Shown here: positions 1-64,000 of the stretch, piece by piece
How the letters are laid out: the number at the start of each line of letters is the position of its first letter
Position numbering within the stretch: the stretch's first letter is position 1
Source: Dehalococcoidia bacterium
Lineage (GTDB): Bacteria > Chloroflexota > Dehalococcoidia > Lucifugimonadales > CAZENU01
Reading direction: 5' to 3'
NCBI GenBank assembly: GCA_965117035.1
Contig: OZ220748.1
Span: forward strand, 1,607,429-1,671,428
Length of the DNA stretch: 64,000 bases
Position numbers and translations under genes: made by a program
The notes under the pieces: generated by a model
Databases searched by the model: none
The model's input: the letters and a program-made list of their open reading frames with translations, nothing else
Told to the model about the DNA's origin: nothing

Positions 1-1
1 G

Positions 2-799
2 GGCATGCAGCGCTACCTGCTGGTGCCGAACGCCTCCAACGCGGACGCGGTGATCGGCTGGCTGCGCCGGTGGCGGCGGGACGAGGACCGCGTCGAGATC
101 GAGATCCTCACGGACGAGCTCGCGATGATCGCGCTGCAGGGGCCGGCGGCGCAGCTCGTCCTGTCGGGCCTGACCAACCACGACCTGACGTCGATGCGGC
201 TGTTCAGGGCGGCGGAGATCGAGGTCTCCGGCGCGCCGTCCATCGTCGCCCGCACGGGCTACACCGGGGAGGACGGCTTCGAGCTCATGGTGCCGTCCGG
301 CGACGCGGCGAGGATATGGCGGGCGCTGAGCGACGGGGGCGCCGTGCCGTGCGCGCTCGGGGCGCGGGACGTGCTGCGCCTGGAGGCGGGGCTGCCGCTT
401 CACGGCAACGACATCGACGCGAGCACGAACCCGTACGAGGCCGGGCTGGGCAGGTTCGTCCACGTCGACCGGGACGGCTACGTCGCCCGGGAGGCTTTGA
501 CGCGCCTCCGGGACAAGGAGCCGGAGCGCAGGCTGATCGGCTTCGACGTGGTCGGCCGGGGCATCGCGCGGCAGGGCTTCGCCCTCATCGCGGACGGCGA
601 GCGGGTCGGCGAAGTTACCAGCGGGAACTACTCTCCCACGCTTGACAGTGCTATAGGCATGGGCTATGTTCGGAACGAGTTTTCGGACCCTGGGACTCCG
701 CTCCACGTGGACGTCCGGGGCCGCCTGGTGGAGGCCGAAGTGACGCTGCTTCCCTTCTACGCCGAGCGGCAGGCCCCGATACTCGCGCCCATCGGATAA
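2..799 (+). CDS. gcvT: aminomethyltransferase, glycine cleavage T protein (5' end outside window)
   Basis: ORF runs off the left edge. GYTGEDGFEL-type folate-binding region and C-terminal barrel; followed by gcvH-gcvPA-gcvPB. Confidence 0.9.
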   Translation, partial: GMQRYLLVPNASNADAVIGWLRRWRRDEDRVEIEILTDELAMIALQGPAAQLVLSGLTNHDLTSMRLFRAAEIEVSGAPSIVARTGYTGEDGFELMVPSGDAARIWRALSDGGAVPCALGARDVLRLEAGLPLHGNDIDASTNPYEAGLGRFVHVDRDGYVAREALTRLRDKEPERRLIGFDVVGRGIARQGFALIADGERVGEVTSGNYSPTLDSAIGMGYVRNEFSDPGTPLHVDVRGRLVEAEVTLLPFYAERQAPILAPIG

Positions 800-848
800 C
801 GAAGACCCGGCTGACAATCAACACCCACCACTTGCGGACAGGGAGCGC

Positions 849-1238
849 ATGACAACCCCCTCCGACCTCAGGTACATCAAGGAGCACGACTGGGTGCGCG
901 TGGACGACGACGGGACCGCGACGTTCGGGATCACCGACCACGCCCAGGACAGCCTCGGAGACGTGGTGTTCGTCGACCTTCCCGAGCCCGGCACAGCGGT
1001 ATCTCAGTCCGAACCGTTCGGCGAGGTCGAGTCGGTCAAGGCCGTGTCGGAGTTGATAGCGCCGCTGAGCGGGACTGTCGTAGAGAGCAACGGCGCCGTC
1101 GTCGACGCTCCCGAGCTGGTGAACGAGTCTCCTTACGAGGAAGGGTGGCTGGTGAAGGTGGAGGTGGCGGACGCGTCCGAGCTGGACGGCCTGATGTCCG
1201 CGGAGGAGTACGACTCCTTCCTGGCGTCCGGGTCGTAG
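849..1238 (+). CDS. gcvH: glycine cleavage system H protein
   Basis: 129 aa with lipoyl-lysine context GEVESVKAVSEL; lies between gcvT and gcvP. Confidence 0.92.
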   Translation: MTTPSDLRYIKEHDWVRVDDDGTATFGITDHAQDSLGDVVFVDLPEPGTAVSQSEPFGEVESVKAVSELIAPLSGTVVESNGAVVDAPELVNESPYEEGWLVKVEVADASELDGLMSAEEYDSFLASGS

Positions 1239-1259
1239 CCGCCCTCGGTCCTCCGCAGC

Positions 1260-2582
1260 ATGGGCTTCACCTCACCCTACACGCCGAACACCGATTCCGA
1301 CCGGCGGGCCATGCTGGACGCCATCGGCGTCGACTCGGTGGACGACCTGTTCTCGGACATCCCGGCGGAGCACCGCAACCCCGGACTCGACCTTCCGCCG
1401 CCGACCTCGGAGCTGGAGCTGCGGCGCGAGATCGAGGCGATGGCGGGCGAGAACGTCACGCCCGGCAGCTACCCGTCGTTCCTGGGCGGCGGCGCGTACC
1501 GCCACTTCGTCCCCGCCGTGGTGCGGCAGATCGCCTCCCGCAGCGAGTTCATGACCTGCTACACGCCGTACCAGCCGGAGGTGTCGCAGGGCACGCTGCA
1601 GGCGCACTACGAGTTCCAGTCCATGGTGTGCCAGCTAACCGGGATGGAGGTCGCCAACGCCGGCATGTACGACGGCGCGACCTCGATGGCAGAGGCGGTG
1701 CTCATGGCCGCCCGGGTGACCCGGAGAGAGGGCGTCGCCGTGCTCGATACGGTGTCGCCGTACTACAGGGACGTGCTGGCCACCTACGTGCAGGCGCCCG
1801 GACTGCGGATCGACGCAGTCTCGCCGGACGACGACGCGCTCGCCGACGACACCGCGTGCCTGGTCGTGCAGCAGCCGGGCTTCCTGGGCTGCCTGGAGGA
1901 CCTGGAGGCGCTGTCGCGCAGGGCGCACGACAGCGGCGCGCTGCTGGTCGTCGTCGCGGACCCGATATCGCTGGCGATGTTCAGGCCGCCCGGGGACTAC
2001 GACGCCGACATCGTCGTGGCGGAGGGGCAGCCGCTGGGCATCGCGCCGACCTTCGGCGGGCCGTACGTCGGCATATTCGCCTGCAAGCAGCGCTACGTCA
2101 GGCAGATGCCGGGCCGCATCGTCGGCCGTACGGTCGACTCGCGGGGCCGCACCGGATACGTGCTCACGCTGCAGGCGCGGGAGCAGCACATCCGCCGCGA
2201 GAAGGCGACCTCCAACATATGCACGTCCGTCGGGCTGATCGCGCTGATGTCGGCGGTGTACATGGGCGCCCAGGGCAAGCAGGGGCTGCGGCACGTCGCC
2301 GAGCTGTGCTACCACAAGGCGCACTACGCGGCGTCGCTGGTCCGCGACATCCCCGGCTACTCGCTGCCCATCGACGGCACCTTCTTCCGCGAGTTCGTCG
2401 TGCGGTGCCCGAAGCCGCCCGCGGAGACGAACCGGCTGCTGCTGGAGCGCGGCATCATCGGCGGCCTCGACGTGAGCGACCAGGTGGCCGACGGCATGCT
2501 GCTCTGCTTCACCGAGGTGAACAGCCGGGAGGAGATCGACTCGCTGGCCGAGGCGCTGGCGGAAATTGGGGGGGCGTCGTGA
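1260..2582 (+). CDS. gcvPA: glycine dehydrogenase (decarboxylating) subunit 1
   Basis: 440 aa; CYTPYQPEVSQGTLQ motif typical of the N-terminal half of a split P protein. Confidence 0.9.
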   Translation: MGFTSPYTPNTDSDRRAMLDAIGVDSVDDLFSDIPAEHRNPGLDLPPPTSELELRREIEAMAGENVTPGSYPSFLGGGAYRHFVPAVVRQIASRSEFMTCYTPYQPEVSQGTLQAHYEFQSMVCQLTGMEVANAGMYDGATSMAEAVLMAARVTRREGVAVLDTVSPYYRDVLATYVQAPGLRIDAVSPDDDALADDTACLVVQQPGFLGCLEDLEALSRRAHDSGALLVVVADPISLAMFRPPGDYDADIVVAEGQPLGIAPTFGGPYVGIFACKQRYVRQMPGRIVGRTVDSRGRTGYVLTLQAREQHIRREKATSNICTSVGLIALMSAVYMGAQGKQGLRHVAELCYHKAHYAASLVRDIPGYSLPIDGTFFREFVVRCPKPPAETNRLLLERGIIGGLDVSDQVADGMLLCFTEVNSREEIDSLAEALAEIGGAS

Positions 2583-4066
2583 ACGCGGCGAGCCTCGGCG
2601 GCGACGACCGCAGGCGCCGGCTGCTGATGGACCGCAGCGTCCCCGGCAGGCTGGGCACGACGCTGCCGCCGCTGGACGTGCCCGCCCAGGAGCTTCCACC
2701 GGCGGAGGTGCTGCGCGACTCGCTGGAGATGCCCGAGGTGTCCGAGGGCGAGCTGGTGCGCTACTTCTCGCAGATCAGCCAGTTCAACTTCTCGATCGAC
2801 CACAACTTCTACCCGCTTGGGAGCTGTACGATGAAGTACAACCCCAAGCTCAACGACGAGATGGCCGGCCTCCCGGGGATGTCGGAGATACACCCCCACC
2901 AGCCCGACTCGACGGTGCAGGGCGCGTTGAGGCTCGTGCACGAGCTGCAGGGCTACCTGACCGAGATATCGGGCATGGCCGCGACGAGCCTGGCGCCCAA
3001 GGCGGGCGCCGAGAGCGAGCTCGCGGGGATGCTCATGGCGCGGGCGTACCATCTCGCCAACGGCGAGGGCGACCGGCGGGACGTGCTCGTCCCCGACAGC
3101 GCGCACGGCACCAACCCGGCGTCGGCGGCGATGGCCGGCTTCAGGCTGGTCGAGCTGCCCTCCGACGCGTCCGGCAACACCGACCTCGAGGCGCTGGAGG
3201 CCGCCGCCGGAGACGGCCTGGCCGCCTTCATGCTCACGCAGCCGAGCACGTTGGGACTGTTCGACACGAACATCCTGGAGGTCACGCGCATCGTCCGCGC
3301 GGCGGGCGGCGTCGTCTACGGCGATGGGGCGAACCTGAACGCGCTGCTGGGCCGGGTCAAGCTGGGCGAGCTCGGCTTCGACGTGGTCCACTCGAACCTG
3401 CACAAGACCTTCACGCAGCCGCACGGCGGCGGCGGGCCGGGAGCGGGCGCCGTCATGGTCAGCGAGCGGCTCGTGCCGTTCCTCCCGACGCCCGTCGTGG
3501 ACCGGCTGGAGGAGGACGGCGCGACGCGTTACGCTCTCGGGTCTCCGCCGCGGTCGATCGGCCGCATGGGCGCGTTCCACGGCAACTTCGGCGCGCTCGT
3601 GCGCGCGTACGCGTACATCCGGACGCTCGGCGACGAGGGGATAGCCCGCATCAGCGAGGACGCGGTCGTCAACGCCAACTATGTGCTGAGCCAGCTCCGG
3701 GACGACTACGATCTGCCGTACGACCGCACCTGCTTCCACGAAGTGGTGCTCTCCGCAAGCAACCTGAAGCAGGACCACGACGTCAGCGCGCTGGACGTGG
3801 CGAAGCGGCTGATCGATTACGGCATCCACCCGCCGACGATGTACTTTCCGCTGATCGTCGACGAGGCGCTGATGATCGAGCCGACCGAGACGGAGAGCCT
3901 GGAGACGCTCGACCACTTCATCGCTGTCATGAAGGCGATCGCCCGCGAGGCGGCCGAGGACCCCGACCTGGTGCGCTCCGCCCCGCACGACACGCCGAAC
4001 TCGCGCCTCGACGAGGCGGCCGCCGCGCGCCGGCCCAACCTGCGCTGGCGCCCGGCCTCGGATTAG
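2579..4066 (+). CDS. gcvPB: glycine dehydrogenase (decarboxylating) subunit 2
   Basis: GTG 2579 overlaps the gcvPA stop (GTGA); alternative ATG at 2627. PLP-lysine context SNLHKTF. The 1145 start in the ORF track is an out-of-gene extension. Confidence 0.88.
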   Translation: MNAASLGGDDRRRRLLMDRSVPGRLGTTLPPLDVPAQELPPAEVLRDSLEMPEVSEGELVRYFSQISQFNFSIDHNFYPLGSCTMKYNPKLNDEMAGLPGMSEIHPHQPDSTVQGALRLVHELQGYLTEISGMAATSLAPKAGAESELAGMLMARAYHLANGEGDRRDVLVPDSAHGTNPASAAMAGFRLVELPSDASGNTDLEALEAAAGDGLAAFMLTQPSTLGLFDTNILEVTRIVRAAGGVVYGDGANLNALLGRVKLGELGFDVVHSNLHKTFTQPHGGGGPGAGAVMVSERLVPFLPTPVVDRLEEDGATRYALGSPPRSIGRMGAFHGNFGALVRAYAYIRTLGDEGIARISEDAVVNANYVLSQLRDDYDLPYDRTCFHEVVLSASNLKQDHDVSALDVAKRLIDYGIHPPTMYFPLIVDEALMIEPTETESLETLDHFIAVMKAIAREAAEDPDLVRSAPHDTPNSRLDEAAAARRPNLRWRPASD

Positions 4067-4100
4067 AGCGCACACCCTCACACGGACAAGGAGGACAGAC

Positions 4101-4553
4101 ATGGTGGAAACAGGAGATCAGGCGCCGGACTTCACGCTGGTCGACCAGAACCGCGACGAGGTGACGCTCAGCCAGTTCCGAGGCGACAAGAGCGTCGTCC
4201 TCTCCTGGCACATACACTCGTTCACAGGCGGCTGAACGGACCAGGTATCCTCGTTCCGGGCCGCGAACCCGGACTTCGAGGAGAAGAATGCCCAGGTACT
4301 GGGCATCAGCACGAACGCGCAGCCGGCGCAGAACGCCTACTCGGTGTCGCTGGGGAACATCCCCTACCCGCTCCTGAGCGACTTCTACCCGCACGGCGAG
4401 GTCGCCAAGCAGTACGGCGTCTTCAACGAGGAGACCGGCGTCTCCTTCCGGGCGATCATCGTGGTGGGCAAGGACGGCGCCGTTCGCTTCAAGCGCGTAT
4501 ACACGAGCGCGGGCGACATCAGCATCGACGAGGTGCTGGCGGCCTGCGACTGA
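4101..4553 (+). CDS. peroxiredoxin/redoxin-like protein with in-frame UGA (codon 45, 4233-4235) at the T-x-x-C active site; candidate selenoprotein
   Basis: AAGGAGGA RBS before ATG 4101. Reads MVETGDQAPDFTLVD...HSFTGG-TGA-TDQVSSF and continues in the same frame as ORF 4344..4553 (VLGIST, YPLLSDFYPHG). Confidence 0.7.
4255..4273 (+). promoter_or_regulatory. candidate bacterial SECIS hairpin
   Basis: TCCGGG-CCGCGAA-CCCGGA, a 6-bp perfect stem starting 20 nt after UGA 4233-4235. Confidence 0.3.
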
Positions 4554-4614
4554 CGCCGACCGCCTCGCGGGTCAACCCTTTCGCAACTCTCGTCCGGGCC
4601 GAGGCGCGTCCGCT

Positions 4615-4823
4615 GATCCCGTCGTTCCCGTGAAGACGGGGACCCCTGCCCCCGCCGTGGGTTCCCGCCTGGGGAGACCTTTGCGTAACCCCTCGCGATG
4701 GAGCCCGACAGGGCGGACACCCGTGGATTTCATAGCTGAGCCCCCAACCCCCTGGGTTCCCGCCTGCGCGGGAATGACGGTTATGCAAGGGTCTCCCTGC
4801 GCGGGAACGACGAGAGTGGGTCG
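4615..4823. repeat. cluster of REP-like hairpin repeats (GGGTTCCCGC-N-GCGGGAATGACGGTTATGCAAG family)
   Basis: Unit 4754-4789, degenerate unit 4790-4823 and related hairpins at 4618-4680. Same family as 54688-54850 and 53465-53665. Confidence 0.6.
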
Positions 4824-4827
4824 TTGA

Positions 4828-4833
4828 TATAAT
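4828..4833 (+). promoter_or_regulatory. candidate -10 box (TATAAT) within the conserved 15-mer GATATAATGGCGCCC
   Basis: Lies 30 nt upstream of ATG 4863; an identical 15-mer is at 21056-21070. The -35 is weak. Confidence 0.3.
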
Positions 4834-4862
4834 GGCGCCCTCTTGTCCAGGAGGTGCGGCCC

Positions 4863-5378
4863 ATGATTGGAGTCGGCAGCGAGGCCCCGGACTTCACCCT
4901 CGTCGACCACAACAAGCGCGACGTGACGCTGAGCGGCTACCGGGGCCGCAAGAACGTCGTCCTGTCGTTTCATATCTACACCTTCACGGACGGCTGACGG
5001 GACCAGATTCTCTCGTTCATGGCGATGGGGCGCCAGTTCGAGAAGAGGGATACCCAGGTACTGGGTATTAGCACCGACGCCAGGCCGACCCAGGCCGCCT
5101 ACTATCTTTGCATGGGCCCCACGCTCTACTACCCGATCCCGCTGCTGAGCGATTTCCACCCCAAGGGGGCGGTGAGCAGGCTCTACGGCGTCTACGACGA
5201 CGAGATGGGCACGGCGAAGCGCGCCGTCGTCATGATCGACAAGGACGGTGTCGTGCGATCGGCGCGTCTCTACACCAGCGTGATCAAGGCCACCACGACA
5301 GGCCAGGCCTACGTCGAGTCGGACCTCGACGCGGCGAACGTGCTCGACGAGCTCGACGAGCTGCTGGGGGCCGGATAG
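4863..5378 (+). CDS. peroxiredoxin/redoxin-like protein, paralog 2, with in-frame UGA (codon 45, 4995-4997); candidate selenoprotein
   Basis: AGGAGG RBS. Reads MIGVGSEAPDFTLVD...YTFTDG-TGA-RDQILSF and continues in the frame of ORF 5019..5378 (VLGISTD, IPLLSDFHPKG). Confidence 0.7.
5020..5035 (+). promoter_or_regulatory. candidate bacterial SECIS hairpin
   Basis: TGGCG-ATGGGG-CGCCA, starting 23 nt after UGA 4995-4997. Confidence 0.25.
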
Positions 5379-5393
5379 CGCCGGAGACACGGA

Positions 5394-6230
5394 ATGACCG
5401 AGCGAGTCCCCAGGTACGTATTCGAGGAAGGCGACTACGCCCTGGTCGTCGACCGGCGCGGCCGGCGCTACTTCATGCGCCTGGAGGCGGACGGGAGGTT
5501 CAACTCGCATCTCGGCCATTTCCGCCACGACGTGCTGTTCGGGCAGAACGAGGGCGCGCGGGTCGAGACGTCGAAGGGCCACTGGCTGCTGGCGGTCAAG
5601 CCGACGATGGCCGACTTCACGCGCGAGATGCCGCGCATCGCCACCATCGTCTACCCGAAGGACCTGGGCGCGGTGATCGTCTACGGCGACCTGTTCCCCG
5701 GCGCGCGGGTGCTGGAGGCGGGCAGCGGCTCGGGAGCGCTCACGATGGCGATAGCGCGCGCCGTCGGACGCGACGGCATGGTCGTCTCGTACGACGTGCG
5801 CGACGACATGACGGAGCGGGCGCGGGAGAACGTCGACGCGATGCTCGACGACCACTCCTGGGTCACCTTCAAGAAGGGGGACGTGTACGAGGGCTTCGAG
5901 GAGACGGAGCTCGACCGCGTCGTGCTCGACCTGCCGGAGCCGTGGCACGTCGTGCCGCACGCGCTGCGGGCGCTGGTGCCGGGCGGCATCTTCCTGGCAT
6001 TCGTGCCGACGGTCGTGCAGTTCACCGAGGTGACGCGCGCGCTGAAGGCCGAGCGGTCGTTCGAGCTGATCGAGACGGTCGAGGTGCTGATGCGCCCGTG
6101 GGAGGTCGCGGGACGCAGCGTCAGGCCGTCGCACCGGATGGTCGGCCACACCGGCTTCATCACCACCGCCCGCAAGTGCGACCCGCGGCAGACATCGGAC
6201 GACGACAGCGACGACACCACACAGGAGTGA
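5394..6230 (+). CDS. trmI: tRNA (adenine-N1)-methyltransferase, TrmI/Gcd14 family
   Basis: 278 aa. N-terminal beta domain plus SAM motif VLEAGSGSGALT and TrmI-like layout. Confidence 0.8.
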   Translation: MTERVPRYVFEEGDYALVVDRRGRRYFMRLEADGRFNSHLGHFRHDVLFGQNEGARVETSKGHWLLAVKPTMADFTREMPRIATIVYPKDLGAVIVYGDLFPGARVLEAGSGSGALTMAIARAVGRDGMVVSYDVRDDMTERARENVDAMLDDHSWVTFKKGDVYEGFEETELDRVVLDLPEPWHVVPHALRALVPGGIFLAFVPTVVQFTEVTRALKAERSFELIETVEVLMRPWEVAGRSVRPSHRMVGHTGFITTARKCDPRQTSDDDSDDTTQE

Positions 6231-6233
6231 GAG

Positions 6234-6791
6234 ATGGACAGAGCAGCAGCCAACCAGGTAGTCGAAGATCACGTCGAGAGCGATAGCCTGAAGCGGCACC
6301 TCTTCGCGGTGGAGACGTGCATGCGCGCCTACGCCCGCAAGGAGGGCGAGGACGAGGAGAAGTGGGGCATCGCGGGCCTGCTGCACGACTTCGACTGGGA
6401 GGTGTGCCCGACCCCGGAGTCGCACCCGACGTTCGGGGCGGAGATCCTGCGGTCGCGCGGCTTCCCGGAGGAGATCGTCCGCGCCGTGCTGTCCCACGGC
6501 AACCACACAGGCATCGCGCGCGAGACGACGATGGAGAAGGCGCTCTTCGCCTGCGACGAGCTGTCCGGCTTCGTCACGGCCGTCGCGCTCGTGCGGCCGA
6601 CGAAGGCGCTGTCGGACACGAAGGTCAGCTCGGTGAAGCGCAAGATGAAGGACAAGGCGTTCGCCAAGTCTGTCAGCCGGGACGACATGCGGCAGGGCGC
6701 GGAGGAGCTCGGCGTCGAGCTGGACGACCTGATCGCCTTCGTCATCGACGCGCTCAAGCCCGTCGCCCCGCAGCTGGGCCTGAACCCGTAG
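6234..6791 (+). CDS. HD-domain phosphohydrolase
   Basis: 185 aa; LLHDFDWE histidine-aspartate signature. Confidence 0.75.
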   Translation: MDRAAANQVVEDHVESDSLKRHLFAVETCMRAYARKEGEDEEKWGIAGLLHDFDWEVCPTPESHPTFGAEILRSRGFPEEIVRAVLSHGNHTGIARETTMEKALFACDELSGFVTAVALVRPTKALSDTKVSSVKRKMKDKAFAKSVSRDDMRQGAEELGVELDDLIAFVIDALKPVAPQLGLNP

Positions 6792-6833
6792 GGTAGCGGG
6801 ATAGCGGATAGTGAATAGTGGATAGTGGATAGT
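6792..6833 (+). repeat. GGATAGT heptamer tract (about 6 units)
   Basis: gggtagc gggatagc ggatagt gaatagt ggatagt ggatagt, immediately after the stop codon at 6789-6791. Confidence 0.75.
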
Positions 6834-6867
6834 TAAGAGGAAGAGCGGTCGGCGATTCGTCGCGTGT

Positions 6868-6966
6868 GGCTCCTCCTCCCTCTAGCTCCCTCCCGCCAGG
6901 TGCCAGGGGAGGGAGGACAAGATCTGCCCCCTCTCCCTTGACGGGAGAGGGCTGGGGTGAGGGTGA
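6868..6966. repeat. REP-like composite element (CCCTCTCCC..GGGAGAGGG / GGTGAGGGTG family)
   Basis: Hairpins CTCCCTCCCgccaggtgccagGGGAGGGAG and CCCTCTCCCttgacGGGAGAGGG followed by ctggggtgagggtga. Related to 55658-55876. Confidence 0.55.
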
Positions 6967-6998
6967 ACCTACTACAGCGACTAGCTTCGCCCGGGGGA

Positions 6999-8180
6999 CT
7001 AGACGCCGAAGTCGTCCGGTTGCCAGGCGAGGTGGGGGTACCGGGCCTCCAGCAGCCTGGCGTGCTCATCGGTCAGCGTCGGCAGTGGCAGTTCTTCGGG
7101 TGTCGGCCCGCCCTCTGCCAGCCCATCCAGCGATGCGTCGTCCTTGGCCTGCAGCAGAACCTTGAAGGCGCCGAGGCCGTCGGGCTTGATCAGGTCGCGC
7201 ATCCCCACCAGGTTGGCCATGCGGTGCGGTTCCGGCATCGGCTCGCGCCGCATCCGCTCGATCCAGACGCGCAGGCCCGCCTCGTCCAGGAACCGCCCCT
7301 GGCTCCGGAGGCTGAACGGCAGCAGCCCGGCGCGGCGGCCCTCCTCGACGACGTGGGTGAAGTCGACGTGGGCCGTCAGGTCCTGCTCCCCGACGCGCTC
7401 GTACGGCGACGCGCCGCCGGTGTGCCGGTAGTAGCCCTGCACCGTGTCGGCGGTCCCGGCCGGGCCGAGCTCTTCGCGAACATAGCCGTAGTCGATCGTC
7501 AGCACGAACCCGCGCTCCAGGGACGCCGCGACGTCGGCCGACCACGGCGCGATGCCGGTGTTCATCTCGCCGCGGAAGCCGTCCCGCAGGTCGACGCCGA
7601 GTCCCTCGACGTAGTCCGCGAGCCCCGGCGTCGACGGCTCGTCCATCTCCTCGACGAGCCGGCCGTCCCTGGCGACGACGTAGACCTCGAGCACGCGTCC
7701 ATCCCGCACCTCGAAGCGGCGGACCGGGAAGGCGTCCAGCAGCTCGTTGGACAGCACGCATCCGACGACGCCGGCGAACGGCATCCGCGACGCCACCACG
7801 TGCCGGACGGCGTCGTCCGCGCGACCCGACCGGGCGCGGTCCACGGTGACGTAGTCCAACGCGTCCGCGAACGGCCCCAGCGCACGCCGCGCGTAGCCGA
7901 CGATGTCGCACGCCAGCAGTCCGCTCCCGGACCCCATCTCGACGGCGGTGAAGCGCCCCGGCCGGCCCATCGCCTCCCACATGCGGGAGAGCCGCACCGC
8001 GATCAGCGCGCCGAACGCCGGATGCGCCGCCGGGCTCGTGTAGTAGTCCGCGTCAGGGCCGGCGCCCGTGTAGTACCCGCCATGCGGGCCGTACAGCGCC
8101 GCCTCCATGAACTCGGCGAACGTAACGCGACCCCGCTGGGCGATACGGTCGCGTATCGCCTGCTCGGCGTCAGTGGTCAC
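6999..8180 (-). CDS. class I SAM-dependent methyltransferase, MidA/NDUFAF7 (DUF185) family
   Basis: 393 aa; FAEFMEAALYGPHGGYY and VEMGSGSGLL motifs. Confidence 0.8.
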   Translation of the reverse strand: MTTDAEQAIRDRIAQRGRVTFAEFMEAALYGPHGGYYTGAGPDADYYTSPAAHPAFGALIAVRLSRMWEAMGRPGRFTAVEMGSGSGLLACDIVGYARRALGPFADALDYVTVDRARSGRADDAVRHVVASRMPFAGVVGCVLSNELLDAFPVRRFEVRDGRVLEVYVVARDGRLVEEMDEPSTPGLADYVEGLGVDLRDGFRGEMNTGIAPWSADVAASLERGFVLTIDYGYVREELGPAGTADTVQGYYRHTGGASPYERVGEQDLTAHVDFTHVVEEGRRAGLLPFSLRSQGRFLDEAGLRVWIERMRREPMPEPHRMANLVGMRDLIKPDGLGAFKVLLQAKDDASLDGLAEGGPTPEELPLPTLTDEHARLLEARYPHLAWQPDDFGV

Positions 8181-8254
8181 GGTGGCGGCCGGCCTTCCGA
8201 AGGCACTGAGCTTGTTTGAAGGCGGTGAGCATCGCCGTTGCTAGGCAAACGTGG

Positions 8255-9232
8255 TCAGGGGGCTATCCCTAAACTTGGCCCTTCGCCGATCACTGCCAAA
8301 ATGCGGGCTTTCAGTTTCTCGCGCAATGCCGCAGGCTTGGCCCAGACTATGTGGCTGTAGTGGTTCGTATCGAAATGCAGTCCTTCGAGGGCATCGTCCC
8401 GACACGTAAAGATAACTGGCAACTCTAGACCGTGGGCAAAACCGGCTTCGTAGTAGACGCCGCCCCGTGCGCCGTCCGCCCCATGGGTAAAGTCGGCCAC
8501 GAGGAACCTCGAGCGACGAATCTCGGCTATGAGCTCGTCGTCTATCTTGTTGATGTGTTCTTTCCGGTCTATCCGCAATGGAGCGTAGCCAGCCTCCTCA
8601 ATGGCCGGTCTGATGCCGTCCTCGTAGGTCTCGGTCATGCTCTCATCAAACCACATGGCAACGAACGCTTGGGAAGAATCAACGTTCGTTTGTTGGTCCG
8701 CGATCTGACTGTATCCGTCTACGGTGATCTGTCCCTTGAACACATACGGCGCGAGGATTCCCGCTTTGAGCCAACCCTTGTCGGTCAAGTAGCTCAGGAA
8801 ATAGTGAACCTCAGGCCAATCGATCGATTCAGACCATGCAGATGCAAGACGACAGTCTTTCTGAGACACCGTCACTACGTCTCCAACAGTGGCAGCAGAC
8901 AGAGCGATGTATCGAAGCAGGCTCTCAGCTCGCTCGTGCACCCGGAGCGGACGTTTGGCTCTCGTGTAGTCGATGACGGACTCAGTAATCTCTGGCAGGG
9001 GAACTCCCTTCGCGCGCTGATCCACAAGCCAAGTCGTCAACCGCGCCTTCTCGGGGTTGGTCATCCTCTGAATGTTTGACGTTACTACCACGCGGTCGAC
9101 AACATATCCGCCTCCCGCACGACTAGAGTCATCGACCCTGAACGTATTGGTTTGCGGAATATAGATTCCGTCTGCCTGATCTCCCCAGATTGGACAAGAG
9201 GACAGTCCCTCTGTCATATCGCTGCGCTCCAC
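8255..9232 (-). CDS. two-domain protein: N-terminal possible winged-helix region plus C-terminal nucleoside 2-deoxyribosyltransferase-like (TIR/SLOG-related) domain
   Basis: 325 aa. C-terminus reads FVAMWFDESM...FLVADFTHGADGARGGVYYEAGFAHGLELPVIF, resembling the NDT-fold pattern with a conserved Glu (about E262). Local GC is lower. Confidence 0.55.
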   Translation of the reverse strand: MERSDMTEGLSSCPIWGDQADGIYIPQTNTFRVDDSSRAGGGYVVDRVVVTSNIQRMTNPEKARLTTWLVDQRAKGVPLPEITESVIDYTRAKRPLRVHERAESLLRYIALSAATVGDVVTVSQKDCRLASAWSESIDWPEVHYFLSYLTDKGWLKAGILAPYVFKGQITVDGYSQIADQQTNVDSSQAFVAMWFDESMTETYEDGIRPAIEEAGYAPLRIDRKEHINKIDDELIAEIRRSRFLVADFTHGADGARGGVYYEAGFAHGLELPVIFTCRDDALEGLHFDTNHYSHIVWAKPAALREKLKARILAVIGEGPSLGIAP

Positions 9233-9260
9233 GTTCTCTTGATCCGCAATGTCGGCAGAT

Positions 9261-9971
9261 TTACCAGGGGAGATCTTCCGGTGGGGAGCCCATCACAAGT
9301 TCATCGTCGACGATCATGTAATCGTCGCCTGTCAATCGGTGCAACTGTTCGACGATGCATCTTCCGAAGCCGAAGGAGCGATACACTTGACCATTGCCAT
9401 TGAACGCGTCAACAAGATCTCTAACTTGGCGGGAAGATAGCTGGCGAATATCGGGCAAGTACGTTGCCAGATTGTTTGAGGTAGCGTAGTTCGGAGATTG
9501 AGTAATCGCGGAAATGAAGGCATCCGTAGCCAGCGGCTGCAACCCATCATAATCGAGAAGACACTCAAAGATGGCAACCGCAATCTCCTCAGCATTCGTA
9601 TGGCCCCGAAGCGCTTGGTACTTGCCCATAAGGCCGTAGGGGTCCTTGCCCATGCGGACGGGAACAACGGGAACGCCACGTCCGACGGCAACGCCTACCT
9701 CTTGGTCGGTCCAATCGCTGTCACTGAACCCATCGGTCAACAACGCCACGAGGACGTCCATGCTGAAGAGAGCGCGTTCCATCTCATCTTGCCACTCGCT
9801 CATGGGCCTGATGTCCTCATGTGCCACAAAGGATGCGATGCCGTAGCGATATAGACGATCCTTAAGTCGTGTTGCGAGGTCTTTGTCCTCGTCCTTGTGG
9901 CTGATGAAGACCTGCACCTCGCCTTCGCCCCATAGCTGTTTCTCTTCGTCAGATCGTCTCCCGTTTACCAC
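9261..9971 (-). CDS. TIR-domain protein with uncharacterised C-terminal domain
   Basis: 236 aa. VQVFISHKDEDKD...GIASFVAHEDI...DVLVALLT..FSDSDWTDQEVGVAVG matches bacterial TIR_2 hallmarks, including the conserved Glu (about E91). Lies 28 bp upstream of the next gene. Confidence 0.75.
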   Translation of the reverse strand: MVNGRRSDEEKQLWGEGEVQVFISHKDEDKDLATRLKDRLYRYGIASFVAHEDIRPMSEWQDEMERALFSMDVLVALLTDGFSDSDWTDQEVGVAVGRGVPVVPVRMGKDPYGLMGKYQALRGHTNAEEIAVAIFECLLDYDGLQPLATDAFISAITQSPNYATSNNLATYLPDIRQLSSRQVRDLVDAFNGNGQVYRSFGFGRCIVEQLHRLTGDDYMIVDDELVMGSPPEDLPW

Positions 9972-10077
9972 TGTTGAGCCTTACCTCCTTCCACATCAAT
10001 CCCGGCAGTGCCGTGGCAAATGGTATCCCCCATGAGATGCGGGCCTACATTGTCACGCCAATAGCTGTTTCCTGCAC

Positions 10078-11289
10078 CTATTCGAACTGCCGACGAACTT
10101 GGCCTGAGCCTACGAACTGGGACAGCAGCCGGTAGTTGCCGGACTCGTAGCGCACTCTGCCGGCGACGACCGCCGGGTGGATCCCCAGGTCGAATGCGAG
10201 CGCCATGACGGCCATGCCCGACGGGTCCGACGCGGCCTCGCTCGCGTCCCAGGCCGCCTTGGGGATGAGCGCCTCCTCCGCTAGTGCGTCCGCCTCGGAC
10301 TCCTTGGAGCCACCGTTGGGCTCCTCTCTGCTCCGCAGAGTGTGATCGTGGACGAATGAGGCGTCTTCGCCGTTGTCGAGGTGCAGCCCGATATGGGCCA
10401 GCTCGTGTAGCAGGCAGTACCAGAAGTTGTCGATCCGGTCGTACCGGAGGGTCAGGCCGATCACGGGCGGGCCGTTGCTCTCGCGAAGCGCGGCGCCGTC
10501 CAGATGCGTTCTCGGCAGATGGCGCACAATCTGCACCGGTATGCCGAGATCGGCGAGGAGACCGACTGCCTGCCTTGGCCCGTCTTCGAAGCGGCTGAGC
10601 TGCGCGATGTTCCGGAGCAGCCCGGGGGTGACCGTTCCCGACCGGTACGAGGCAGGCGGCGGGTGCGCGTTGGCCCTGGCCAGCACCTGCCAGCACCATG
10701 CGCCCAAGGCATACTCGTCCGTCTTGGCGTTGACGCGTCGATGGTCGTTCCTGCGAAACGTCGACGCGGGCGCAACGCTGTGACCGCCGGCGCGGCGCAT
10801 AAGGTCGCGCATAATCTCCTCGGCTCGGTCCTTCAGATCCGGGGCGTCCGGAATCCATCCAAGCTTGGCCATCGCCCGAACGGGAAAGCGCGTCCATTCG
10901 ACGCCGGCCAGCGTGTCGTCCAGGATCACCTCTGGCTCCCTGAGCAGCGCTTCAGCCGGAATCCCGAGGTGCCGATGAAGCGCGCGGGCCATCGACATGG
11001 TGATAGGCCGCTTACCGGAGAGCACCTCCGACACCTTGGCGTAGCTACCGATGTGTGGTACCAAATCCCGCCGCTTCAGGCCCGCCTGGTCCATGCGGAA
11101 CTCGATTGCCGCTACGGGGTCGGGAGGGGCAATCGGATGGTACCGGTCCTCGTAGTGCTCGACGAGGTCGGCAAGAATATCCCGCTCGTCACCCTCCGGC
11201 GTACCGTCCTCGGCGTGGAATATCTCCCCGAGCCTATCCAACGCCGCCTCGTAGTCGCCCTCGCTGCGGATCGGACTGATCGTCACCAT
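10078..11289 (-). CDS. HigA-like HTH antitoxin domain fused to ImmA/IrrE metallopeptidase domain
   Basis: 403 aa. N-terminal XRE/HigA-type HTH (KVSEVLSGKRPITMSMARALHRHLGI); C-terminal HEXXH (LLHELAHIGLH). Confidence 0.75.
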   Translation of the reverse strand: MVTISPIRSEGDYEAALDRLGEIFHAEDGTPEGDERDILADLVEHYEDRYHPIAPPDPVAAIEFRMDQAGLKRRDLVPHIGSYAKVSEVLSGKRPITMSMARALHRHLGIPAEALLREPEVILDDTLAGVEWTRFPVRAMAKLGWIPDAPDLKDRAEEIMRDLMRRAGGHSVAPASTFRRNDHRRVNAKTDEYALGAWCWQVLARANAHPPPASYRSGTVTPGLLRNIAQLSRFEDGPRQAVGLLADLGIPVQIVRHLPRTHLDGAALRESNGPPVIGLTLRYDRIDNFWYCLLHELAHIGLHLDNGEDASFVHDHTLRSREEPNGGSKESEADALAEEALIPKAAWDASEAASDPSGMAVMALAFDLGIHPAVVAGRVRYESGNYRLLSQFVGSGQVRRQFE

Positions 11290-11292
11290 TGT

Positions 11293-11613
11293 CTACACCT
11301 CCTCGGCATCGACCCTGTCGTACTCCGCGTGCGTGCCGATAAAGCGTATGTAAACGCGCCGGCCCGCGTAGTTCACGTCGACCACCAACCGGTAGGCACT
11401 ACCCTTGATCCTGAATACGACGCGATTGTTGGGCAGGATGCTGGCGCGGGAAAATCGATGCCGTACCTGGTCCGGCGACGCCCAGTCGGCCCGCCGGGTT
11501 TCGAGAAACCAGGCCCGCAACGGCTGCTCGGAATCAGGATGGCGCTCCCAGAACTCTCGAAGGGTCTTTCTGGAGAAGATCCGCAAGGTCCCACATGCCA
11601 ATCCAATCTTCAC
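11293..11613 (-). CDS. higB: HigB-family type II toxin
   Basis: RIFSRKTLREFWERHPDSEQPLRAWF...RFIGTHAEYD matches the HigB_toxin family. Likely true start is TTG at 11586. Confidence 0.75.
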   Translation of the reverse strand: MKIGLACGTLRIFSRKTLREFWERHPDSEQPLRAWFLETRRADWASPDQVRHRFSRASILPNNRVVFRIKGSAYRLVVDVNYAGRRVYIRFIGTHAEYDRVDAEEV

Positions 11614-11718
11614 ATATCTTACTACGCTCCCAAACTAGATGCAATTACCACAGTCCCATAGCTCAACCACACGCGTCGCCTTGACAGTTGCAAACCGGCG
11701 GGCGTAATCTCGCGGCAG

Positions 11719-11955
11719 TTGCCGACCTGGGGGACTGGAGGGCGCATGGGCATGTCGGAGCAGCAGCCGGTACCGGCGCACGGCGCGTCGGTGGAGGATG
11801 TCGCGGCGTCGCTGTGGCGCAGGGCGACCGAGCTGTGGGGGCCGGAGCGGGCCAGCGAGCTCGGCCACGTGCTCGACAACATCGCGGAGGACGTCTGGGT
11901 CGTCTCCCGCGTCCCGCTGTCCGACGCCGACGAGCCGGCCTTCTACCCCCGCTGA
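11719..11955 (+). CDS. small hypothetical protein (possibly DUF4089-like)
   Basis: 78-aa ORF with good codon bias ending DEPAFYPR. Weak call. Confidence 0.25.
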   Translation: MPTWGTGGRMGMSEQQPVPAHGASVEDVAASLWRRATELWGPERASELGHVLDNIAEDVWVVSRVPLSDADEPAFYPR

Positions 11956-12067
11956 CGACAGGCGCGACATCCGCCGCGGCCGGACCCAACCCACGGCGGC
12001 GACCGAAGACGCGACCGCATCCCGCGGGCCCGGTCGGCGGGCGTTCGCGGAGCCAGGAGAAAGACAC

Positions 12068-13555
12068 ATGGCGAGACGCCCGAACCTCGTGTTCATCATG
12101 AGCGACCAGCAGCGCTACGACACGATGGCCTGCTACGGCAACGACTGGATCGACACGCCGAACCTGAACGCGCTGGCGGACGAGTCGTTCGTGTTCGAGC
12201 GCGCCTACGTCACGCAGCCGGTCTGCACTCCCGCCAGGGCGTCGATCATGACGGGGCTGTACCCGCACTCGGCGGGGCCCATCGTCAACAAGATGCACCT
12301 GCCCGCCCACTTCGAGACGATCGGCGACCTGGTCTCCGCGGACTGCGCGCGCGGCTACATGGGCAAGTGGCACCTGGGCAACGACGTGCTGCCGCAGCAC
12401 AACTTCGACACCTGGATCAGCACCGAGGACTCCCACCGCGAGAGCTACAACAGCCCCGATGCGCTGGGCCGCCTGACCGACTACCACCACCACCTGGTCG
12501 CCAACGGCTTCGAGCCCGACAAGACGATCGCCGGCGAGAAGGTCTTCTCGGGCGACGGCAGGGCCAGGCTTCCCGAGGAGTTCCAGATGGCGTCGTACCT
12601 GGGCGACCGGGCCGCCGAGTTCATCCGGGACAACGCCGAGCGGCCGTTCGTGCTCTACGTCAACACCTTCGAGCCGCACTCGCCCTACTTCGGGCCGCTC
12701 ATGGACCACTACGACCCCGCCGCGCTGCCCGTCGGCCCTAGCTTCCTGCGCAAGCCGGAGGGCTCGGCGCTGATCAGCCGCCTCAGGGCCGACTACTGCA
12801 TGCAGTACCTGGACGGCGGCGACCAGACGGCGGACGTGTACATGCGCGACTACGCGGCGGTCGAGGAGGACGTCAGCACCGAGGAAGGCTGGCGCCGTCT
12901 GCGCGCGCACTACTTCGCCAACATCAACCTCGTCGACCGGATGGTCGGCAGGATCACGTCCGCCATCGAGGACGCGGGCGTGGCCGACGACACGGTGGTC
13001 GTGTTCACGAGCGACCACGGCGACATGCTCGGCGACCACGGGATGCTGGAGAAGCGGTCGATGTACGAGGAGTCGTCGCGGGTGCCGATGCTGATTCGCG
13101 TGCCGTGGCTGTCCCGCGAGCAGACCGTCGTGCCCGGCGCCATGGGCCACATCGACCTGGCGCCGACGGTGCTGGACCTGCTGGGCGAGCCCGTCCCGTA
13201 CCACATGCAGGGCAAGAGCCTCGTCCCCACGCTGTCCGACGGGGCGTCGCTGGAGGACAACGACGTCTTCATCGAGTGGAACGGCTTCTTCTCGAGCATG
13301 CCCGACCGGCATCTCGGCACTACCGCGATAGACAGGATGAACAGGCTGCCGTGGCGCACCATCGTGTCCGGCGGATGGAAGCTGAACCTGTGCGTGGGCG
13401 ACCAGTGCGAGCTGTTCGACCTGGAGAATGACCCACACGAGATGCACAACCTGTTCGACGATCCCGCCCAGCGCGACCGCGTCCGCGACCTGTCGGCGCG
13501 CATCCGCGCCTGGCAGTACGAGACGGACGACGACGCGCCGCTGCCGGCGGTCTGA
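12068..13555 (+). CDS. sulfatase (formylglycine-dependent arylsulfatase family)
   Basis: NLVFIMSDQQRYD and the C-x-P-x-R motif (VCTPARAS); start at ATG 12068. Confidence 0.85.
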   Translation: MARRPNLVFIMSDQQRYDTMACYGNDWIDTPNLNALADESFVFERAYVTQPVCTPARASIMTGLYPHSAGPIVNKMHLPAHFETIGDLVSADCARGYMGKWHLGNDVLPQHNFDTWISTEDSHRESYNSPDALGRLTDYHHHLVANGFEPDKTIAGEKVFSGDGRARLPEEFQMASYLGDRAAEFIRDNAERPFVLYVNTFEPHSPYFGPLMDHYDPAALPVGPSFLRKPEGSALISRLRADYCMQYLDGGDQTADVYMRDYAAVEEDVSTEEGWRRLRAHYFANINLVDRMVGRITSAIEDAGVADDTVVVFTSDHGDMLGDHGMLEKRSMYEESSRVPMLIRVPWLSREQTVVPGAMGHIDLAPTVLDLLGEPVPYHMQGKSLVPTLSDGASLEDNDVFIEWNGFFSSMPDRHLGTTAIDRMNRLPWRTIVSGGWKLNLCVGDQCELFDLENDPHEMHNLFDDPAQRDRVRDLSARIRAWQYETDDDAPLPAV

Positions 13556-13563
13556 GGAGTCCA

Positions 13564-14328
13564 ATGACCCACATCGACGTGCTGACCTACGGCTTCTCTC
13601 TCGTATCGGACCAGGGCCCCTTCGGCTTCTCGACCATCTCGCTGCTGAACGTGGGCGACCGGCACATCCTGGTCGACACCGGGCCCGCCTCCCGGCGCAC
13701 GATGCTCGTGAAGACGCTGCAGGGCCGGGGGCTGTCGCTCGAGGAGATCGACCTCGTCGTGCTGACGCACATGCACTGGGACCACTGCGCGAACGCCGAC
13801 CTGTTCCCCAACGCGCGCGTGCTCGTCCACCCGAAGGAGATCGACTACGCGAGCAATCCCAGCCGGGGCGACCACAACATCGCGACCTACTTCGCCGACA
13901 TGCTGTCGCGGCTCAGGGTGGAGCCGATATCGGACGGCGACCGGATCGCCGAGGGCGTGTCGGTCATGGACACGCCTGGCCACACCAAGGGCCACGTCAG
14001 CGTCTCGGTATCGGTGGACGGCAGGGACGTGCTCGTCAGCGGCGACGCGATGCCGGACGGCGGGACGGTTCGCCGCGGGTTGCCGTACAACGTCTTCTGG
14101 GACGTCGACGACGCGGCGGAGAGCGTCGAGAAGATGGTAGCGTCGGCGGACGTCTTCTACCCGGGCCACGACAGGCCGTTCACGCTTTCGGGCGACGACG
14201 TCGGCTACCTGGAGGGCCCGATCGGCATGGAGGTCTCCGGCTACGTCGAGGGCGGCGCGCCCTCGGCGATGACCTACGTCGTCCACCCCACGCGGGAACC
14301 CAACATAGACACCGTGCAGAAGGACTAG
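13564..14328 (+). CDS. MBL-fold metallo-hydrolase
   Basis: 254 aa; HxHxDH motif (THMHWDH) and later TPGHTKGH. Confidence 0.8.
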   Translation: MTHIDVLTYGFSLVSDQGPFGFSTISLLNVGDRHILVDTGPASRRTMLVKTLQGRGLSLEEIDLVVLTHMHWDHCANADLFPNARVLVHPKEIDYASNPSRGDHNIATYFADMLSRLRVEPISDGDRIAEGVSVMDTPGHTKGHVSVSVSVDGRDVLVSGDAMPDGGTVRRGLPYNVFWDVDDAAESVEKMVASADVFYPGHDRPFTLSGDDVGYLEGPIGMEVSGYVEGGAPSAMTYVVHPTREPNIDTVQKD

Positions 14329-14350
14329 CCGGCGAGCCGGTGGGCCGACA

Positions 14351-14433
14351 AACCCGTTCATGCTGAGTCGGCCCGCCGCTTTGGGCGGGCCGTATCGAAG
14401 CAGCGCGTGCCGTATCTCGAACGTGACAGTTAC
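14351..14433. mobile_element. truncated copy of the GTAACTGTTCAGA-type MITE (left end missing)
   Basis: aacccgttcatgctgag..gcccgccgctttgggcgggccgtatcgaag..gtgacagttac aligns to 62403-62489. Confidence 0.5.
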
Positions 14434-14459
14434 CGCGCCCGCCGGCCGGGTCCGGGCAG

Positions 14460-15665
14460 CTAGCGCTCCTTCCAGCCGGGCGCCGGATAGACGAGGTCGG
14501 CGACCGCGGCGTCGGGTGGGGCCACCACGCGCGCCTGACCGTCCCGGATCTGTACCGCGCCCATCGGCCGGTCCGGGTTCTTGCCGGTGGAGTCGAAGAC
14601 GATGCGGCCGAAGAAGGTCTCGACGTCCAGGTCCCGGAGCGCCGCCCGGACGGCGTCGCGGTCCAGCGAGCCGGCCGCCTCGATCGCCAGTTGCAGGGCG
14701 AGGGCGGCCGCGGTCGCGCTCGCGGCCTGGTACACTGGCCGCTGCCCCCACCTGGCCTCGAAGCGCTCCGCATAGTCCAACGCGGAGCCGAAGTAGGCGC
14801 CCCTGTAGCTCATCGACGCCTCCCACTGCGTCGGCCCGATCAGGTAGTCGGCGTCGGCGCCAACCTCCTCGATGAAGTCCGGGGACGTGGGGCCCACTGT
14901 CAGCACCATCGCGCCTGGGCCGAAGTCGAGCCGCCTGGCCGCCCGCGCGAACAGGAGCGCGTCGGAGATATAGCCGCCGCCCACGAACACGTCCGGGGCC
15001 AGCGCCTGGAACTCCGACACGATGTCGTCCACGTCGGCGACGCCCTGTGGGTACTTGCGCACGGCCATCACCTCCATACCGTACACCCCGGCCCACCGCC
15101 TCGCGCCCTCGGCCACGCTCGCGGGGAACAGCGCGTCGGCGTGCGCGATCACGACCGTCCTGGCGCCCCTGTCCGCCAGCGCCCTGAGTGCCGACTGCGT
15201 GTAGTTGCCCGCGGGAGTGTGAACTGCGAACAGGTTCGTGTACCCCTGTTGGAACAGCGTCTCGGACGCTCCAGCGCCCTCAACCATCGGCACGTCGCGG
15301 GCCTCGGCCACTTCCATGGCGGGCCGGGTGAGCGTGGAGCTGTACGGCCCCAGCAGGAAGTCCACACCGTCTTCGTCTATGAGCTTCTCCACCAGCGCGG
15401 CGGTCGATTCTACCTCGCCGCCATCGTCGTACATCACCAGCTCCACCCTGTACCGGTGACTGCCCACCCTTATGCCGCCCAGCTCGTCGTTTACCCAGTC
15501 GGCCCACAGGCGGTAGCCCTGCCGGACGTGCTTGCCCTCCTCCGCGTATCTACCCGTTTCGCTGACGGCGGCGCCAATCTTAATGACGTTCTCGCCGCCG
15601 GAAATGCAGGCCGTCGTCGTGAGAGCCGCAATCAGCAGCGCAAGTGTCGGAACGAAGCGGTTCAT
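14460..15665 (-). CDS. ABC transporter substrate-binding protein (branched-chain amino acid / LivJ-like), lipoprotein
   Basis: Start MNRFVPTLALLIAALTTTAC (lipobox) after GGAG; PBP type-1 fold pattern. Confidence 0.8.
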   Translation of the reverse strand: MNRFVPTLALLIAALTTTACISGGENVIKIGAAVSETGRYAEEGKHVRQGYRLWADWVNDELGGIRVGSHRYRVELVMYDDGGEVESTAALVEKLIDEDGVDFLLGPYSSTLTRPAMEVAEARDVPMVEGAGASETLFQQGYTNLFAVHTPAGNYTQSALRALADRGARTVVIAHADALFPASVAEGARRWAGVYGMEVMAVRKYPQGVADVDDIVSEFQALAPDVFVGGGYISDALLFARAARRLDFGPGAMVLTVGPTSPDFIEEVGADADYLIGPTQWEASMSYRGAYFGSALDYAERFEARWGQRPVYQAASATAAALALQLAIEAAGSLDRDAVRAALRDLDVETFFGRIVFDSTGKNPDRPMGAVQIRDGQARVVAPPDAAVADLVYPAPGWKER

Positions 15666-15681
15666 CCTGACTCCATGGCCG

Positions 15682-16416
15682 CTAGAGAATCCCTGGTTCG
15701 GCACACACGACGCGGTCGAGCGCCTCGCGCTGGGCCTCGAACAGGCGGGAGGTGCCCAGCGCGCCGAGCGCGAGTATCTCGTCGAGCGCGCTCCGGGAGA
15801 AGGCGCCGTTCTCCGCCGTGCCCTGGACCTCGACGAACTCGCCCTCGTCGGTCATGACGACGTTGAAGTCGACGTCGGCCGCGTGGTCCTCCGAGTAGTC
15901 GAGGTCGAGCAGCGCGCGGCCGTCGACGATGCCGACGCTCGTAGCGGCGACGGCGCGCCGCACGGGGTCGGCGTCCAGGCCGCCGCCGCGCATCAAGGCC
16001 GCGACCGCGAGCCGGACGGCGACGTACGCGCCCGTGATGGCGGCGGTGCGCGTGCCCCCGTCGGCCTGCAGCACGTCGCAATCGGCGATCAGGGTGCGCT
16101 CGCCCAGCGCCTCCATGTCGACCGCGGCCCTGAGCGAGCGGCCGATCAGGCGCTGGATCTCCTGGGTGCGCCCGCGGGGCCTGGTCTCCCTGCGCGTGCG
16201 CGTGTTGGTAGAGCGGGGCAGCATCGAGTACTCGGCGGTGACCCATCCCCGGCCCGAGTCCCGCAGGAACGGCGGCACGCCGTCCTCCACGCTGACAGCG
16301 CACAGCACCCGGGTCCGGCCGGTCTCGATCAGCACCGAGCCCTCGGCGAACTCCTGGAAGCCGGTCGTGATCCTGACCGGCCTGAGCTCATCCGCCCTTC
16401 GTCCGTCGTCGCGCAT
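15682..16416 (-). CDS. rph: ribonuclease PH
   Basis: [25 protein letters not shown]...[11 protein letters not shown].....RE motifs. Start ATG at 16416 after AAGGAG; the longer track ORF is an upstream extension. Confidence 0.9.
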
Positions 16417-16436
16417 AGATTCTCCTTCCGGCAGGG

Positions 16437-17069
16437 CTAGCCCGTCTCCAGGGCGCTCTCGAGGAACCCCCGCAGGACGTCCTCCCGGAGCGCCCCGACC
16501 CACGTCCTCAGCACCCTGCCGTCGGCGCCGAGAATCACCGTCGTCGGCAGCGCGAAGACGCCGTCGTTCCCGACCCGGCCGAACTCGGCGGCCAGCCGGC
16601 CGGTCTCGTCGACGCCGAGCGGGTAGCTCACGTCGATCCTGTCGGCGAACGCCTTGGCGGCGAGCTCGACGTCCTGGGTGTCGATGCCCAGGAAGGTCAC
16701 GCCGCGGTCGCGGTAGTCGTTGTAGACGCGGTCGAACGCGGGCATCTCGGTGACGCAGGGCCCGCACCACGACGCCCAGAAGTTCAGGACGACGATCTGC
16801 CCGTACAGGTCGGACAGCCGCAGCGTGTCGCCGTTGAACAGCGCCAGCGGCAGCTCGCGCACCGGCACTTGCGGGAGCCGCATGACCGCCGGCGTCGGGG
16901 TCGGCGGGACAGGGGTGGGCGTGGCGGTCGGGGTCGGTGCCGGCGTCGCGGTCGCGGTCGGCTCGGGCGTCGGCGTCGGGGCCGCGGCGGCTCCACAGCC
17001 GACGATCAGCACCGCGGCCAACGCCGCGAGCGCCGTCAACGCGCAATGTCCCAGTCTACGGTCGTTCAT
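16437..17069 (-). CDS. TlpA/ResA-family thiol-disulfide oxidoreductase, lipoprotein
   Basis: Lipobox LIVGC, Pro/Thr linker, then thioredoxin motif [10 protein letters not shown]. Confidence 0.8.
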
Positions 17070-17419
17070 TGGCTGCGCGGTCCTTCCCCAACGATTGACC
17101 TCAGTTGCTCGACGAGCGGCGGGAGATCGTTCTGCACGATATCCAGAAGGACGGTCAGGTCAACATCGTCGTAGCCATGGACAAGGCGGTTGCGTGCCCC
17201 GACGATCTGAGCCCAGGCGATTTCCGGGTGACGCTGCCGTGTAGCTGGAGAAACCCTGGTTGCGGCTTCACCTACGACCTCCACCAACTTTCGTACGGCC
17301 AATTCGGTTACGCGGTCTGTCGTCAAATCGGTAGAGTCGGCGTTCCCAAGCAACTCGATGGCTTCACTGGCGTGGTTCAGCATGTCCACGAGGAATAGCG
17401 TTTCATCGCGCCTTGTCAT
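17066..17419 (-). CDS. hepT: HepT-like HEPN toxin (DUF86)
   Basis: R-x4-H motif (RNRLVHGY); overlaps the upstream nucleotidyltransferase gene. Confidence 0.8.
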   Translation of the reverse strand: MTRRDETLFLVDMLNHASEAIELLGNADSTDLTTDRVTELAVRKLVEVVGEAATRVSPATRQRHPEIAWAQIVGARNRLVHGYDDVDLTVLLDIVQNDLPPLVEQLRSIVGEGPRSQ

Positions 17420-17741
17420 ACAGCACCTGTGCCGAATCGAGTATCTCGGCTTTGAGCAGCCAGTTGCGGCTTTCTTCGACCCCCTTGAAGGTGCTCAGGT
17501 CCACCCGCCGACCGAGTATCGTCGACAGCTCTTCGTGCATCGTGAAGAACGCCAGGCCCACGCGTGCGTCGGGCTCGAACTCGACGAGTACGTCCACGTC
17601 GCTCTCGGGCGTGAAGTCGTCACGCAGGACCGAGCCGTACAGGGCAAGACGCCGGATGCGGTTGCGCTGACAGTACTCCGCGATCCTGTCCATCGGGATG
17701 TCGATTCTGGGATTCAATAGTGTACTCCGGCGAGCATCCAC
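17403..17741 (-). CDS. mntA: MntA-like nucleotidyltransferase antitoxin
   Basis: LALYGSVLRDDFTPESDVDVLVEF minimal nucleotidyltransferase signature. Confidence 0.8.
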   Translation of the reverse strand: MDARRSTLLNPRIDIPMDRIAEYCQRNRIRRLALYGSVLRDDFTPESDVDVLVEFEPDARVGLAFFTMHEELSTILGRRVDLSTFKGVEESRNWLLKAEILDSAQVLYDKAR

Positions 17742-17874
17742 GCCTCGAATATCGGCGGCGGTTGGGCAACGCCTTACTGCAAACTGTATCCGTCCAGGTG
17801 TGCCCGCGCAAGCACGCCGGCACCCAGAAAGGATGGCGGCATGCGCCCCTTTCGACCAGCCGCAGACCGGCGGT

Positions 17875-20304
17875 TTACCGCTGCGTGCGCACGGTCAGCC
17901 GCTGGCCGTCGGTGACGAATTCGACGCTGCCGCTGGCGCCGGTCAGGAAGACCATGCCGGGCGCGACGTACCGGCCCAGCGCCTCCATCGTCTCCGGGTG
18001 CGGGTGGCCGAAGCGGTTGTCCGCACCGGCCGAGACGACCGCCGCCGTCGGACTGACGGCGGCCAGCAACTGCTCCGTCGACGAGCTGCGGCTGCCGTGG
18101 TGCGCGACCTTCAGCACGTCGCTGTCTATGGACGCGGCGCCGGCCACGAGCGCCCGCTCCCCCGGCGCGAACAGGTCGGCGGTCAGCAGGAACGAGACCT
18201 CCCCGTAGACGATCCTGAGCACCACCGACGCGTTGTCGACGTCCGCGTCGGAGCTATCGCCGATCAGGCTGTCCGGCGGCCCGAGCACCTGTACCAGCAC
18301 ACCGTCGTCGGTGAGGATAGACTGCCCGGCCCGGGCGTGCGTGACGACGGCGCCCTCCGCGTCTACCGCCGACCGCCAGGCCTCGTAGGCGCCCGAGTCG
18401 AAGGCCACCGGATGCTCGAGTATGCGCAGCACGTCGTAGCGCCCCAGTATCTCGGTCAGCCCGGACACGTGGTCCCTGTGGGGGTGCGTCAGCACCACCA
18501 GGTCGACGTGACGCCGCCAGAAGGGCAGCTCGTCGGCCACGGCTCTTGCCGCGACGACCGGGCTCGGCCCGCCGTCGACGACGATGAGGCGCCCGGCGGG
18601 AGTCGTGACCACCGCCATGTCGCCCTGCCCCACGTCGGCGAAGGTGACGTGGAGGTCGCCGTCCGGCAGCATGGGCACGACCGCCCAAACGAGAGCGGCG
18701 AGAGCGGCCACCGGGCCGACGATCCACCACGACACGCCGCGGTCGATAGCGGGACGAAGGCCGCGCACGCCGTCCGGGACGCGGGACGCCGTTTCGACGA
18801 GCCAGCGGCGCATGCATATCCCCACAAGCGCGGCGTAGTAGGCGACGACGAGGGCCGGCGCGACGGCGCCCGTCTCGAACGCGGCGCCCGGCAGCCGGGC
18901 GATCAGGCCCACGACGCCGGTGATGTACGCGGTCGTGATCCACGCGACCCACCCGAACGGCTGCGCCAGCGTGTCCGAGACGAGCCCCGCCAGTCCCGCG
19001 GCGCCGTGGGAGACCAGCACGAGCGGCATGACGGGCATCGCCACGAGAGTAGCCGGCAGGCCGACGAGCGATACGCGCTCGAAGTGGAAGGCCACGAGCG
19101 GCAGCGTCGCCACGGTCGCCGCTATCGTCATCGCGGCGGACGAGGCCACGAGCTGCACGAGAGGTCCGGCCGAGTCGCCCCGGTCATCGCCGGAGCGGCC
19201 GATTGCCCGCAGGCGAGCGGCGAGCGGCTCGGCGAGCGTCGCGATGCCGGCCATCGCGGCGAAGCTGAGCTGGAACGACACCGCCGACAGCACGGCCGGG
19301 TCGACCGCCACCATGACCGCGGCCGCCAGGCCCAGGGCGGGCAGCACGCTGCGCGGCCGGCCGAGCGCGAAGGCGGCGAGGTACACGGTTCCCATGATGG
19401 CGGCCCGCGTCGCGGACGGAGGCGCCCCCGCCAGCAAAGCGTATCCCCACATCGCCACGAGCGGCGCGGCCAGGTAGAGCTGCCGGCGTCGGCCGATGGC
19501 CCAGCTCGATACGGCCAGCACGATGCCGAGCACCACGGTCATGTGCAGGCCCGAGATCGCCAGCAGGTGCGACGCGCCGGTGACGCGGAAGTCCTCCAGC
19601 AGGTCGTCGGGCAGGTTGTCCCTGTTGCCCAGCAGCAGCGCCTGCCCCATCGCCGCCTGCGGCTCGGGCACGGCGTTGTCCAGCGACCGGGCGAGCATTC
19701 GGCGCGCCTCGGCAAGCCACGTGCCGGGGCCCTCCGCCTGCCGCAGCAGCTCGACGTGCGGGAACGGGACCACCGCGGCGATACCCTGCCGGGCGAGGTA
19801 AGCCGGGTAGTCGAAGTCCTCGGTCCCCTGCCACGGCTCCTCGATCGTCCCGGTCAGCCGAAGCCGGTCGCCGCCGCGGACCGGGGCCGTGGGGCGCATC
19901 CGGACCAGCTCCGGTGAGGGCCTCACGGTGACCAGCACCCTGCCCGGCTCGTCGGAAGACAGCACGTCCGCGTCGATGCGCTCGACCGCGAGCGTGAACC
20001 TGAGCGACTCGCTCGCCGCCTCCGCGTCGCCGTCGACGACGCCCTCGATCCGCACGCCGCTCTGCCCGTGGTAGGCGGCATAGGCCTCGACGGCGTCCTC
20101 CCCGCCGAAGCCGCTCCGGGCCACGCCGGCCACCACCGTAAGCACGAGGAACGCGGGCAGGAAGGCTCGCCTTCCCATACCCGACGCGACCGCCAGCAGC
20201 GCCGAGGACACGCCGAACAGCATGACGGCCGGCAGGGGCAGCTCAACGCTGCCGCCGGCATATGCGCCGGCGGTGAAGGCCGTGGCTAGTGCGAGGAGGC
20301 GCAT
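17875..20304 (-). CDS. comEC: DNA internalisation competence protein ComEC/Rec2 with C-terminal MBL domain
   Basis: 809 aa, multi-TM competence domain plus VVLTHPHRDH metallo-beta-lactamase motif. Confidence 0.85.
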   Translation of the reverse strand: MRLLALATAFTAGAYAGGSVELPLPAVMLFGVSSALLAVASGMGRRAFLPAFLVLTVVAGVARSGFGGEDAVEAYAAYHGQSGVRIEGVVDGDAEAASESLRFTLAVERIDADVLSSDEPGRVLVTVRPSPELVRMRPTAPVRGGDRLRLTGTIEEPWQGTEDFDYPAYLARQGIAAVVPFPHVELLRQAEGPGTWLAEARRMLARSLDNAVPEPQAAMGQALLLGNRDNLPDDLLEDFRVTGASHLLAISGLHMTVVLGIVLAVSSWAIGRRRQLYLAAPLVAMWGYALLAGAPPSATRAAIMGTVYLAAFALGRPRSVLPALGLAAAVMVAVDPAVLSAVSFQLSFAAMAGIATLAEPLAARLRAIGRSGDDRGDSAGPLVQLVASSAAMTIAATVATLPLVAFHFERVSLVGLPATLVAMPVMPLVLVSHGAAGLAGLVSDTLAQPFGWVAWITTAYITGVVGLIARLPGAAFETGAVAPALVVAYYAALVGICMRRWLVETASRVPDGVRGLRPAIDRGVSWWIVGPVAALAALVWAVVPMLPDGDLHVTFADVGQGDMAVVTTPAGRLIVVDGGPSPVVAARAVADELPFWRRHVDLVVLTHPHRDHVSGLTEILGRYDVLRILEHPVAFDSGAYEAWRSAVDAEGAVVTHARAGQSILTDDGVLVQVLGPPDSLIGDSSDADVDNASVVLRIVYGEVSFLLTADLFAPGERALVAGAASIDSDVLKVAHHGSRSSSTEQLLAAVSPTAAVVSAGADNRFGHPHPETMEALGRYVAPGMVFLTGASGSVEFVTDGQRLTVRTQR

Positions 20305-20353
20305 CGCGCTGTGTGCGAGAACGGCCGGACGCCGATGCGCGCCGCCCGGCCCA

Positions 20354-20905
20354 TCAGCGGGCCTCGACCAGGTCGCGGATGGCCTCCAGCGTCGCGGGCC
20401 CGATGCCGGTGACGTCGAGCAGGTCCTCGGGGGTCGCGAACGGGCCGTTGGCCTCGCGGTGGGCGACGATGGCGGCCGCCCTCACGCTGCCGATCTGGGG
20501 CAGGGAGACCAGCACGTCGACTCCGGCAGAGTTTATGTCGATCCTGCCCGTGCCGGCCTTCCCGGCCGGCTGGGCGGATGAGGGCGTCTCGCCGCGGGCC
20601 GGAATGTGCCAGTGGGCCTCGTCGACCAGCCGGGCCGCGAGGTTCACGGCGTCGAGGTCGGCCTCGTCCGTGACGCCGCCCGCCGCCTGGACCGCGGCGG
20701 CCAGGCGCGCGTTCCCGCCGATCGCGTAGACCCCCGGCGCGCGCACCGCTCCCGTGACGTAGACCTGGATTTCGCCGGGCGCCGGGGTGGGAAGCAGGAC
20801 CTCGATGCCGTCGGAGGGCGTCGAGGCGTTGAGCAGCAGGTAGAGGACGCCCGCGGCGGCCGCCACGACCGCCAATACCAACACGGCCTGTGACGCCAGC
20901 TTCAT
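20354..20905 (-). CDS. comEA: ComEA-family DNA-binding protein (helix-hairpin-helix)
   Basis: Start MKLASQAVLVLAVV (TM anchor). C-terminal INSAGVDVLVSLPQIG...LLDVTGIGPATLEAI HhH pair. Confidence 0.8.
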   Translation of the reverse strand: MKLASQAVLVLAVVAAAAGVLYLLLNASTPSDGIEVLLPTPAPGEIQVYVTGAVRAPGVYAIGGNARLAAAVQAAGGVTDEADLDAVNLAARLVDEAHWHIPARGETPSSAQPAGKAGTGRIDINSAGVDVLVSLPQIGSVRAAAIVAHREANGPFATPEDLLDVTGIGPATLEAIRDLVEAR

Positions 20906-21035
20906 GGGGCAGACACGCGCTTGGCTGAAATTGGCGGCAAAATCACGTCCGACGGTCTCGTATGTGGCCGCCCGCACACGCCACTGGCGACCGCATGAAC
21001 AATCATACACCAGGGTGGCGCCGATGGCAGAGGCG

Positions 21036-21063
21036 TTGTATCCCGCCCGGCAGACGATATAAT
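21036..21063 (+). promoter_or_regulatory. candidate sigma70-type promoter TTGTAT-N16-TATAAT
   Basis: The -10 lies inside the 15-mer GATATAATGGCGCCC, which is also found at 4826-4840. About 53 nt upstream of ATG 21116. Confidence 0.35.
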
Positions 21064-21115
21064 GGCGCCCGTCAGGGTCAGCGAACCCCAAGGCCGAATC
21101 TGGAGGCAGTCAGCG

Positions 21116-21430
21116 ATGGGCGAGTTCGTCAGAGTTGCGTCGGTTAACGATCTGGAAGACGATGGGACGATGCAGGTGGACGTAGGAGACGAGCCGGTCC
21201 TGCTTGCCAGGCTCGACGGCGAGTTCTACGCCATCGGAGAGGAGTGCTCCCACGACGGCGGGCCGCTCTCCCAGGGCTGGGTCGAAGACGGGCAGGTGGA
21301 GTGCCCGCTGCACGGCGCCCAGTTCGACCTCAAGTCGGGCGACTTCACGGCGCCCCCGGCGGCCGAGCCGGTCAAGGCGTACCCGGTGCGCATCGAGGGC
21401 GACGACGTCCTGGTAGGGACAGCCGAGTAG
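21116..21430 (+). CDS. Rieske [2Fe-2S] ferredoxin
   Basis: CSHDGGPL ... CPLHGAQF cluster ligands; 104 aa. Confidence 0.8.
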   Translation: MGEFVRVASVNDLEDDGTMQVDVGDEPVLLARLDGEFYAIGEECSHDGGPLSQGWVEDGQVECPLHGAQFDLKSGDFTAPPAAEPVKAYPVRIEGDDVLVGTAE

Positions 21431-21457
21431 CGCCCCGCGAGCGGCCGGGCCTGTGCG

Positions 21458-22165
21458 TCAGCGCCCGCGCTCGTCTCCCCAGAGGGCTATGTGCAGACGC
21501 GTCGTGAAGCGGTAGCCGCGCCGAACGCACTGCTCGGCTACCCAGTCGCCGCGCTCGTGGATCGCGTCCGGCGTCGTGCCCTCGGGCATCAGCAGCACGC
21601 GGTCTCGCGGCAGGCCGTGCCGCTCGACCACGCCGGCCACCTCGTCGACGTCGCCGGGCTCGGTCACGACGAACTTGAAGTAGGACACGGGGAGCCGCGC
21701 GAAAGCCCGCAGCGCGTCTGAGTCCTCGCGGCGGTCGGCACCGTTACCTGAGTTGGCCGTCTTCGGCGAGACGTTCCACTGCGAGACGGCGGCCGCCATC
21801 TCGGCGTTCGGGGCGACCGTGCCGTTAGTCTCGACCTCGATGGTCCAGCCCCCGTCGCTCAGCGACAGCGCCAGCGGCCCCAGCTCAGACTGCTGCAGCA
21901 TCGGCTCGCCGCCGGTGACGACCAGGTTCCTGCACGGCAGCGATTCGAGCCGCAGGCGAATGTCGGACGCGTCCAGCGACACGATCTGCTCCCGGGGATC
22001 GTACCGCTCCCAGTCCCAGGTGTACTTCGTGTCGCACCAGGAGCAGGCCAGGTTGCAGGTCGCCAGCCGCAGGAAGACCGACGGGCGGCCCGCCGAGGCT
22101 CCCTCCCCCTGGATGGAGTGGAATATCTCCGGCTCGCCCGAAGGCATCCGGCTGACCTTCAGCAT
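21458..22165 (-). CDS. queE: 7-carboxy-7-deazaguanine synthase (radical SAM)
   Basis: IQGEGASAGRPSVFLRLATCNLACSWCDTKYTW. Confidence 0.85.
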   Translation of the reverse strand: MLKVSRMPSGEPEIFHSIQGEGASAGRPSVFLRLATCNLACSWCDTKYTWDWERYDPREQIVSLDASDIRLRLESLPCRNLVVTGGEPMLQQSELGPLALSLSDGGWTIEVETNGTVAPNAEMAAAVSQWNVSPKTANSGNGADRREDSDALRAFARLPVSYFKFVVTEPGDVDEVAGVVERHGLPRDRVLLMPEGTTPDAIHERGDWVAEQCVRRGYRFTTRLHIALWGDERGR

Positions 22166-22896
22166 CGGCCGACCAGCGCCGGGTCCTCTACGCCAGCCTC
22201 GCTGAAGCCCCTGGCGCGCAGGACGCAGCTATCGCACGCGCCGCACGGCCGCTCGCCGCCGGCATAGCAGCTCCAGGTGAGCTCCAGCGGCGCGCCCAGG
22301 TCGACCGCCATGCGGACGATCTCCGCCTTGGACAGCTCTATGATCGGCGTCTCGATGCGGATGTCGACACCGTACTCGGCGCCCAGCTTGCTGCCGTGGC
22401 GGAGCGTCTCCGACATCTGCGCGTAGAACTCCGGGCGGCAGTCCGGGTAGCCGCTGTAGTCGAGCACGTTCGGCGCCATGTAGACGGCCGCGGATACGTC
22501 GCCGGCGGCGACGCGCTCGACCTCGATGGCGTGGAGCACCTGGCTCTCCAGGTATGCGGCGGCCAGCGCCACGAACGTCGTGTTGCGCAGCGGCACGTAG
22601 GTGATGGGGATGCTCGCGCCCATCCGCTTCGGCTCGCGGTCGGTCGGCAGCGGGAAGGCCTCCGGGTTGGTCAGCGCCGAATACCAGGCGACGTCGCCGA
22701 GGAACGAGATGTCCACCAGGCGGTGATCGATCTCCAGGCGTTGGGCGACCTCTAACGCGCTGGTCACCTCGCGGCTGTGCGTCTGCCCGTACTGGAACGT
22801 GATGGCGGTCAGCCGGTCCGAACGTGACTTCGCGTACGCCGTCACGGTCGTGGAGTCGAGCCCTCCGGACAGCAGGGTGACGGCGAAGCTGGTCAT
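22159..22896 (-). CDS. queC: 7-cyano-7-deazaguanine synthase
   Basis: LLSGGLDSTT PP-loop and C-terminal Zn Cys cluster (CGACDSC). Confidence 0.9.
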   Translation of the reverse strand: MTSFAVTLLSGGLDSTTVTAYAKSRSDRLTAITFQYGQTHSREVTSALEVAQRLEIDHRLVDISFLGDVAWYSALTNPEAFPLPTDREPKRMGASIPITYVPLRNTTFVALAAAYLESQVLHAIEVERVAAGDVSAAVYMAPNVLDYSGYPDCRPEFYAQMSETLRHGSKLGAEYGVDIRIETPIIELSKAEIVRMAVDLGAPLELTWSCYAGGERPCGACDSCVLRARGFSEAGVEDPALVGRC

Positions 22897-22926
22897 CGGG
22901 GCCGGCGCGGCGCTCTCACGTCGCCG

Positions 22927-23352
22927 TCATGCGTCCCGCTCGTAGCGGGCGGTGACGCGTGCGTGAAGGCCGCCGCGGACGTTGTAGTCGAGGTCGACCG
23001 ACATGCGGGCCGGCTGGCAGACGGCGACCAGATCTTCGAGAATCCGGTTGGCGGCGTGCTCGTGGACGATCCCGACGCCCATGTACGACAGCAGGTAGTA
23101 CTTGAGGCTCTTGAGCTCGATGCACTGGCCGTCCGGCACGTAGCTGATCGTCAGCTTGCCGAAGTCTGGCAGTCCGGTCCACGGGCAGACCGCCGTGAAC
23201 TCCTCGGTGTCGATGACGACCTCGGCCCGGCTGCCCTGGTAGTCGTAGTCGAAGGCGAGCAGGCACGCCGCGTCGACCGCGCTCTCGGGCCGCGTCTCGA
23301 ACCTGCGGTCGAGCTGCTCGTACCGCTCCTGCAACGCCTGTATGCTCGACAT
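22927..23352 (-). CDS. queF: NADPH-dependent 7-cyano-7-deazaguanine reductase (type I)
   Basis: Start MSSIQ at 23352. Catalytic Cys context AVCPWTGLPDF and QueF motif ELKSLKYYLLSY. Confidence 0.85.
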   Translation of the reverse strand: MSSIQALQERYEQLDRRFETRPESAVDAACLLAFDYDYQGSRAEVVIDTEEFTAVCPWTGLPDFGKLTISYVPDGQCIELKSLKYYLLSYMGVGIVHEHAANRILEDLVAVCQPARMSVDLDYNVRGGLHARVTARYERDA

Positions 23353-23580
23353 CGGGTCGCCTCCGGCAACCATGACTACCGACCTATAATACAATCGCGC
23401 CATGAGCAAGACCAGTTCGACAGGGCTCTCGCCAGGGCCATTCCAAAGCCGCCACAGATTGGCGGCGCCAGACGTGCACCGGGTTCAACGCCCCCTCACC
23501 CCGACCCTATCCCGCGTGGTGGAGAGGGAACAATGGAAGGGACCGGGGCTCTCACCTTCGGCCACGGGGCTCGCGCCGGC

Positions 23581-24309
23581 ATGACCGCGCCTGGCGACTC
23601 TGCAATAGAGATCCGCGGCCTGAGCAAGGCATACGCCCGCACACAGGTGCTGCGCGGCCTCGACCTGGAGGTCCCATGGGGCCGGGTGCTCACCGTCCTG
23701 GGGCCCAACGGGTCGGGCAAGACGACGCTGGTGCGGATCCTCGCCGGGCTGGCGCGGCCCGACGCGGGCCGGGTGCGCATAGCCGGCATCGATCTCGCCA
23801 GCGAGCCGGAGCGCGCCCGCCGACGAGTCGGCGTCGTGACCCACGACGCCCTGCTCTACGACGGCCTGACCGGCTACGAGAACCTCGCCTTCTTCGGCCG
23901 GATGTTCGGCCTCGACCGGACCGACGACCGCATAGCGCAGGTCTCGGAGCTCCTCGGCATCGCCGACCGGCTCCGGCAGCGCGCCGGCACGCTGTCCCAC
24001 GGCTTCCGGAAGCGGTTCAGCATAGCGCGGGCGCTGCTCCACGGGCCGGCGGTGCTGGTCATGGACGAACCCGAGAGCGGCCTGGACCAGGAGGCGCTGC
24101 GGCTGCTCGACGCGGCCATGGGCGAACAGTCCGATCCCCCGCGCTCGGTCCTGGTCACCACGCACGACCTGGCGCGCGGGCTGGAGATCGGGGACAGCCT
24201 GGTCGTCCTGTCCCGCGGCGAAGTCGTCTACAGCCGGTCGGGCCTGTCGCCGGACGCGGCCGACGAGGTCCGCGAGGCGTACTTCAGCCGCACGGGAGGG
24301 CGCTCGTGA
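23581..24309 (+). CDS. ccmA: ABC transporter ATP-binding protein, CcmA-like heme exporter
   Basis: Walker A GPNGSGKTT and an LSHGFRKR signature-like motif; overlaps the ccmB start. Confidence 0.7.
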   Translation: MTAPGDSAIEIRGLSKAYARTQVLRGLDLEVPWGRVLTVLGPNGSGKTTLVRILAGLARPDAGRVRIAGIDLASEPERARRRVGVVTHDALLYDGLTGYENLAFFGRMFGLDRTDDRIAQVSELLGIADRLRQRAGTLSHGFRKRFSIARALLHGPAVLVMDEPESGLDQEALRLLDAAMGEQSDPPRSVLVTTHDLARGLEIGDSLVVLSRGEVVYSRSGLSPDAADEVREAYFSRTGGRS

Positions 24310-24980
24310 AGAACTTCGTGAGGCCGGCCGCCGCGATAGTCTGGCGGGACATCCTGCTGGAGACCCGCTCCAAGGACGTGGTCGTCTCGCTGCTGGTGTT
24401 TTCGCTGCTGGTCGTCGTCGTGTTCAGCTTCGCAATCGAAATCACGCCGCACACGGCAGTTCTCGTGGCGCCGGGCGTGCTGTGGATCGCAATCGCGTTC
24501 GGGGGACTGTTGGGACTCACCCGGTCGATCGCGCTCGAGATGGAGTCCGGCGGGCTGGACGGCCTGCTGCTCGCCCCGGCGGGACGCGACGCGGTGTTCT
24601 TCGGCAAGGTCGCCTCCAACACGCTGTTCATGTTGGTGGTCGAGGTGCTGGTGTTCCCCGTGTTCGCCGTGATGTTCGACGTGTCGATCGCCGAGCCGCT
24701 GCTGCTGCCGATCGCCCTCCTGGCGACGCTTGGCACCGCGACGGTGGGGACGGTCTTCGCGGCAATGGCCGCGAACACCAGGGCTCGGGAGGTGATGCTG
24801 CCGCTGCTCTTTCTCCCGGCCGCCCTGCCCGCCATCCTGGCGGCGGTCGAGGCCACGGGCCTGCTGCTGGGCGACGGGACCCCGGGCGAGGCGGGGCGCT
24901 GGATCGCCCTGCTGGCCGCGTTCGACGCCGTGTTCCTCGTGATCGCGCCGTTCGCCTTCAGGCTGGTGGTCGAAGAGTAG
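24306..24980 (+). CDS. ccmB: heme exporter protein B
   Basis: GTG 24306 overlaps the ccmA stop. IVWRDILLETRSKD... with six predicted TM segments, CcmB-like. Confidence 0.7.
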   Translation: MKNFVRPAAAIVWRDILLETRSKDVVVSLLVFSLLVVVVFSFAIEITPHTAVLVAPGVLWIAIAFGGLLGLTRSIALEMESGGLDGLLLAPAGRDAVFFGKVASNTLFMLVVEVLVFPVFAVMFDVSIAEPLLLPIALLATLGTATVGTVFAAMAANTRAREVMLPLLFLPAALPAILAAVEATGLLLGDGTPGEAGRWIALLAAFDAVFLVIAPFAFRLVVEE

Positions 24981-25103
24981 CGGCTCCCCACGGCCCGGCA
25001 GGTTGTCTGAGCAAGCCGGGGGCCAAAGCGATATACTGTTTTGAGACAGTTGATACCCGAATCCCCGGTTCGCTAAGGCTCTGGATCGACTCTCATCGAG
25101 GCT

Positions 25104-26036
25104 TTGGAGGCCAGGTTGACCGTCGTACGGCTGGCGATGTTCTGCTGGGACGCCATCTGCGAGTACCTGCGTCGCAACTGCTCGCACTCGGCCGGCGCCA
25201 TAGCGTTCTACACGCTGTTCTCGATGTTCCCGCTCTTCCTCTTCCTCACGATCCTGCTGACCTACATCTTCGGGCCTGAAACCGCGGAGGAGGAGACCAA
25301 GCTCATAGACGCCATCGCCTCGATCGTCCCCGTGTCGCACAGCTTCGTCGGCGACACCATACACAACGTCACCGACGCGCGGGACGAGGTAGCCGTCGTC
25401 AGCCTTGCCGGCGTCGTATGGGCGTCGACGGCCATGTTCGGGGCGATCCGAAAGGGCGTGAACACCGCCTGGGGGATCACGGAGGCCAGGCCCTTCCTCA
25501 AGGAACGGCTCATCGACTTCGGGCTCGTCTTCGCGGCGGGCGTGCTGGTGACGCTGCTACTCTTCAGCACCGCGGTCTTCGAGATCTTCAGGGAGATCGC
25601 CATCACGGTCGCGCCCGAGGAGAACATATTCGGCGGCCTCCTGTGGAGCCTGGTGCCGAAACTGGTAACGCCGGTCCTGCTCTTCCTGACGTTTCTCACG
25701 ATATATCGATACCTGCCCAACACCGAGGTGCGATTCCGCGACGTCTGGCCGTGGGCGCTGCTCGGCTCCCTGGCCTTCAACGCGACCAGCCTGGCTTTCG
25801 TCTGGTACGTAAGTACCTTCCCGCACTACAACGTGCTCTACGGATCGATCGGGGCCGTCCTGGCGCTGCTCACCTGGGTATACCTGTCGGCCACCATAGT
25901 CCTGTTTGGCGCACTCGTCTGCTCCCGCTACTGCGACTACGTAGCCAACGTCGGGAGCGGCCGGAGCTGGAGAATGCTCTGGAGCGGCTTCTCACGCGTC
26001 CGGCTGCGGGTGGTCGAAACAGCCCGGCCGGCCTGA
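25104..26036 (+). CDS. YihY/BrkB family membrane protein
   Basis: SAGAIAFYTLFSMFPL and YGSIGAVLALLTWVYL hallmarks. Confidence 0.75.
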   Translation: MEARLTVVRLAMFCWDAICEYLRRNCSHSAGAIAFYTLFSMFPLFLFLTILLTYIFGPETAEEETKLIDAIASIVPVSHSFVGDTIHNVTDARDEVAVVSLAGVVWASTAMFGAIRKGVNTAWGITEARPFLKERLIDFGLVFAAGVLVTLLLFSTAVFEIFREIAITVAPEENIFGGLLWSLVPKLVTPVLLFLTFLTIYRYLPNTEVRFRDVWPWALLGSLAFNATSLAFVWYVSTFPHYNVLYGSIGAVLALLTWVYLSATIVLFGALVCSRYCDYVANVGSGRSWRMLWSGFSRVRLRVVETARPA

Positions 26037-26037
26037 C

Positions 26038-27063
26038 GTGGGCACGCGGCTGCGACTGACGGCCCTGGTGTTGCCGGCGATGATCGGGCTGGCGGCCTGC
26101 GGCTCTCCCGAGGCCGAGCCCGCCGCGTCCCGGGACCCGCTGCCATCGGTCGCCGACGTCGTCGAGCAGGTCAGCCCCTGGGTCGTCTCGATCACGACCG
26201 AGTCGGTCGTCCGGGGTCTCTTCACGACGGTGACGGGGGAGCAGGCAGGGTCGGGGTTCATAGTGCGGTCCAACGGCTACATCGTCACGAACAACCACGT
26301 CGTGGACAGGGCGAGGGAGATCAGGGTGCACCTCGCCAGCGGAGAGACCTACGACGCGGAAGTCGTGGGGCAGGACCCGCCTCCCGGCGACCTCGCCCTG
26401 CTGAAGATCGACGCCGAAGACCTGCCGGTCGCGGCCTTCGACGAGTCGGGCGACCTCAGGGTGGGCGATTGGGTCATCAGCATCGGCAACGCGCTCTCGC
26501 TCCAGGGCAGCCCGACGGTGACCCTAGGCATCGTCAGCGCCCTGGGGCGCACCGTCCCGACCGACGACGGCACCTTCTACGACATGATCCAGACGGACGC
26601 GGCGATCAACACCGGCAGCAGCGGGGGCCCGCTGGTCAACCTGAAGGGCGAGGTCGTGGGGATCAACCAGGCCTTGCTGCCGAGGGCCCAGGGCGTCGGC
26701 TTCGCCCAGAGCGCGACCGTAGCGAAGCGCATCATAGACAGCCTCGTCGACCACGGCCGCGCGATGAGGCCGCTCATCGGCCTGCTGGGCGCCGATGTCA
26801 CGCCGGCCATCGCCAGCGAGCTCGGCCTCGGCGTCAAGCAGGGCGTCATCGTCACACACATGTCGGAGTCGGAGCCGGCCTACCGGGCCGGAATCCGCGT
26901 CCAGGACGTGATCACCGCGCTCGACGGCGTGCCCACCCCGGACATGGCCAGCTTCCTCAGCCTGCTCCAGACCTACGCCTCCGGCGACCGCGTCACCGTC
27001 GACTACCTGCGCGAGAACCGGGCGCGCACCGCCACGCTGCGGCTCGCCGAGCGCCGGTCGTAG
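26038..27063 (+). CDS. htrA: HtrA/DegP-family serine protease with PDZ domain, lipoprotein
   Basis: Lipobox GLAAC. Catalytic triad contexts TNNHVV, DLALLK and GSSGGPLVN; C-terminal PDZ. Confidence 0.85.
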   Translation: MGTRLRLTALVLPAMIGLAACGSPEAEPAASRDPLPSVADVVEQVSPWVVSITTESVVRGLFTTVTGEQAGSGFIVRSNGYIVTNNHVVDRAREIRVHLASGETYDAEVVGQDPPPGDLALLKIDAEDLPVAAFDESGDLRVGDWVISIGNALSLQGSPTVTLGIVSALGRTVPTDDGTFYDMIQTDAAINTGSSGGPLVNLKGEVVGINQALLPRAQGVGFAQSATVAKRIIDSLVDHGRAMRPLIGLLGADVTPAIASELGLGVKQGVIVTHMSESEPAYRAGIRVQDVITALDGVPTPDMASFLSLLQTYASGDRVTVDYLRENRARTATLRLAERRS

Positions 27064-27073
27064 CGCACAGCCC

Positions 27074-27934
27074 ATGGCTACGACGACCGCGGCGCCACTC
27101 ACACGGCGTGACATCTCCGAAGCCCTGACGGCCCTCGGGCTGACGCCGGGCGCGGTCGTCTTCATGCACAGCTCGCTCAGCAGCCTGGGCGAGGTGGACG
27201 GCGGCGCGGACACGGTCGTGGACGCGGTGCTCGACGTGCTCGGGCCGGAGGGCACGCTCGCCGTCCCCACCTTCTGCAGCATCAACCGCAGGCGCAAGCA
27301 GACCTACGACCCGGACACCACCCCCTCCGAGGTCGGGCAGATCACCAACGCCCTGCGCAGCCGCCCGGAGGCGTTCCGCAGCCCCCACATCTGGCAGTCG
27401 ATGTCGGCCATCGGCAGGCGGGCGGAGGAGATGATGTCGGTCCACCGGCCCGTGGCGTGGGCGGCCGACGGGCCGTTCTGGAGGCTCTACGAGTGGGACG
27501 CCTCCATCATGCTGCTGGGCGTACCGTACTTCCGGAGCACCTTCTGGCACCTGATCGAACAGTGGGTGCATCCAGCTTACGGCAGGTGGAAGGAGTCGAC
27601 CGGCAGCATCAGGAACCCGGACGGCTCCGAGAGCCCGCTGAGTGAGTCCACCTTCGGGCCCAGGCCCGGCCACGCGCACGACTTCAACAAGCTCGGGTCG
27701 AGGCTGGAGGCCCAGGGGATGGTCAGCATAGGCACGGTGGGCAACGCGATGGTCCGGCTCTACCGGGCGCGAGACGCCTTCGACACCGGTGTCGCCGAGT
27801 ACCGCAAGGACCCGACGCTGTTCATCAAAACGGGCGAGCACTTCACCGGGCTACCCGACGGCGTCATCGTGGGCGAGTACAACAACGAGAAGTCGATCGT
27901 AGACCCGGCGGGAAGCTACAAGCTGTACGAGTAG
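27074..27934 (+). CDS. AAC(3)-family aminoglycoside N-acetyltransferase-like protein
   Basis: VFMHSSLSSLGEV.GGADTVVDAVLDVLGPEGTLAVPTF matches the Antibiotic_NAT family N-terminus. Confidence 0.75.
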   Translation: MATTTAAPLTRRDISEALTALGLTPGAVVFMHSSLSSLGEVDGGADTVVDAVLDVLGPEGTLAVPTFCSINRRRKQTYDPDTTPSEVGQITNALRSRPEAFRSPHIWQSMSAIGRRAEEMMSVHRPVAWAADGPFWRLYEWDASIMLLGVPYFRSTFWHLIEQWVHPAYGRWKESTGSIRNPDGSESPLSESTFGPRPGHAHDFNKLGSRLEAQGMVSIGTVGNAMVRLYRARDAFDTGVAEYRKDPTLFIKTGEHFTGLPDGVIVGEYNNEKSIVDPAGSYKLYE

Positions 27935-27965
27935 CCGCCCGGGCGCCGGCGGCAAGCCGCCGTAG

Positions 27966-28078
27966 ATTGTCACCCCGAGCGGAGCGAGGGGCCTGGGGCG
28001 GGGGCCACACGCCGTCCACGTCGAGGCGACCCCGCCCCAGGTCCTTCGACAAGCTCAGGACGACAATTTCCCGGGTGT
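27966..28078. repeat. long imperfect inverted repeat (MITE/REP-like)
   Basis: attgtcaccccgagcggagcgaggggcctggggcgggg ... ccccgccccaggtccttcgacaagctcaggacgacaat. Confidence 0.55.
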
Positions 28079-28081
28079 CCC

Positions 28082-28498
28082 CTACCGGCGTACCAGCCCG
28101 ACTACCGCCTCGCGGCCGTTGACCTTGTGGGACTCGGAGAACGCGCCTTCGGGCGCCGCCGTTCTCTCGACCGTCTCCGCGAGGGTCTCGCGCCGGACGT
28201 AGTCGCCGTGCGCGGCCAGCAGCTCGTCCAGCTCGTCGTCGCCGGTGACGTACATGTCGATGTGGTCGGCGATATCGAACCCCGCCGAGCGCCTCATGTT
28301 CTGGACGACGTGCACCAGCTCGCGGGCCAGGCCCTCCAGCTCCAGCTCGCGCGTGACCTCCGTCGTGACCGCGACGGTGTAGTCGGCCTCCGTCGCCGAG
28401 ACGTAGCCCTCCGCGTCGGTGCGCGTGACCGACACCTTGTCCGGCTCCAGCGTGAACTCGCCCGCCACGACGGTACGCCCGCCGTCGACCCGCCGGCC
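28082..28498 (-). pseudogene. ileS: duplicated 3' fragment of ileS (last ~135 codons, no 5' part)
   Basis: Near-identical to 30600-31018 at DNA and protein level (..AGEFTLEPD.VSVTRTDAEGYVSATEADYTVAVTTEV..HKVNGREA), with only about six amino-acid differences. Confidence 0.8.
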
Positions 28499-28703
28499 CT
28501 CAACCCCCTGGGCAGGCTGCCCAGCAGCCGGCGTTCTTCGGGAGTCATGCCGGAAGTGATGACCTGTCGAACTCGCCCTGAGTCGTCGTACACCCCGACC
28601 ACGCCATATCAGGCGTCGGTCAGCGAGCGAGCGCCGTCCACGACTTCCTGGAGCACGGTGTCGAGGTCCGACTCTCGGTGATGCGGCGGATAGCCTCGCT
28701 CAT
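28499..28703 (-). pseudogene. decayed N-terminal fragment of a GAF-domain sensor gene
   Basis: MSEAIRRITES / DLDTVLQEVVDGARSLTDA-TGA-YGVVGVYDDSGRVRQVITSGMTPEERRLLGSLPRG. Needs one frameshift and one nonsense codon, and is cut off at the ileS fragment. Confidence 0.45.
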
Positions 28704-28924
28704 CCTGGGGCGACGCGAGCCCGCAGCCTTTCGATCTCTCGTAGCGAATCGTCCCTCTTCAATGACCGTCCCTGCAATTCCGCTGCTTTCCTCACGGCTT
28801 CCTAGAGGTCGGATACGGACGTCCGGCATTGTTTCACGGCCATCGCCTGGACGGGGCTTCCATGGAAATCCTGGAATCTTTACGAAACGTTTTGGAGTAT
28901 CACAAACGTGCAGGAGGTGCGAAA

Positions 28925-29482
28925 ATGATCAAGCGATCGATGGTAGTAGCTATCGTTGCCGTGGTGGCGGCCACAGCAACGTTGGCCGCAAACCCCATGT
29001 CGGTTGCGGCGGACCCCGGCGAGGATGACATTGGCCTCCTCCGACAAGCTGCCAGTGTCGAAGACGACAGTGGTCCCGGCGAGGATGGCGGTGGCCTTAT
29101 GCTTGCGGCCTCGAGCGGGGATGGAGCAATGCAGACAAGGCGCGTTAACCCATGGGGTTGCCGCACCAGGGCCCACGACCCCCACGAGTCGAAGGGGAGT
29201 AACCCGGGGCCTGGGAACGTTCAAGGGAAGACGACTATCGAGTGTACAACCACACCACCCCCTCACACCGCTGAGATTGTCCAGGAACTGTCAAAATGGA
29301 ACGGCTTGACTTTCATCCCCGTGGCGACAAAGATGAGCAATTGCCCGTCTGGGGTCGGCGACCCTGACTGCTATCCAAACCGGAAGGGCAAGGTGCTCAT
29401 GAGAGGATACATCAGTGCGCCATGCGAGATCGGCACCACAGAGCCACAGAGCGGTATCTCCAGGTCGCCATCGGGCGTCTGA
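28925..29482 (+). CDS. secreted Cys-containing hypothetical protein (possibly frameshifted at its 3' end)
   Basis: GGAGG RBS and signal peptide MIKRSMVVAIVAVVAATATLAANPMSVAA. A second frame continues plausibly (YLQVAIGRLTVGAVTYTGYSGNQANVECEG) to about 29555. Confidence 0.45.
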   Translation: MIKRSMVVAIVAVVAATATLAANPMSVAADPGEDDIGLLRQAASVEDDSGPGEDGGGLMLAASSGDGAMQTRRVNPWGCRTRAHDPHESKGSNPGPGNVQGKTTIECTTTPPPHTAEIVQELSKWNGLTFIPVATKMSNCPSGVGDPDCYPNRKGKVLMRGYISAPCEIGTTEPQSGISRSPSGV

Positions 29483-29534
29483 CAGTCGGGGCCGTCACCT
29501 ACACGGGGTATAGCGGGAACCAAGCGAACGTGGA

Positions 29535-30518
29535 GTGCGAAGGCCCGAGCAGCTAGCAGCAGGGAGTGATCAGCCGATGACCGATATCGACACACGAGCT
29601 GACGATCTCCTGACCTCCATTGTGGGCTGTGCATTCGTGGTGGTACTTGACGAGAGCGGCCTGACGCCGGAGGACATTGCGGATCCGAAGGCGAGCCTAC
29701 CGCTGGCCGCTGGGTGCGCCGACTTCGTGGACGTGCACAGCGGCGACCATGGTCTAGTCGCGCCTGGGGTGCTGGGCCTCGCAAAGGGGAAGGCGTCCCA
29801 GGCGCGCGCCCTGATCGAGCACCCGGATACCGCCTGGTGGTTCGACGACTTGGACCCGCGGAGGCAGGCATGGCTCTCCGTGATCTCGGTCCCGGATAGG
29901 ACACTGGACTCGCGGGAGTCGACGTTTCCAGGCTACAGATACGTCTACGGCACTCCGCCCGATACGGCGGGTTGGCGTCGACCGAAGAACCCATCTGGGC
30001 CTTGGGAGCGTTACGCGCAGAAGCCCTACGGCGGTCAGACCACATCCACTCTGTACGGGCCGCACCTGACATCGGAGCTCATTGCCTACGATGAACGGGT
30101 TGGGGACTACCATTGTCAGTTCCCGCTGGCGTGGTGGTCCATGCGCGTCCTCGAGGACGTGCGAGTGTTCGAGATTCATGGACCGTCCGACTGGCACGAT
30201 CTGTGTGTCAAGTACCCCGCAAGGGATGATGAAGACGACCGACTGGCGCCGAATTGGGGGGCCGTATCAGAAGAGTGGGACGGCGTTCACCTGAGCCTGG
30301 GCGGTCTGCTGACCGCAGAGCAGCACCGGTACGAGTCATCCGCAGGCTGGACCATGCTGGAATTCTGGCACGCCGAGCAGACCCGTTGGCTGCGCCCGCT
30401 GAAGACCGAAACGGACCGTCAACCGGACTTCGACAGGGGGATGGGGCCTACCGAAATACCTGGCATGCGTTTTCCTGACTTCGGCTTCGGCGACGAAGGT
30501 ATGATGTACCGCGTCTGA
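29535..30518 (+). CDS. hypothetical protein, no recognisable domain
   Basis: 327-aa ORF (alternative start ATG 29577) with reasonable codon usage and Trp-rich sequence; lower GC than surroundings. Confidence 0.45.
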   Translation: MRRPEQLAAGSDQPMTDIDTRADDLLTSIVGCAFVVVLDESGLTPEDIADPKASLPLAAGCADFVDVHSGDHGLVAPGVLGLAKGKASQARALIEHPDTAWWFDDLDPRRQAWLSVISVPDRTLDSRESTFPGYRYVYGTPPDTAGWRRPKNPSGPWERYAQKPYGGQTTSTLYGPHLTSELIAYDERVGDYHCQFPLAWWSMRVLEDVRVFEIHGPSDWHDLCVKYPARDDEDDRLAPNWGAVSEEWDGVHLSLGGLLTAEQHRYESSAGWTMLEFWHAEQTRWLRPLKTETDRQPDFDRGMGPTEIPGMRFPDFGFGDEGMMYRV

Positions 30519-30599
30519 TCTGGTGCGACAGAGTGTCGCCCCGGGCAAGCGGCGACCGACAGACGGGACTCTTGGCCCGTCCCCGCAATCCACTACCCA

Positions 30600-33740
<3,141 letters not shown>

Positions 33741-34078
33741 GACATCACTCCCGGGACCGGTGCTCCGAGTCGCCGCCCAGTCCCCATTTCGCGCAACAAA
33801 AAAACCCGCCCCTCGCAGGGACGGGTCGAAAACACCCGCGGTACCACCCTCGTTCTCCGCGCTCGAAGCGAGCGGCGAAGCACTCTGTCGCCCGACGTGT
33901 TCATCGGGCCGCCCAGTCTAACGGGGGGCGACTCCGGCGGCGCCTACTGCCCCCCTCGCGGGGGATGTTCGGGCCGCGGCTCTGGAGGGATATTGGGCCG
34001 GGCGGGCCGCGTCTGCTCTCACCATCCCAGACTCGCTGAGCGCCCGTGGTCCAGCCTGTTCGTCTCCGTCACAGCCGG
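33741..34078 (-). promoter_or_regulatory. T-box leader of ileS
   Basis: Minus strand carries the canonical T-box core AACGAGGGTGGTACCGCGGG (33837-33849 = GGGTGGTACCGCG) immediately upstream of a terminator. AUC triplets lie in the upstream stem region. Confidence 0.8.
33798..33825 (-). terminator. intrinsic terminator of the T-box attenuator
   Basis: CCCGUCCC-UGCGA-GGGGCGGG followed by U7 (minus-strand RNA). Confidence 0.75.
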
Positions 34079-34085
34079 TCAATCC

Positions 34086-34114
34086 AAAATAGAATAGGCC
34101 GAACGGGATGTCAA
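34086..34114 (-). promoter_or_regulatory. candidate ileS promoter TTGACA-N17-TATTTT
   Basis: Minus strand reads ccTTGACAtcccgttcggcctattcTATTTTgg, just upstream of the T-box leader. Confidence 0.45.
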
Positions 34115-34199
34115 GGTTGGCGGAGCGGACAACGTCGAGATGTTGCACCGTGTGGCGGTGTAAGGCAGGATTAGGGGCACTATCACTGGGGAGGAGCAA

Positions 34200-34469
34200 C
34201 TGACTGCCGCCAACCCAACGCATCCATCCGCCAGCCTACGAAGTAGTCTGGAAGCTACAGGGTGGAGCGTGAACGAGTTCGCCAACCGCCTGGGAGTGAG
34301 CCGCAACACAGCTTCGCGGCTGCTGAACGCGCGCTGCGGCATAACGCCAGGCGTGGCTTTGGCCCTGGAGCGCATCGGGTGGAGCGACGCGGACTTCTGG
34401 ATGCGCCGGCAGGTTCACTACGACCTGGCCCTGGCCCGTCAGCAGCTCACCGTCTCTGCCGTCGACTGA
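34200..34469 (+). CDS. orphan HigA/VapI-like XRE-family HTH protein (start uncertain)
   Basis: HPSASLRSSLEATGWSVNEFANRLGVSRNTASRLLNARCGITPGVALALERIG. GGGGAGGAG RBS followed by CTG 34200; the first canonical start is GTG 34269. Confidence 0.5.
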   Translation: MTAANPTHPSASLRSSLEATGWSVNEFANRLGVSRNTASRLLNARCGITPGVALALERIGWSDADFWMRRQVHYDLALARQQLTVSAVD

Positions 34470-34718
34470 ATTGGTGGTCGGCCGGTGACGCGATGCGGGG
34501 GACCCCGCCCGCGGGGCAACGTCGGCGCGCTTCGATTCCGGCCCGTCTCCTGGCGGTGGGGCCTTCGCTGGAATGACAGGGCGCCGCCCGGGATTGGCGG
34601 AAACGTGTGGTCACCGCAAAAGCCCGGAAGATGCACCGCCGTCGGCGTGTCAGCGTATGGCACAGGGTGTAATATGACGGCCACAGGCATGCTGCTATCC
34701 ACAAGGAGGTTTCTCCCG

Positions 34719-35504
34719 ATGGCATCGAGACTGACCCTTATCACGGCGGCCATGGCGCTGGTGGCACTCGTCGCCCTTGCGGCGTGCGGGGAAGACGAGC
34801 CCGAGCCGACCGCCACGCCCGAGCCGACCGCCACGCCGGCGCCCACGGCGACGCCCGAACCCACCGCGACGCCGGTACCTCCCACGCCGGCGCCGACCGC
34901 GGCGCCGCAGGTCCCCGACCAGCCGGCCGGAACGGGCGCGCTGGCGCCCCTGAACTTCGCTGACCCGCTGACCATGGCGGCCCAGATGTCCCCGGCCGAG
35001 ATTGGCTGCGTCACGGGCGTGGCGGAAATGGGGCGGCTGATGGAGATGTTCGCCGCGCCGGAGACCGCGTCGGCCGAGGAGCGGGCCAAGCTGTTCGGCT
35101 GCTTCGAAGACGAGACGCTGCTCCGCCTCTACTTCACGGCGGTCCTGGCCGCCACCGGCCCGCTCACCGTGGAGACCTCAGGATGCATACGCGCGGGCAT
35201 CGAGGGGATGGATCTGCAGGCGATGATGCTGGCGGGCGCGTCGGGCGACGAGCAGGCGCAGACGGCAGCCGGCATGCCCCTGATGATCCTGACGGTCACC
35301 TGCCTCAATGACGACGAATGGCCGCTCGCCGCCGAGGGCCTGGGCCTGCCCCCGGGCCAGAGAGGGGACCCGCAGTGCCTGATGGATGCCCTCGGCGGGC
35401 CCCAGGGCCTGGCCGAAACGCTGTCCTCCGGCGACGAGGCCTCGTTCATGACGCTGATCGGCGCGGCAGTCGGCTGCGGGATGCAGATGCAGGGCGGGCC
35501 CTGA
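34719..35504 (+). CDS. lipoprotein with Pro/Thr-rich linker, unknown function
   Basis: AAGGAGG RBS, MASRLTLITAAMALVALVALAAC lipobox, (EPTATP)n linker, then two Cys-containing repeats. Confidence 0.55.
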   Translation: MASRLTLITAAMALVALVALAACGEDEPEPTATPEPTATPAPTATPEPTATPVPPTPAPTAAPQVPDQPAGTGALAPLNFADPLTMAAQMSPAEIGCVTGVAEMGRLMEMFAAPETASAEERAKLFGCFEDETLLRLYFTAVLAATGPLTVETSGCIRAGIEGMDLQAMMLAGASGDEQAQTAAGMPLMILTVTCLNDDEWPLAAEGLGLPPGQRGDPQCLMDALGGPQGLAETLSSGDEASFMTLIGAAVGCGMQMQGGP

Positions 35505-35746
35505 CGCCCGACCGGTACAGGAATAAGACCGCGGCTTCGGCCCCCGGTAGACTCCGCCCTGCCATAGCGGGTCGAAGCCAAGAACCTACCGGCGTTCGGG
35601 CGGGCCGGCCGGGGCCGGCAACCCGTCCGGCAGACCGTGGCGAAGGGTGCGGTGCGGGAGGCGGTGGACGAGACGGGCGCGAACACGTCAATGATCTCCG
35701 CCGCCACGACTCCGGTGATCCAGAAGCGGCGGCGGCTGGCTGGCGG

Positions 35747-36289
35747 CTAGCCCCGGCCTGGCTCCTCCGCGTCCCTGAATTCAGGTGCGAACAGCACGAC
35801 CCCGCGAGTCTCCCTCAACGCCCCCTTCCTGAGCTCGATCGCCTGGAACGGGGGACCGCCGCCGTATTCGCTTGCCAGCCCATGCGCGTCCGCCCGAACG
35901 AACCCGAACCGCGAATAGTATCCGGGCGCTCCGAGCAGTACGACTCCGTCGCAGCCCCTCGACAGGCAGCCGCGCAGTCCCTCGCGCACCAGCCGCGACC
36001 CTATGCCCTGGCCCTGGAACCCAGGCAAGACTCCGATGGGCCCCAGCGCCACCCAGCGCGAGTCAGAGGTTGGCTCGACGCTAACCGAGGTGAAACAGAC
36101 GTGCCCTACGACCTGGTCCGCCGCTATCGCGACGAGCGACAGCACCACGCGGCCCGAATCGCGTAGCATGTCGACCAGTCTCGGCTCGTACCGGCTGCCG
36201 AACGCCTGCCCGTGAACACCCCGGATCGCCGGGACATCACCGGGATCCTCCTCGCGGACTTCCGCTGCCCTCGCGGCTGGCACATTCAC
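35747..36289 (-). CDS. GNAT-family N-acetyltransferase
   Basis: Acetyl-CoA motif FQGQGIGSRLVREGL. Confidence 0.8.
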   Translation of the reverse strand: MNVPAARAAEVREEDPGDVPAIRGVHGQAFGSRYEPRLVDMLRDSGRVVLSLVAIAADQVVGHVCFTSVSVEPTSDSRWVALGPIGVLPGFQGQGIGSRLVREGLRGCLSRGCDGVVLLGAPGYYSRFGFVRADAHGLASEYGGGPPFQAIELRKGALRETRGVVLFAPEFRDAEEPGRG

Positions 36290-36323
36290 ACCGGGTACGG
36301 CATGTCGATGGGAGTACCGAGAC

Positions 36324-37364
36324 CTAGCCCGTGACGTCCGTCCAGTCGAACACCACGCCGAGCATGTTCTTGTCGCGGGTCGACGCCATGTCGTAGGCCT
36401 TCTTCATCTCGGTGTAGTGCATGCGGTGGGTGATCGCCCTGCTCGGCCGCAGCCGGCCATCGGCCATCAGCGCCAGGATGCGCTCGGTCCTGCGCCGGTG
36501 GGTCAGCCCTTCTCCCGCCTCGGACGGGTAGACGTCCTCGGCCCGGCCGTTGACGGCGATGATCGAGATGCCCTTGTCGAAAAAGTAGCCCGAGTAGAGC
36601 GGGTTGAAGTCCGCCGGCGCCTCTCCCCTTCCGAGCAGGCTCACGATGGCGACGCGCCCGCCGCGGCGCACGATCTCCACGGACGTCCGATAGGCGGGCC
36701 AGGGGTTGGCGGTGAGGATGACCAGGTCGATGCCGTTGCCCAGGCTGAACTCGTCCAGCTTCGCCCGCAGGTCCGGCTCGTCGTGCATGAACGCGGCGTG
36801 CGCCCCCATGTTGCGCGCCATGTCCGCGCGGACAGGGCTGTTGACGACGGCCGCCACCTGCGCGCCGTAGATCGGCCCCAGCGCCACCGCGGCGATGCCC
36901 AGGACGCCCGCGCCCACGACGGCCACGTACTCGCCCGGCCGGAAGTGCGCCTTCGTATAGCAATACCCGCTCAGCCCGTACAGGACAGCGTACACCGCGT
37001 CTTCCGGGCCGACGCCCTGCGGCGCCTTCACCAGGTTGCCCGTGGGGCCGTAGTCGTCCTCGCGGGTGACGTGCGCGGACCGGTGCCCGGCCTGCGACAC
37101 GACGCGGTCGCCGACCTGGAACCGGGTGACCTCGGAGCCCACGCCGCGGACGATGCCGACGGTGCTGTCGCCGACACAACGCGGGAAGCTGTTGCCGGCG
37201 CCGGGAATCGGCGGCTCGCCCTCGTAGTTCCCGCGGTCGGTGCCGAGCTTGAACGCCGTCAGCTCCGTCTCGACGTACACGTCTCGCGGCCCGAGGTTTC
37301 CGGTGTCGAGCGGCCGGTCCTCGATGACCAGCTCCATCGGCCTGGGCAGGATCGCCACCTTCAC
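36324..37364 (-). CDS. zinc-binding medium-chain alcohol dehydrogenase family protein
   Basis: 346 aa; GroES-like N-terminus and Rossmann GAGVLG motif. Confidence 0.8.
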   Translation of the reverse strand: MKVAILPRPMELVIEDRPLDTGNLGPRDVYVETELTAFKLGTDRGNYEGEPPIPGAGNSFPRCVGDSTVGIVRGVGSEVTRFQVGDRVVSQAGHRSAHVTREDDYGPTGNLVKAPQGVGPEDAVYAVLYGLSGYCYTKAHFRPGEYVAVVGAGVLGIAAVALGPIYGAQVAAVVNSPVRADMARNMGAHAAFMHDEPDLRAKLDEFSLGNGIDLVILTANPWPAYRTSVEIVRRGGRVAIVSLLGRGEAPADFNPLYSGYFFDKGISIIAVNGRAEDVYPSEAGEGLTHRRRTERILALMADGRLRPSRAITHRMHYTEMKKAYDMASTRDKNMLGVVFDWTDVTG

Positions 37365-37389
37365 GGGCTATCGCTCCTTGCGCCTCGAG

Positions 37390-38097
<708 letters not shown>

Positions 38098-38480
38098 GCC
38101 TGACCGACCTCCGTTCGCTTCCGGCAGGGTGGGACGAGCAAAGGTGGTGTATGGGTGTGATTCGGCACTTCCTCTCCTTCTCCCACCGCGATCATGCCTC
38201 TCCGCAATGACGGGTTTCGAGTACCTGAGGGGAGGCCGGTACCTCTGATGCGTCCTCGGGCAGTTCCGGCTCGAAGCCGGAAAGCACATTTCTCGGCCGC
38301 CCAGCGGCTCCGAGTTCCAGCAGTTCACGGGTAGACCTGGGCAAAGGCCATGTTGGGCTGGGCTTTGCTGATTGTCCTGTCGGGGCTGCTTGGGTTGGGA
38401 AGAGGTCCCGCCGCAGTGCACTGAGGCCTTTGACTCCACGCTCTACCCTGGTCGTAGGTACTTGGCGGCTGGTTGTCACC

Positions 38481-38798
38481 TCATCCGCCGCCCACCGGGG
38501 CCGCTTGTCGTCGCTGCACTCTCTCCACGATCTGCGGACCAGACTCGATTTCCGCCACGCGCAGCTCAAATGCCTTCTGAAGGTTCTGCCACAGTTGGGG
38601 CGTGGTGCCGAAGTACCGGGCAAGACGAAGAGCCGTATCAGCCGTTACCCCCCGTTGTCCCTTCAGAATCGCCGTGATTCGATTCGTGGGTACATCCAGA
38701 GCCTTGGCCAGCGCGTTAGCCGACAACCCAAGCTCCTCGAGCTCCTCAGCCAGTATCTCGCCGGGGTGCACCGGCCTCATTCCGTTACTCACGCTCAT
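38481..38798 (-). CDS. higA: HigA-family antitoxin (XRE HTH)
   Basis: MSVSNGMRPVHPGEILAEELEELGLSANALAKALDVPTNRITAILKGQRGVTADTALRLARYFGT; GAGGAG RBS. Confidence 0.8.
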   Translation of the reverse strand: MSVSNGMRPVHPGEILAEELEELGLSANALAKALDVPTNRITAILKGQRGVTADTALRLARYFGTTPQLWQNLQKAFELRVAEIESGPQIVERVQRRQAAPVGGG

Positions 38799-38812
38799 GT
38801 TTGAACTCCTCA

Positions 38813-39090
38813 TCAGTGATAGTCCACCACTTCCACGTCGTGCGGTCCATCCTCTTCCCAACGGAAGCATATTCGCCACTGGCGGTTGATCCGGATGCTG
38901 TACTGGCCTATCCGGTCACCGGAGAGAGCCTCCAGCCTGTTGCTGGGCAGGCCAGCCAGATCTCGTAGGAAGGCAGCGTTGTCCAATACCGTGAGTCGAC
39001 GCGTCGCCTGATCCGAGAACCCATGGAAGGCCCGTACCGATTGGCCGCCAAGAACCTCTCGGTCCTCCGATCTTTGAATCCTCGGATCAT
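38813..39090 (-). pseudogene. higB: HigB / killer-protein-family toxin with apparent 1-nt frameshift near codon 17
   Basis: The N-terminus MIRGFKDRRTERFLA is in one frame (ATG 39090). The remainder, GQSVRAFHGFSDQATRRL...QWRICFRWEEDGPHDVEVVDYH, is in the frame of ORF 38813..39166. Confidence 0.6.
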
Positions 39091-39325
39091 TGTAACGCCT
39101 TACGTAAAGAGTACACAAGACGTTACCATACGGGAGGATGATCCTCGGAACAGGGGGCTTCGACATGAGGTGCCCCAGTGTAAGTCCATGCGGGGGCCGG
39201 CCCGCTTATGTCGACCGCCAATGGCGCCCAACAGCTAGCACAGCATTGAGGCGATACCAGGCTTCGCGGTCAGCCGCGTTTTCGGGGCCACGAAGCGGTT
39301 CGCAACCTGCATGGTGGGGCGGCGA

Positions 39326-39961
39326 CTACACGGCGCCCTTGGGCCATGGAGGCTGGGGACGCTTGATCTCCCCGACGTAGGCGCGGTCCGCGAAGAGGGC
39401 GACGAAGTGGTCGAAGAAGGCAACCGAGTCGTCCTCCGGCGGCACGAACGACTTCAGGTACGCGGACGTGCCGTTCGCGAACAGGAACGTCGGCGTGCCG
39501 AAGACGCCGTGCTCCTCCACCGCCTCGACGTGGTCTCGCGCCACGTTCTCCAGCAGGCCGGGATCGTCGAGGCCCTGCTCGAACCGCGGGACATCGAGGC
39601 CGACCTCGCGCGCCACCTCGACGAGCGAAGCGCGGTCGTTGAGCGACACGCGGGGTCCGCCGCCGTGGCGGGCGACGAGCAGCGCGACGTGGAAGCGCTC
39701 GAACGCCTCGCGTCCCTGCAGCTTCGCCGACTCCGCGGCGTGAAGCGACAGCAGGGACCGGCTGTCCTCGTAGGCGCCGGGCTGCTCCCACAGCTTCCAG
39801 TCTGGCCCGTTCGTGCTGTTGACCTGGTCGAGCACGAAGTTCTTCCAGGTGATCTCGAGGCGTCCCGGCTCGGCTTTGGAAACCCTATCCAGCCACACGG
39901 CTGCATTGTGGACGTACGGTCAGGCGTAGTCGGCGTATACGTCGAAGGCTATCTTGGACAT
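39326..39961 (-). CDS. DsbA-family thioredoxin-fold protein with in-frame UGA (codon 14, 39920-39922) at the first active-site Cys position; candidate selenoprotein
   Basis: ATG 39961: MSKIAFDVYADYA-TGA-PYVHNAAVWLDRV..., continuing in frame into ORF 39326..39898. DsbA-like families carry D..CP..Y at this position. Confidence 0.6.
39893..39911 (-). promoter_or_regulatory. candidate bacterial SECIS hairpin
   Basis: CCACA-AUGCAGCCG-UGUGG, starting 8 nt after the UGA. Confidence 0.25.
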
Positions 39962-40060
39962 GTCGTGCGTCTCCGGTGCGTGGTAGTCCGATTCTATGCC
40001 CCAGCCGCCGCCGAGTCAAAGCCGCCGCAGCCGGGCCGCGTGCCGGTCGTGGACGCGCGC

Positions 40061-40180
40061 GTAAGTGTTCAGAGCAGGTGCGGCGGAACGTCTGAACTGT
40101 GATTCTGATGATGGGGATGATTTAGCGTCGGGGCACTCGGGGCGAACGGGTCAGGTGTCCCCTCAGCTCTGAACAGTTGC
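40061..40180. mobile_element. MITE, variant of the GTAACTGTTCAGA family
   Basis: Termini GTAAGTGTTCAGAGC ... GCTCTGAACAGTTGC. The interior shares ggggcgaacgggt with the 58691 copy. Confidence 0.6.
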
Positions 40181-40195
40181 ACGCGCGCCGCGCGC

Positions 40196-40225
40196 TTGAA
40201 TGACGGAGCCTCGATTCGGTACAAT
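40196..40225 (+). promoter_or_regulatory. candidate pyr operon promoter TTGAAT-N18-TACAAT
   Basis: cTTGAATgacggagcctcgattcggTACAATgcgcgcc, lying 16 bp from the MITE end. Confidence 0.45.
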
Positions 40226-40263
40226 GCGCGCCAGAGTTGAAGCAATATATCGGGAGCCAGTAG

Positions 40264-41945
<1,682 letters not shown>

Positions 41946-41949
41946 GACG

Positions 41950-42318
41950 ATGACCCCTCCGACCGGGCAACGGCTACGCGAGAGGGCGACGGTGGTCGTC
42001 TCCCGCGCCGGCAGGGTGCTGCTGGTGCGCGACGTCGACCCCGAATTCTCGATGCCCGGCGGCGGAATAGAGCCCGGGGAGTCTCCGTCCGTTGCGGCCG
42101 AGCGCGAGCTGTTCGAGGAAACCAGCCTGAGCGCGACCCGGACCGATAGCCTGTTCATTCTCGAGACGGCAGTCAACAGGCACCACGTGTTCCTGGTCGA
42201 GGCCGACGGCGACGTGAAGATGGGACACGAGATCAGCGAGTTCCGGTGGTGGGACCGGGAGGAGCCCATCCCGACCCATCCGCACGTCGAGTCGATCCTC
42301 GCGAGGCTCTCGGCATGA
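41950..42318 (+). CDS. NUDIX hydrolase
   Basis: Nudix box GGGIEPGESPSVAAERELFEETSL. Starts 4 nt after pyrB and overlaps the pyrC start (ATGA). Confidence 0.8.
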   Translation: MTPPTGQRLRERATVVVSRAGRVLLVRDVDPEFSMPGGGIEPGESPSVAAERELFEETSLSATRTDSLFILETAVNRHHVFLVEADGDVKMGHEISEFRWWDREEPIPTHPHVESILARLSA

Positions 42319-43664
42319 CTTCCTCCACACCCATCCTCATCAGGAACGGCCACGTTATCGACCCCGCCCAGGGCATCGATCGGACTGCCGACCTCGTCAT
42401 CGAGGACGGCAGGATTCTCGGCGTCGACAACGGCATCGAGAACGAACAGGCCGAGGTCATCGACGCCGCCGGGCTGGTCGTCTGCCCTGGATTCGTCGAC
42501 CTGCACTGCCACCTGAGAGAGCCCGGCTTCGAGCACAAGGAGACGATCGCCACCGGCACGAGGGCAGCGGCGCGCGGCGGATTCACCACCGTCTGCGCCA
42601 TGCCGAACACCGACCCGGTGATCGACTCCCGCGCCGTCGTCGACTTCGTGCTCAGCAAGGGGCGGAACGAGGGCGCGGTCCGCGTCCTGCCCATCGGCTC
42701 AGTGACGAAGGGCAGCCTGGGCGCGCAGCTCTCCGAGATGGGCGAGCTCTCGGACGCGGGCGTCGTCGGCTTCAGCGACGACGGCCTGCCCGTCCACGAC
42801 GCGAACGTGATGCGGCAGGCGCTCACGTACAGCTCGTCGTTCGGGCTGCCGATCATCAACCACTGCGAGGTCACCGAGCTGAGCAGGCAGGGCCTGGCCA
42901 ACGAGGGCTGGGTGTCGAGCCTGCTCGGCGTGCCGGGCATACCGGGCTCCGCCGAGGAGATCATGGTCGCCCGCGACATCGCGCTCGCGGAGATGACCGG
43001 CGGCCGGCTCCACGTGGCGCACGCAAGCACGGCCGGCACGGTCGAGCTGGTGCGACAGGCCAAAGCCCGCGGGACCGCGAACGTCACCTGCGAGGTAACG
43101 CCGCACCACCTGACCCTGAGCGACGAGACGCTGCTCGGGCCCGACGGCGCGGCCGCCTTCGAGCGCCTCACGCCCGACGCCTACGACTCCAACGCCAAGG
43201 TGGCCCCGCCCCTGCGCGCCCCCCTGGACGTCGAGGCGATGGTGTGGGGACTTGTCGACGGCACGATAGACGTGATCGCCACCGACCACGCGCCCCACAG
43301 CGCCGTCGACAAGCTCTGCACGCTGCACGACGCGGCCAACGGCATCAGCAACCTCGAGACGGCCCTGGGCTCGCTCATGTCGCTCGTCCACGCGGGCGCC
43401 GTCGATCTGCCGCTGCTGGTCGAGAAGCTGACCTCCGCCCCCGCGGCCATCCTCGGCATGGACATCGGATCGCTGAAGCCCGGCGCGCCCGCTGACGTGA
43501 CCATCTTCGACCCCGACGCCGAGTGGGTCGTCGACCCATCCCAGTTCGCCTCCAAGGGCAAGAACACCCCCCTCGCCGGCCGAACGCTCAAGGGCAAAGT
43601 CGTCGCGACGATCTTCGCGGGAGGGGTCGTGTACCATGACGAGCAGCGGATAGGAGAGGGATGA
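42315..43664 (+). CDS. pyrC: dihydroorotase
   Basis: MTSSTPILIRNGHVIDP..; metal ligands DLHCHLREPG. Confidence 0.9.
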   Translation: MTSSTPILIRNGHVIDPAQGIDRTADLVIEDGRILGVDNGIENEQAEVIDAAGLVVCPGFVDLHCHLREPGFEHKETIATGTRAAARGGFTTVCAMPNTDPVIDSRAVVDFVLSKGRNEGAVRVLPIGSVTKGSLGAQLSEMGELSDAGVVGFSDDGLPVHDANVMRQALTYSSSFGLPIINHCEVTELSRQGLANEGWVSSLLGVPGIPGSAEEIMVARDIALAEMTGGRLHVAHASTAGTVELVRQAKARGTANVTCEVTPHHLTLSDETLLGPDGAAAFERLTPDAYDSNAKVAPPLRAPLDVEAMVWGLVDGTIDVIATDHAPHSAVDKLCTLHDAANGISNLETALGSLMSLVHAGAVDLPLLVEKLTSAPAAILGMDIGSLKPGAPADVTIFDPDAEWVVDPSQFASKGKNTPLAGRTLKGKVVATIFAGGVVYHDEQRIGEG

Positions 43665-43668
43665 TGCC

Positions 43669-43890
43669 ATGCAAATGACCGAACTTATTTCCTCGGCGCG
43701 GTTTGTGGTGGACTCAGATGGTCAAAAGAAGGCTGTCGTGCTCGACTACGGGCATTGGCAGGAATTGCTGACGTTGCTCGAAGACCTGTCCGATCTTCAT
43801 GAGATCGAACGTGCCTTCGCAAGTGGAGATGAGGCGATTTCGCTGGAACAGGCCAAAGAGGAGCTCAGAGCGCAGGGGGTAGATGTATAG
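43669..43890 (+). CDS. type II antitoxin (Phd/YefM- or RelB-like)
   Basis: 73 aa; overlaps the downstream RelE-like gene by 8 nt; lower GC. Confidence 0.6.
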   Translation: MQMTELISSARFVVDSDGQKKAVVLDYGHWQELLTLLEDLSDLHEIERAFASGDEAISLEQAKEELRAQGVDV

Positions 43891-44134
43891 CGTATCCGTC
43901 TTGCGGCGCGCGGCGAGGGATATTTCCAGACTCCCTCGTCAGTACCCCAGGTTGGCACTACAGCATATCGAGAGCCTCGCGCTCGATCCCCGTCCTGTTG
44001 GGTCAAAGGCGTTGGGCGGTAGGACAGACCGTGCGTTGCGCGTGGGCGTCTATCGAATCCTCTATCGAATAGACGATGCGAACCGAACCGTCGTCATCGC
44101 TCGCGTACTGCACCGTCGCGAGTCCTATCGGTGA
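43883..44134 (+). CDS. relE: RelE/ParE-family toxin
   Basis: 83 aa; ...RVGVYRILYRIDDANRTVVIARVLHRRESY, a typical RelE/StbE C-terminus. Confidence 0.75.
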   Translation: MYSVSVLRRAARDISRLPRQYPRLALQHIESLALDPRPVGSKALGGRTDRALRVGVYRILYRIDDANRTVVIARVLHRRESYR

Positions 44135-44230
44135 GATGAGCATTGTGAGCCGCGACGTGATCCCCGCAACCCTGTGTCTCCACGTCGGCACCCGGGGCAA
44201 CCCCAAGCGGAGTTACTGAGAAGGATTGTC

Positions 44231-45316
44231 ATGGACGAAGTAAAGATATGGTCGATTGAGGATACGGGCGAGGTCGTCGCGTTGGACGCGAGAGGCGAGA
44301 TGGCGACCGAGTGGTCGCTGGAGGACACGCTGGTCAAGAATCCCGGCCTGCTCATGCCGGGCCTGACGCTGGTCGGCAGGCAGACGCCGACAGACGGAGG
44401 CCCCCTCGACCTGCTCGGCGTGGACAGCGATGGCAAGCTCGCGGTGTTCGAGCTGAAGCGCGGTGCTCTCTCACGAGACGCCGTAGCGCAGATCATCGAC
44501 TACGCTTCCGACCTCGACGGCATGGAATTGGGCGCGCTGGCCGGGCACATATCGGAGAGGTCGGGCGAGCACGGCATCTCGAAGATCGAGGACTTCGAGG
44601 ATCGGTACAGCCGTTTGTTCCCCGACCTTGCCCTAGATTCGTTGAAGCCGTTGCGGCTGTTCCTTGTCGGGCTCGGTGTCGACGATAGAACTGAGCGGAT
44701 GGTCAATTTCCTCGCCAATAGCAGCGGCATGGATATCTCCCTCATAACCTTCCACGGTTTCACCTTTCAGGGCAAGACGCTCCTTGCCAAACAGGTGCAC
44801 GTAGACGCCACTGACCGCAGTCCTTTGTCGGGTCGGTATGTCAGAAGCGTAGGGTCGGTGGAGAACCGCGCCAAGGAAGTCGGCGCATACGACCTCCTGG
44901 CCGACGTGAGGCAGATGTTCTTTGAGACTTGGGAACGGAATCTCCGCCAAGCTGCAAGCACCGTCGGGCTCACCTTTTCCGTGTTGGAACAATCGGAGTC
45001 AGGCCGGCGCTCCACACCAACGTATCTCGCCCTGAGGCTCGATCTTGAAGACGGAGGCATCAGAGTGGGCTTCTATCCCAGGGCCATTGAGCTTTGTCGG
45101 ACCGATTTCGAACAACTTGAAGGTAGCGACGTTCCTAGTAGTCGTCTTGGGAATCCGCAAGCGCTTCCTCTGACCGGGCAAGTGAACTACCAGATTGAAA
45201 TACCCCTGAAATCGTTCGCTGAATGGGAAACCCACAAGGAGACGCTAGCCTCGCTGACGCAAGCGGTTTACGAAGCCTGGCTGAGCAGTGATGAGGAACC
45301 TGCGGCGCATGACTAG
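44231..45316 (+). CDS. PD-(D/E)XK nuclease-like (NucS/DUF91-type core) protein with unknown C-terminal half
   Basis: LEDTLVKNPGLLMPGLTLVGRQ..GGPLDLLGVDSDGKLAVFELKRGALSRDAVAQIIDY matches the D...E-x-K nuclease core pattern. Confidence 0.5.
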   Translation: MDEVKIWSIEDTGEVVALDARGEMATEWSLEDTLVKNPGLLMPGLTLVGRQTPTDGGPLDLLGVDSDGKLAVFELKRGALSRDAVAQIIDYASDLDGMELGALAGHISERSGEHGISKIEDFEDRYSRLFPDLALDSLKPLRLFLVGLGVDDRTERMVNFLANSSGMDISLITFHGFTFQGKTLLAKQVHVDATDRSPLSGRYVRSVGSVENRAKEVGAYDLLADVRQMFFETWERNLRQAASTVGLTFSVLEQSESGRRSTPTYLALRLDLEDGGIRVGFYPRAIELCRTDFEQLEGSDVPSSRLGNPQALPLTGQVNYQIEIPLKSFAEWETHKETLASLTQAVYEAWLSSDEEPAAHD

Positions 45317-46414
45317 CCCCGCTCATCTCGTCCTCGAGGACGGCTCCGTTTACCCGGCCGCGCGTTCGGCGCGGGGGGCGACGCCTTCGGCGAGGTCGTC
45401 TTCAATACCTCCATGACCGGCTACCAGGAGATGCTGACCGACCCGTCGTACGCCGGCCAGATCGTCGTCCCGACCTACCCCCTGATCGGCAACTACGGCA
45501 TCAACGAGCGCGACTTCGAGTCGCGCCGCGTCCAGGTCGCCGGGTTCGTGGTCCGGCAGAACGACACGGCGCCGAGCCACGCGCTGAGCACGATGACGCT
45601 CGACCGCTTCCTCGCCGACCAGGGCGTGCCCGGCCTCAGCGGCGTCGACACCCGCGCCATCACCCGCAGGCTGCGAACCGCCGGCGTCATGATGGGCGCC
45701 ATCCTCCCCGGCGAGCCGTCCGACGCGGGGCTCGACGTCCTGCGCGGCCAGCGGCGCTACGACGACACCGACTTCGTCTCATACGTCACGACCGACTCGC
45801 CCTACGACTGGGACGAGCCGGTGCCCGGCACGGAGTCCCCGGCCGCGAGACGCCGCATCGTCGTCGACGACTGCGGCCTGAAGTACAACATCCTCCGCAT
45901 CCTCCGGTCGCGGGGCTGCGAGGTCGTCGCGGTGCCGGCGGGAACGTCGGCCGAGGACGTGCTCGCCCTCCGGCCCGACGGCGTCCTGATGTCGCCGGGC
46001 CCGGGCGACCCCGAGCTTCTCGCCTACGCCGTCGAGACGGCCAGGGGCCTCGCCGGCAGGACGCCGATGCTCGGCATCTGCCTGGGCAACCAGGTCATCG
46101 CGCGCGCCTTCGGCGGGCGCAACTACAAGCTCAAGTTCGGGCACCGCGGAGGCAACCATCCGGTGCTCGACAACCGCACCGGGCTGGTCCACATCACCGC
46201 GCAGAACCACGGCTACGCCGTTGACCCGGACAGCCTTCCCGCCGAGATCGAGGTCAGCCAGGTCAACCTCAACGACGGCACCGTCGAGGGGCTGCGCCAC
46301 AGGTCCCTGCCCGTCATGAGCATCCAGTACCACTCCGAGGCGTCCCCCGGCCCCCGCGACAACGAGTACGTCTTCACCGAGTTTCTTGAAATGGTCGACG
46401 AGCACCGGGCATGA
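45309..46414 (+). CDS. carA: carbamoyl-phosphate synthase small subunit (apparent 1-nt deletion near codon 16)
   Basis: MTSPAHLVLEDGSVY is in frame 0 from ATG 45309. [25 protein letters not shown] continues in the frame of ORF 45413..46414. GATase Cys context LGICLGNQ. Confidence 0.85.
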
Positions 46415-46494
46415 GCGCACCAATGACCGACGTGCTACAATGGTGCGCCATATTGATGCACTAGAGTGATGCTAGCCGGAGGTGCGCGCACGAC

Positions 46495-46761
46495 ATGCGA
46501 ACAACACTCGACATAGACGGCAACCTCCTCGACTCGGTGGTCGCCGCAACCGGGGAGAAGACGAAGAGCAAGGCGGTGAACGCGGCGCTCAAGGAGTACG
46601 TTCGCCGCAAGCACGTCCAGGAGCTGATCGACTCCTGGGGCAAGATCATGGTCGACGACTACAGCGAGCAGGCGATGGAAGCGGAGGAGCGCAAGCGAGC
46701 GTCCCTTGCGCCGCAAAGAATCGGCAACGCGGACGCTGGTCTTCAAGAGCGAGGTGGATAG
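46495..46761 (+). CDS. vapB: VapB-like antitoxin (DUF2191-type), copy 1
   Basis: MRTTLDIDGNLLDSVVAATGEKTKSKAVNAALKEYVRR. Confidence 0.65.
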   Translation: MRTTLDIDGNLLDSVVAATGEKTKSKAVNAALKEYVRRKHVQELIDSWGKIMVDDYSEQAMEAEERKRASLAPQRIGNADAGLQERGG

Positions 46762-46995
46762 ATGCGGACCACACTGGACATAGACCCCGATCTGCTGGAC
46801 AGCGTGGTGGAGACCACCGGAGAGCGCAGCAAGACCAGGGCCGTCAGCAAGGCCCTGGAGGAGTACGTTCGCCGGGTAAAGATCAACGAACTGCGGGCCA
46901 TGGCCGGCAGGATGCCACTTAACGATACGCGGGAGCAGCAGCGGGCGGCCGATAGGCGCAGACAAGCCTTCCTGGACGAATTGAGGAGCAGATAG
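46762..46995 (+). CDS. vapB: VapB-like antitoxin, copy 2
   Basis: MRTTLDIDPDLLDSVVETTGERSKTRAVSKALEEYVRR; starts directly after the stop of copy 1. Confidence 0.7.
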   Translation: MRTTLDIDPDLLDSVVETTGERSKTRAVSKALEEYVRRVKINELRAMAGRMPLNDTREQQRAADRRRQAFLDELRSR

Positions 46996-46996
46996 G

Positions 46997-47530
46997 TTGG
47001 TCATCGCGGACTCGTCAATATGGATCGAGTTTCAGAACAACCCCGACTCCGAAGCGGGGGCGGAGCTCGATCGACTTCTTGCCAACGATGAAGTCGCAAT
47101 GGTCGGCCCCGTGCTGACGGAGGTGCTTCAGGGTTCGCGATCGGAGAGTGACCTCGACTTCTTTGCCAGCCGAATCACGGCTCTTCCATTCCTGGAGACG
47201 GGCCAGGAGGTCTGGGTGAGGGCGGCAGAGCTGAACTATCGGCTCGGGCGACAGGGATCGATGCTGTCGCTGGGCGATCTCGTGATCTCGACCCTGGCGC
47301 TGTCCCACGATATTCCGGTCTACTCGCTCAACGGCGATTTCGACCGCGTGCCCGCCTCCGCCGTCATGAGGTCGACACCCAGTGACCAGGCTCTCCGGCA
47401 TCAAGGCCATATCCTTCGACATCGACGGCACGGTCTGGGACTTCGTCGGCAAGATGCGCGACTCGCTCGCCAGGGCGTTGGAGGAGTTGGAGCGCGTCGA
47501 CCCGGAGGCCGCCGCCAGGCTGGACGTTGA
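46997..47530 (+). CDS. vapC: PIN-domain VapC toxin (3' end uncertain; ORF runs 149 nt into the next gene)
   Basis: TTG start. VIADSSIWIEF ... TEVLQG ... LSLGDLVISTLAL ... NGDFDRV acidic PIN residues. The domain ends at about aa 125, but no stop occurs until 47530. Confidence 0.7.
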   Translation: MVIADSSIWIEFQNNPDSEAGAELDRLLANDEVAMVGPVLTEVLQGSRSESDLDFFASRITALPFLETGQEVWVRAAELNYRLGRQGSMLSLGDLVISTLALSHDIPVYSLNGDFDRVPASAVMRSTPSDQALRHQGHILRHRRHGLGLRRQDARLARQGVGGVGARRPGGRRQAGR

Positions 47531-48076
47531 CCGCATGGCCGAGATCAGGAACGAGGTGCACGAGGCGATGCGGGGCGTCACCCCCGACCTGGTCGAGATC
47601 AGGAAGGCCTCGTTCAGGCAGGCGCTCGTCGAAGTCGGCCGGCCCGACGACGCGCTCGCGAAGCGGCTCGCCGAAGTCTACTTCGAGAGCCGCTGGGCGC
47701 CGTCCACGCTGTTCGACGACGTTCGCCCCGCCATCGAGGCGCTCGCGCCCAAGTACCGCCTCGGAGTCATCTCCAATGGCAACAGCTACCCGGAGCGCTT
47801 CGGACTCGGCCCCTACTTCTCGTTCGGCGCCTACGCACAGGACTGCGGCGGCATACAGAAGCCCGACCCGCGCCTATACCGCATCGCGATCGACGAGGCG
47901 GGCTGCCTGCCGTCCGAGATGCTGCACGTCGGCGACTCCGTGCGCAGCGATATCGGCGGCGGCAACGACGCGGGCCTCTGGACCGCCTGGGTCAACCGCG
48001 ACGGCGCCGAGCCCGACGAGCGCTACAGGGCCGACTTCGAGATCGCCAGGCTGACCGACCTGCTGGAGATCGTCTG

Positions 48077-48077
<1 letters not shown>
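47382..48077 (+). CDS. HAD-family hydrolase
   Basis: Motif [11 protein letters not shown], motif III/IV KPDPRLY and [11 protein letters not shown]. Its stop overlaps the carB start. Confidence 0.8.
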
Positions 48078-51442
<3,365 letters not shown>

Positions 51443-51443
51443 C

Positions 51444-51698
51444 ATGGGCCAATCGCCCTGCACGAGAGAAGTCAAGCTCATCCCCATCGGCAACTCCAGG
51501 GGCATCCGTCTGCCCAAGGAGCTGTTGGACAAGTACGGGTGGAGCGACCGGCTGTTGCTGCAAGAGATGGAAGAGAGCGTCGTCCTGCGGGGTGCGAAGA
51601 CGCACCGTCCCTCCTGGGAGGAGACCCACCGCGCCATGGCCGCCGAATCGGAGGACTGGAGCGACCTCGACGTCGTCGTAGCCGACGGCCTGGACTGA
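51444..51698 (+). CDS. mazE: AbrB/MazE-family antitoxin
   Basis: VKLIPIGNSRGIRLPKELLDKYGW SpoVT/AbrB swapped-hairpin motif. Confidence 0.7.
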   Translation: MGQSPCTREVKLIPIGNSRGIRLPKELLDKYGWSDRLLLQEMEESVVLRGAKTHRPSWEETHRAMAAESEDWSDLDVVVADGLD

Positions 51699-51708
51699 GA
51701 CAACCGCT

Positions 51709-51847
51709 TATCCCTGGCACTACTCCGCCCACGTCGCCGACCTCGACCCGGCCGTCGGCAGCGAAATACGCAAGGCCAGGGCGGCCATCGTCGCCCAACG
51801 ATGCGGCACAACTGCCGCGTATCATCGGCGAGATGTATGCCGAGTAA
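51709..51847 (+). pseudogene. mazF: remnant of mazF/pemK toxin gene (no start, frameshifted, truncated)
   Basis: HVADLDPAVGSEIRKARAAIV (MazF N-terminal signature), then after a frame change SPNDAAQLPRIIG and an early stop. Confidence 0.45.
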
Positions 51848-52020
51848 CCCCTGGGAACGCGTGCGCCCACCGGCAGCCCCGGGGCGCGGCGGCTGGACGC
51901 AGAGATCGAGGCGAACCTGCTGCGGCTGGCGTCTGGAGACCGGGACTGGAATGCGGGGCATCTTGAAGCGTGTCAGGAAGGCGCATATAATCTAGCCATC
52001 CCGTCTAGCCGGAGCAGGTC

Positions 52021-52281
52021 ATGGTTGAGTGGTCTTTGCAGGACGCCAAGAACCGTTTCAGCGCGGTCGTGAACGCCGCTCTTTCCGGTGAACCTCAGAC
52101 CGTCACCCGCAGAGGCTCGCCGGCCGTCGTGGTGCTGGCCGTAGAGGACTATCAACGGCTCTGCCAGGCCGAACGGGCCGACGCGCCGACCTTCATTGAA
52201 CACCTGCTCTCGATACCAAAGGGAGGTCCGGACGACCTGTTCGATGGCGGCCCGCTGAAACTCCGCGACGTGGAGTGGTGA
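52021..52281 (+). CDS. Phd/YefM-family antitoxin
   Basis: WSLQDAKNRFSAVVNAALSGEPQTVTRRGSPAVVVLAVEDYQRL. Confidence 0.75.
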   Translation: MVEWSLQDAKNRFSAVVNAALSGEPQTVTRRGSPAVVVLAVEDYQRLCQAERADAPTFIEHLLSIPKGGPDDLFDGGPLKLRDVEW

Positions 52282-52718
52282 TGTACCTGCTGGACACCAA
52301 CGTTCTCTCCGCCCTGCGCCGGCCCGAGCGCCACCCCGCGCCGGTCCTGTGGCTGAGAGACCAACGCGCGTCCGACGTGTACCTCAGCGTGGTGACGCTC
52401 GGCGAAATCGAGCGGGGCATCGTCCGGCAGTCGACACGAGACCCGGCCTTTGCCCGCGATCTTGCCCGGTGGTTCGAACAGACCCTGGCATGGTTCGCGG
52501 ACCGCGTTCTCCCGGTGGACGTGGCCACGTCCCGGCGCTGGGGCCGCCTCTCGGCATCCGTTGGCAACCAGGAGATCGACCTGCTCATCGCCGCCACAGC
52601 CCTCGAGCATGGCCTCACCGTCGTCACCCGAAATGTGCGCCATTTTGTCGGCACCGACGTGGCGGTGTTCAACCCATTCGAGTACCACGGCGGGGCTTCA
52701 GGCGCCCCGAACGGCTGA
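52275..52718 (+). CDS. vapC: PIN-domain VapC toxin (FitB-like)
   Basis: MYLLDTNVLSAL.., TLGEIERG, LLIAATALEHGLTVVTRNVRHF. ATG 52281 overlaps the antitoxin stop. Confidence 0.8.
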   Translation: MVMYLLDTNVLSALRRPERHPAPVLWLRDQRASDVYLSVVTLGEIERGIVRQSTRDPAFARDLARWFEQTLAWFADRVLPVDVATSRRWGRLSASVGNQEIDLLIAATALEHGLTVVTRNVRHFVGTDVAVFNPFEYHGGASGAPNG

Positions 52719-52832
52719 AACGGACGGCGCACCTCCGCCGCATCGCGCACCCACGTCCGTCAAGGCGTTTCTTGACCCACGGCCTCCCTGTGCACAATAA
52801 TTGTAGCGAGACCCCGAAGGAGGCTTTCCCAA

Positions 52833-53060
52833 ATGGTCGCCACGCGCGAAAAATTCTCCAGCCAGGCTTCGCCGGACCTGCTCTCGAAGATGCGCGAGAT
52901 CGCCCGAAGCGACGGGCGTCACTTCCAGGCCGTGCTCGAGGACGCCATGAGCGTCTATATCGAGAGCCGGGCCCAGCAGAACGTCCGCCCGGAGATGATG
53001 GCCCACTTCCGGGCTAGCCTGGAGAAGAACCGGCGCCTCTACGAGCTGCTCGCGCAATGA
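52833..53060 (+). CDS. ribbon-helix-helix antitoxin partner of Doc
   Basis: 75 aa; overlaps the doc start (ATGA). Confidence 0.65.
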   Translation: MVATREKFSSQASPDLLSKMREIARSDGRHFQAVLEDAMSVYIESRAQQNVRPEMMAHFRASLEKNRRLYELLAQ

Positions 53061-53443
53061 ACCACGACTTCCCCTCGATCGAAGAGGTCGTCGCGATCCA
53101 CGACGCGTTGATCCGGGAGACCGGCGGCTCAATGGGCCTGCGCGATCCGGGAGCGCTGGCATCGGCCATGATGCGCCCGCAGATGGGCTACTACGATGAC
53201 ATCATGGAGGAGGCTGCGGCAATGCTGGAGAGCCTCGCCATGAACCATCCCTTCGTGGACGGCAACAAGCGTACCGCGCTCGCCGTCACCGACGCCTTCC
53301 TCCGCCTGAACGGCAAGTTCATCGAGTGCGACAGCGAGGAAGCCTACGCTCACTTCATACACCTGTTCGACACCAACTCGTTCAGATTCGCCGAGCTCCA
53401 CTCCTGGCTCCAGGATCACGTCAAGCCGCTGCCCGGCGCGTGA
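53057..53443 (+). CDS. doc: Doc (death-on-curing) Fic-family toxin
   Basis: Fic motif HPFVDGNKRTAL. Confidence 0.85.
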   Translation: MNHDFPSIEEVVAIHDALIRETGGSMGLRDPGALASAMMRPQMGYYDDIMEEAAAMLESLAMNHPFVDGNKRTALAVTDAFLRLNGKFIECDSEEAYAHFIHLFDTNSFRFAELHSWLQDHVKPLPGA

Positions 53444-53464
53444 GCCGCATTCTTGTTCCCGTCG

Positions 53465-53665
53465 GAGTCACGTTCCCCTCGGTAACTCGGAACCCTCGCG
53501 ATGAACGCGGATTCCCCACCTCCTGCGGCAGGCCGGCTTGGCGGACTGCTTCCGGAGTCGTGGTGGCGCGCCATATCGGCGATGGATTCCCGCCCCCGTC
53601 TTCACGAGGGCAGGCTCTTCGCGGGAACGACGGTCCTGGGGGAGTGAAAGTCCGGTTTGCAACAC
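53465..53665. repeat. degenerate REP-like hairpin cluster (same family as 4615-4823, partly inverted)
   Basis: aaccctcgcgatgaacgcggattcc, ccccgtcttcacgaggg (reverse complement of the 4628-4645 motif) and ctcttcgcgggaacgacgg. Confidence 0.45.
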
Positions 53666-53713
53666 CGTCACATCCGTGACACCATGTCCATGCGTCCTGG
53701 CAAACGACTCTTG

Positions 53714-53754
53714 ACTATCCACTATCCACTACCAACTATCCACTATCCCCTACC
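53714..53754 (-). repeat. GGATAGT heptamer tract (written for the minus strand)
   Basis: Plus strand reads actatcc actatcc actacca actatcc actatcc. Confidence 0.7.
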
Positions 53755-53765
53755 GGAGGAACCCC

Positions 53766-54611
53766 TTGACTGAGCCTCTGCGCATCCTCAGCGTCAACGC
53801 CCACCCGCACGACTTCACCCACACCGCCGGCACCCTCGGCATACACACCGCCAGGGGAGACTCCGCGACCGTCGTCTCCGTCACCGCCGGCACCCAGACC
53901 CACAACGAGCGGCTGCACGACGAGCTCATGAAGCCGGTGGAGGAGCAGGACCCCGCCATCGTCAACCAGCCCGAGGACGAGATCGCCGCCGTCAAGGAGA
54001 AGGAGCTCCGGCAGGCCTGCGCCGTCTTCGGCGTCAGCGACGTCCGCGTCCTCGGCTTCCCGCAGCCGTTCAGGTTCGCCGACTACCCCAAGGCCGCAGA
54101 CAGGATCGCCGAGGTGATCCTCGACGTCCGGCCGCACGTCCTCATCATGCAGAGCCCATATACCCGCGCCCACCAGGGCCGGTCGGGCGTCACGGCCGAC
54201 GACCACACCGAGACCGCGCTCGCCACCATCGAGGCCAAGGGCGAGGCGAACCGGCCCCGCGCCGGCGTCCGGCCGCACTCGATCGCCACCACGCTGTTCC
54301 CCGGCGTCTACTTCGAGCGCACCGACCACGACTTCGTCGTCGACATCAGCGACTGGTTCGAGCAGCGCGTCGAGGCCGAGACCTACTACGTCAGCCAGGG
54401 ACACACACCGGAGTGGTCCCGCAGGCGCATGCTCGTCATGCTCGGCTACCCCGGCTGGTTCAGCGGCACGCTCTACGCCGAGGGCTTCGTACGCGAGCGG
54501 CCCGAGCTCGTCCCGGCGATACCGATGTCCGAGTTCTCCCTCCGCAGGGCCTCCGAGCCCGTCGAGGAGAGGCACGAGCGCATGGTCGGCAAGGCGGGCA
54601 AGGACTTCTGA
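53766..54611 (+). CDS. PIG-L/LmbE-family deacetylase
   Basis: TTG start after GGAGGA; ILSVNAHPHDFTHTAGT (AHPDD-like motif). Confidence 0.8.
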   Translation: MTEPLRILSVNAHPHDFTHTAGTLGIHTARGDSATVVSVTAGTQTHNERLHDELMKPVEEQDPAIVNQPEDEIAAVKEKELRQACAVFGVSDVRVLGFPQPFRFADYPKAADRIAEVILDVRPHVLIMQSPYTRAHQGRSGVTADDHTETALATIEAKGEANRPRAGVRPHSIATTLFPGVYFERTDHDFVVDISDWFEQRVEAETYYVSQGHTPEWSRRRMLVMLGYPGWFSGTLYAEGFVRERPELVPAIPMSEFSLRRASEPVEERHERMVGKAGKDF

Positions 54612-54687
54612 CCGCCGCTCAGGAAACAACCGCGGCGGGGATTCCGCAACTCGTCGTATCCGTGGAGACGGGACCCATCCCCACCCT

Positions 54688-54850
54688 GGGTTCCCGCCTT
54701 CGCGGGAATGACGATAATGCAAGGGGTTCCCGCAGCGGGAATGACGGCTATGCGAGGGTTTCCATTGCGGCAATGACGGTTGCGCAAGGGGCTCCGGTCT
54801 CGGGAATGGCCGGTTACGCAAGGGCCTCGGCTCCGAAGAGAACGACTGTG
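54688..54850. repeat. tandem array of about-34-bp hairpin units (4 full plus 1 degenerate)
   Basis: Units 54688-54723, 54724-54756, 54757-54788 and 54789-54822, each GGGTTCCCGC-N-GCGGGAATGACGGNTATGCAAG-like. Confidence 0.7.
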
Positions 54851-54871
54851 CCGCCGATCAGGAGATAGACC

Positions 54872-55657
54872 GTGGACCTTGGGCTTGCCGGCAAGACGGC
54901 GCTGATAACCGGCGGCAGCCGTGGCATCGGCCGCGCGACCGCCATCGTCATGGCCGAGGAGGGCGCGAACGTTGCCATCTGCGCCCGCGGCGAGGAGAAG
55001 CTGCGGACCACCCTGGAAGAGCTGCGGGCCGTCGCGCCCGCCGCCTGGGGGACGACGGCGGACGTCACCGTCGCCGCCGAGGTCGAGGCGTTCGTCTCCG
55101 GCGCCGCGGACCGTCTCGGCGGCGTCGACGCGCTGGTCTGCAACGTCGGCGGCATGAGCGGCGGCTCGGCGCTGGCCGCCACCGACGACGAGTGGCTCGC
55201 CACCATGGACGTCAACCTGATGCACTCGGTCAGGGCCATCCGCGCGGCCGTGCCGCACATGAAGGAGCGCGGCGGCGGCAGCATAGTCATCGTCTCGTCA
55301 ATCTCCGGCCTGAAGCCGGGCCCGTACGCCCAGTATGGCGCCGCCAAGGCCGCCGAGATATTCGTCGCGTCCTCGCTGGCCTGGGAGCTCGCCGAGCACC
55401 GCATCAGGGTCAACACCCTGTCGCCCGGCTCGATCTACTTCCCCGGCGGGGGCTGGGCCAACTTCGAGGCCGAGCACCCCGAACTGTTCGCGAAGTTCCT
55501 CGAGAACGAGCTGCCCCACAAGCGCCTCGGCACCGACCGCGAGGTCGCCGAGGTCATCGCCTTCCTGTGCTCCGACCGCGCCCGCTGGGTCAACGGCGCC
55601 ATGCTCCCCGTCGACGGCGGCCAGGGCCGACCGTCCGGCATGTGGTTCACCGGCTAG
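54872..55657 (+). CDS. SDR-family oxidoreductase
   Basis: TGGSRGIG cofactor motif and YAQYGAAK catalytic Y-x3-K. Confidence 0.85.
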   Translation: MDLGLAGKTALITGGSRGIGRATAIVMAEEGANVAICARGEEKLRTTLEELRAVAPAAWGTTADVTVAAEVEAFVSGAADRLGGVDALVCNVGGMSGGSALAATDDEWLATMDVNLMHSVRAIRAAVPHMKERGGGSIVIVSSISGLKPGPYAQYGAAKAAEIFVASSLAWELAEHRIRVNTLSPGSIYFPGGGWANFEAEHPELFAKFLENELPHKRLGTDREVAEVIAFLCSDRARWVNGAMLPVDGGQGRPSGMWFTG

Positions 55658-55876
55658 CCTCCTCTCCCTCGACGGGAGAGGACTGAGGTGAGGGTGGTCT
55701 TCCGGGGGTGGAGCAGGGGACGCCCCCCTCACCCCAACCCTCTCCCGCCAGGGGAGAGGGGGCCGCTTTCCTCCTCTCCCTCGACGGGAGAGGACTGAGG
55801 TGAGGGTGATCTTCCGGGGGTGGAGCAGGGGACGCCGCCCTCACCCCAACCTTCTCCCGCCAGGGGAGAAGGGGCT
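55658..55876. repeat. two tandem copies of a 112-bp composite palindromic element
   Basis: Units start at 55658 and 55770. Each contains CCTCTCCCtcgacGGGAGAGG, GAGGTGAGGGTG...CCCTCACCCC and CTCTCCCgccagGGGAGAG. Confidence 0.7.
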
Positions 55877-55953
55877 CTACGAACACCCCCCTGGGGCGCC
55901 AAATGGCGCGGCCCCGTGCCCGCCCGGAGCCGCGCCGTCGGTAGTCGCGGGAG

Positions 55954-58599
55954 CTATGGCCTGGGCGGCGTCGACTGGCGCTCCGAGTTCCTCCCCCAGC
56001 ACTCGGCAGCGCCGTTCGGCCTCAGCCCGCACGTGTGCCAGTCCCCGGCGTGGATCGAGGCGAAGCGCCCGTCCGGCGGCGTCGCCTGGCCGATGAAGCT
56101 GCCGTCCTCGTTCGCGTTCGAGCCCCAGCATACGACCGAGCCATCCGTCTTCAGCCCGCACGTGTGGACCCACCCCGCGCTCACGGACGAGAAGGCCAAA
56201 GGCGGGGGCGTCGCCTGCTCGTTGTCGTCCGAGCCCCAGCATACGACCGAGCCGTCCGTCTTCAGCCCGCAGGCGTGGTGGCCGCCGGCGCTCACGGACG
56301 AGAACGCGCCGTGCGGCAGCGCCGCCTGGCCGGCGGCGTCTTCACCCCAGCACGCGACCGAGCCGTCCGTCCTCACGCCGCAGCTGTGGAAGCCCCCCGC
56401 GCTGACCGAGGAGAACTTGCCGGACGGCGCGACCGACTGGGCCAGGTACCGGCCATGCTGCCAGTTCGCGCCCCAGCACTCCGCGGCGCCGTCGGTGCGG
56501 ACCCCGCAGCTGTGGTTCTCGCCGGAGTCGACCGACGCGAAGGTCCCGCTGGGAGGCGCGGCCTGGCCGCGGTCGTTCCAACCCCAGCATTCCACCGAGC
56601 CGTCGGGCCTGAGCCCGCAGGTGTGCCAGGCGCCCCCGCTGATGGCGGCGAACGCGCCGCCGGGAACGCTGGACTGGCCCGAGGCGTTCTCGCCCCAGCA
56701 CTCCACCGAGCCGTCGGCCTTGATGCCGCAGGTGTGGTACCCGCCGGTGGTGATCGAGTCGTAGGTCAGGGGCGGCGTCGACTGCCCCTCGGCGTCCCTG
56801 CCCCAGCACTCCACCGAGCCGTTCGTCCTCAGGCCGCACGTATGCCAGTCTCCGGCCACGACCGCGGCGAACTGCCCGCCCGTCGGCGTGACCTGTCCCG
56901 CGTCGCCCGAGCCCCAGCACTCCACGGACCCGTCGGCCTTCACCCCGCACGTGTGGAGCCGCCCCGCGCTCACCGACACGAAGGCCAGCGGCGGAGGTGT
57001 CGCCTGCTCGGAGTCGTCCGAGCCCCAGCATACGACCGATCCGTCCGTCTTCACGCCACAGGTGTGGAAAGCGCCCGCGCTGATCGAGGAGAAGGCTCCG
57101 TGCGGCTGGGTCGACTGGCCCGAAGCGTCGTCGCCCCAGCACGAGACGGCGCCGTCCGTCCTGACGCCGCAGGTGTGGAAGGCGCCCGCGCTGACCGACG
57201 AGAACGCCCCGTCCGGCGCGACGGCCTGGCCCAGGTACCTCCCCTCGTGCCAGTTGGCCCCCCAGCATTCCAGCCCGCCATCCGCCCTGACACCGCAGGT
57301 GTGGCCCTCGCCCGCGCTGACCGAGGCGAAACTCCCGCCGGGAGCGGCAGACTGTCCCGACGCGTCGTCGCCCCAGCACGCGACCGCGCCGTCGGTCCTG
57401 ACGCCGCACGTATGCCACGTTCCAGCATCGATCGACGTGAAGGCGCCCGACGGAGCCGCGGACTGGCCGAACGCGTCGTCACCCCAGCACTCCACCGACC
57501 CGTCCGACCTGATCCCGCAGATGTGGAAGCCCCCCGCGGTGACCGAGGCGAAGGCCTGGTACGGCGTCGACTGGCGTTCCGCGTCGCTGCCCCAGCACTC
57601 GATCGCCCCATTCGGCCTCAACCCGCACGTATGCCAGTCGCCGGCGCTGACCGAGGCGAACTGGCCGCCCGGCGGCGTCGCCTGCCCGGCGAAGGCGCCG
57701 TCGGCGTCCGAGTTCGAGCCCCAGCACACCGCGCCTCCGTCCGTCCTCACGCCGCACGTGTGGTCCTGCCCGGCGCTGACCGAAGCGAACTCCACCGGCG
57801 GAGGCGTCGCCTGTTCGGAGTCGTCCGAACCCCAGCAGACGACCGAGCCGTCCGCCTTCACGCCGCAGGTGTGGGAGCCTCCCGCGCTGACCGAGGAGAA
57901 GGCGCCGTGCGGCACGGTCGCCTGGCCCGAGGCGTCGTCTCCCCAGCACGCCACCGAGCCGTCCGTCTTGACCCCGCACGTGTGGGAACCCCCCGCGCTG
58001 ACGGAAGTGTAGGCGCCGGCCGCGCGAACGGCGCGACTCAGCAGCTTGCCGTCCTCCAGCTCGGCGCCCCAGCAGTCGACGGCGCCGTCGGGCCTGACAC
58101 CGCAGGTCTGGCTCCCTCCCGTGCTGACCGATACGAAGGCCCCGCTCGGCGGCTCAGGCTGTATGAGGTCGTCCCAGCCCCAGCACTCCACCGAGCCGTC
58201 GGGCCTGACCCCGCACGTGCGCCCGTCTCCCGCGCTGACCGAGACGAACGCGCCGCTGGGTGGCGTCGACAGGCCGCCGGCATCGCCCCAGCACAGCACT
58301 GTGCCGTCGGGCCTGACCCCGCAGGTGTGGGTGCTCCCCGCGCTCACAAAGGCGAAGACGCCCCCGCCCGGCGGAGCGGACACCTGGACGGCCGGCCCCG
58401 TGGTGCCGGGTGCCGCGGGCGCTCCCCCGGCGGAAACCGCGGGCGCTGTGGCCGGCGCCATTGGAGGGGGCGGACCCTGCGGCGCCTGATTCGAAGACCC
58501 CGTGCAGGCCGCGACAGCCAGTGCCAACATCCCCAGCGCCGCGGCTACGGCCCATTGCCGCGGCGCCCACATCCCCGGTTCCCGGTTACGCTCGTTCAT
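55954..58599 (-). CDS. RCC1-repeat (beta-propeller) lipoprotein, 21 repeats
   Basis: Lipobox LALAVAAC, Pro/Ala linker, then 21 units of the form SAG..HTCG[VL].[TP][DN]G...CWG. Confidence 0.85.
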   Translation of the reverse strand: MNERNREPGMWAPRQWAVAAALGMLALAVAACTGSSNQAPQGPPPPMAPATAPAVSAGGAPAAPGTTGPAVQVSAPPGGGVFAFVSAGSTHTCGVRPDGTVLCWGDAGGLSTPPSGAFVSVSAGDGRTCGVRPDGSVECWGWDDLIQPEPPSGAFVSVSTGGSQTCGVRPDGAVDCWGAELEDGKLLSRAVRAAGAYTSVSAGGSHTCGVKTDGSVACWGDDASGQATVPHGAFSSVSAGGSHTCGVKADGSVVCWGSDDSEQATPPPVEFASVSAGQDHTCGVRTDGGAVCWGSNSDADGAFAGQATPPGGQFASVSAGDWHTCGLRPNGAIECWGSDAERQSTPYQAFASVTAGGFHICGIRSDGSVECWGDDAFGQSAAPSGAFTSIDAGTWHTCGVRTDGAVACWGDDASGQSAAPGGSFASVSAGEGHTCGVRADGGLECWGANWHEGRYLGQAVAPDGAFSSVSAGAFHTCGVRTDGAVSCWGDDASGQSTQPHGAFSSISAGAFHTCGVKTDGSVVCWGSDDSEQATPPPLAFVSVSAGRLHTCGVKADGSVECWGSGDAGQVTPTGGQFAAVVAGDWHTCGLRTNGSVECWGRDAEGQSTPPLTYDSITTGGYHTCGIKADGSVECWGENASGQSSVPGGAFAAISGGAWHTCGLRPDGSVECWGWNDRGQAAPPSGTFASVDSGENHSCGVRTDGAAECWGANWQHGRYLAQSVAPSGKFSSVSAGGFHSCGVRTDGSVACWGEDAAGQAALPHGAFSSVSAGGHHACGLKTDGSVVCWGSDDNEQATPPPLAFSSVSAGWVHTCGLKTDGSVVCWGSNANEDGSFIGQATPPDGRFASIHAGDWHTCGLRPNGAAECWGRNSERQSTPPRP

Positions 58600-58690
58600 T
58601 GTCGGATACCCCCCAGGTGCTATGCGTTTTCGATTCCCCGCTATGTACTACGCATCGCCCGCGGTTGTCGGATTCCAAGGTAGTCCCGGA

Positions 58691-58909
58691 GTAACTGTTC
58701 AGAGCTGAAGGAACACCCAACCCGTTCGCCCCGGGTGCCCCGACGCTTCGTCGGGGTGTATCGAGGGCCGACACAACCTGGTCTTCTGGCGGGGCCAAGA
58801 CCAGTATCGGCGGCAAAGCTGCGAGCGCCCCTCGATACGCGCCGCCAGAGCAGCGGCGCTACTCGGGGTGAACGGGTTGTGTGGCCACACCTCGAGTCTG
58901 AACAGTTAC
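58691..58909. mobile_element. MITE with perfect 13-bp terminal inverted repeats GTAACTGTTCAGA / TCTGAACAGTTAC
   Basis: 219 bp. Subterminal inverted repeat aacccgttc/gaacgggtt and three internal hairpins. No ORF of its own. Confidence 0.7.
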
Positions 58910-58983
58910 GATGTCATCTCTTCATTGAAGTAGCCCCAGCGACTTGCTACCCTAGGTCGAGAGCAACTACGTGGAGGCGGGCG

Positions 58984-60123
58984 GTGCGTGAGGTCTTCCG
59001 GGCGGCCGTTGACGAGCTGGAAAAGGGCGAACCCGTCGTCGTGGCCACCGTCGTCAGGACGAAGGGCTCCACGCCGCAGAAGCCGGGCGCCAAGCTGCTC
59101 GTCCGCAGCGACGCCAGCGGCGTCGGCACCCTCGGCGGCGGCTGCGTCGAAGGCGATATCTGGTTCGCCGCCAACCAGCTCATGAAGCGCGGCGGCCCCT
59201 CCGAGCACCGCGACTACGAGCTCAACGAGGACCTCGCCGCCGAGGACGGCCTCGTCTGCGGCGGCACGATGTTCTTCCTGATCGACCCGGTATACCGCCC
59301 CGACGACTACCTCGACGTCGCCAGGGAGATCGACGGCGCGTACCGGGGCGAGGGCGCCGTAGCGGTCGCCAGCCTCGTGCGCCCCGCCGACGGCCAGCCC
59401 GAGGCCATCGGCGCCAAGCTGCTCGTCCGCGAGGACGGCACCACGGAGGGCACCCTGGGCTCGGAGGGGCTGGACCGCGTCGCGTCGCGCAAGGCCCGCG
59501 ACCTGATGGTGCTCGGCCGCAACGAGTACGTCGTGGCCGACGACGGCGCCGAGTACTTCGTCGAGGCGTACACCACCCCGCCGCAGATGGTCCTGTGCGG
59601 CGGCGGCCACGTAGCCAGGGCCATCGCGCCGCTCGCGAAGTCGGTCGGCTTCCGCCTCTTCGTCACCGACGACCGCGAGGAGTTCGCCAGCTCGGACCGC
59701 TTCCCGGAGGCCGACCGCGTCGTCGTGGCGAAGCCGGAGGACGCGATACCGCAGCTTCCGATCAACCCGAACACCTTCATCATCATCGCGACGCGGGGCC
59801 ACCGCTTCGACAACGTCGCCCTCGAGGCAGCCGCGCGGACGCCGGCCAAGTACGTCGGACTGCTCGGCAGCAGGCGCAAGACGATCCTGATCTACGAGGA
59901 CCTGCTCCGCGCCGGCATGCCCGTCGAGCGCGTCAGGGAAATCAGGTCCCCCGTCGGCCTCGACATCCGCGCGCGGACGCCCGAGGAGATCGCCGTCAGC
60001 ATCATCGCCGAGGTGCTCATGTTCCGGCTCGGCGGCACCGGCCTGCCGATGAAGCTCGAGGACCGGCTGCTCGAGAAGGCCCGAGAGCGGGCCGAGTCCA
60101 GGGAACCCGTCGCCGTCGGCTAG
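58984..60123 (+). CDS. xdhC: XdhC/CoxI-family molybdoenzyme maturation protein
   Basis: GTG 58984. VVATVVRTKGSTPQKPGAKLLV..GTLGGGCVE plus the Rossmann-like second domain. The upstream part of the track ORF overlaps the MITE. Confidence 0.8.
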   Translation: MREVFRAAVDELEKGEPVVVATVVRTKGSTPQKPGAKLLVRSDASGVGTLGGGCVEGDIWFAANQLMKRGGPSEHRDYELNEDLAAEDGLVCGGTMFFLIDPVYRPDDYLDVAREIDGAYRGEGAVAVASLVRPADGQPEAIGAKLLVREDGTTEGTLGSEGLDRVASRKARDLMVLGRNEYVVADDGAEYFVEAYTTPPQMVLCGGGHVARAIAPLAKSVGFRLFVTDDREEFASSDRFPEADRVVVAKPEDAIPQLPINPNTFIIIATRGHRFDNVALEAAARTPAKYVGLLGSRRKTILIYEDLLRAGMPVERVREIRSPVGLDIRARTPEEIAVSIIAEVLMFRLGGTGLPMKLEDRLLEKARERAESREPVAVG

Positions 60124-60162
60124 AGAGCGCGGAGCCCTCACCGCGCCAGGCGGACAGCAGCG

Positions 60163-60759
60163 ATGCCACGAGTCTCCGCGGTCCTCACCGCCGCCGGCGA
60201 GTCCACGCGCATGGGCCGCCCCAAGCCGCTCCTGCCGTGGCGCGGCGTCACCCTCGTCGAGTACCAGGTCGCGAGCCTTTTCGCCGCAGGCGCCTCAGAG
60301 GTCATCGTCGTCCTGGGACACCGGCACGAGGAGATCGCGCCGCACGTCAAGGGCCCCGGCGCCAGGTACGTGGTCAACCACCGCTACCGAGACGGGCGGT
60401 CGACCTCGATCAGGGCCGGGATAGCCGAGACCGCGTCCGACGCCGATGCCATCGTGCTGCTGGGCGTCGACCAGCCCCGGCCGCCGGAGATCGTCGCGGA
60501 GACGCTCGCGTCCCACCTGGACCGGGAGGCGCTCATCACCTCGCCCCGCCGCAACGGCCGGGGAGGACACCCCATCGTCTTCTCCTCGGCGCTGCGCGGC
60601 GAGTTGAACGCCATCACCGAGGAGCATGAGGGCATACGGCAGGTCTTCCGCGCCCATCGCGACGAGGTGAACGAGTTGGAGATCGACGACCCGATCATCC
60701 ACCTCGACCTCAACACGATGGAAGACTACGATCGGGCGCGCGCCCTGTACGACGCCTGA
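60163..60759 (+). CDS. mocA: MobA/MocA-like molybdenum cofactor nucleotidyltransferase
   Basis: AVLTAAGESTRMGRPKPLLPW N-terminal NTP-transferase motif. Confidence 0.8.
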   Translation: MPRVSAVLTAAGESTRMGRPKPLLPWRGVTLVEYQVASLFAAGASEVIVVLGHRHEEIAPHVKGPGARYVVNHRYRDGRSTSIRAGIAETASDADAIVLLGVDQPRPPEIVAETLASHLDREALITSPRRNGRGGHPIVFSSALRGELNAITEEHEGIRQVFRAHRDEVNELEIDDPIIHLDLNTMEDYDRARALYDA

Positions 60760-60779
60760 AACACCGCCGCAGGGACGCC

Positions 60780-61595
60780 ATGGCTGAAGCGGAAGAAGAG
60801 ACGGTACTCAGGGCCCGGGTTGCGGGAAGCACCGGCGTGCAGCGTCGAGGCGACGTCGTCCTCCGGCCCGCGGCCCCGTGGACGCCCACTGTGCACTCGC
60901 TGCTGCGGCACCTGGAGGAGGTGGGGTTCGTCGGCGCCCCTCGTGTCATAGGCTCGGGCTTCGCCCCCGACGGCCGGGAGACGCTCAGCTACATCGATGG
61001 CGAGTTCACGCACCCGGGCCCGTGGTCCATCGAGGGCGCGGCAGGCGTCGGCCGCCTGCTCCGCGAGCTCCACGACGCGACCGCCTCCTACCGGCCCCCT
61101 CCGGACGCGGTGTGGCCGCCCTGGTTCGGCCGGCGCCTCGGCGGGCCCGACAGGACCATCGGCCACTGCGACGTCGCCGCCTGGAATATCGTCGCGCGGG
61201 ACGGCCTCCCGGTCGCGCTCATCGACTGGGAAACCGCCGGCCCCGTCAATCCGATGGTCGAGCTCGCCCAGGCCTGCTGGCTGAACGCGAAGCTGTTCGA
61301 CGACGTCGTCGCGGAGCGTGAGGGGCTGCCATCCCTGGAGGTCCGCGCGCGCCAGCTCCGCGCCATCGTCGACGCCTACGGGCTTCCGTCGGCTGAACGG
61401 CGACGCCTCGTCGACCTGATCATCGGCTACGCCATCCACGACACCGCCCAGACGGCGGACGAATTCGACGTCACACCCGAAATGACCGATCCGACGCCCG
61501 ACGGCTTCCCGCTCATCTGGGGCCTCAGCTGGCGCGCCCGGGCCGCGGCCTGGGTATACCGCAACCGCGACACGCTGGAAGGGGCGCTCGTCTAG
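60780..61595 (+). CDS. aminoglycoside phosphotransferase (APH)-family kinase-like protein
   Basis: Catalytic loop IGHCDVAAWNIV and IDWETAG. Confidence 0.7.
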   Translation: MAEAEEETVLRARVAGSTGVQRRGDVVLRPAAPWTPTVHSLLRHLEEVGFVGAPRVIGSGFAPDGRETLSYIDGEFTHPGPWSIEGAAGVGRLLRELHDATASYRPPPDAVWPPWFGRRLGGPDRTIGHCDVAAWNIVARDGLPVALIDWETAGPVNPMVELAQACWLNAKLFDDVVAEREGLPSLEVRARQLRAIVDAYGLPSAERRRLVDLIIGYAIHDTAQTADEFDVTPEMTDPTPDGFPLIWGLSWRARAAAWVYRNRDTLEGALV

Positions 61596-61783
61596 CCAGG
61601 TACGGGAGGGGACGGGGCCATACGTGCCTTGACCTTGAACTCCCCTTGGGACTGTAGCCAGTCCCGGTCTTGCCGCATAGTGCTGAGGCGGCTGTGGTAG
61701 AGTGTCCGCGAAAGCGGCGCCGCCCGTCGCCCGGACGCGGCAGGTTCCCACGCGCCAACGACACGTAGCAGCGAGGCTGGCCG

Positions 61784-62365
61784 ATGTTCAAGCTGATCGC
61801 TCCGCGAGACCTGGGCCCGATCCCCGCGGCCGCCGCCACGGCCTTCGTGGCGCTGGCCATATTCGCGTGGACGGAGCGGACCGATCTCGTCGATCCCGAC
61901 GGCATGTCCGTACCCTACTGGCCCTGGAAGCTGTGGCAGATTTTCCCGCTGCTGTTGGGACTCGGCGGCGCATGGTGGGTCTGGTCGAGCACACGCCGGG
62001 TCGCCTGGGTGCGAAGCCTGGCGCTGGGACTGCTGGCCCTGGTGGTGCTCTTCAACGCGTACGGCGACCTCTTCGGCGACCACTGGGGCAACGTGTGGCG
62101 CACGGTCAACCCGCTGTTCATCGGCTCCTCCACCGTGGCGGCGGTGGCTCTCTGGCGCTCCGGACACGCCGCGGGGAGAGTGGGCGCGGTGGTCTCGGCA
62201 GCAATCGGCGCCGCGGTATTCGCCAACGCGTACTTCGTCGACAACGGGGTCGTCTGGCAGATACTGAATCCCGCGCGGATGCTCACCTCGCTGGCCTGGG
62301 CCGCCGGCGCCAGCCAGGCCAACCTCGCCACGGCCGAAGATGTTGAGCCACGGGGCGGCGGCTGA
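61784..62365 (+). CDS. hypothetical integral membrane protein
   Basis: 193 aa with about 5 hydrophobic segments. Confidence 0.5.
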   Translation: MFKLIAPRDLGPIPAAAATAFVALAIFAWTERTDLVDPDGMSVPYWPWKLWQIFPLLLGLGGAWWVWSSTRRVAWVRSLALGLLALVVLFNAYGDLFGDHWGNVWRTVNPLFIGSSTVAAVALWRSGHAAGRVGAVVSAAIGAAVFANAYFVDNGVVWQILNPARMLTSLAWAAGASQANLATAEDVEPRGGG

Positions 62366-62376
62366 CAGCGCCACTT

Positions 62377-62489
62377 GTAACTGTTCAGACTTGATGGGCA
62401 TTCAACCCGTTCATCCTGAGTGGGCCCGCCGCTTTGGGCGGGCCGTATCGAAGGGCGCGCACCCGGTCCTTTCGAACGTGAACAGTTAC
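62377..62489. mobile_element. short MITE of the GTAACTGTTCAGA family
   Basis: 113 bp. Termini GTAACTGTTCAGA ... GTGAACAGTTAC; internal hairpin GGCCCGCCgctttGGGCGGGCC. Confidence 0.65.
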
Positions 62490-62608
62490 CGCCGCTTCAG
62501 GTTCTTGTCCATCGCTGCCCATGGGTGTATGCTTCGAGGCGCAATCCTGCGTGGTGCTCGGGAATCCCCCGGCAGCGGCGCCCATCAACACCAGGAGAGG
62601 GGTTTGAA

Positions 62609-63331
62609 ATGACAGTACGTTACGCGGGTCTCGCTTTGATAGCTGGTGTCATTCTGGCCTTCGTGGCCCCGATATTCATGCCAGGGTACGCCCTCATCAG
62701 CCCGGTCGACCAGACCGACTTCACCGCGGCGCGGGACGCGCTGGGCGATTCGGCGGTCGTGGCGCACTGGGTGACCTTCATCAGCATCATTTCGCTGTTG
62801 CTGATGATCTTCGGCTTCCTGGGCCTGTACCCTCTCGCGAGCGAGCAGGGCGGTCTTGGAGGCAAGATTCTACGGTTCGGCATCATCGCCTCCATCATCG
62901 AGTGGAGTATCCTCATCATTGCCGCGGGGATGCGTCACTTCGAGATTCACCTGATGCAGCGCAGCGCCATGGGCGAGGCCGGGCCGCCGACACCGGCGGA
63001 GTTCGAGGCCGCGGCCCTGGGCGTGCACACAGACATGATCGCGATCACGCTGGCGTTCATCGCGCTGTACCCGATCGCCTCCATCACGGTCGGCCTCGGG
63101 CTGGCCGCCCGGTTCGGCTCGGTCGACCTCTACAAGGGCGTGGCCTACGTTATGGCGGCGGCCGGCGTCGTGGGGCTGGTCAACTTCCTCTTCGCGATGA
63201 CCGCTCCCGACCTGGGCATCCAGACCCTGCTCCTGATAAACAACCTCGCACTCTACGTCGGTGGAATCACCTTCCTCGTCGTAGGCTACGGCATGTACCG
63301 GGGACGGAGCGAGCTCGCCGCGGACGCGTAA
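62609..63331 (+). CDS. hypothetical integral membrane protein
   Basis: ATG 62609 after AGGAGAGGGG; 240 aa, multi-TM. Confidence 0.5.
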   Translation: MTVRYAGLALIAGVILAFVAPIFMPGYALISPVDQTDFTAARDALGDSAVVAHWVTFISIISLLLMIFGFLGLYPLASEQGGLGGKILRFGIIASIIEWSILIIAAGMRHFEIHLMQRSAMGEAGPPTPAEFEAAALGVHTDMIAITLAFIALYPIASITVGLGLAARFGSVDLYKGVAYVMAAAGVVGLVNFLFAMTAPDLGIQTLLLINNLALYVGGITFLVVGYGMYRGRSELAADA

Positions 63332-63458
63332 GACGCATCCCGACCCCCGGAGCGCTCGGAACCCTGCCGGAGGACCCGGGAGGGACTGAGCGCCGAGGTC
63401 GGCGCAGGGCGCTTCCGGCACGGGAGGCGCCCTGCCGTGCCGGCGCCAATTGGCCCCG

Positions 63459-64000
63459 CTACTGCTCGGTGTGGCGCCGGTGTATCTCGTCTATCGCCAC
63501 GTCGAGCTCGTCCCACTGGCGCTGGATCATCGTGCGCAGCCGCATGTTCTGATACGCGCCCCAGACCGTCATCGCGGGCGGCACCAGCAGTACGGAGACT
63601 ATCAGCGAGTACGCGATCGTGATCGCCGCCGTGATGCCGAACTGCTGGGACGCCGCCAGCGGCGAGGCCGCCAGCACACCGATTCCGAGCGCCGTCGTCA
63701 GCGCCGAGCCCAGCAGCGCCGAACCGGTCGTCGCCAGCGTCTGCACGGCGGCCTGCTCAGGGTTGCGCAGGCGGGTGAACTCTTCACGGTATCGATGGAT
63801 CATGTGGATCGTGTAGTCCACCCCGATCCCGATCGAAAGTGCCGTGATGATCGACGTGATGATGGTGTACGGGATATCGAGCAGCGCCATCGTGCCGAGC
63901 ACCGAGATCAGCACGAACACGGTAGGCGCCACCGCCACGATCGCCAGCGCCGGCTGGCGCAGCGTCAGCCAGAAGAAGACCGCGAGCACGCCCAGGGCGA
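63459..64000 (-). CDS. MMPL/RND-superfamily transporter, C-terminal part (5' end outside window)
   Basis: LSIGIGVDYTIHMIHRYREEF typical of MMPL/SSD transporters. The ORF is open to the window edge. Confidence 0.75.
   Translation of the reverse strand, partial: ALGVLAVFFWLTLRQPALAIVAVAPTVFVLISVLGTMALLDIPYTIITSIITALSIGIGVDYTIHMIHRYREEFTRLRNPEQAAVQTLATTGSALLGSALTTALGIGVLAASPLAASQQFGITAAITIAYSLIVSVLLVPPAMTVWGAYQNMRLRTMIQRQWDELDVAIDEIHRRHTEQ

Follow-up and report, generated by a model that had tools for sequence, protein, structure and literature searches.

Tandem AhpE-like peroxiredoxin genes of a Dehalococcoidia bacterium, each with an in-frame UGA at the peroxidatic position: predicted selenoproteins

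Two neighbouring genes of a Dehalococcoidia bacterium, which we call prx1 and prx2, each carry a single in-frame UGA at codon 45, the peroxidatic position of their protein family, and, judging from sequence comparison, we think it very probable that both are translated through this codon as selenoproteins. This is also what the sequence-only reading of the same DNA had proposed, and the proposal finds support in an active-site column occupied by TGA or cysteine codons, in low dN/dS values and in the covariation of a hairpin just downstream. In our explanation, both genes would encode complete peroxiredoxins of the 1-Cys (AhpE-like) type in which selenocysteine (Sec) replaces the peroxidatic cysteine, and the pair would stem from an old tandem duplication, between gcvPB and trmI, of a gene in which Sec was already present. 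Throughout, the window is the whole 64-kb stretch of DNA that was analysed, the G+C content of which is 68%.

Gene structure and protein family

Translation from ATG 4101 and from ATG 4863 meets one in-frame TGA per gene, at codon 45 in both cases, and the two products share 53% identity across 139 residues. Standard ORF calling returns fragments only, at 4344-4553 and 5019-5378. The sequence-only reading had described two frames behind good ribosome-binding sites, an ORF list confined to their 3' parts, a TGA at codon 45 of each and mutually homologous flanks, and all of this can be read directly in the DNA and its translation, as the following features show.

4088..4094, + strand: ribosome-binding site AAGGAGG of prx1, 6 nt 5' of the ATG (direct sequence reading)
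4101..4553, + strand: prx1, AhpE-like peroxiredoxin, 150 codons including one UGA predicted to be read through; its own stop is TGA 4551-4553
4233..4235, + strand: UGA codon 45 of prx1, predicted selenocysteine at the peroxidatic position (T42-x-x-U45), context SFTGG-U-TDQ
4849..4854, + strand: ribosome-binding site AGGAGG of prx2, 8 nt 5' of the ATG (direct sequence reading)
4863..5378, + strand: prx2, AhpE-like paralogue of prx1, 171 codons with one UGA predicted to be read through and a longer C-terminal tail; stop TAG 5376-5378
4995..4997, + strand: UGA codon 45 of prx2, predicted selenocysteine at the peroxidatic position, in the same alignment column as that of prx1, context TFTDG-U-RDQ

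Both products match the AhpC-TSA family (PF00578, cut-off 26) with high scores, 108.5 bits (E 2.8e-31) for prx1 and 98.3 bits (E 4.1e-28) for prx2, and the match spans both flanks of the UGA, from residue 5 to 130 and from 4 to 133, respectively. Among PDB sequences, the best solved relative is AhpE of M. tuberculosis (MtAhpE, E 4e-30); indeed, each of the top seven is either MtAhpE or closely homologous to AhpE (E 4e-30 to 5e-28), and the next peroxiredoxin class follows at 6e-17. Homologues that bear a name are called 'alkyl hydroperoxide reductase E' or 'mycoredoxin-dependent peroxiredoxin'. The alignment with MtAhpE has no gaps over the N-terminal 85 residues and sets U45 on Cys45, the one cysteine with a peroxidatic role in that 1-Cys enzyme; Thr42 is kept and R117 falls on Arg116 of MtAhpE. 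The active-site motifs are T42-G-G-U45 in prx1 and T42-D-G-U45 in prx2, and the T-x-x-C redoxin/peroxiredoxin site that had been suggested for these flanks fits well, both with the position of U45 in this alignment and with the PF00578 matches.

The proline of the canonical PxxxTxxC motif, elsewhere close to universal, is absent, which counts against the main reading: position 38 is Ile in both proteins and Pro38 in MtAhpE. The same position is Ile, Val or Ala in the related loci L001-L012 and L024 and in the cysteine form P0003, and Pro is kept in L013 and L014 and in the Bacillus-type and Anaerolineae-type Sec forms. With another residue at position 38, prx1 and prx2 are therefore divergent members that hold three of the four residues of the Pro-Thr-Cys-Arg tetrad. 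No conserved resolving cysteine was found, since neither Cys149 of prx1 nor Cys82 of prx2 is kept across L001-L012; together with AhpE as the nearest solved and the nearest named relative, this places both proteins in the AhpE subfamily (1-Cys type). In NCBIfam, no model reaches its own cut-off for either protein. The top match for both is NF040737 (PrxU), at 60.1 and 59.7 bits against an equivalog cut-off of 270, and scores of about 60 mean that prx1 and prx2 are not members of the PrxU equivalog. The most apt description of them would be AhpE-like 1-Sec peroxiredoxins from a clade of Dehalococcoidia.

Codon 45 across relatives

Scanning a single genome of each species yielded 80 loci, the 14 best of which all belong to MAGs of Dehalococcoidia or other Chloroflexota, and this assigns the window to a Dehalococcoidia bacterium. 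In the active-site column, 52 of the 80 have TGA, 28 have TGC or TGT, and none has any other codon. Alignment of U with the peroxidatic cysteine of homologues had been put forward as a check on the prediction, and it is found here, with U45 on Cys45 of MtAhpE and a Cys or Sec codon in the column at every one of the 80 loci. TGA stands in all 15 Dehalococcoidia-type loci and in a further 37 loci from other phyla, these being independent assemblies; outside Dehalococcoidia, its carriers include many Neobacillus, Mesobacillus and other Bacillus-type genomes, together with Anaerolineae, Desulfosporosinus, Binatia and Acidiferrales. Loci with a cysteine codon come from Acidobacteriota, Zixibacteria, Mycobacterium and other actinomycetes, among others, and P0003 (NCBI) is a natural cysteine form, 65% identical to prx1 and with the same motif, HIFSFTGGC.

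The in-frame UGA, aligned with the redox cysteine, is conserved in orthologues, and orthologues of 46-91% identity retain it. It is kept in every prx1 orthologue of L001-L011 (53-91% identity), in the prx2 orthologues of L001-L004 (79-92%) and in those of L012 and L024. In the orthologues compared for dN/dS, codon 45 is TGA throughout and there is purifying selection on both sides of it, with values of 0.09-0.31 overall: codons 1-44 give 0.12-0.31 for prx1 and 0.09-0.24 for prx2, and the C-terminal parts 0.10-0.24 and 0.10-0.20. The N-terminal 44 codons, moreover, come with a strong ribosome-binding site and a conserved APDFTL motif. Public gene calls for the relatives are shortened to 67-120 residues, and four close homologues in public catalogues (P0001, P0002, P0004 and P0005) have W at the site of U45, which is most simply an artefact of gene callers using table 4.

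How the UGA may be decoded

TGA is an ordinary stop in the window, where it ends 21 of 61 long high-GC3 frames (some of the 61 being antisense shadow frames), and the genes that end in it include gcvPA, trmI, que genes and prx1 itself (4551-4553). It follows that any decoding of codon 45 has to be local and dependent on a signal. We propose that when the ribosome reaches UGA-45, a stem-loop starting 10-12 nt past this codon serves as a bacterial SECIS element and recruits SelB-GTP with Sec-tRNA(Sec), so that Sec would be inserted and translation would not terminate; a UGA with no such hairpin, like the stop of prx1, would terminate normally. The resulting selenolate, at the N-terminal end of helix alpha2 and with Thr42 and Arg117 beside it, would reduce H2O2 or organic hydroperoxides, and an external thiol reductant would then regenerate it. 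The stem-loops are as follows.

4246..4284, + strand: SECIS-like stem-loop of prx1, outer helix 4246/4248-4253 with 4277-4282/4284 (MFE fold)
4255-4260 with 4268-4273, + strand: inner helix of prx1, apical loop 4261-4267 (CCGCGAA)
5008..5046, + strand: SECIS-like stem-loop of prx2, outer helix from 5008 (MFE fold)
5020-5024 with 5031-5035, + strand: inner helix of prx2, apical loop 5025-5030 (AUGGGG)

The machinery that this scheme calls for was sought in several ways. No tRNA-Sec, selA, selB or selD was found in the 64-kb window, in which ARAGORN found no tRNAs, Rfam at the gathering threshold found a PyrR site only, and scans for SelD and SelB signature motifs found no match; the 6-kb flanks of related loci held no Sec machinery either. 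A scan of the window for further selenoprotein genes, in the form of in-frame TGAs with high-GC3 flanks, returned only prx2, gene junctions and shadow frames, prx1 itself lying just below the GC3 threshold used. For selD, we used DNA patterns for GxG-U-GCK and A[LM]NIVCFP as well as a protein-based scan; the matches of the latter are dominated by the universal SelD motif IVDDPYDF, and Sec-type selD of Chloroflexota was found with the GxG-U-GCK pattern, the other two approaches contributing further selD loci. Across at least 43 selD loci of Dehalococcoidia or other Chloroflexota, the N-terminus is covered in 39, and all 39 have TGA at the gene's own catalytic Cys/Sec codon, so that the Sec trait is common in the phylum, and we infer that the source genome has the Sec machinery as well. 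Among the matches listed, there is no selD from a genome with prx1 or prx2 orthologues, and tRNA-Sec is seen near selD only in loci of Actinomycetota, Gemmatimonadota and Myxococcota, and near none of Chloroflexota. A phylum-wide Sec trait agrees with the ranking in BSepDB, where Dehalococcoidia MAGs, with 46-49 selenoprotein genes, are among the ten richest bacteria (PMC13326102).

Might UGA-45 be decoded, only not as Sec? This could happen through a tRNA-Sec-like tRNA charged with Cys, or through near-cognate read-through with Trp, Cys or Arg, and would yield a peroxiredoxin that is of the Cys type or inactive. Bioinformatic work has suggested that some uncultured bacteria have tRNA-Sec-like tRNAs of Cys identity, which counts in favour of this idea, as do a window in which no Sec machinery was seen and the W called in four homologues (artefact though this most simply is). 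We nevertheless consider such decoding improbable. The normal use of TGA as a stop in the window speaks against genome-wide reassignment, simple read-through needs no covarying hairpin whereas SelB-dependent decoding does, Trp at the catalytic site would abolish the activity of proteins that are yet under purifying selection, and relatives in the same class have Sec-type selD.

Our preferred reading, insertion of Sec, gives the hairpin a central part. The hairpins that the sequence-only reading had placed at 4255-4273 and 5020-5035 are there, and they prove to be the inner helices of longer stem-loops, 4246/4248-4284 and 5008-5046. The apical loop starts 25 nt past the UGA, which is within the range for bacterial SECIS elements, and in the MFE folds both loops contain a G, outside the first two loop positions where the classical bSECIS model expects one, a point against the SECIS assignment. 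Folded as single sequences, the two regions are unexceptional (z -1.3 and -1.4), and the significance of the hairpin lies rather in its conservation and covariation across relatives. Here, 74 nt around the UGA were aligned for 20 Dehalococcoidia genes of the prx1 and prx2 types, and the structure tested was the two-helix form of the individual folds, the RNAalifold consensus being set aside as a compromise structure. Of the cells in the alignment, 86% pair; sliding the 3' partners by 1-3 columns lowers this to 42-54%, and 12 of the 14 pairs have changed on both sides in a compensatory manner within the 20 sequences. Column shuffles matched the observed values in 0 of 500 cases on four of five measures and in 4 of 500 on the count of further pair types. 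Dehalococcoidia Sec forms make 9-14 of the 14 pairs (11-14 without the distant SAR202 locus L024), compared with 2-8 in cysteine homologues. The prx2 hairpin has the same position as that of prx1 and a conserved outer helix, and its inner helix differs in sequence yet still pairs; because this helix lies one register off that of prx1, the count for helix 2 is conservative. A SECIS-like hairpin thus stands just 3' of the UGA in both genes, where a bacterial selenoprotein gene should have one.

The hairpin also lies within codons for conserved residues (SSF...FEE), so its conservation is in part driven by the protein, and it could be argued that the stem-loop is merely a by-product of these codons and no SECIS at all, with recoding left to some other signal. 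It is the conserved residues that encode the outer helix, the single-sequence folds are not significant, and about 13% of bacterial selenoprotein genes have no canonical SECIS (BSepDB, PMC13326102). We judge this to be very improbable all the same, for L010, L012 (IAEF...KFMAR) and L024 maintain pairing in these columns although their arms encode other amino acids, which means that codon conservation alone does not account for the helix; the both-side changes, the poorer pairing of the slid controls and the few pairs formed by cysteine homologues of similar protein sequence all point the same way. Least credible of all, and effectively ruled out by the retention of TGA at dN/dS of 0.09-0.31, is an outcome that the sequence-only reading had named as fatal to its prediction, namely that the TGAs are pseudogene lesions or assembly errors, together with the variant in which each gene makes a 44-residue peptide with or without a separately started C-terminal fragment: the fragmentary ORFs and the short public calls would fit, but the TGA recurs in the same column of 15 Dehalococcoidia-type and 37 other-phyla loci in independent assemblies, both halves are under selection, the first 44 codons keep their ribosome-binding site and APDFTL motif, and random lesions are unlikely to fall on a catalytic position common to two paralogues and dozens of species.

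Origin of the pair and comparison with known systems

The gene order gcvPA-gcvPB-prx1-prx2-trmI-HD is kept in L001-L004, where neighbour genes are 74-94% identical (for gcvPB, orthology is taken from tblastn matches of 87-94%). prx2 orthologues adjoin prx1 in these four loci and are single in L012 and L024. In more distant Dehalococcoidia, a single Sec-peroxiredoxin gene lies directly 5' of trmI, of the prx1-like type in L005-L011 and of the prx2-like type in L012. Within an all-Sec Dehalococcoidia clade, neighbour-joining makes the prx1 clade sister to the prx2 clade, and this, with the 53% identity of the two products, makes prx1 and prx2 old paralogues. The pair is, as far as such comparisons can tell, an old tandem duplication that was kept in place and not a recent one. 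The simplest history would be that of an ancestral Sec-peroxiredoxin gene at this locus, its tandem duplication long ago, and the later loss of one copy in some lineages, the lineage of the window having retained both. The sequence-only reading thought it unusual for a Sec gene to be tandemly duplicated, but this is overstated, given old paralogues and the two to three Sec-peroxiredoxins per genome already listed in 2006, with three copies in Anaeromyxobacter dehalogenans and two in Alkaliphilus metalliredigens (Zhang et al. 2006, PMC1794560).

The two genes are separated by a spacer of 309 nt (fold z -3.75), which ranges from 199 to 793 nt across L001-L004 and contains two features.

4661..4808, no strand assigned: imperfect palindrome, a REP- or MITE-like repeat in the prx1-prx2 spacer, with inverted-repeat arms of 30 nt that are 83% complementary
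4825..4833, + strand: TGaTATAAT, possible extended -10 element, 29 nt 5' of the prx2 start (sequence reading)

The palindrome, whose end motif occurs again at 53616 and 54697, explains the length of the spacer and is no part of the selenoprotein mechanism. A consensus scan of 3900-5600 for promoters and terminators gave none, the promoter scan being one that needs a -35 hexamer; the TGnTATAAT sequence 29 nt upstream makes a promoter of its own possible for prx2, and we think that prx2 may have one.

A bolder idea is that the FTGG-U/FTDG-U clade forms a mechanistically distinct subfamily, defined by Sec together with the loss of Pro38, in which the two paralogues work as a pair. They could, for example, dimerise with each other across the AhpE-type A interface, or one copy could be the peroxidase and the other be specialised for a different substrate or reductant. 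Behind this stand the lost Pro and the retention of both copies under selection, the functional coupling being purely conjectural, and we would call the idea unlikely. There is a more practical value in annotation. Gene callers split prx1 and prx2 or read their UGA as Trp, so that the peroxide defence of Dehalococcoidia is under-annotated, and this affects organisms that are abundant and uncultured. For enzymology, the pair would represent the 1-Cys AhpE type in a naturally occurring Sec form that lacks the conserved Pro, with P0003 as a cysteine form for comparison. For selenoprotein evolution, it would offer a Sec gene duplicated in place, both copies of which keep the UGA and a SECIS-like hairpin while the inner helix has diverged. 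The current understanding of Sec decoding is unchanged by these genes.

How do the two genes compare with systems already known? The closest solved protein is MtAhpE (Rv2238c; PDB 1xxu, 1xvw, 4x0x and 5c04), which shares with them the same length, a peroxidatic residue at position 45, Thr42, the arginine at 116/117 and the lack of a conserved resolving cysteine, and which differs in having Cys in place of Sec at 45 and Pro38 in place of Ile38. Mycoredoxin-1 and mycothiol serve as the reductants of AhpE; Dehalococcoidia are not known to make mycothiol, and the reductant of prx1 and prx2 would therefore have to differ from that of AhpE. PrxU of Eubacterium acidaminophilum (NF040737) is a peroxiredoxin that carries Sec in the peroxidatic position, as predicted for prx1 and prx2, although its model, unlike prx1 and prx2, has 233 positions and is of the 2-Cys / Prx1 type. 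More generally, peroxiredoxins with a T/SxxU site were the fifth commonest bacterial selenoprotein family in 2006, and all conversions inferred in that family went from Cys to Sec (PMC1794560). Like these known selenoproteins, prx1 and prx2 have the AhpC/TSA fold, the predicted Sec at the peroxidatic cysteine in T-x-x-U, cysteine homologues elsewhere and a SECIS-type hairpin just downstream; unlike them, they belong to an AhpE-like clade specific to Dehalococcoidia, with an FTGG-U or FTDG-U site and Ile for the active-site Pro, and are adjacent paralogues at a conserved locus. The Sec-peroxiredoxin family is thus already known, and prx1 and prx2 are new members of it in a class known to be rich in selenoproteins, slightly unusual in their AhpE-type scaffold, their missing Pro and the retention of both copies side by side.

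Active-site residues and their probable misreading

In both of the adjacent AhpE-like genes, prx1 and prx2, the PxxxTxxC motif of peroxiredoxins has lost its Pro:

4212-4214, codon 38 of prx1, Ile in place of that Pro
4974-4976, codon 38 of prx2, Ile in place of that Pro

Position 38 is Ile, Val or Ala across most of the Dehalococcoidia clade (loci L001-L012 and L024), including the Cys form P0003, and Pro is retained in the related loci L013 and L014 and in the Sec forms from other phyla. The top PDB match is the F37H mutant of M. tuberculosis AhpE, and His37 of prx1 agrees with that mutation.

Four close homologues (P0001, P0002, P0004 and P0005) stand in public metagenome catalogues as full-length peroxiredoxins with Trp as the active-site residue, which is most likely UGA translated by table 4 on short contigs. 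A table-4 Trp at UGA is an annotation artefact, and selenoproteins are hidden by it.

The spacer between prx1 and prx2

4554-4862, prx1-prx2 spacer, housing a long imperfect palindrome

The palindrome arms, at 4661-4690 and 4779-4808, are 83% complementary, and the spacer, which also holds the direct repeats CCTGCGCGGGAAYGACG and CC(G/C)TGGGTTCCCGCCTG, folds far better than its shuffles (z = -3.75). Two further copies of the palindrome end motif are found some 49 kb away, at 53616-53632 and 54697-54713, and the element looks like an intergenic repeat of a REP- or MITE-type family.

Other genes and elements in the window

10078-11562 (-), HigB-type toxin gene and 403-residue ORF
20354-23484 (-), putative queuosine-precursor gene run and a ComEA-like gene
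40264-40380 (+), PyrR binding site

The HigB-type gene (PF09907, E 8e-28) lies immediately upstream of the 403-residue ORF and in the same frame; the ORF, which drew zero Pfam matches at 1e-5, reads like a putative antitoxin fused to a metallopeptidase-like domain, with HELAH present. The second region encodes QueE-like radical SAM, QueC-like and QueF- or QueD-like ORFs together with a ComEA-like helix-hairpin-helix protein, all named from their translations, and every one of these genes stops at TGA. The PyrR site, at the beginning of ORF 40264-40938, scores 57.7 bits with Rfam RF00515, whose gathering score is 54, and was the sole match in an Rfam search of the 64-kb window.

Selenoproteins in Chloroflexota and beyond

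Among the matches listed, every selD locus examined from Dehalococcoidia or other Chloroflexota whose N-terminus is covered (L105, L111, L127, L201, L206, L214, L217, L244 and about 30 more within L286-L390) encodes a SelD that is a predicted selenoprotein in its own right. The N-termini fall into three or more types, among them GAG-U-GCK, GAG-U-ACK/ASK and CAG-U-AGK. In publicly available gene calls these proteins are shortened to 313-316 residues, with the start placed downstream of the UGA.

Cultured isolates of Neobacillus, Mesobacillus, Litchfieldia and other Bacillus-type bacteria have a related peroxiredoxin gene in which TGA stands at the same active-site column as in prx1 and prx2, in the context DWTPV-U-GAQ (L039, L047-L049, L051, L053-L056, L060, L064-L066, L074 and L077); aerobic Bacillaceae lie outside the usual picture of selenoprotein users.

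Follow-up and report, generated by a model that had tools for sequence, protein, structure and literature searches.

Two co-directional genes, gene 1 (9261..9971) and gene 2 (8255..9232), lie side by side on the minus strand of a 64-kb stretch of DNA, here called the window. The original prediction read them as a dedicated sensor/effector pair, in which a TIR protein and a nucleoside 2-deoxyribosyltransferase (NDT)-like protein form an undescribed NAD-linked defence module. Do the two genes work as one system, or are they separate genes that share a site? We compared their sequences, predicted structures and genomic neighbourhoods with those of their relatives.

Organisation and base composition of the locus

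The cluster consists of four minus-strand genes. The first is the A gene (11293..11613), which is of the PD-lambda-2 component A type and encodes a HigB-like toxin of the RelE fold. The B gene (10078..11289, PD-lambda-2 component B type) encodes an HTH domain (HigA/Xre-like) fused to a C-terminal M78/ImmA-IrrE zinc peptidase. A spacer of 106 nt (9972..10077) separates B from gene 1, and a strong ribosome-binding site, GGAAGGAGG, precedes the GTG of gene 1 at 9971. Gene 1 encodes 236 aa, comprising a TIR domain and a helical C-domain, and the longest open reading frame of gene 2 encodes 325 aa. Both predicted genes are intact at these coordinates. The immediate flanks of the cluster in the window are metabolic genes.

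The predicted gap of 28 bp between gene 1 and gene 2 holds for the longest open reading frames. However, gene 2 most probably starts at ATG 9217, giving a protein of 320 aa and a gap of 43 nt. This start is favoured by a GGAG 9 nt upstream, by the N-termini of homologues and by a public call of 320 aa (P0001). For gene 1, the public call of 180 aa (P0121) is too short, and we prefer the 236-aa form because of its homologues and the ribosome-binding site.

The GC content is 0.53–0.56 over 8250–10000 and 0.65–0.74 in the flanks. The low GC of the gene pair noted in the prediction is even extreme, as the pair forms the lowest-GC 1717 bp of the window, with 0.550 versus a mean of 0.678 (sd 0.032). 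When the 64-kb stretch was scanned, values of 0.56 or less occurred in four overlapping sliding windows only, all at gene 1/gene 2. GC3 is 0.62–0.63 in genes 1 and 2, 0.78–0.82 in A/B (0.78 in A) and 0.93–0.97 in flanking housekeeping genes. This contrast is best read as a sign that genes 1 and 2 were probably acquired recently.

A scan for promoters and terminators gave nothing above chance, and no terminator-like site was found between B and gene 1 or between gene 1 and gene 2. Since genes 1 and 2 have near-identical GC and GC3, are separated by 28–43 nt and show no intervening terminator, their joint arrival is possible and their co-expression probable. The window contains no tRNA genes, and no convincing direct or inverted repeats flank the cluster. 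The limits of the island are taken from synteny with sister genomes, not from repeats, tRNA genes, promoters or terminators.

Gene 1 is a TIR domain protein

The TIR domain of gene 1 locates at nt 9600–9920 (approximately residues 18–124). Residues 21–124 match Pfam TIR_2 (PF13676) above threshold (E=1.5e-18, 67.9 bits, cutoff 28). The TIR motifs quoted in the prediction are present, and E91 is invariant across 23 homologues. When RPP1 and Cat1 are aligned with gene 1, E91 meets the Glu in their SSWCLDEL / DWCWDEL motif, the residue known to be catalytic in enzymatic TIRs.

Foldseek comparison of AF2 models, a check proposed with the original prediction, reveals a TIR fold for gene 1 and points to a TIR/NDT-type fold for gene 2. 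The gene 1 model (pLDDT 81.5, pTM 0.81) adopts the flavodoxin-like TIR fold. Foldseek matched it, at prob 1.0 and with E from 2e-4 to 3e-3 and TMt 0.55–0.68, to TIR domains from SARM1, B. cereus, BtpA, MAL and AbTir. Gene 1 is a bona fide TIR domain protein.

The additional C-terminal domain of about 100 aa that had been predicted measures 111 aa (nt 9264–9599, residues 125–236). It is helical, family-specific and without known homologue, and has no Pfam match even at permissive thresholds. The C-domain accompanies the TIR domain in 77 of the 80 best loci among at least 432. Matches of gene 1 to profiles of named systems are weak: 2.7e-7 for ThsB profiles, 54.5 bits for ThcB4 against a cutoff of 220, and 1.3e-5 for PADLOC PDC-S66, which covers the TIR part only. 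No PADLOC PDC model matches gene 2, and PDC-S66 is the only one, weakly, for gene 1. As predicted, PADLOC and NCBIfam assign neither protein to a named system.

Gene 2 carries a C-terminal domain of the TIR/NDT-type fold

In gene 2, the C-domain (nt 8258–8680, approximately residues 185–320) contains the motifs FVAMWFDE, FLVADFT and GGVYYEAGFAHGLELPVIF on which the prediction was built; all are near-invariant across the family. E262 is invariant across the family and lies inside GGVYYEAGF. The sole Pfam match of the protein, Nuc_deoxyrib_tr (PF05014), falls below threshold (E 4.4e-4, 20.8 bits, cutoff 28.8). A few homologues have a precomputed PF05014 match, and a homologue from B. mycoides is annotated as a nucleoside 2-deoxyribosyltransferase at NCBI. 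Meanwhile, residues 201–308 match the PADLOC profile PDLC00733, 'Effector TIR', at 1.9e-9.

At the domain level, the AF2 model of gene 2 (pLDDT 85) resembles BcmB, DNPH1 and NDT as well as the TIRs of SIGIRR, RUN1 and AbTir (prob ~1.0, TMt 0.52–0.64). NDT, DNPH1 and BcmB reach a TMt of 0.55–0.64 with weak E values of 6e-3 to 5e-2, and TIR domains score about equally. In whole-chain searches the top ranks go to flavodiiron proteins and GPCR fusions, spurious matches that span several domains, and domain-sized matches alone are used here. Hhalign sets E262 on E91 of gene 1, weakly (prob 29%, E 6e-4). A PDB sequence search with the whole-protein profile gave chance-level matches only, and one with the C-domain profile gave none up to E 10, solved NDT/DNPH1 structures included; the fold is accordingly assigned from Foldseek together with the PADLOC and Pfam profiles. 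Of the NDT-fold domain originally proposed, a TIR/NDT-type fold with E262 at a catalytic-type position is retained, but the Pfam NDT threshold is missed.

The N-half of gene 2 (nt 8681–9232) combines winged-helix-like modules with a small beta domain, in which a CxIWG motif is conserved, so that the suggested winged helix is probable. We found no Pfam match up to E 5 and no recognisable killing domain in this half. The family comprises ~4800 clusters at 50% identity (E up to 1e-10), and the C-domain matches thousands of such clusters. Its members occur in Chloroflexota, Acidobacteriota, Pseudomonadota, Verrucomicrobiota, Bacillota plasmids and more.

The two genes are rarely neighbours in other genomes

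If the two genes formed a dedicated pair, their relatives would be expected to stay together. We inspected the best 80 of at least 576 loci of the gene 2 family and the best 80 of at least 432 loci of the gene 1 family, with gene calling by a crude heuristic. Searches with tblastn and HMMs found a gene 1-type TIR within 8 kb of gene 2 in 0/80 of the former, and gene 2 is present in two of the latter (L088 and L090), in opposite gene orders. In both cases a type I R-M operon carries the two genes as cargo between hsdS and hsdR. In a Pfam census of same-strand ORFs at gene 2 loci, 3 ThsB_TIR and 2 TIR_2 domains appear among 144 downstream ORFs, and no TIR class appears among the top upstream families.

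In the nearest relatives of either gene the other one is missing (P0122 in L269, P0123 in L271, P0003 in L272). The closest gene 2 relative, in L270, adjoins ThsB_TIR genes, which are another TIR family. In two MAGs both genes are present but unlinked (L001/L083 and L017/L085), and plasmid homologues are solitary. The copies in the window are 60–65% identical to solitary homologues versus 45–46% to paired ones. Among the best 80 loci of each family, conservation as neighbours thus fails for the proposed sensor/effector pair. We notice that three independent juxtapositions (the window, L088 and L090) are more than naive chance would lead one to expect.

The sensor role proposed for gene 2 is not upheld either. 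Its C-domain shows 34–35% identity over ~95 residues (tblastn) to the TPALS-'TIR' CBASS effectors of L165 and L203. The TPALS part of such an effector is the sensor (Rousset 2023), which makes the stretch homologous to the gene 2 C-domain the effector half. A reading of this similarity as likeness to a sensor domain was dropped on the same ground.

Cargo turnover behind a conserved A/B pair

The A/B pair (10078–11613), directly upstream of gene 1, had been overlooked in the original prediction. The A gene matches Pfam HigB_toxin (1.3e-27) and PADLOC PD-Lambda-2_A (2.2e-36), and the B gene matches PADLOC PD-Lambda-2_B over its full length (8e-131). The B translation contains a HELAH motif; its matches to capP (9.7e-4) and to Pfam Peptidase_M78 (1.9e-3, below threshold) are weak. 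Among the 80 closest B loci, A lies upstream of B in 80/80 with a gap of 5–20 bp, and neither gene 1 nor gene 2 is found at any of them.

Sister Dehalococcoidia genomes (L241–L243) carry the A/B pair at the same chromosomal site, with B orthologues of 84% identity or remnants of them. Their flanks are 88–94% identical, and the order sulfatase, A-B, cargo, methyltransferase is that of the window. Genes 1 and 2 are missing there; the cargo behind A/B is PDC-S19/DUF3644 (3.9e-139), a PIN gene with an NB-ARC protein, or a Phd/PIN pair. The locus is anchored by the conserved A/B pair, and cargo turnover occurs at the chromosomal slot behind it.

Elsewhere, the genes downstream of A/B include a CBASS cyclase with a 2TM effector, a cyclase/TRIP13/TPALS-TIR set, a PifA-like protein, PDC-S19 and PDC-S34. 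At many B loci, co-directional genes begin 25–60 bp past B. A/B occurs together with gene 2 in L043 and with gene 1 in L110.

Defence surroundings of both families

The defence context claimed for the two genes is seen in their relatives, which turn up repeatedly on conjugative plasmids and in loci of the R-M, TA and defence kinds. Among the best loci listed, the gene 1 family lies inside type I R-M operons in 28/75, and 18 of those 28 have hsdM/S upstream and hsdR downstream. The gene 2 family is found beside R-M-type genes in 28/72 of its best loci listed and inside type I R-M operons in 11/72. Further neighbours are HEPN/MNT, AbiEii-like ATPase, UvrD and type ISP genes. Each family also occurs alone in R-M loci, defence islands and plasmids, and the phylum distribution of both is patchy. 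The window copies sit outside any R-M operon. Guilt by association makes both families candidates for a role in defence.

Discussion

Taken together, the neighbourhoods argue that genes 1 and 2 are probably two separate single-gene defence cargo genes, placed in a variable slot behind a vertically retained A/B pair, and not a dedicated pair. They are best read as stand-alone candidate abortive-infection N-glycosidases in a cargo-swapping hotspot. Each protein would be self-contained, joining a recognition module to a TIR-superfamily N-glycosidase. On infection, the non-catalytic module may sense a phage cue and switch on the Glu-dependent domain, most likely through oligomerisation as in other TIR enzymes. 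The activated domain would then cut the N-glycosidic bond of NAD+, or possibly of a nucleotide in the case of gene 2, and growth arrest or abortive infection would follow. All four genes are probably co-transcribed, and A/B may serve as a toxin-guarded, CapH-CapP-like transcriptional switch for any cargo behind it.

Other ways of joining the genes into one system are harder to reconcile with these loci. In a Thoeris-like module, the TIR domain of gene 1 would make an NAD-derived signal, and the NDT/SLOG-like domain of gene 2 would sense it and execute the response. ThsB families are diverse, the two genes lie next to each other in one direction, share their GC3 and have no intervening terminator, and both families meet in L088 and L090; the ThsB_TIR genes beside gene 2 in L270 and the few downstream TIR-class ORFs in the census (3 ThsB_TIR and 2 TIR_2 among 144) also point this way. 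We nevertheless consider such a module quite unlikely: linkage is rare among the best loci (0/80, 2/80) and its order is not kept, the top upstream families of gene 2 include no TIR, and the window copies are closer to solitary than to paired homologues. Furthermore, gene 2 matches no ThsA model of PADLOC or NCBIfam, its N-half has no recognisable killing domain, and its C-domain retains the catalytic-position Glu and resembles the CBASS effector half rather than the TPALS sensor. It is likewise unlikely, if a little less so, that A/B forms a fixed PD-lambda-2-like core in which gene 1 and/or gene 2 replaces component C and is needed together with A/B. The very strong model matches of A and B fit this idea, as do the combinations in L043 and L110, the co-directional genes close behind B in many loci and the terminator-free spacer before gene 1; in PD-lambda-2 itself, defence needs C, and the toxicity of B is neutralised by A (PMC9519451). 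However, neither gene matches PD-Lambda-2_C, the 80 closest B loci lack both genes, most relatives of both genes lack A/B, and the GC3 of A/B is clearly unlike that of genes 1 and 2. Complete, self-sufficient systems such as CBASS also stand behind B, so a role as regulator or neighbour fits A/B better than that of an obligate subunit.

The activity of gene 2 leaves room for a further alternative, namely a nucleotide N-glycosidase of the DNPH1/MilB/BcmB type and not a NADase, which would break down (d)NMPs, modified or canonical, on which phages depend. An enzyme of this kind would complement the R-M systems that enclose its relatives. The NDT family is the one Pfam match of gene 2, the B. mycoides homologue bears the corresponding annotation, the top TM-scores belong to the CMP N-glycosidase BcmB (0.64) and to DNPH1 (0.61), slightly above the TIRs, and TgvAB, embedded in type I R-M, targets modified-DNA phages (PMC11411939). 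Against this, the Pfam match is below threshold, the Foldseek E values are weak with TIR folds near-equal, PADLOC's nearest profile is labelled a TIR effector, no solved NDT/DNPH1 structure is matched at the sequence level, and sequence alone cannot give the substrate. We regard this activity as possible, though not probable. A housekeeping origin, by which nucleoside salvage and TIR scaffold genes would have low GC by accident, is very improbable. Salvage enzymes do belong to the Pfam NDT family and metabolic genes do flank the cluster, but the strongly atypical GC3, the absence of the genes from the same site in sister genomes, the patchy phylum distribution and the R-M, TA, defence and conjugative-plasmid settings in which relatives recur all speak against it.

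A bolder extension of the cargo-slot reading is tentative and rather unlikely as a whole: in a modular locus, A/B would stay fixed as the controlling, toxin-guarded half while the effector half is exchanged, and gene 2 would represent a major unrecognised single-protein immune family. The exchangeable cargo may then comprise CBASS, PDC-S19, PifA-like and NB-ARC genes and, here, the TIR and wHTH-NDT-like genes. The DNPH1/TIR-type domain of gene 2 may destroy NAD+ or phage-specific nucleotides, and in some genomes gene 2 may also work together with TIR genes next to it.

If validated, the gene 2 family would be a very large, phylogenetically broad and unnamed single-protein branch of TIR/NDT-type immune effectors, and the gene 1 family another TIR protein, one that typically lies within type I R-M operons. 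The locus itself is a clean natural case of cargo turnover, with near-identical flanks, a retained HigB/HTH-peptidase pair and differing defence genes. Whether pairs of the PD-lambda-2 A/B type control neighbouring immune genes in general could be tested directly here.

Comparison with known systems

Thoeris resembles the locus in that a TIR gene adjoins a gene with a nucleotide-related Rossmann-like domain. Unlike Thoeris, the locus has no ThsA-type protein, its two genes are not obligately linked, and gene 1 stays well short of the family cutoffs. The closer likeness of gene 2 is to the TPALS-'TIR' CBASS effector (PDLC00733), whose C-terminal effector domain is homologous to the gene 2 C-domain. 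In contrast to that effector, gene 2 lacks the TPALS sensor (PF18178, Cap17-like_N) and has a different module as its N-half. The four-gene cluster contains no CD-NTase/cyclase.

Single-protein TIR and TIR-like NADases such as Swarozyc/DUF4062 combine a catalytic Glu with an auxiliary domain in defence (doi 10.64898/2026.05.01.722283). Genes 1 and 2 share with them a TIR-superfamily domain, a catalytic-position Glu, a fused auxiliary domain and a place in defence islands, and by analogy abortive infection would be expected of both. They differ in that Pfam, PADLOC and NCBIfam give no match to DUF4062 or a named single-gene TIR, and their auxiliary domains have no known homologues. Identity with DUF4062/Swarozyc was rejected for want of a Pfam DUF4062 match.

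PD-lambda-2 is matched by A (HigB-like) and B (HTH-peptidase) at full length. Its component C, akin to an antitoxin from phage P4 (Vassallo et al. 2022, PMC9519451), is absent here; genes 1 and 2 stand in its place, and other defence cargo does so in related loci. On the other hand, A/B also recalls CapH+CapP and the CapH-CapP fusions, known regulators of immune operons, CBASS among them (Lau et al. 2022; Calloji et al. 2026). Such fusions, one with a vapC-like gene, stand before CBASS and DISARM (Lau 2022, doi 10.1101/2022.04.27.489752). In both cases an HTH domain and a zinc peptidase, putatively of the M78 type in B, are found directly beside diverse defence systems. However, the canonical capH/capP genes are divergent from their operon, whereas A/B is co-directional with its cargo and includes a HigB-like partner in 80/80 of the closest B loci. 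The B gene resembles capP weakly (9.7e-4), and the B protein of E. coli PD-lambda-2 is itself toxic.

Defence genes within type I R-M, BREX and DISARM systems are known from 'guilt by embedding' (Payne 2024, doi 10.1101/2024.01.29.577857); PrrC and TgvAB are further examples of embedded genes. The window copies of genes 1 and 2 lie outside R-M and neither family is covered by a PDC model, unlike such genes, but their relatives occupy the hsdS-hsdR interval of type I R-M. The locus reveals no new signalling system; TIR-like N-glycosidases, guilt by embedding and CapH/CapP-like regulators are already established. Within this known paradigm, both protein families are large and unnamed.

Two TIR-superfamily proteins in a low-GC segment

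Two minus-strand open reading frames of low GC content, gene 1 (9261-9971, 236 aa) and gene 2 (8255-9232, 325 aa as the longest form), are present as originally predicted. GC is 0.53-0.56 over 8250-10000 against 0.65-0.74 in both flanks, and no other 1.7-kb stretch of the 64-kb window has a GC as low as the segment of the two genes (0.550; window mean 0.678, sd 0.032). GC3 is 0.62-0.63 in gene 1 and gene 2, 0.78-0.82 in the upstream gene pair A/B, and 0.93-0.97 in neighboring housekeeping genes. The second low-GC dip (0.59) in this part of the window coincides with a HEPN/MNT toxin-antitoxin pair at 17066-17741 (-), formed by genes for a HepT-like RNase (Pfam 2.5e-22) and an MNT nucleotidyltransferase (1.7e-14).

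The GTG start of gene 1 is preceded by GGAAGGAGG, and the alignment of its homologues begins at residue 1. The homologues and the ribosome-binding site favor the 236-aa form; therefore the public gene call P0121, which spans 180 aa and starts at an internal Met, is truncated and loses the first TIR strand. For gene 2, the ATG at 9217 is the more likely start, which shortens the protein to 320 aa and puts 43 nt between the two genes. A terminator scan detected no terminator-like site between B, gene 1 and gene 2.

The assignment of gene 1 as a TIR protein is borne out by a Pfam TIR_2 match well over threshold (E 1.5e-18) and by an AF2 model (pLDDT 81.5, pTM 0.81) that Foldseek matches to the TIR domains of SARM1, B. 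cereus, BtpA, MAL and AbTir. Residue E91 is invariant among aligned homologues, and its counterpart in RPP1 and Cat1 is the Glu of the SSWCLDEL-type motif. Residues 125-236 form a helical domain, which has no relative in Pfam or PDB and travels with the TIR domain in 77 of 80 loci.

The model of gene 2 is confident (pLDDT 85). Its N-terminal half, a small beta domain with an invariant C13-x-I-W-G motif followed by helix-helix-wing modules, has no family match in Pfam at permissive thresholds. A TIR/NDT-type fold of the C-terminal domain is indicated by the PADLOC CBASS 'Effector TIR' model PDLC00733 (1.9e-9), by a sub-threshold Pfam NDT match (4.4e-4), and by domain-sized Foldseek matches to BcmB, DNPH1, NDT and several TIR domains (prob ~1.0, TMt 0.52-0.64, E only 6e-3 to 5e-2). 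A full-length PDLC00733 protein (locus L203) begins with an N-terminal TPALS domain (PF18178), a predicted cyclic-oligonucleotide sensor (Rousset et al.). With the predicted sensor at the N-terminus, gene 2 is homologous to the effector moiety of this protein. In a weak profile-profile alignment of the gene 2 C-terminal domain with the gene 1 family (prob 29%, E 6e-4), YYE262AGFAHG lies over DQE91VGVAVG. The superposed E262 and E91 suggest that both proteins carry a TIR-superfamily domain whose Glu is placed alike.

The C-terminal domain of gene 2 matches 8943 clusters (50% identity) at E up to 1e-3 and 4805 at E up to 1e-10, mostly proteins of ~320-350 aa with the domain C-terminal. Hypothetical proteins of the temperate Streptococcus phages Javan306, phiARI0923 and IPP17 (hits H22-H25) are ~30% identical to residues 179-311; the domain is therefore phage-borne too.

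Gene 1 and gene 2 are not a conserved pair

Both families spread over many phyla. Species-representative genomes contain at least 576 confirmed gene 2 loci and at least 432 of gene 1, and we inspected the best 80 of each family. By tblastn and a TIR-domain HMM, no gene 1 relative lies within 8 kb of the gene 2 family (0/80 loci). Gene 2 adjoins gene 1 in 2/80 gene 1 loci, in opposite orders (gene 2-gene 1 in L088, gene 1-gene 2 in L090). A Pfam census of same-strand flanking ORFs at the 80 gene 2 loci, run to catch other TIR families, found ThsB_TIR in 3/144 and TIR_2 in 2/144 downstream ORFs; upstream, TIR families are absent from the top 25 Pfam families.

Among the closest metagenomic relatives, P0122 (60% identical to gene 1), P0123 and P0003 (62% to gene 2) all occur without the partner gene. 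Two MAGs hold both families at unlinked sites (isolate 8e13df92 and chromosome OZ244028.1, ~2.2 Mb apart in the latter), and the homologues on plasmids of Klebsiella, B. mycoides and Bradyrhizobium stand alone. The window copies share 60-65% identity with solitary homologues, whereas they share 45-46% with paired ones. The rare linkage, the solitary close relatives and the plasmid copies therefore show that the two genes are not conserved neighbors, the outcome that the original prediction itself named as refuting a dedicated sensor/effector pair.

P0002 (65% to gene 2; L270), the closest gene 2 relative, has other neighbors. It lies in a type I R-M operon whose cargo interval (2686-5223) holds this gene, two ThsB_TIR genes (one weak) and an 8xMP membrane protein gene. 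The arrangement may reflect a TIR-plus-membrane-effector module of its own, or hint that gene 2 works together with TIR genes.

Genomic context of the two families

Neighbor genes were identified by crude gene calling, clustering and Pfam annotation. The gene 1 family lies inside type I R-M operons in 28/75 loci, 18 of which have hsdM/S upstream and hsdR downstream; the gene 2 family stands beside R-M-type genes in 28/72 loci (11 type I). Other neighbors include HEPN/MNT pairs, AbiEii-like ATPases, UvrD-like helicases, and type ISP and Eco57I-like enzymes. Such embedded defence genes are an established pattern (Payne et al. 2024, doi 10.1101/2024.01.29.577857; TgvAB, PMC11411939). In L088 and L090, both genes lie in the hsdS-hsdR interval, which makes a shared insertion hotspot the best explanation of their rare adjacency. 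In L110, a gene 1 locus, this interval also contains an A/B pair.

At L001:6247-7962 (+) and L270:963-2636 (+), and in ~7/80 gene 2 loci, HsdS subunits carry an N-terminal Pol-beta/MNT nucleotidyltransferase fusion with a HEPN (NTase_sub_bind) gene just upstream; the type I R-M operon thus appears to have absorbed a HEPN/MNT toxin-antitoxin module. ABC-transporter genes also occur beside some gene 2 relatives, such as that of L272 (BPD_transp_1 in 9 downstream and solute-binding proteins in 5 upstream ORFs across the 80 loci). This suggests another chromosomal site of recurrent insertion, outside R-M operons.

A cargo-swapping hotspot behind an A/B pair

Directly upstream of gene 1, on the same strand, lies an A/B pair that the original prediction had missed: A, a HigB-like gene (11293-11613 (-); PD-Lambda-2_A, 2.2e-36), and B, an HTH-M78 peptidase gene (10078-11289 (-); PD-Lambda-2_B, 8e-131). 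A is present in all 80 closest B loci, and the next gene downstream varies. Cargo behind B includes a CBASS cyclase with a 2TM effector, a cyclase/TRIP13/TPALS-TIR set, a PifA-like KAP NTPase, PDC-S19 (DUF3644 HEPN), PDC-S34 and DUF4238.

In three sister Dehalococcoidia genomes, the proteins encoded on either side are 88-94% identical, and the site has a common layout of sulfatase, A-B, cargo and methyltransferase. At the site corresponding to window 8181-11800, one carries an intact A/B with PDC-S19 (L243, 4830-8000), another a B remnant with a PIN gene and an NB-ARC protein (L241, 2750-8000), and the third a B remnant with a Phd/PIN pair (L242, 6300-8000). The sulfatase-methyltransferase interval is a defence/TA hotspot. 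A/B is kept or decayed and the cargo differs in each sister genome. The anchor that persists is thus A/B, while the cargo behind it is exchanged; in the window, this cargo consists of gene 1 and gene 2.

Co-directional A/B-type pairs stand just upstream of complete CBASS operons, and of PDC-S19, PDC-S34 and a PifA-like gene (L169:5600-8700; L165 and L203:5600-10800; L168, L214, L224). The CBASS operons are type I with a 2TM effector and type III with TRIP13 and a TPALS-TIR effector. This arrangement suggests that A/B-type pairs are a general front-end module for immune operons.

Proposed mechanism and comparison with known systems

We conclude that gene 1 and gene 2 are members of two large unnamed candidate single-gene defence families, placed in a cargo-swapping hotspot behind an A/B-type pair. 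Of the undescribed NAD-linked defence module once proposed, the link to defence stands; the two-gene NAD signalling system falls with the non-linkage. The absence from named systems holds, as PADLOC models assign neither protein and its PDC models cover neither family. Our analysis shows the domains and conserved residues, the genomic context, the lack of linkage and the turnover of cargo; activity, substrate, trigger and regulation are inferred. The likeliest reading, and a reasonably probable one, is that each protein is a self-contained sensor-effector. Its Glu-dependent TIR-superfamily domain would cleave NAD+, and the substrate of gene 2 could alternatively be a nucleotide, as for DNPH1, MilB and BcmB. 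Cleavage would lead to abortive infection or growth arrest. Gene 1 and gene 2 are probably transcribed with A/B as one operon, and A/B may plausibly regulate the cargo, by analogy with CapH-CapP fusions.

The finding stays within the known paradigm and is of moderate interest as a variant. In PD-lambda-2, B is toxic and neutralised by A, and a third component related to P4 antitoxin is needed for defence (PMC9519451); gene 1 and gene 2 occupy the position of this third component, but without a match to C. CapH-CapP fusions have been described beside CBASS and DISARM, one with a vapC-like gene (Lau et al. 2022, doi 10.1101/2022.04.27.489752). In contrast to canonical CapH/CapP, A/B is co-directional with its cargo, and the HigB partner of B is obligatory.
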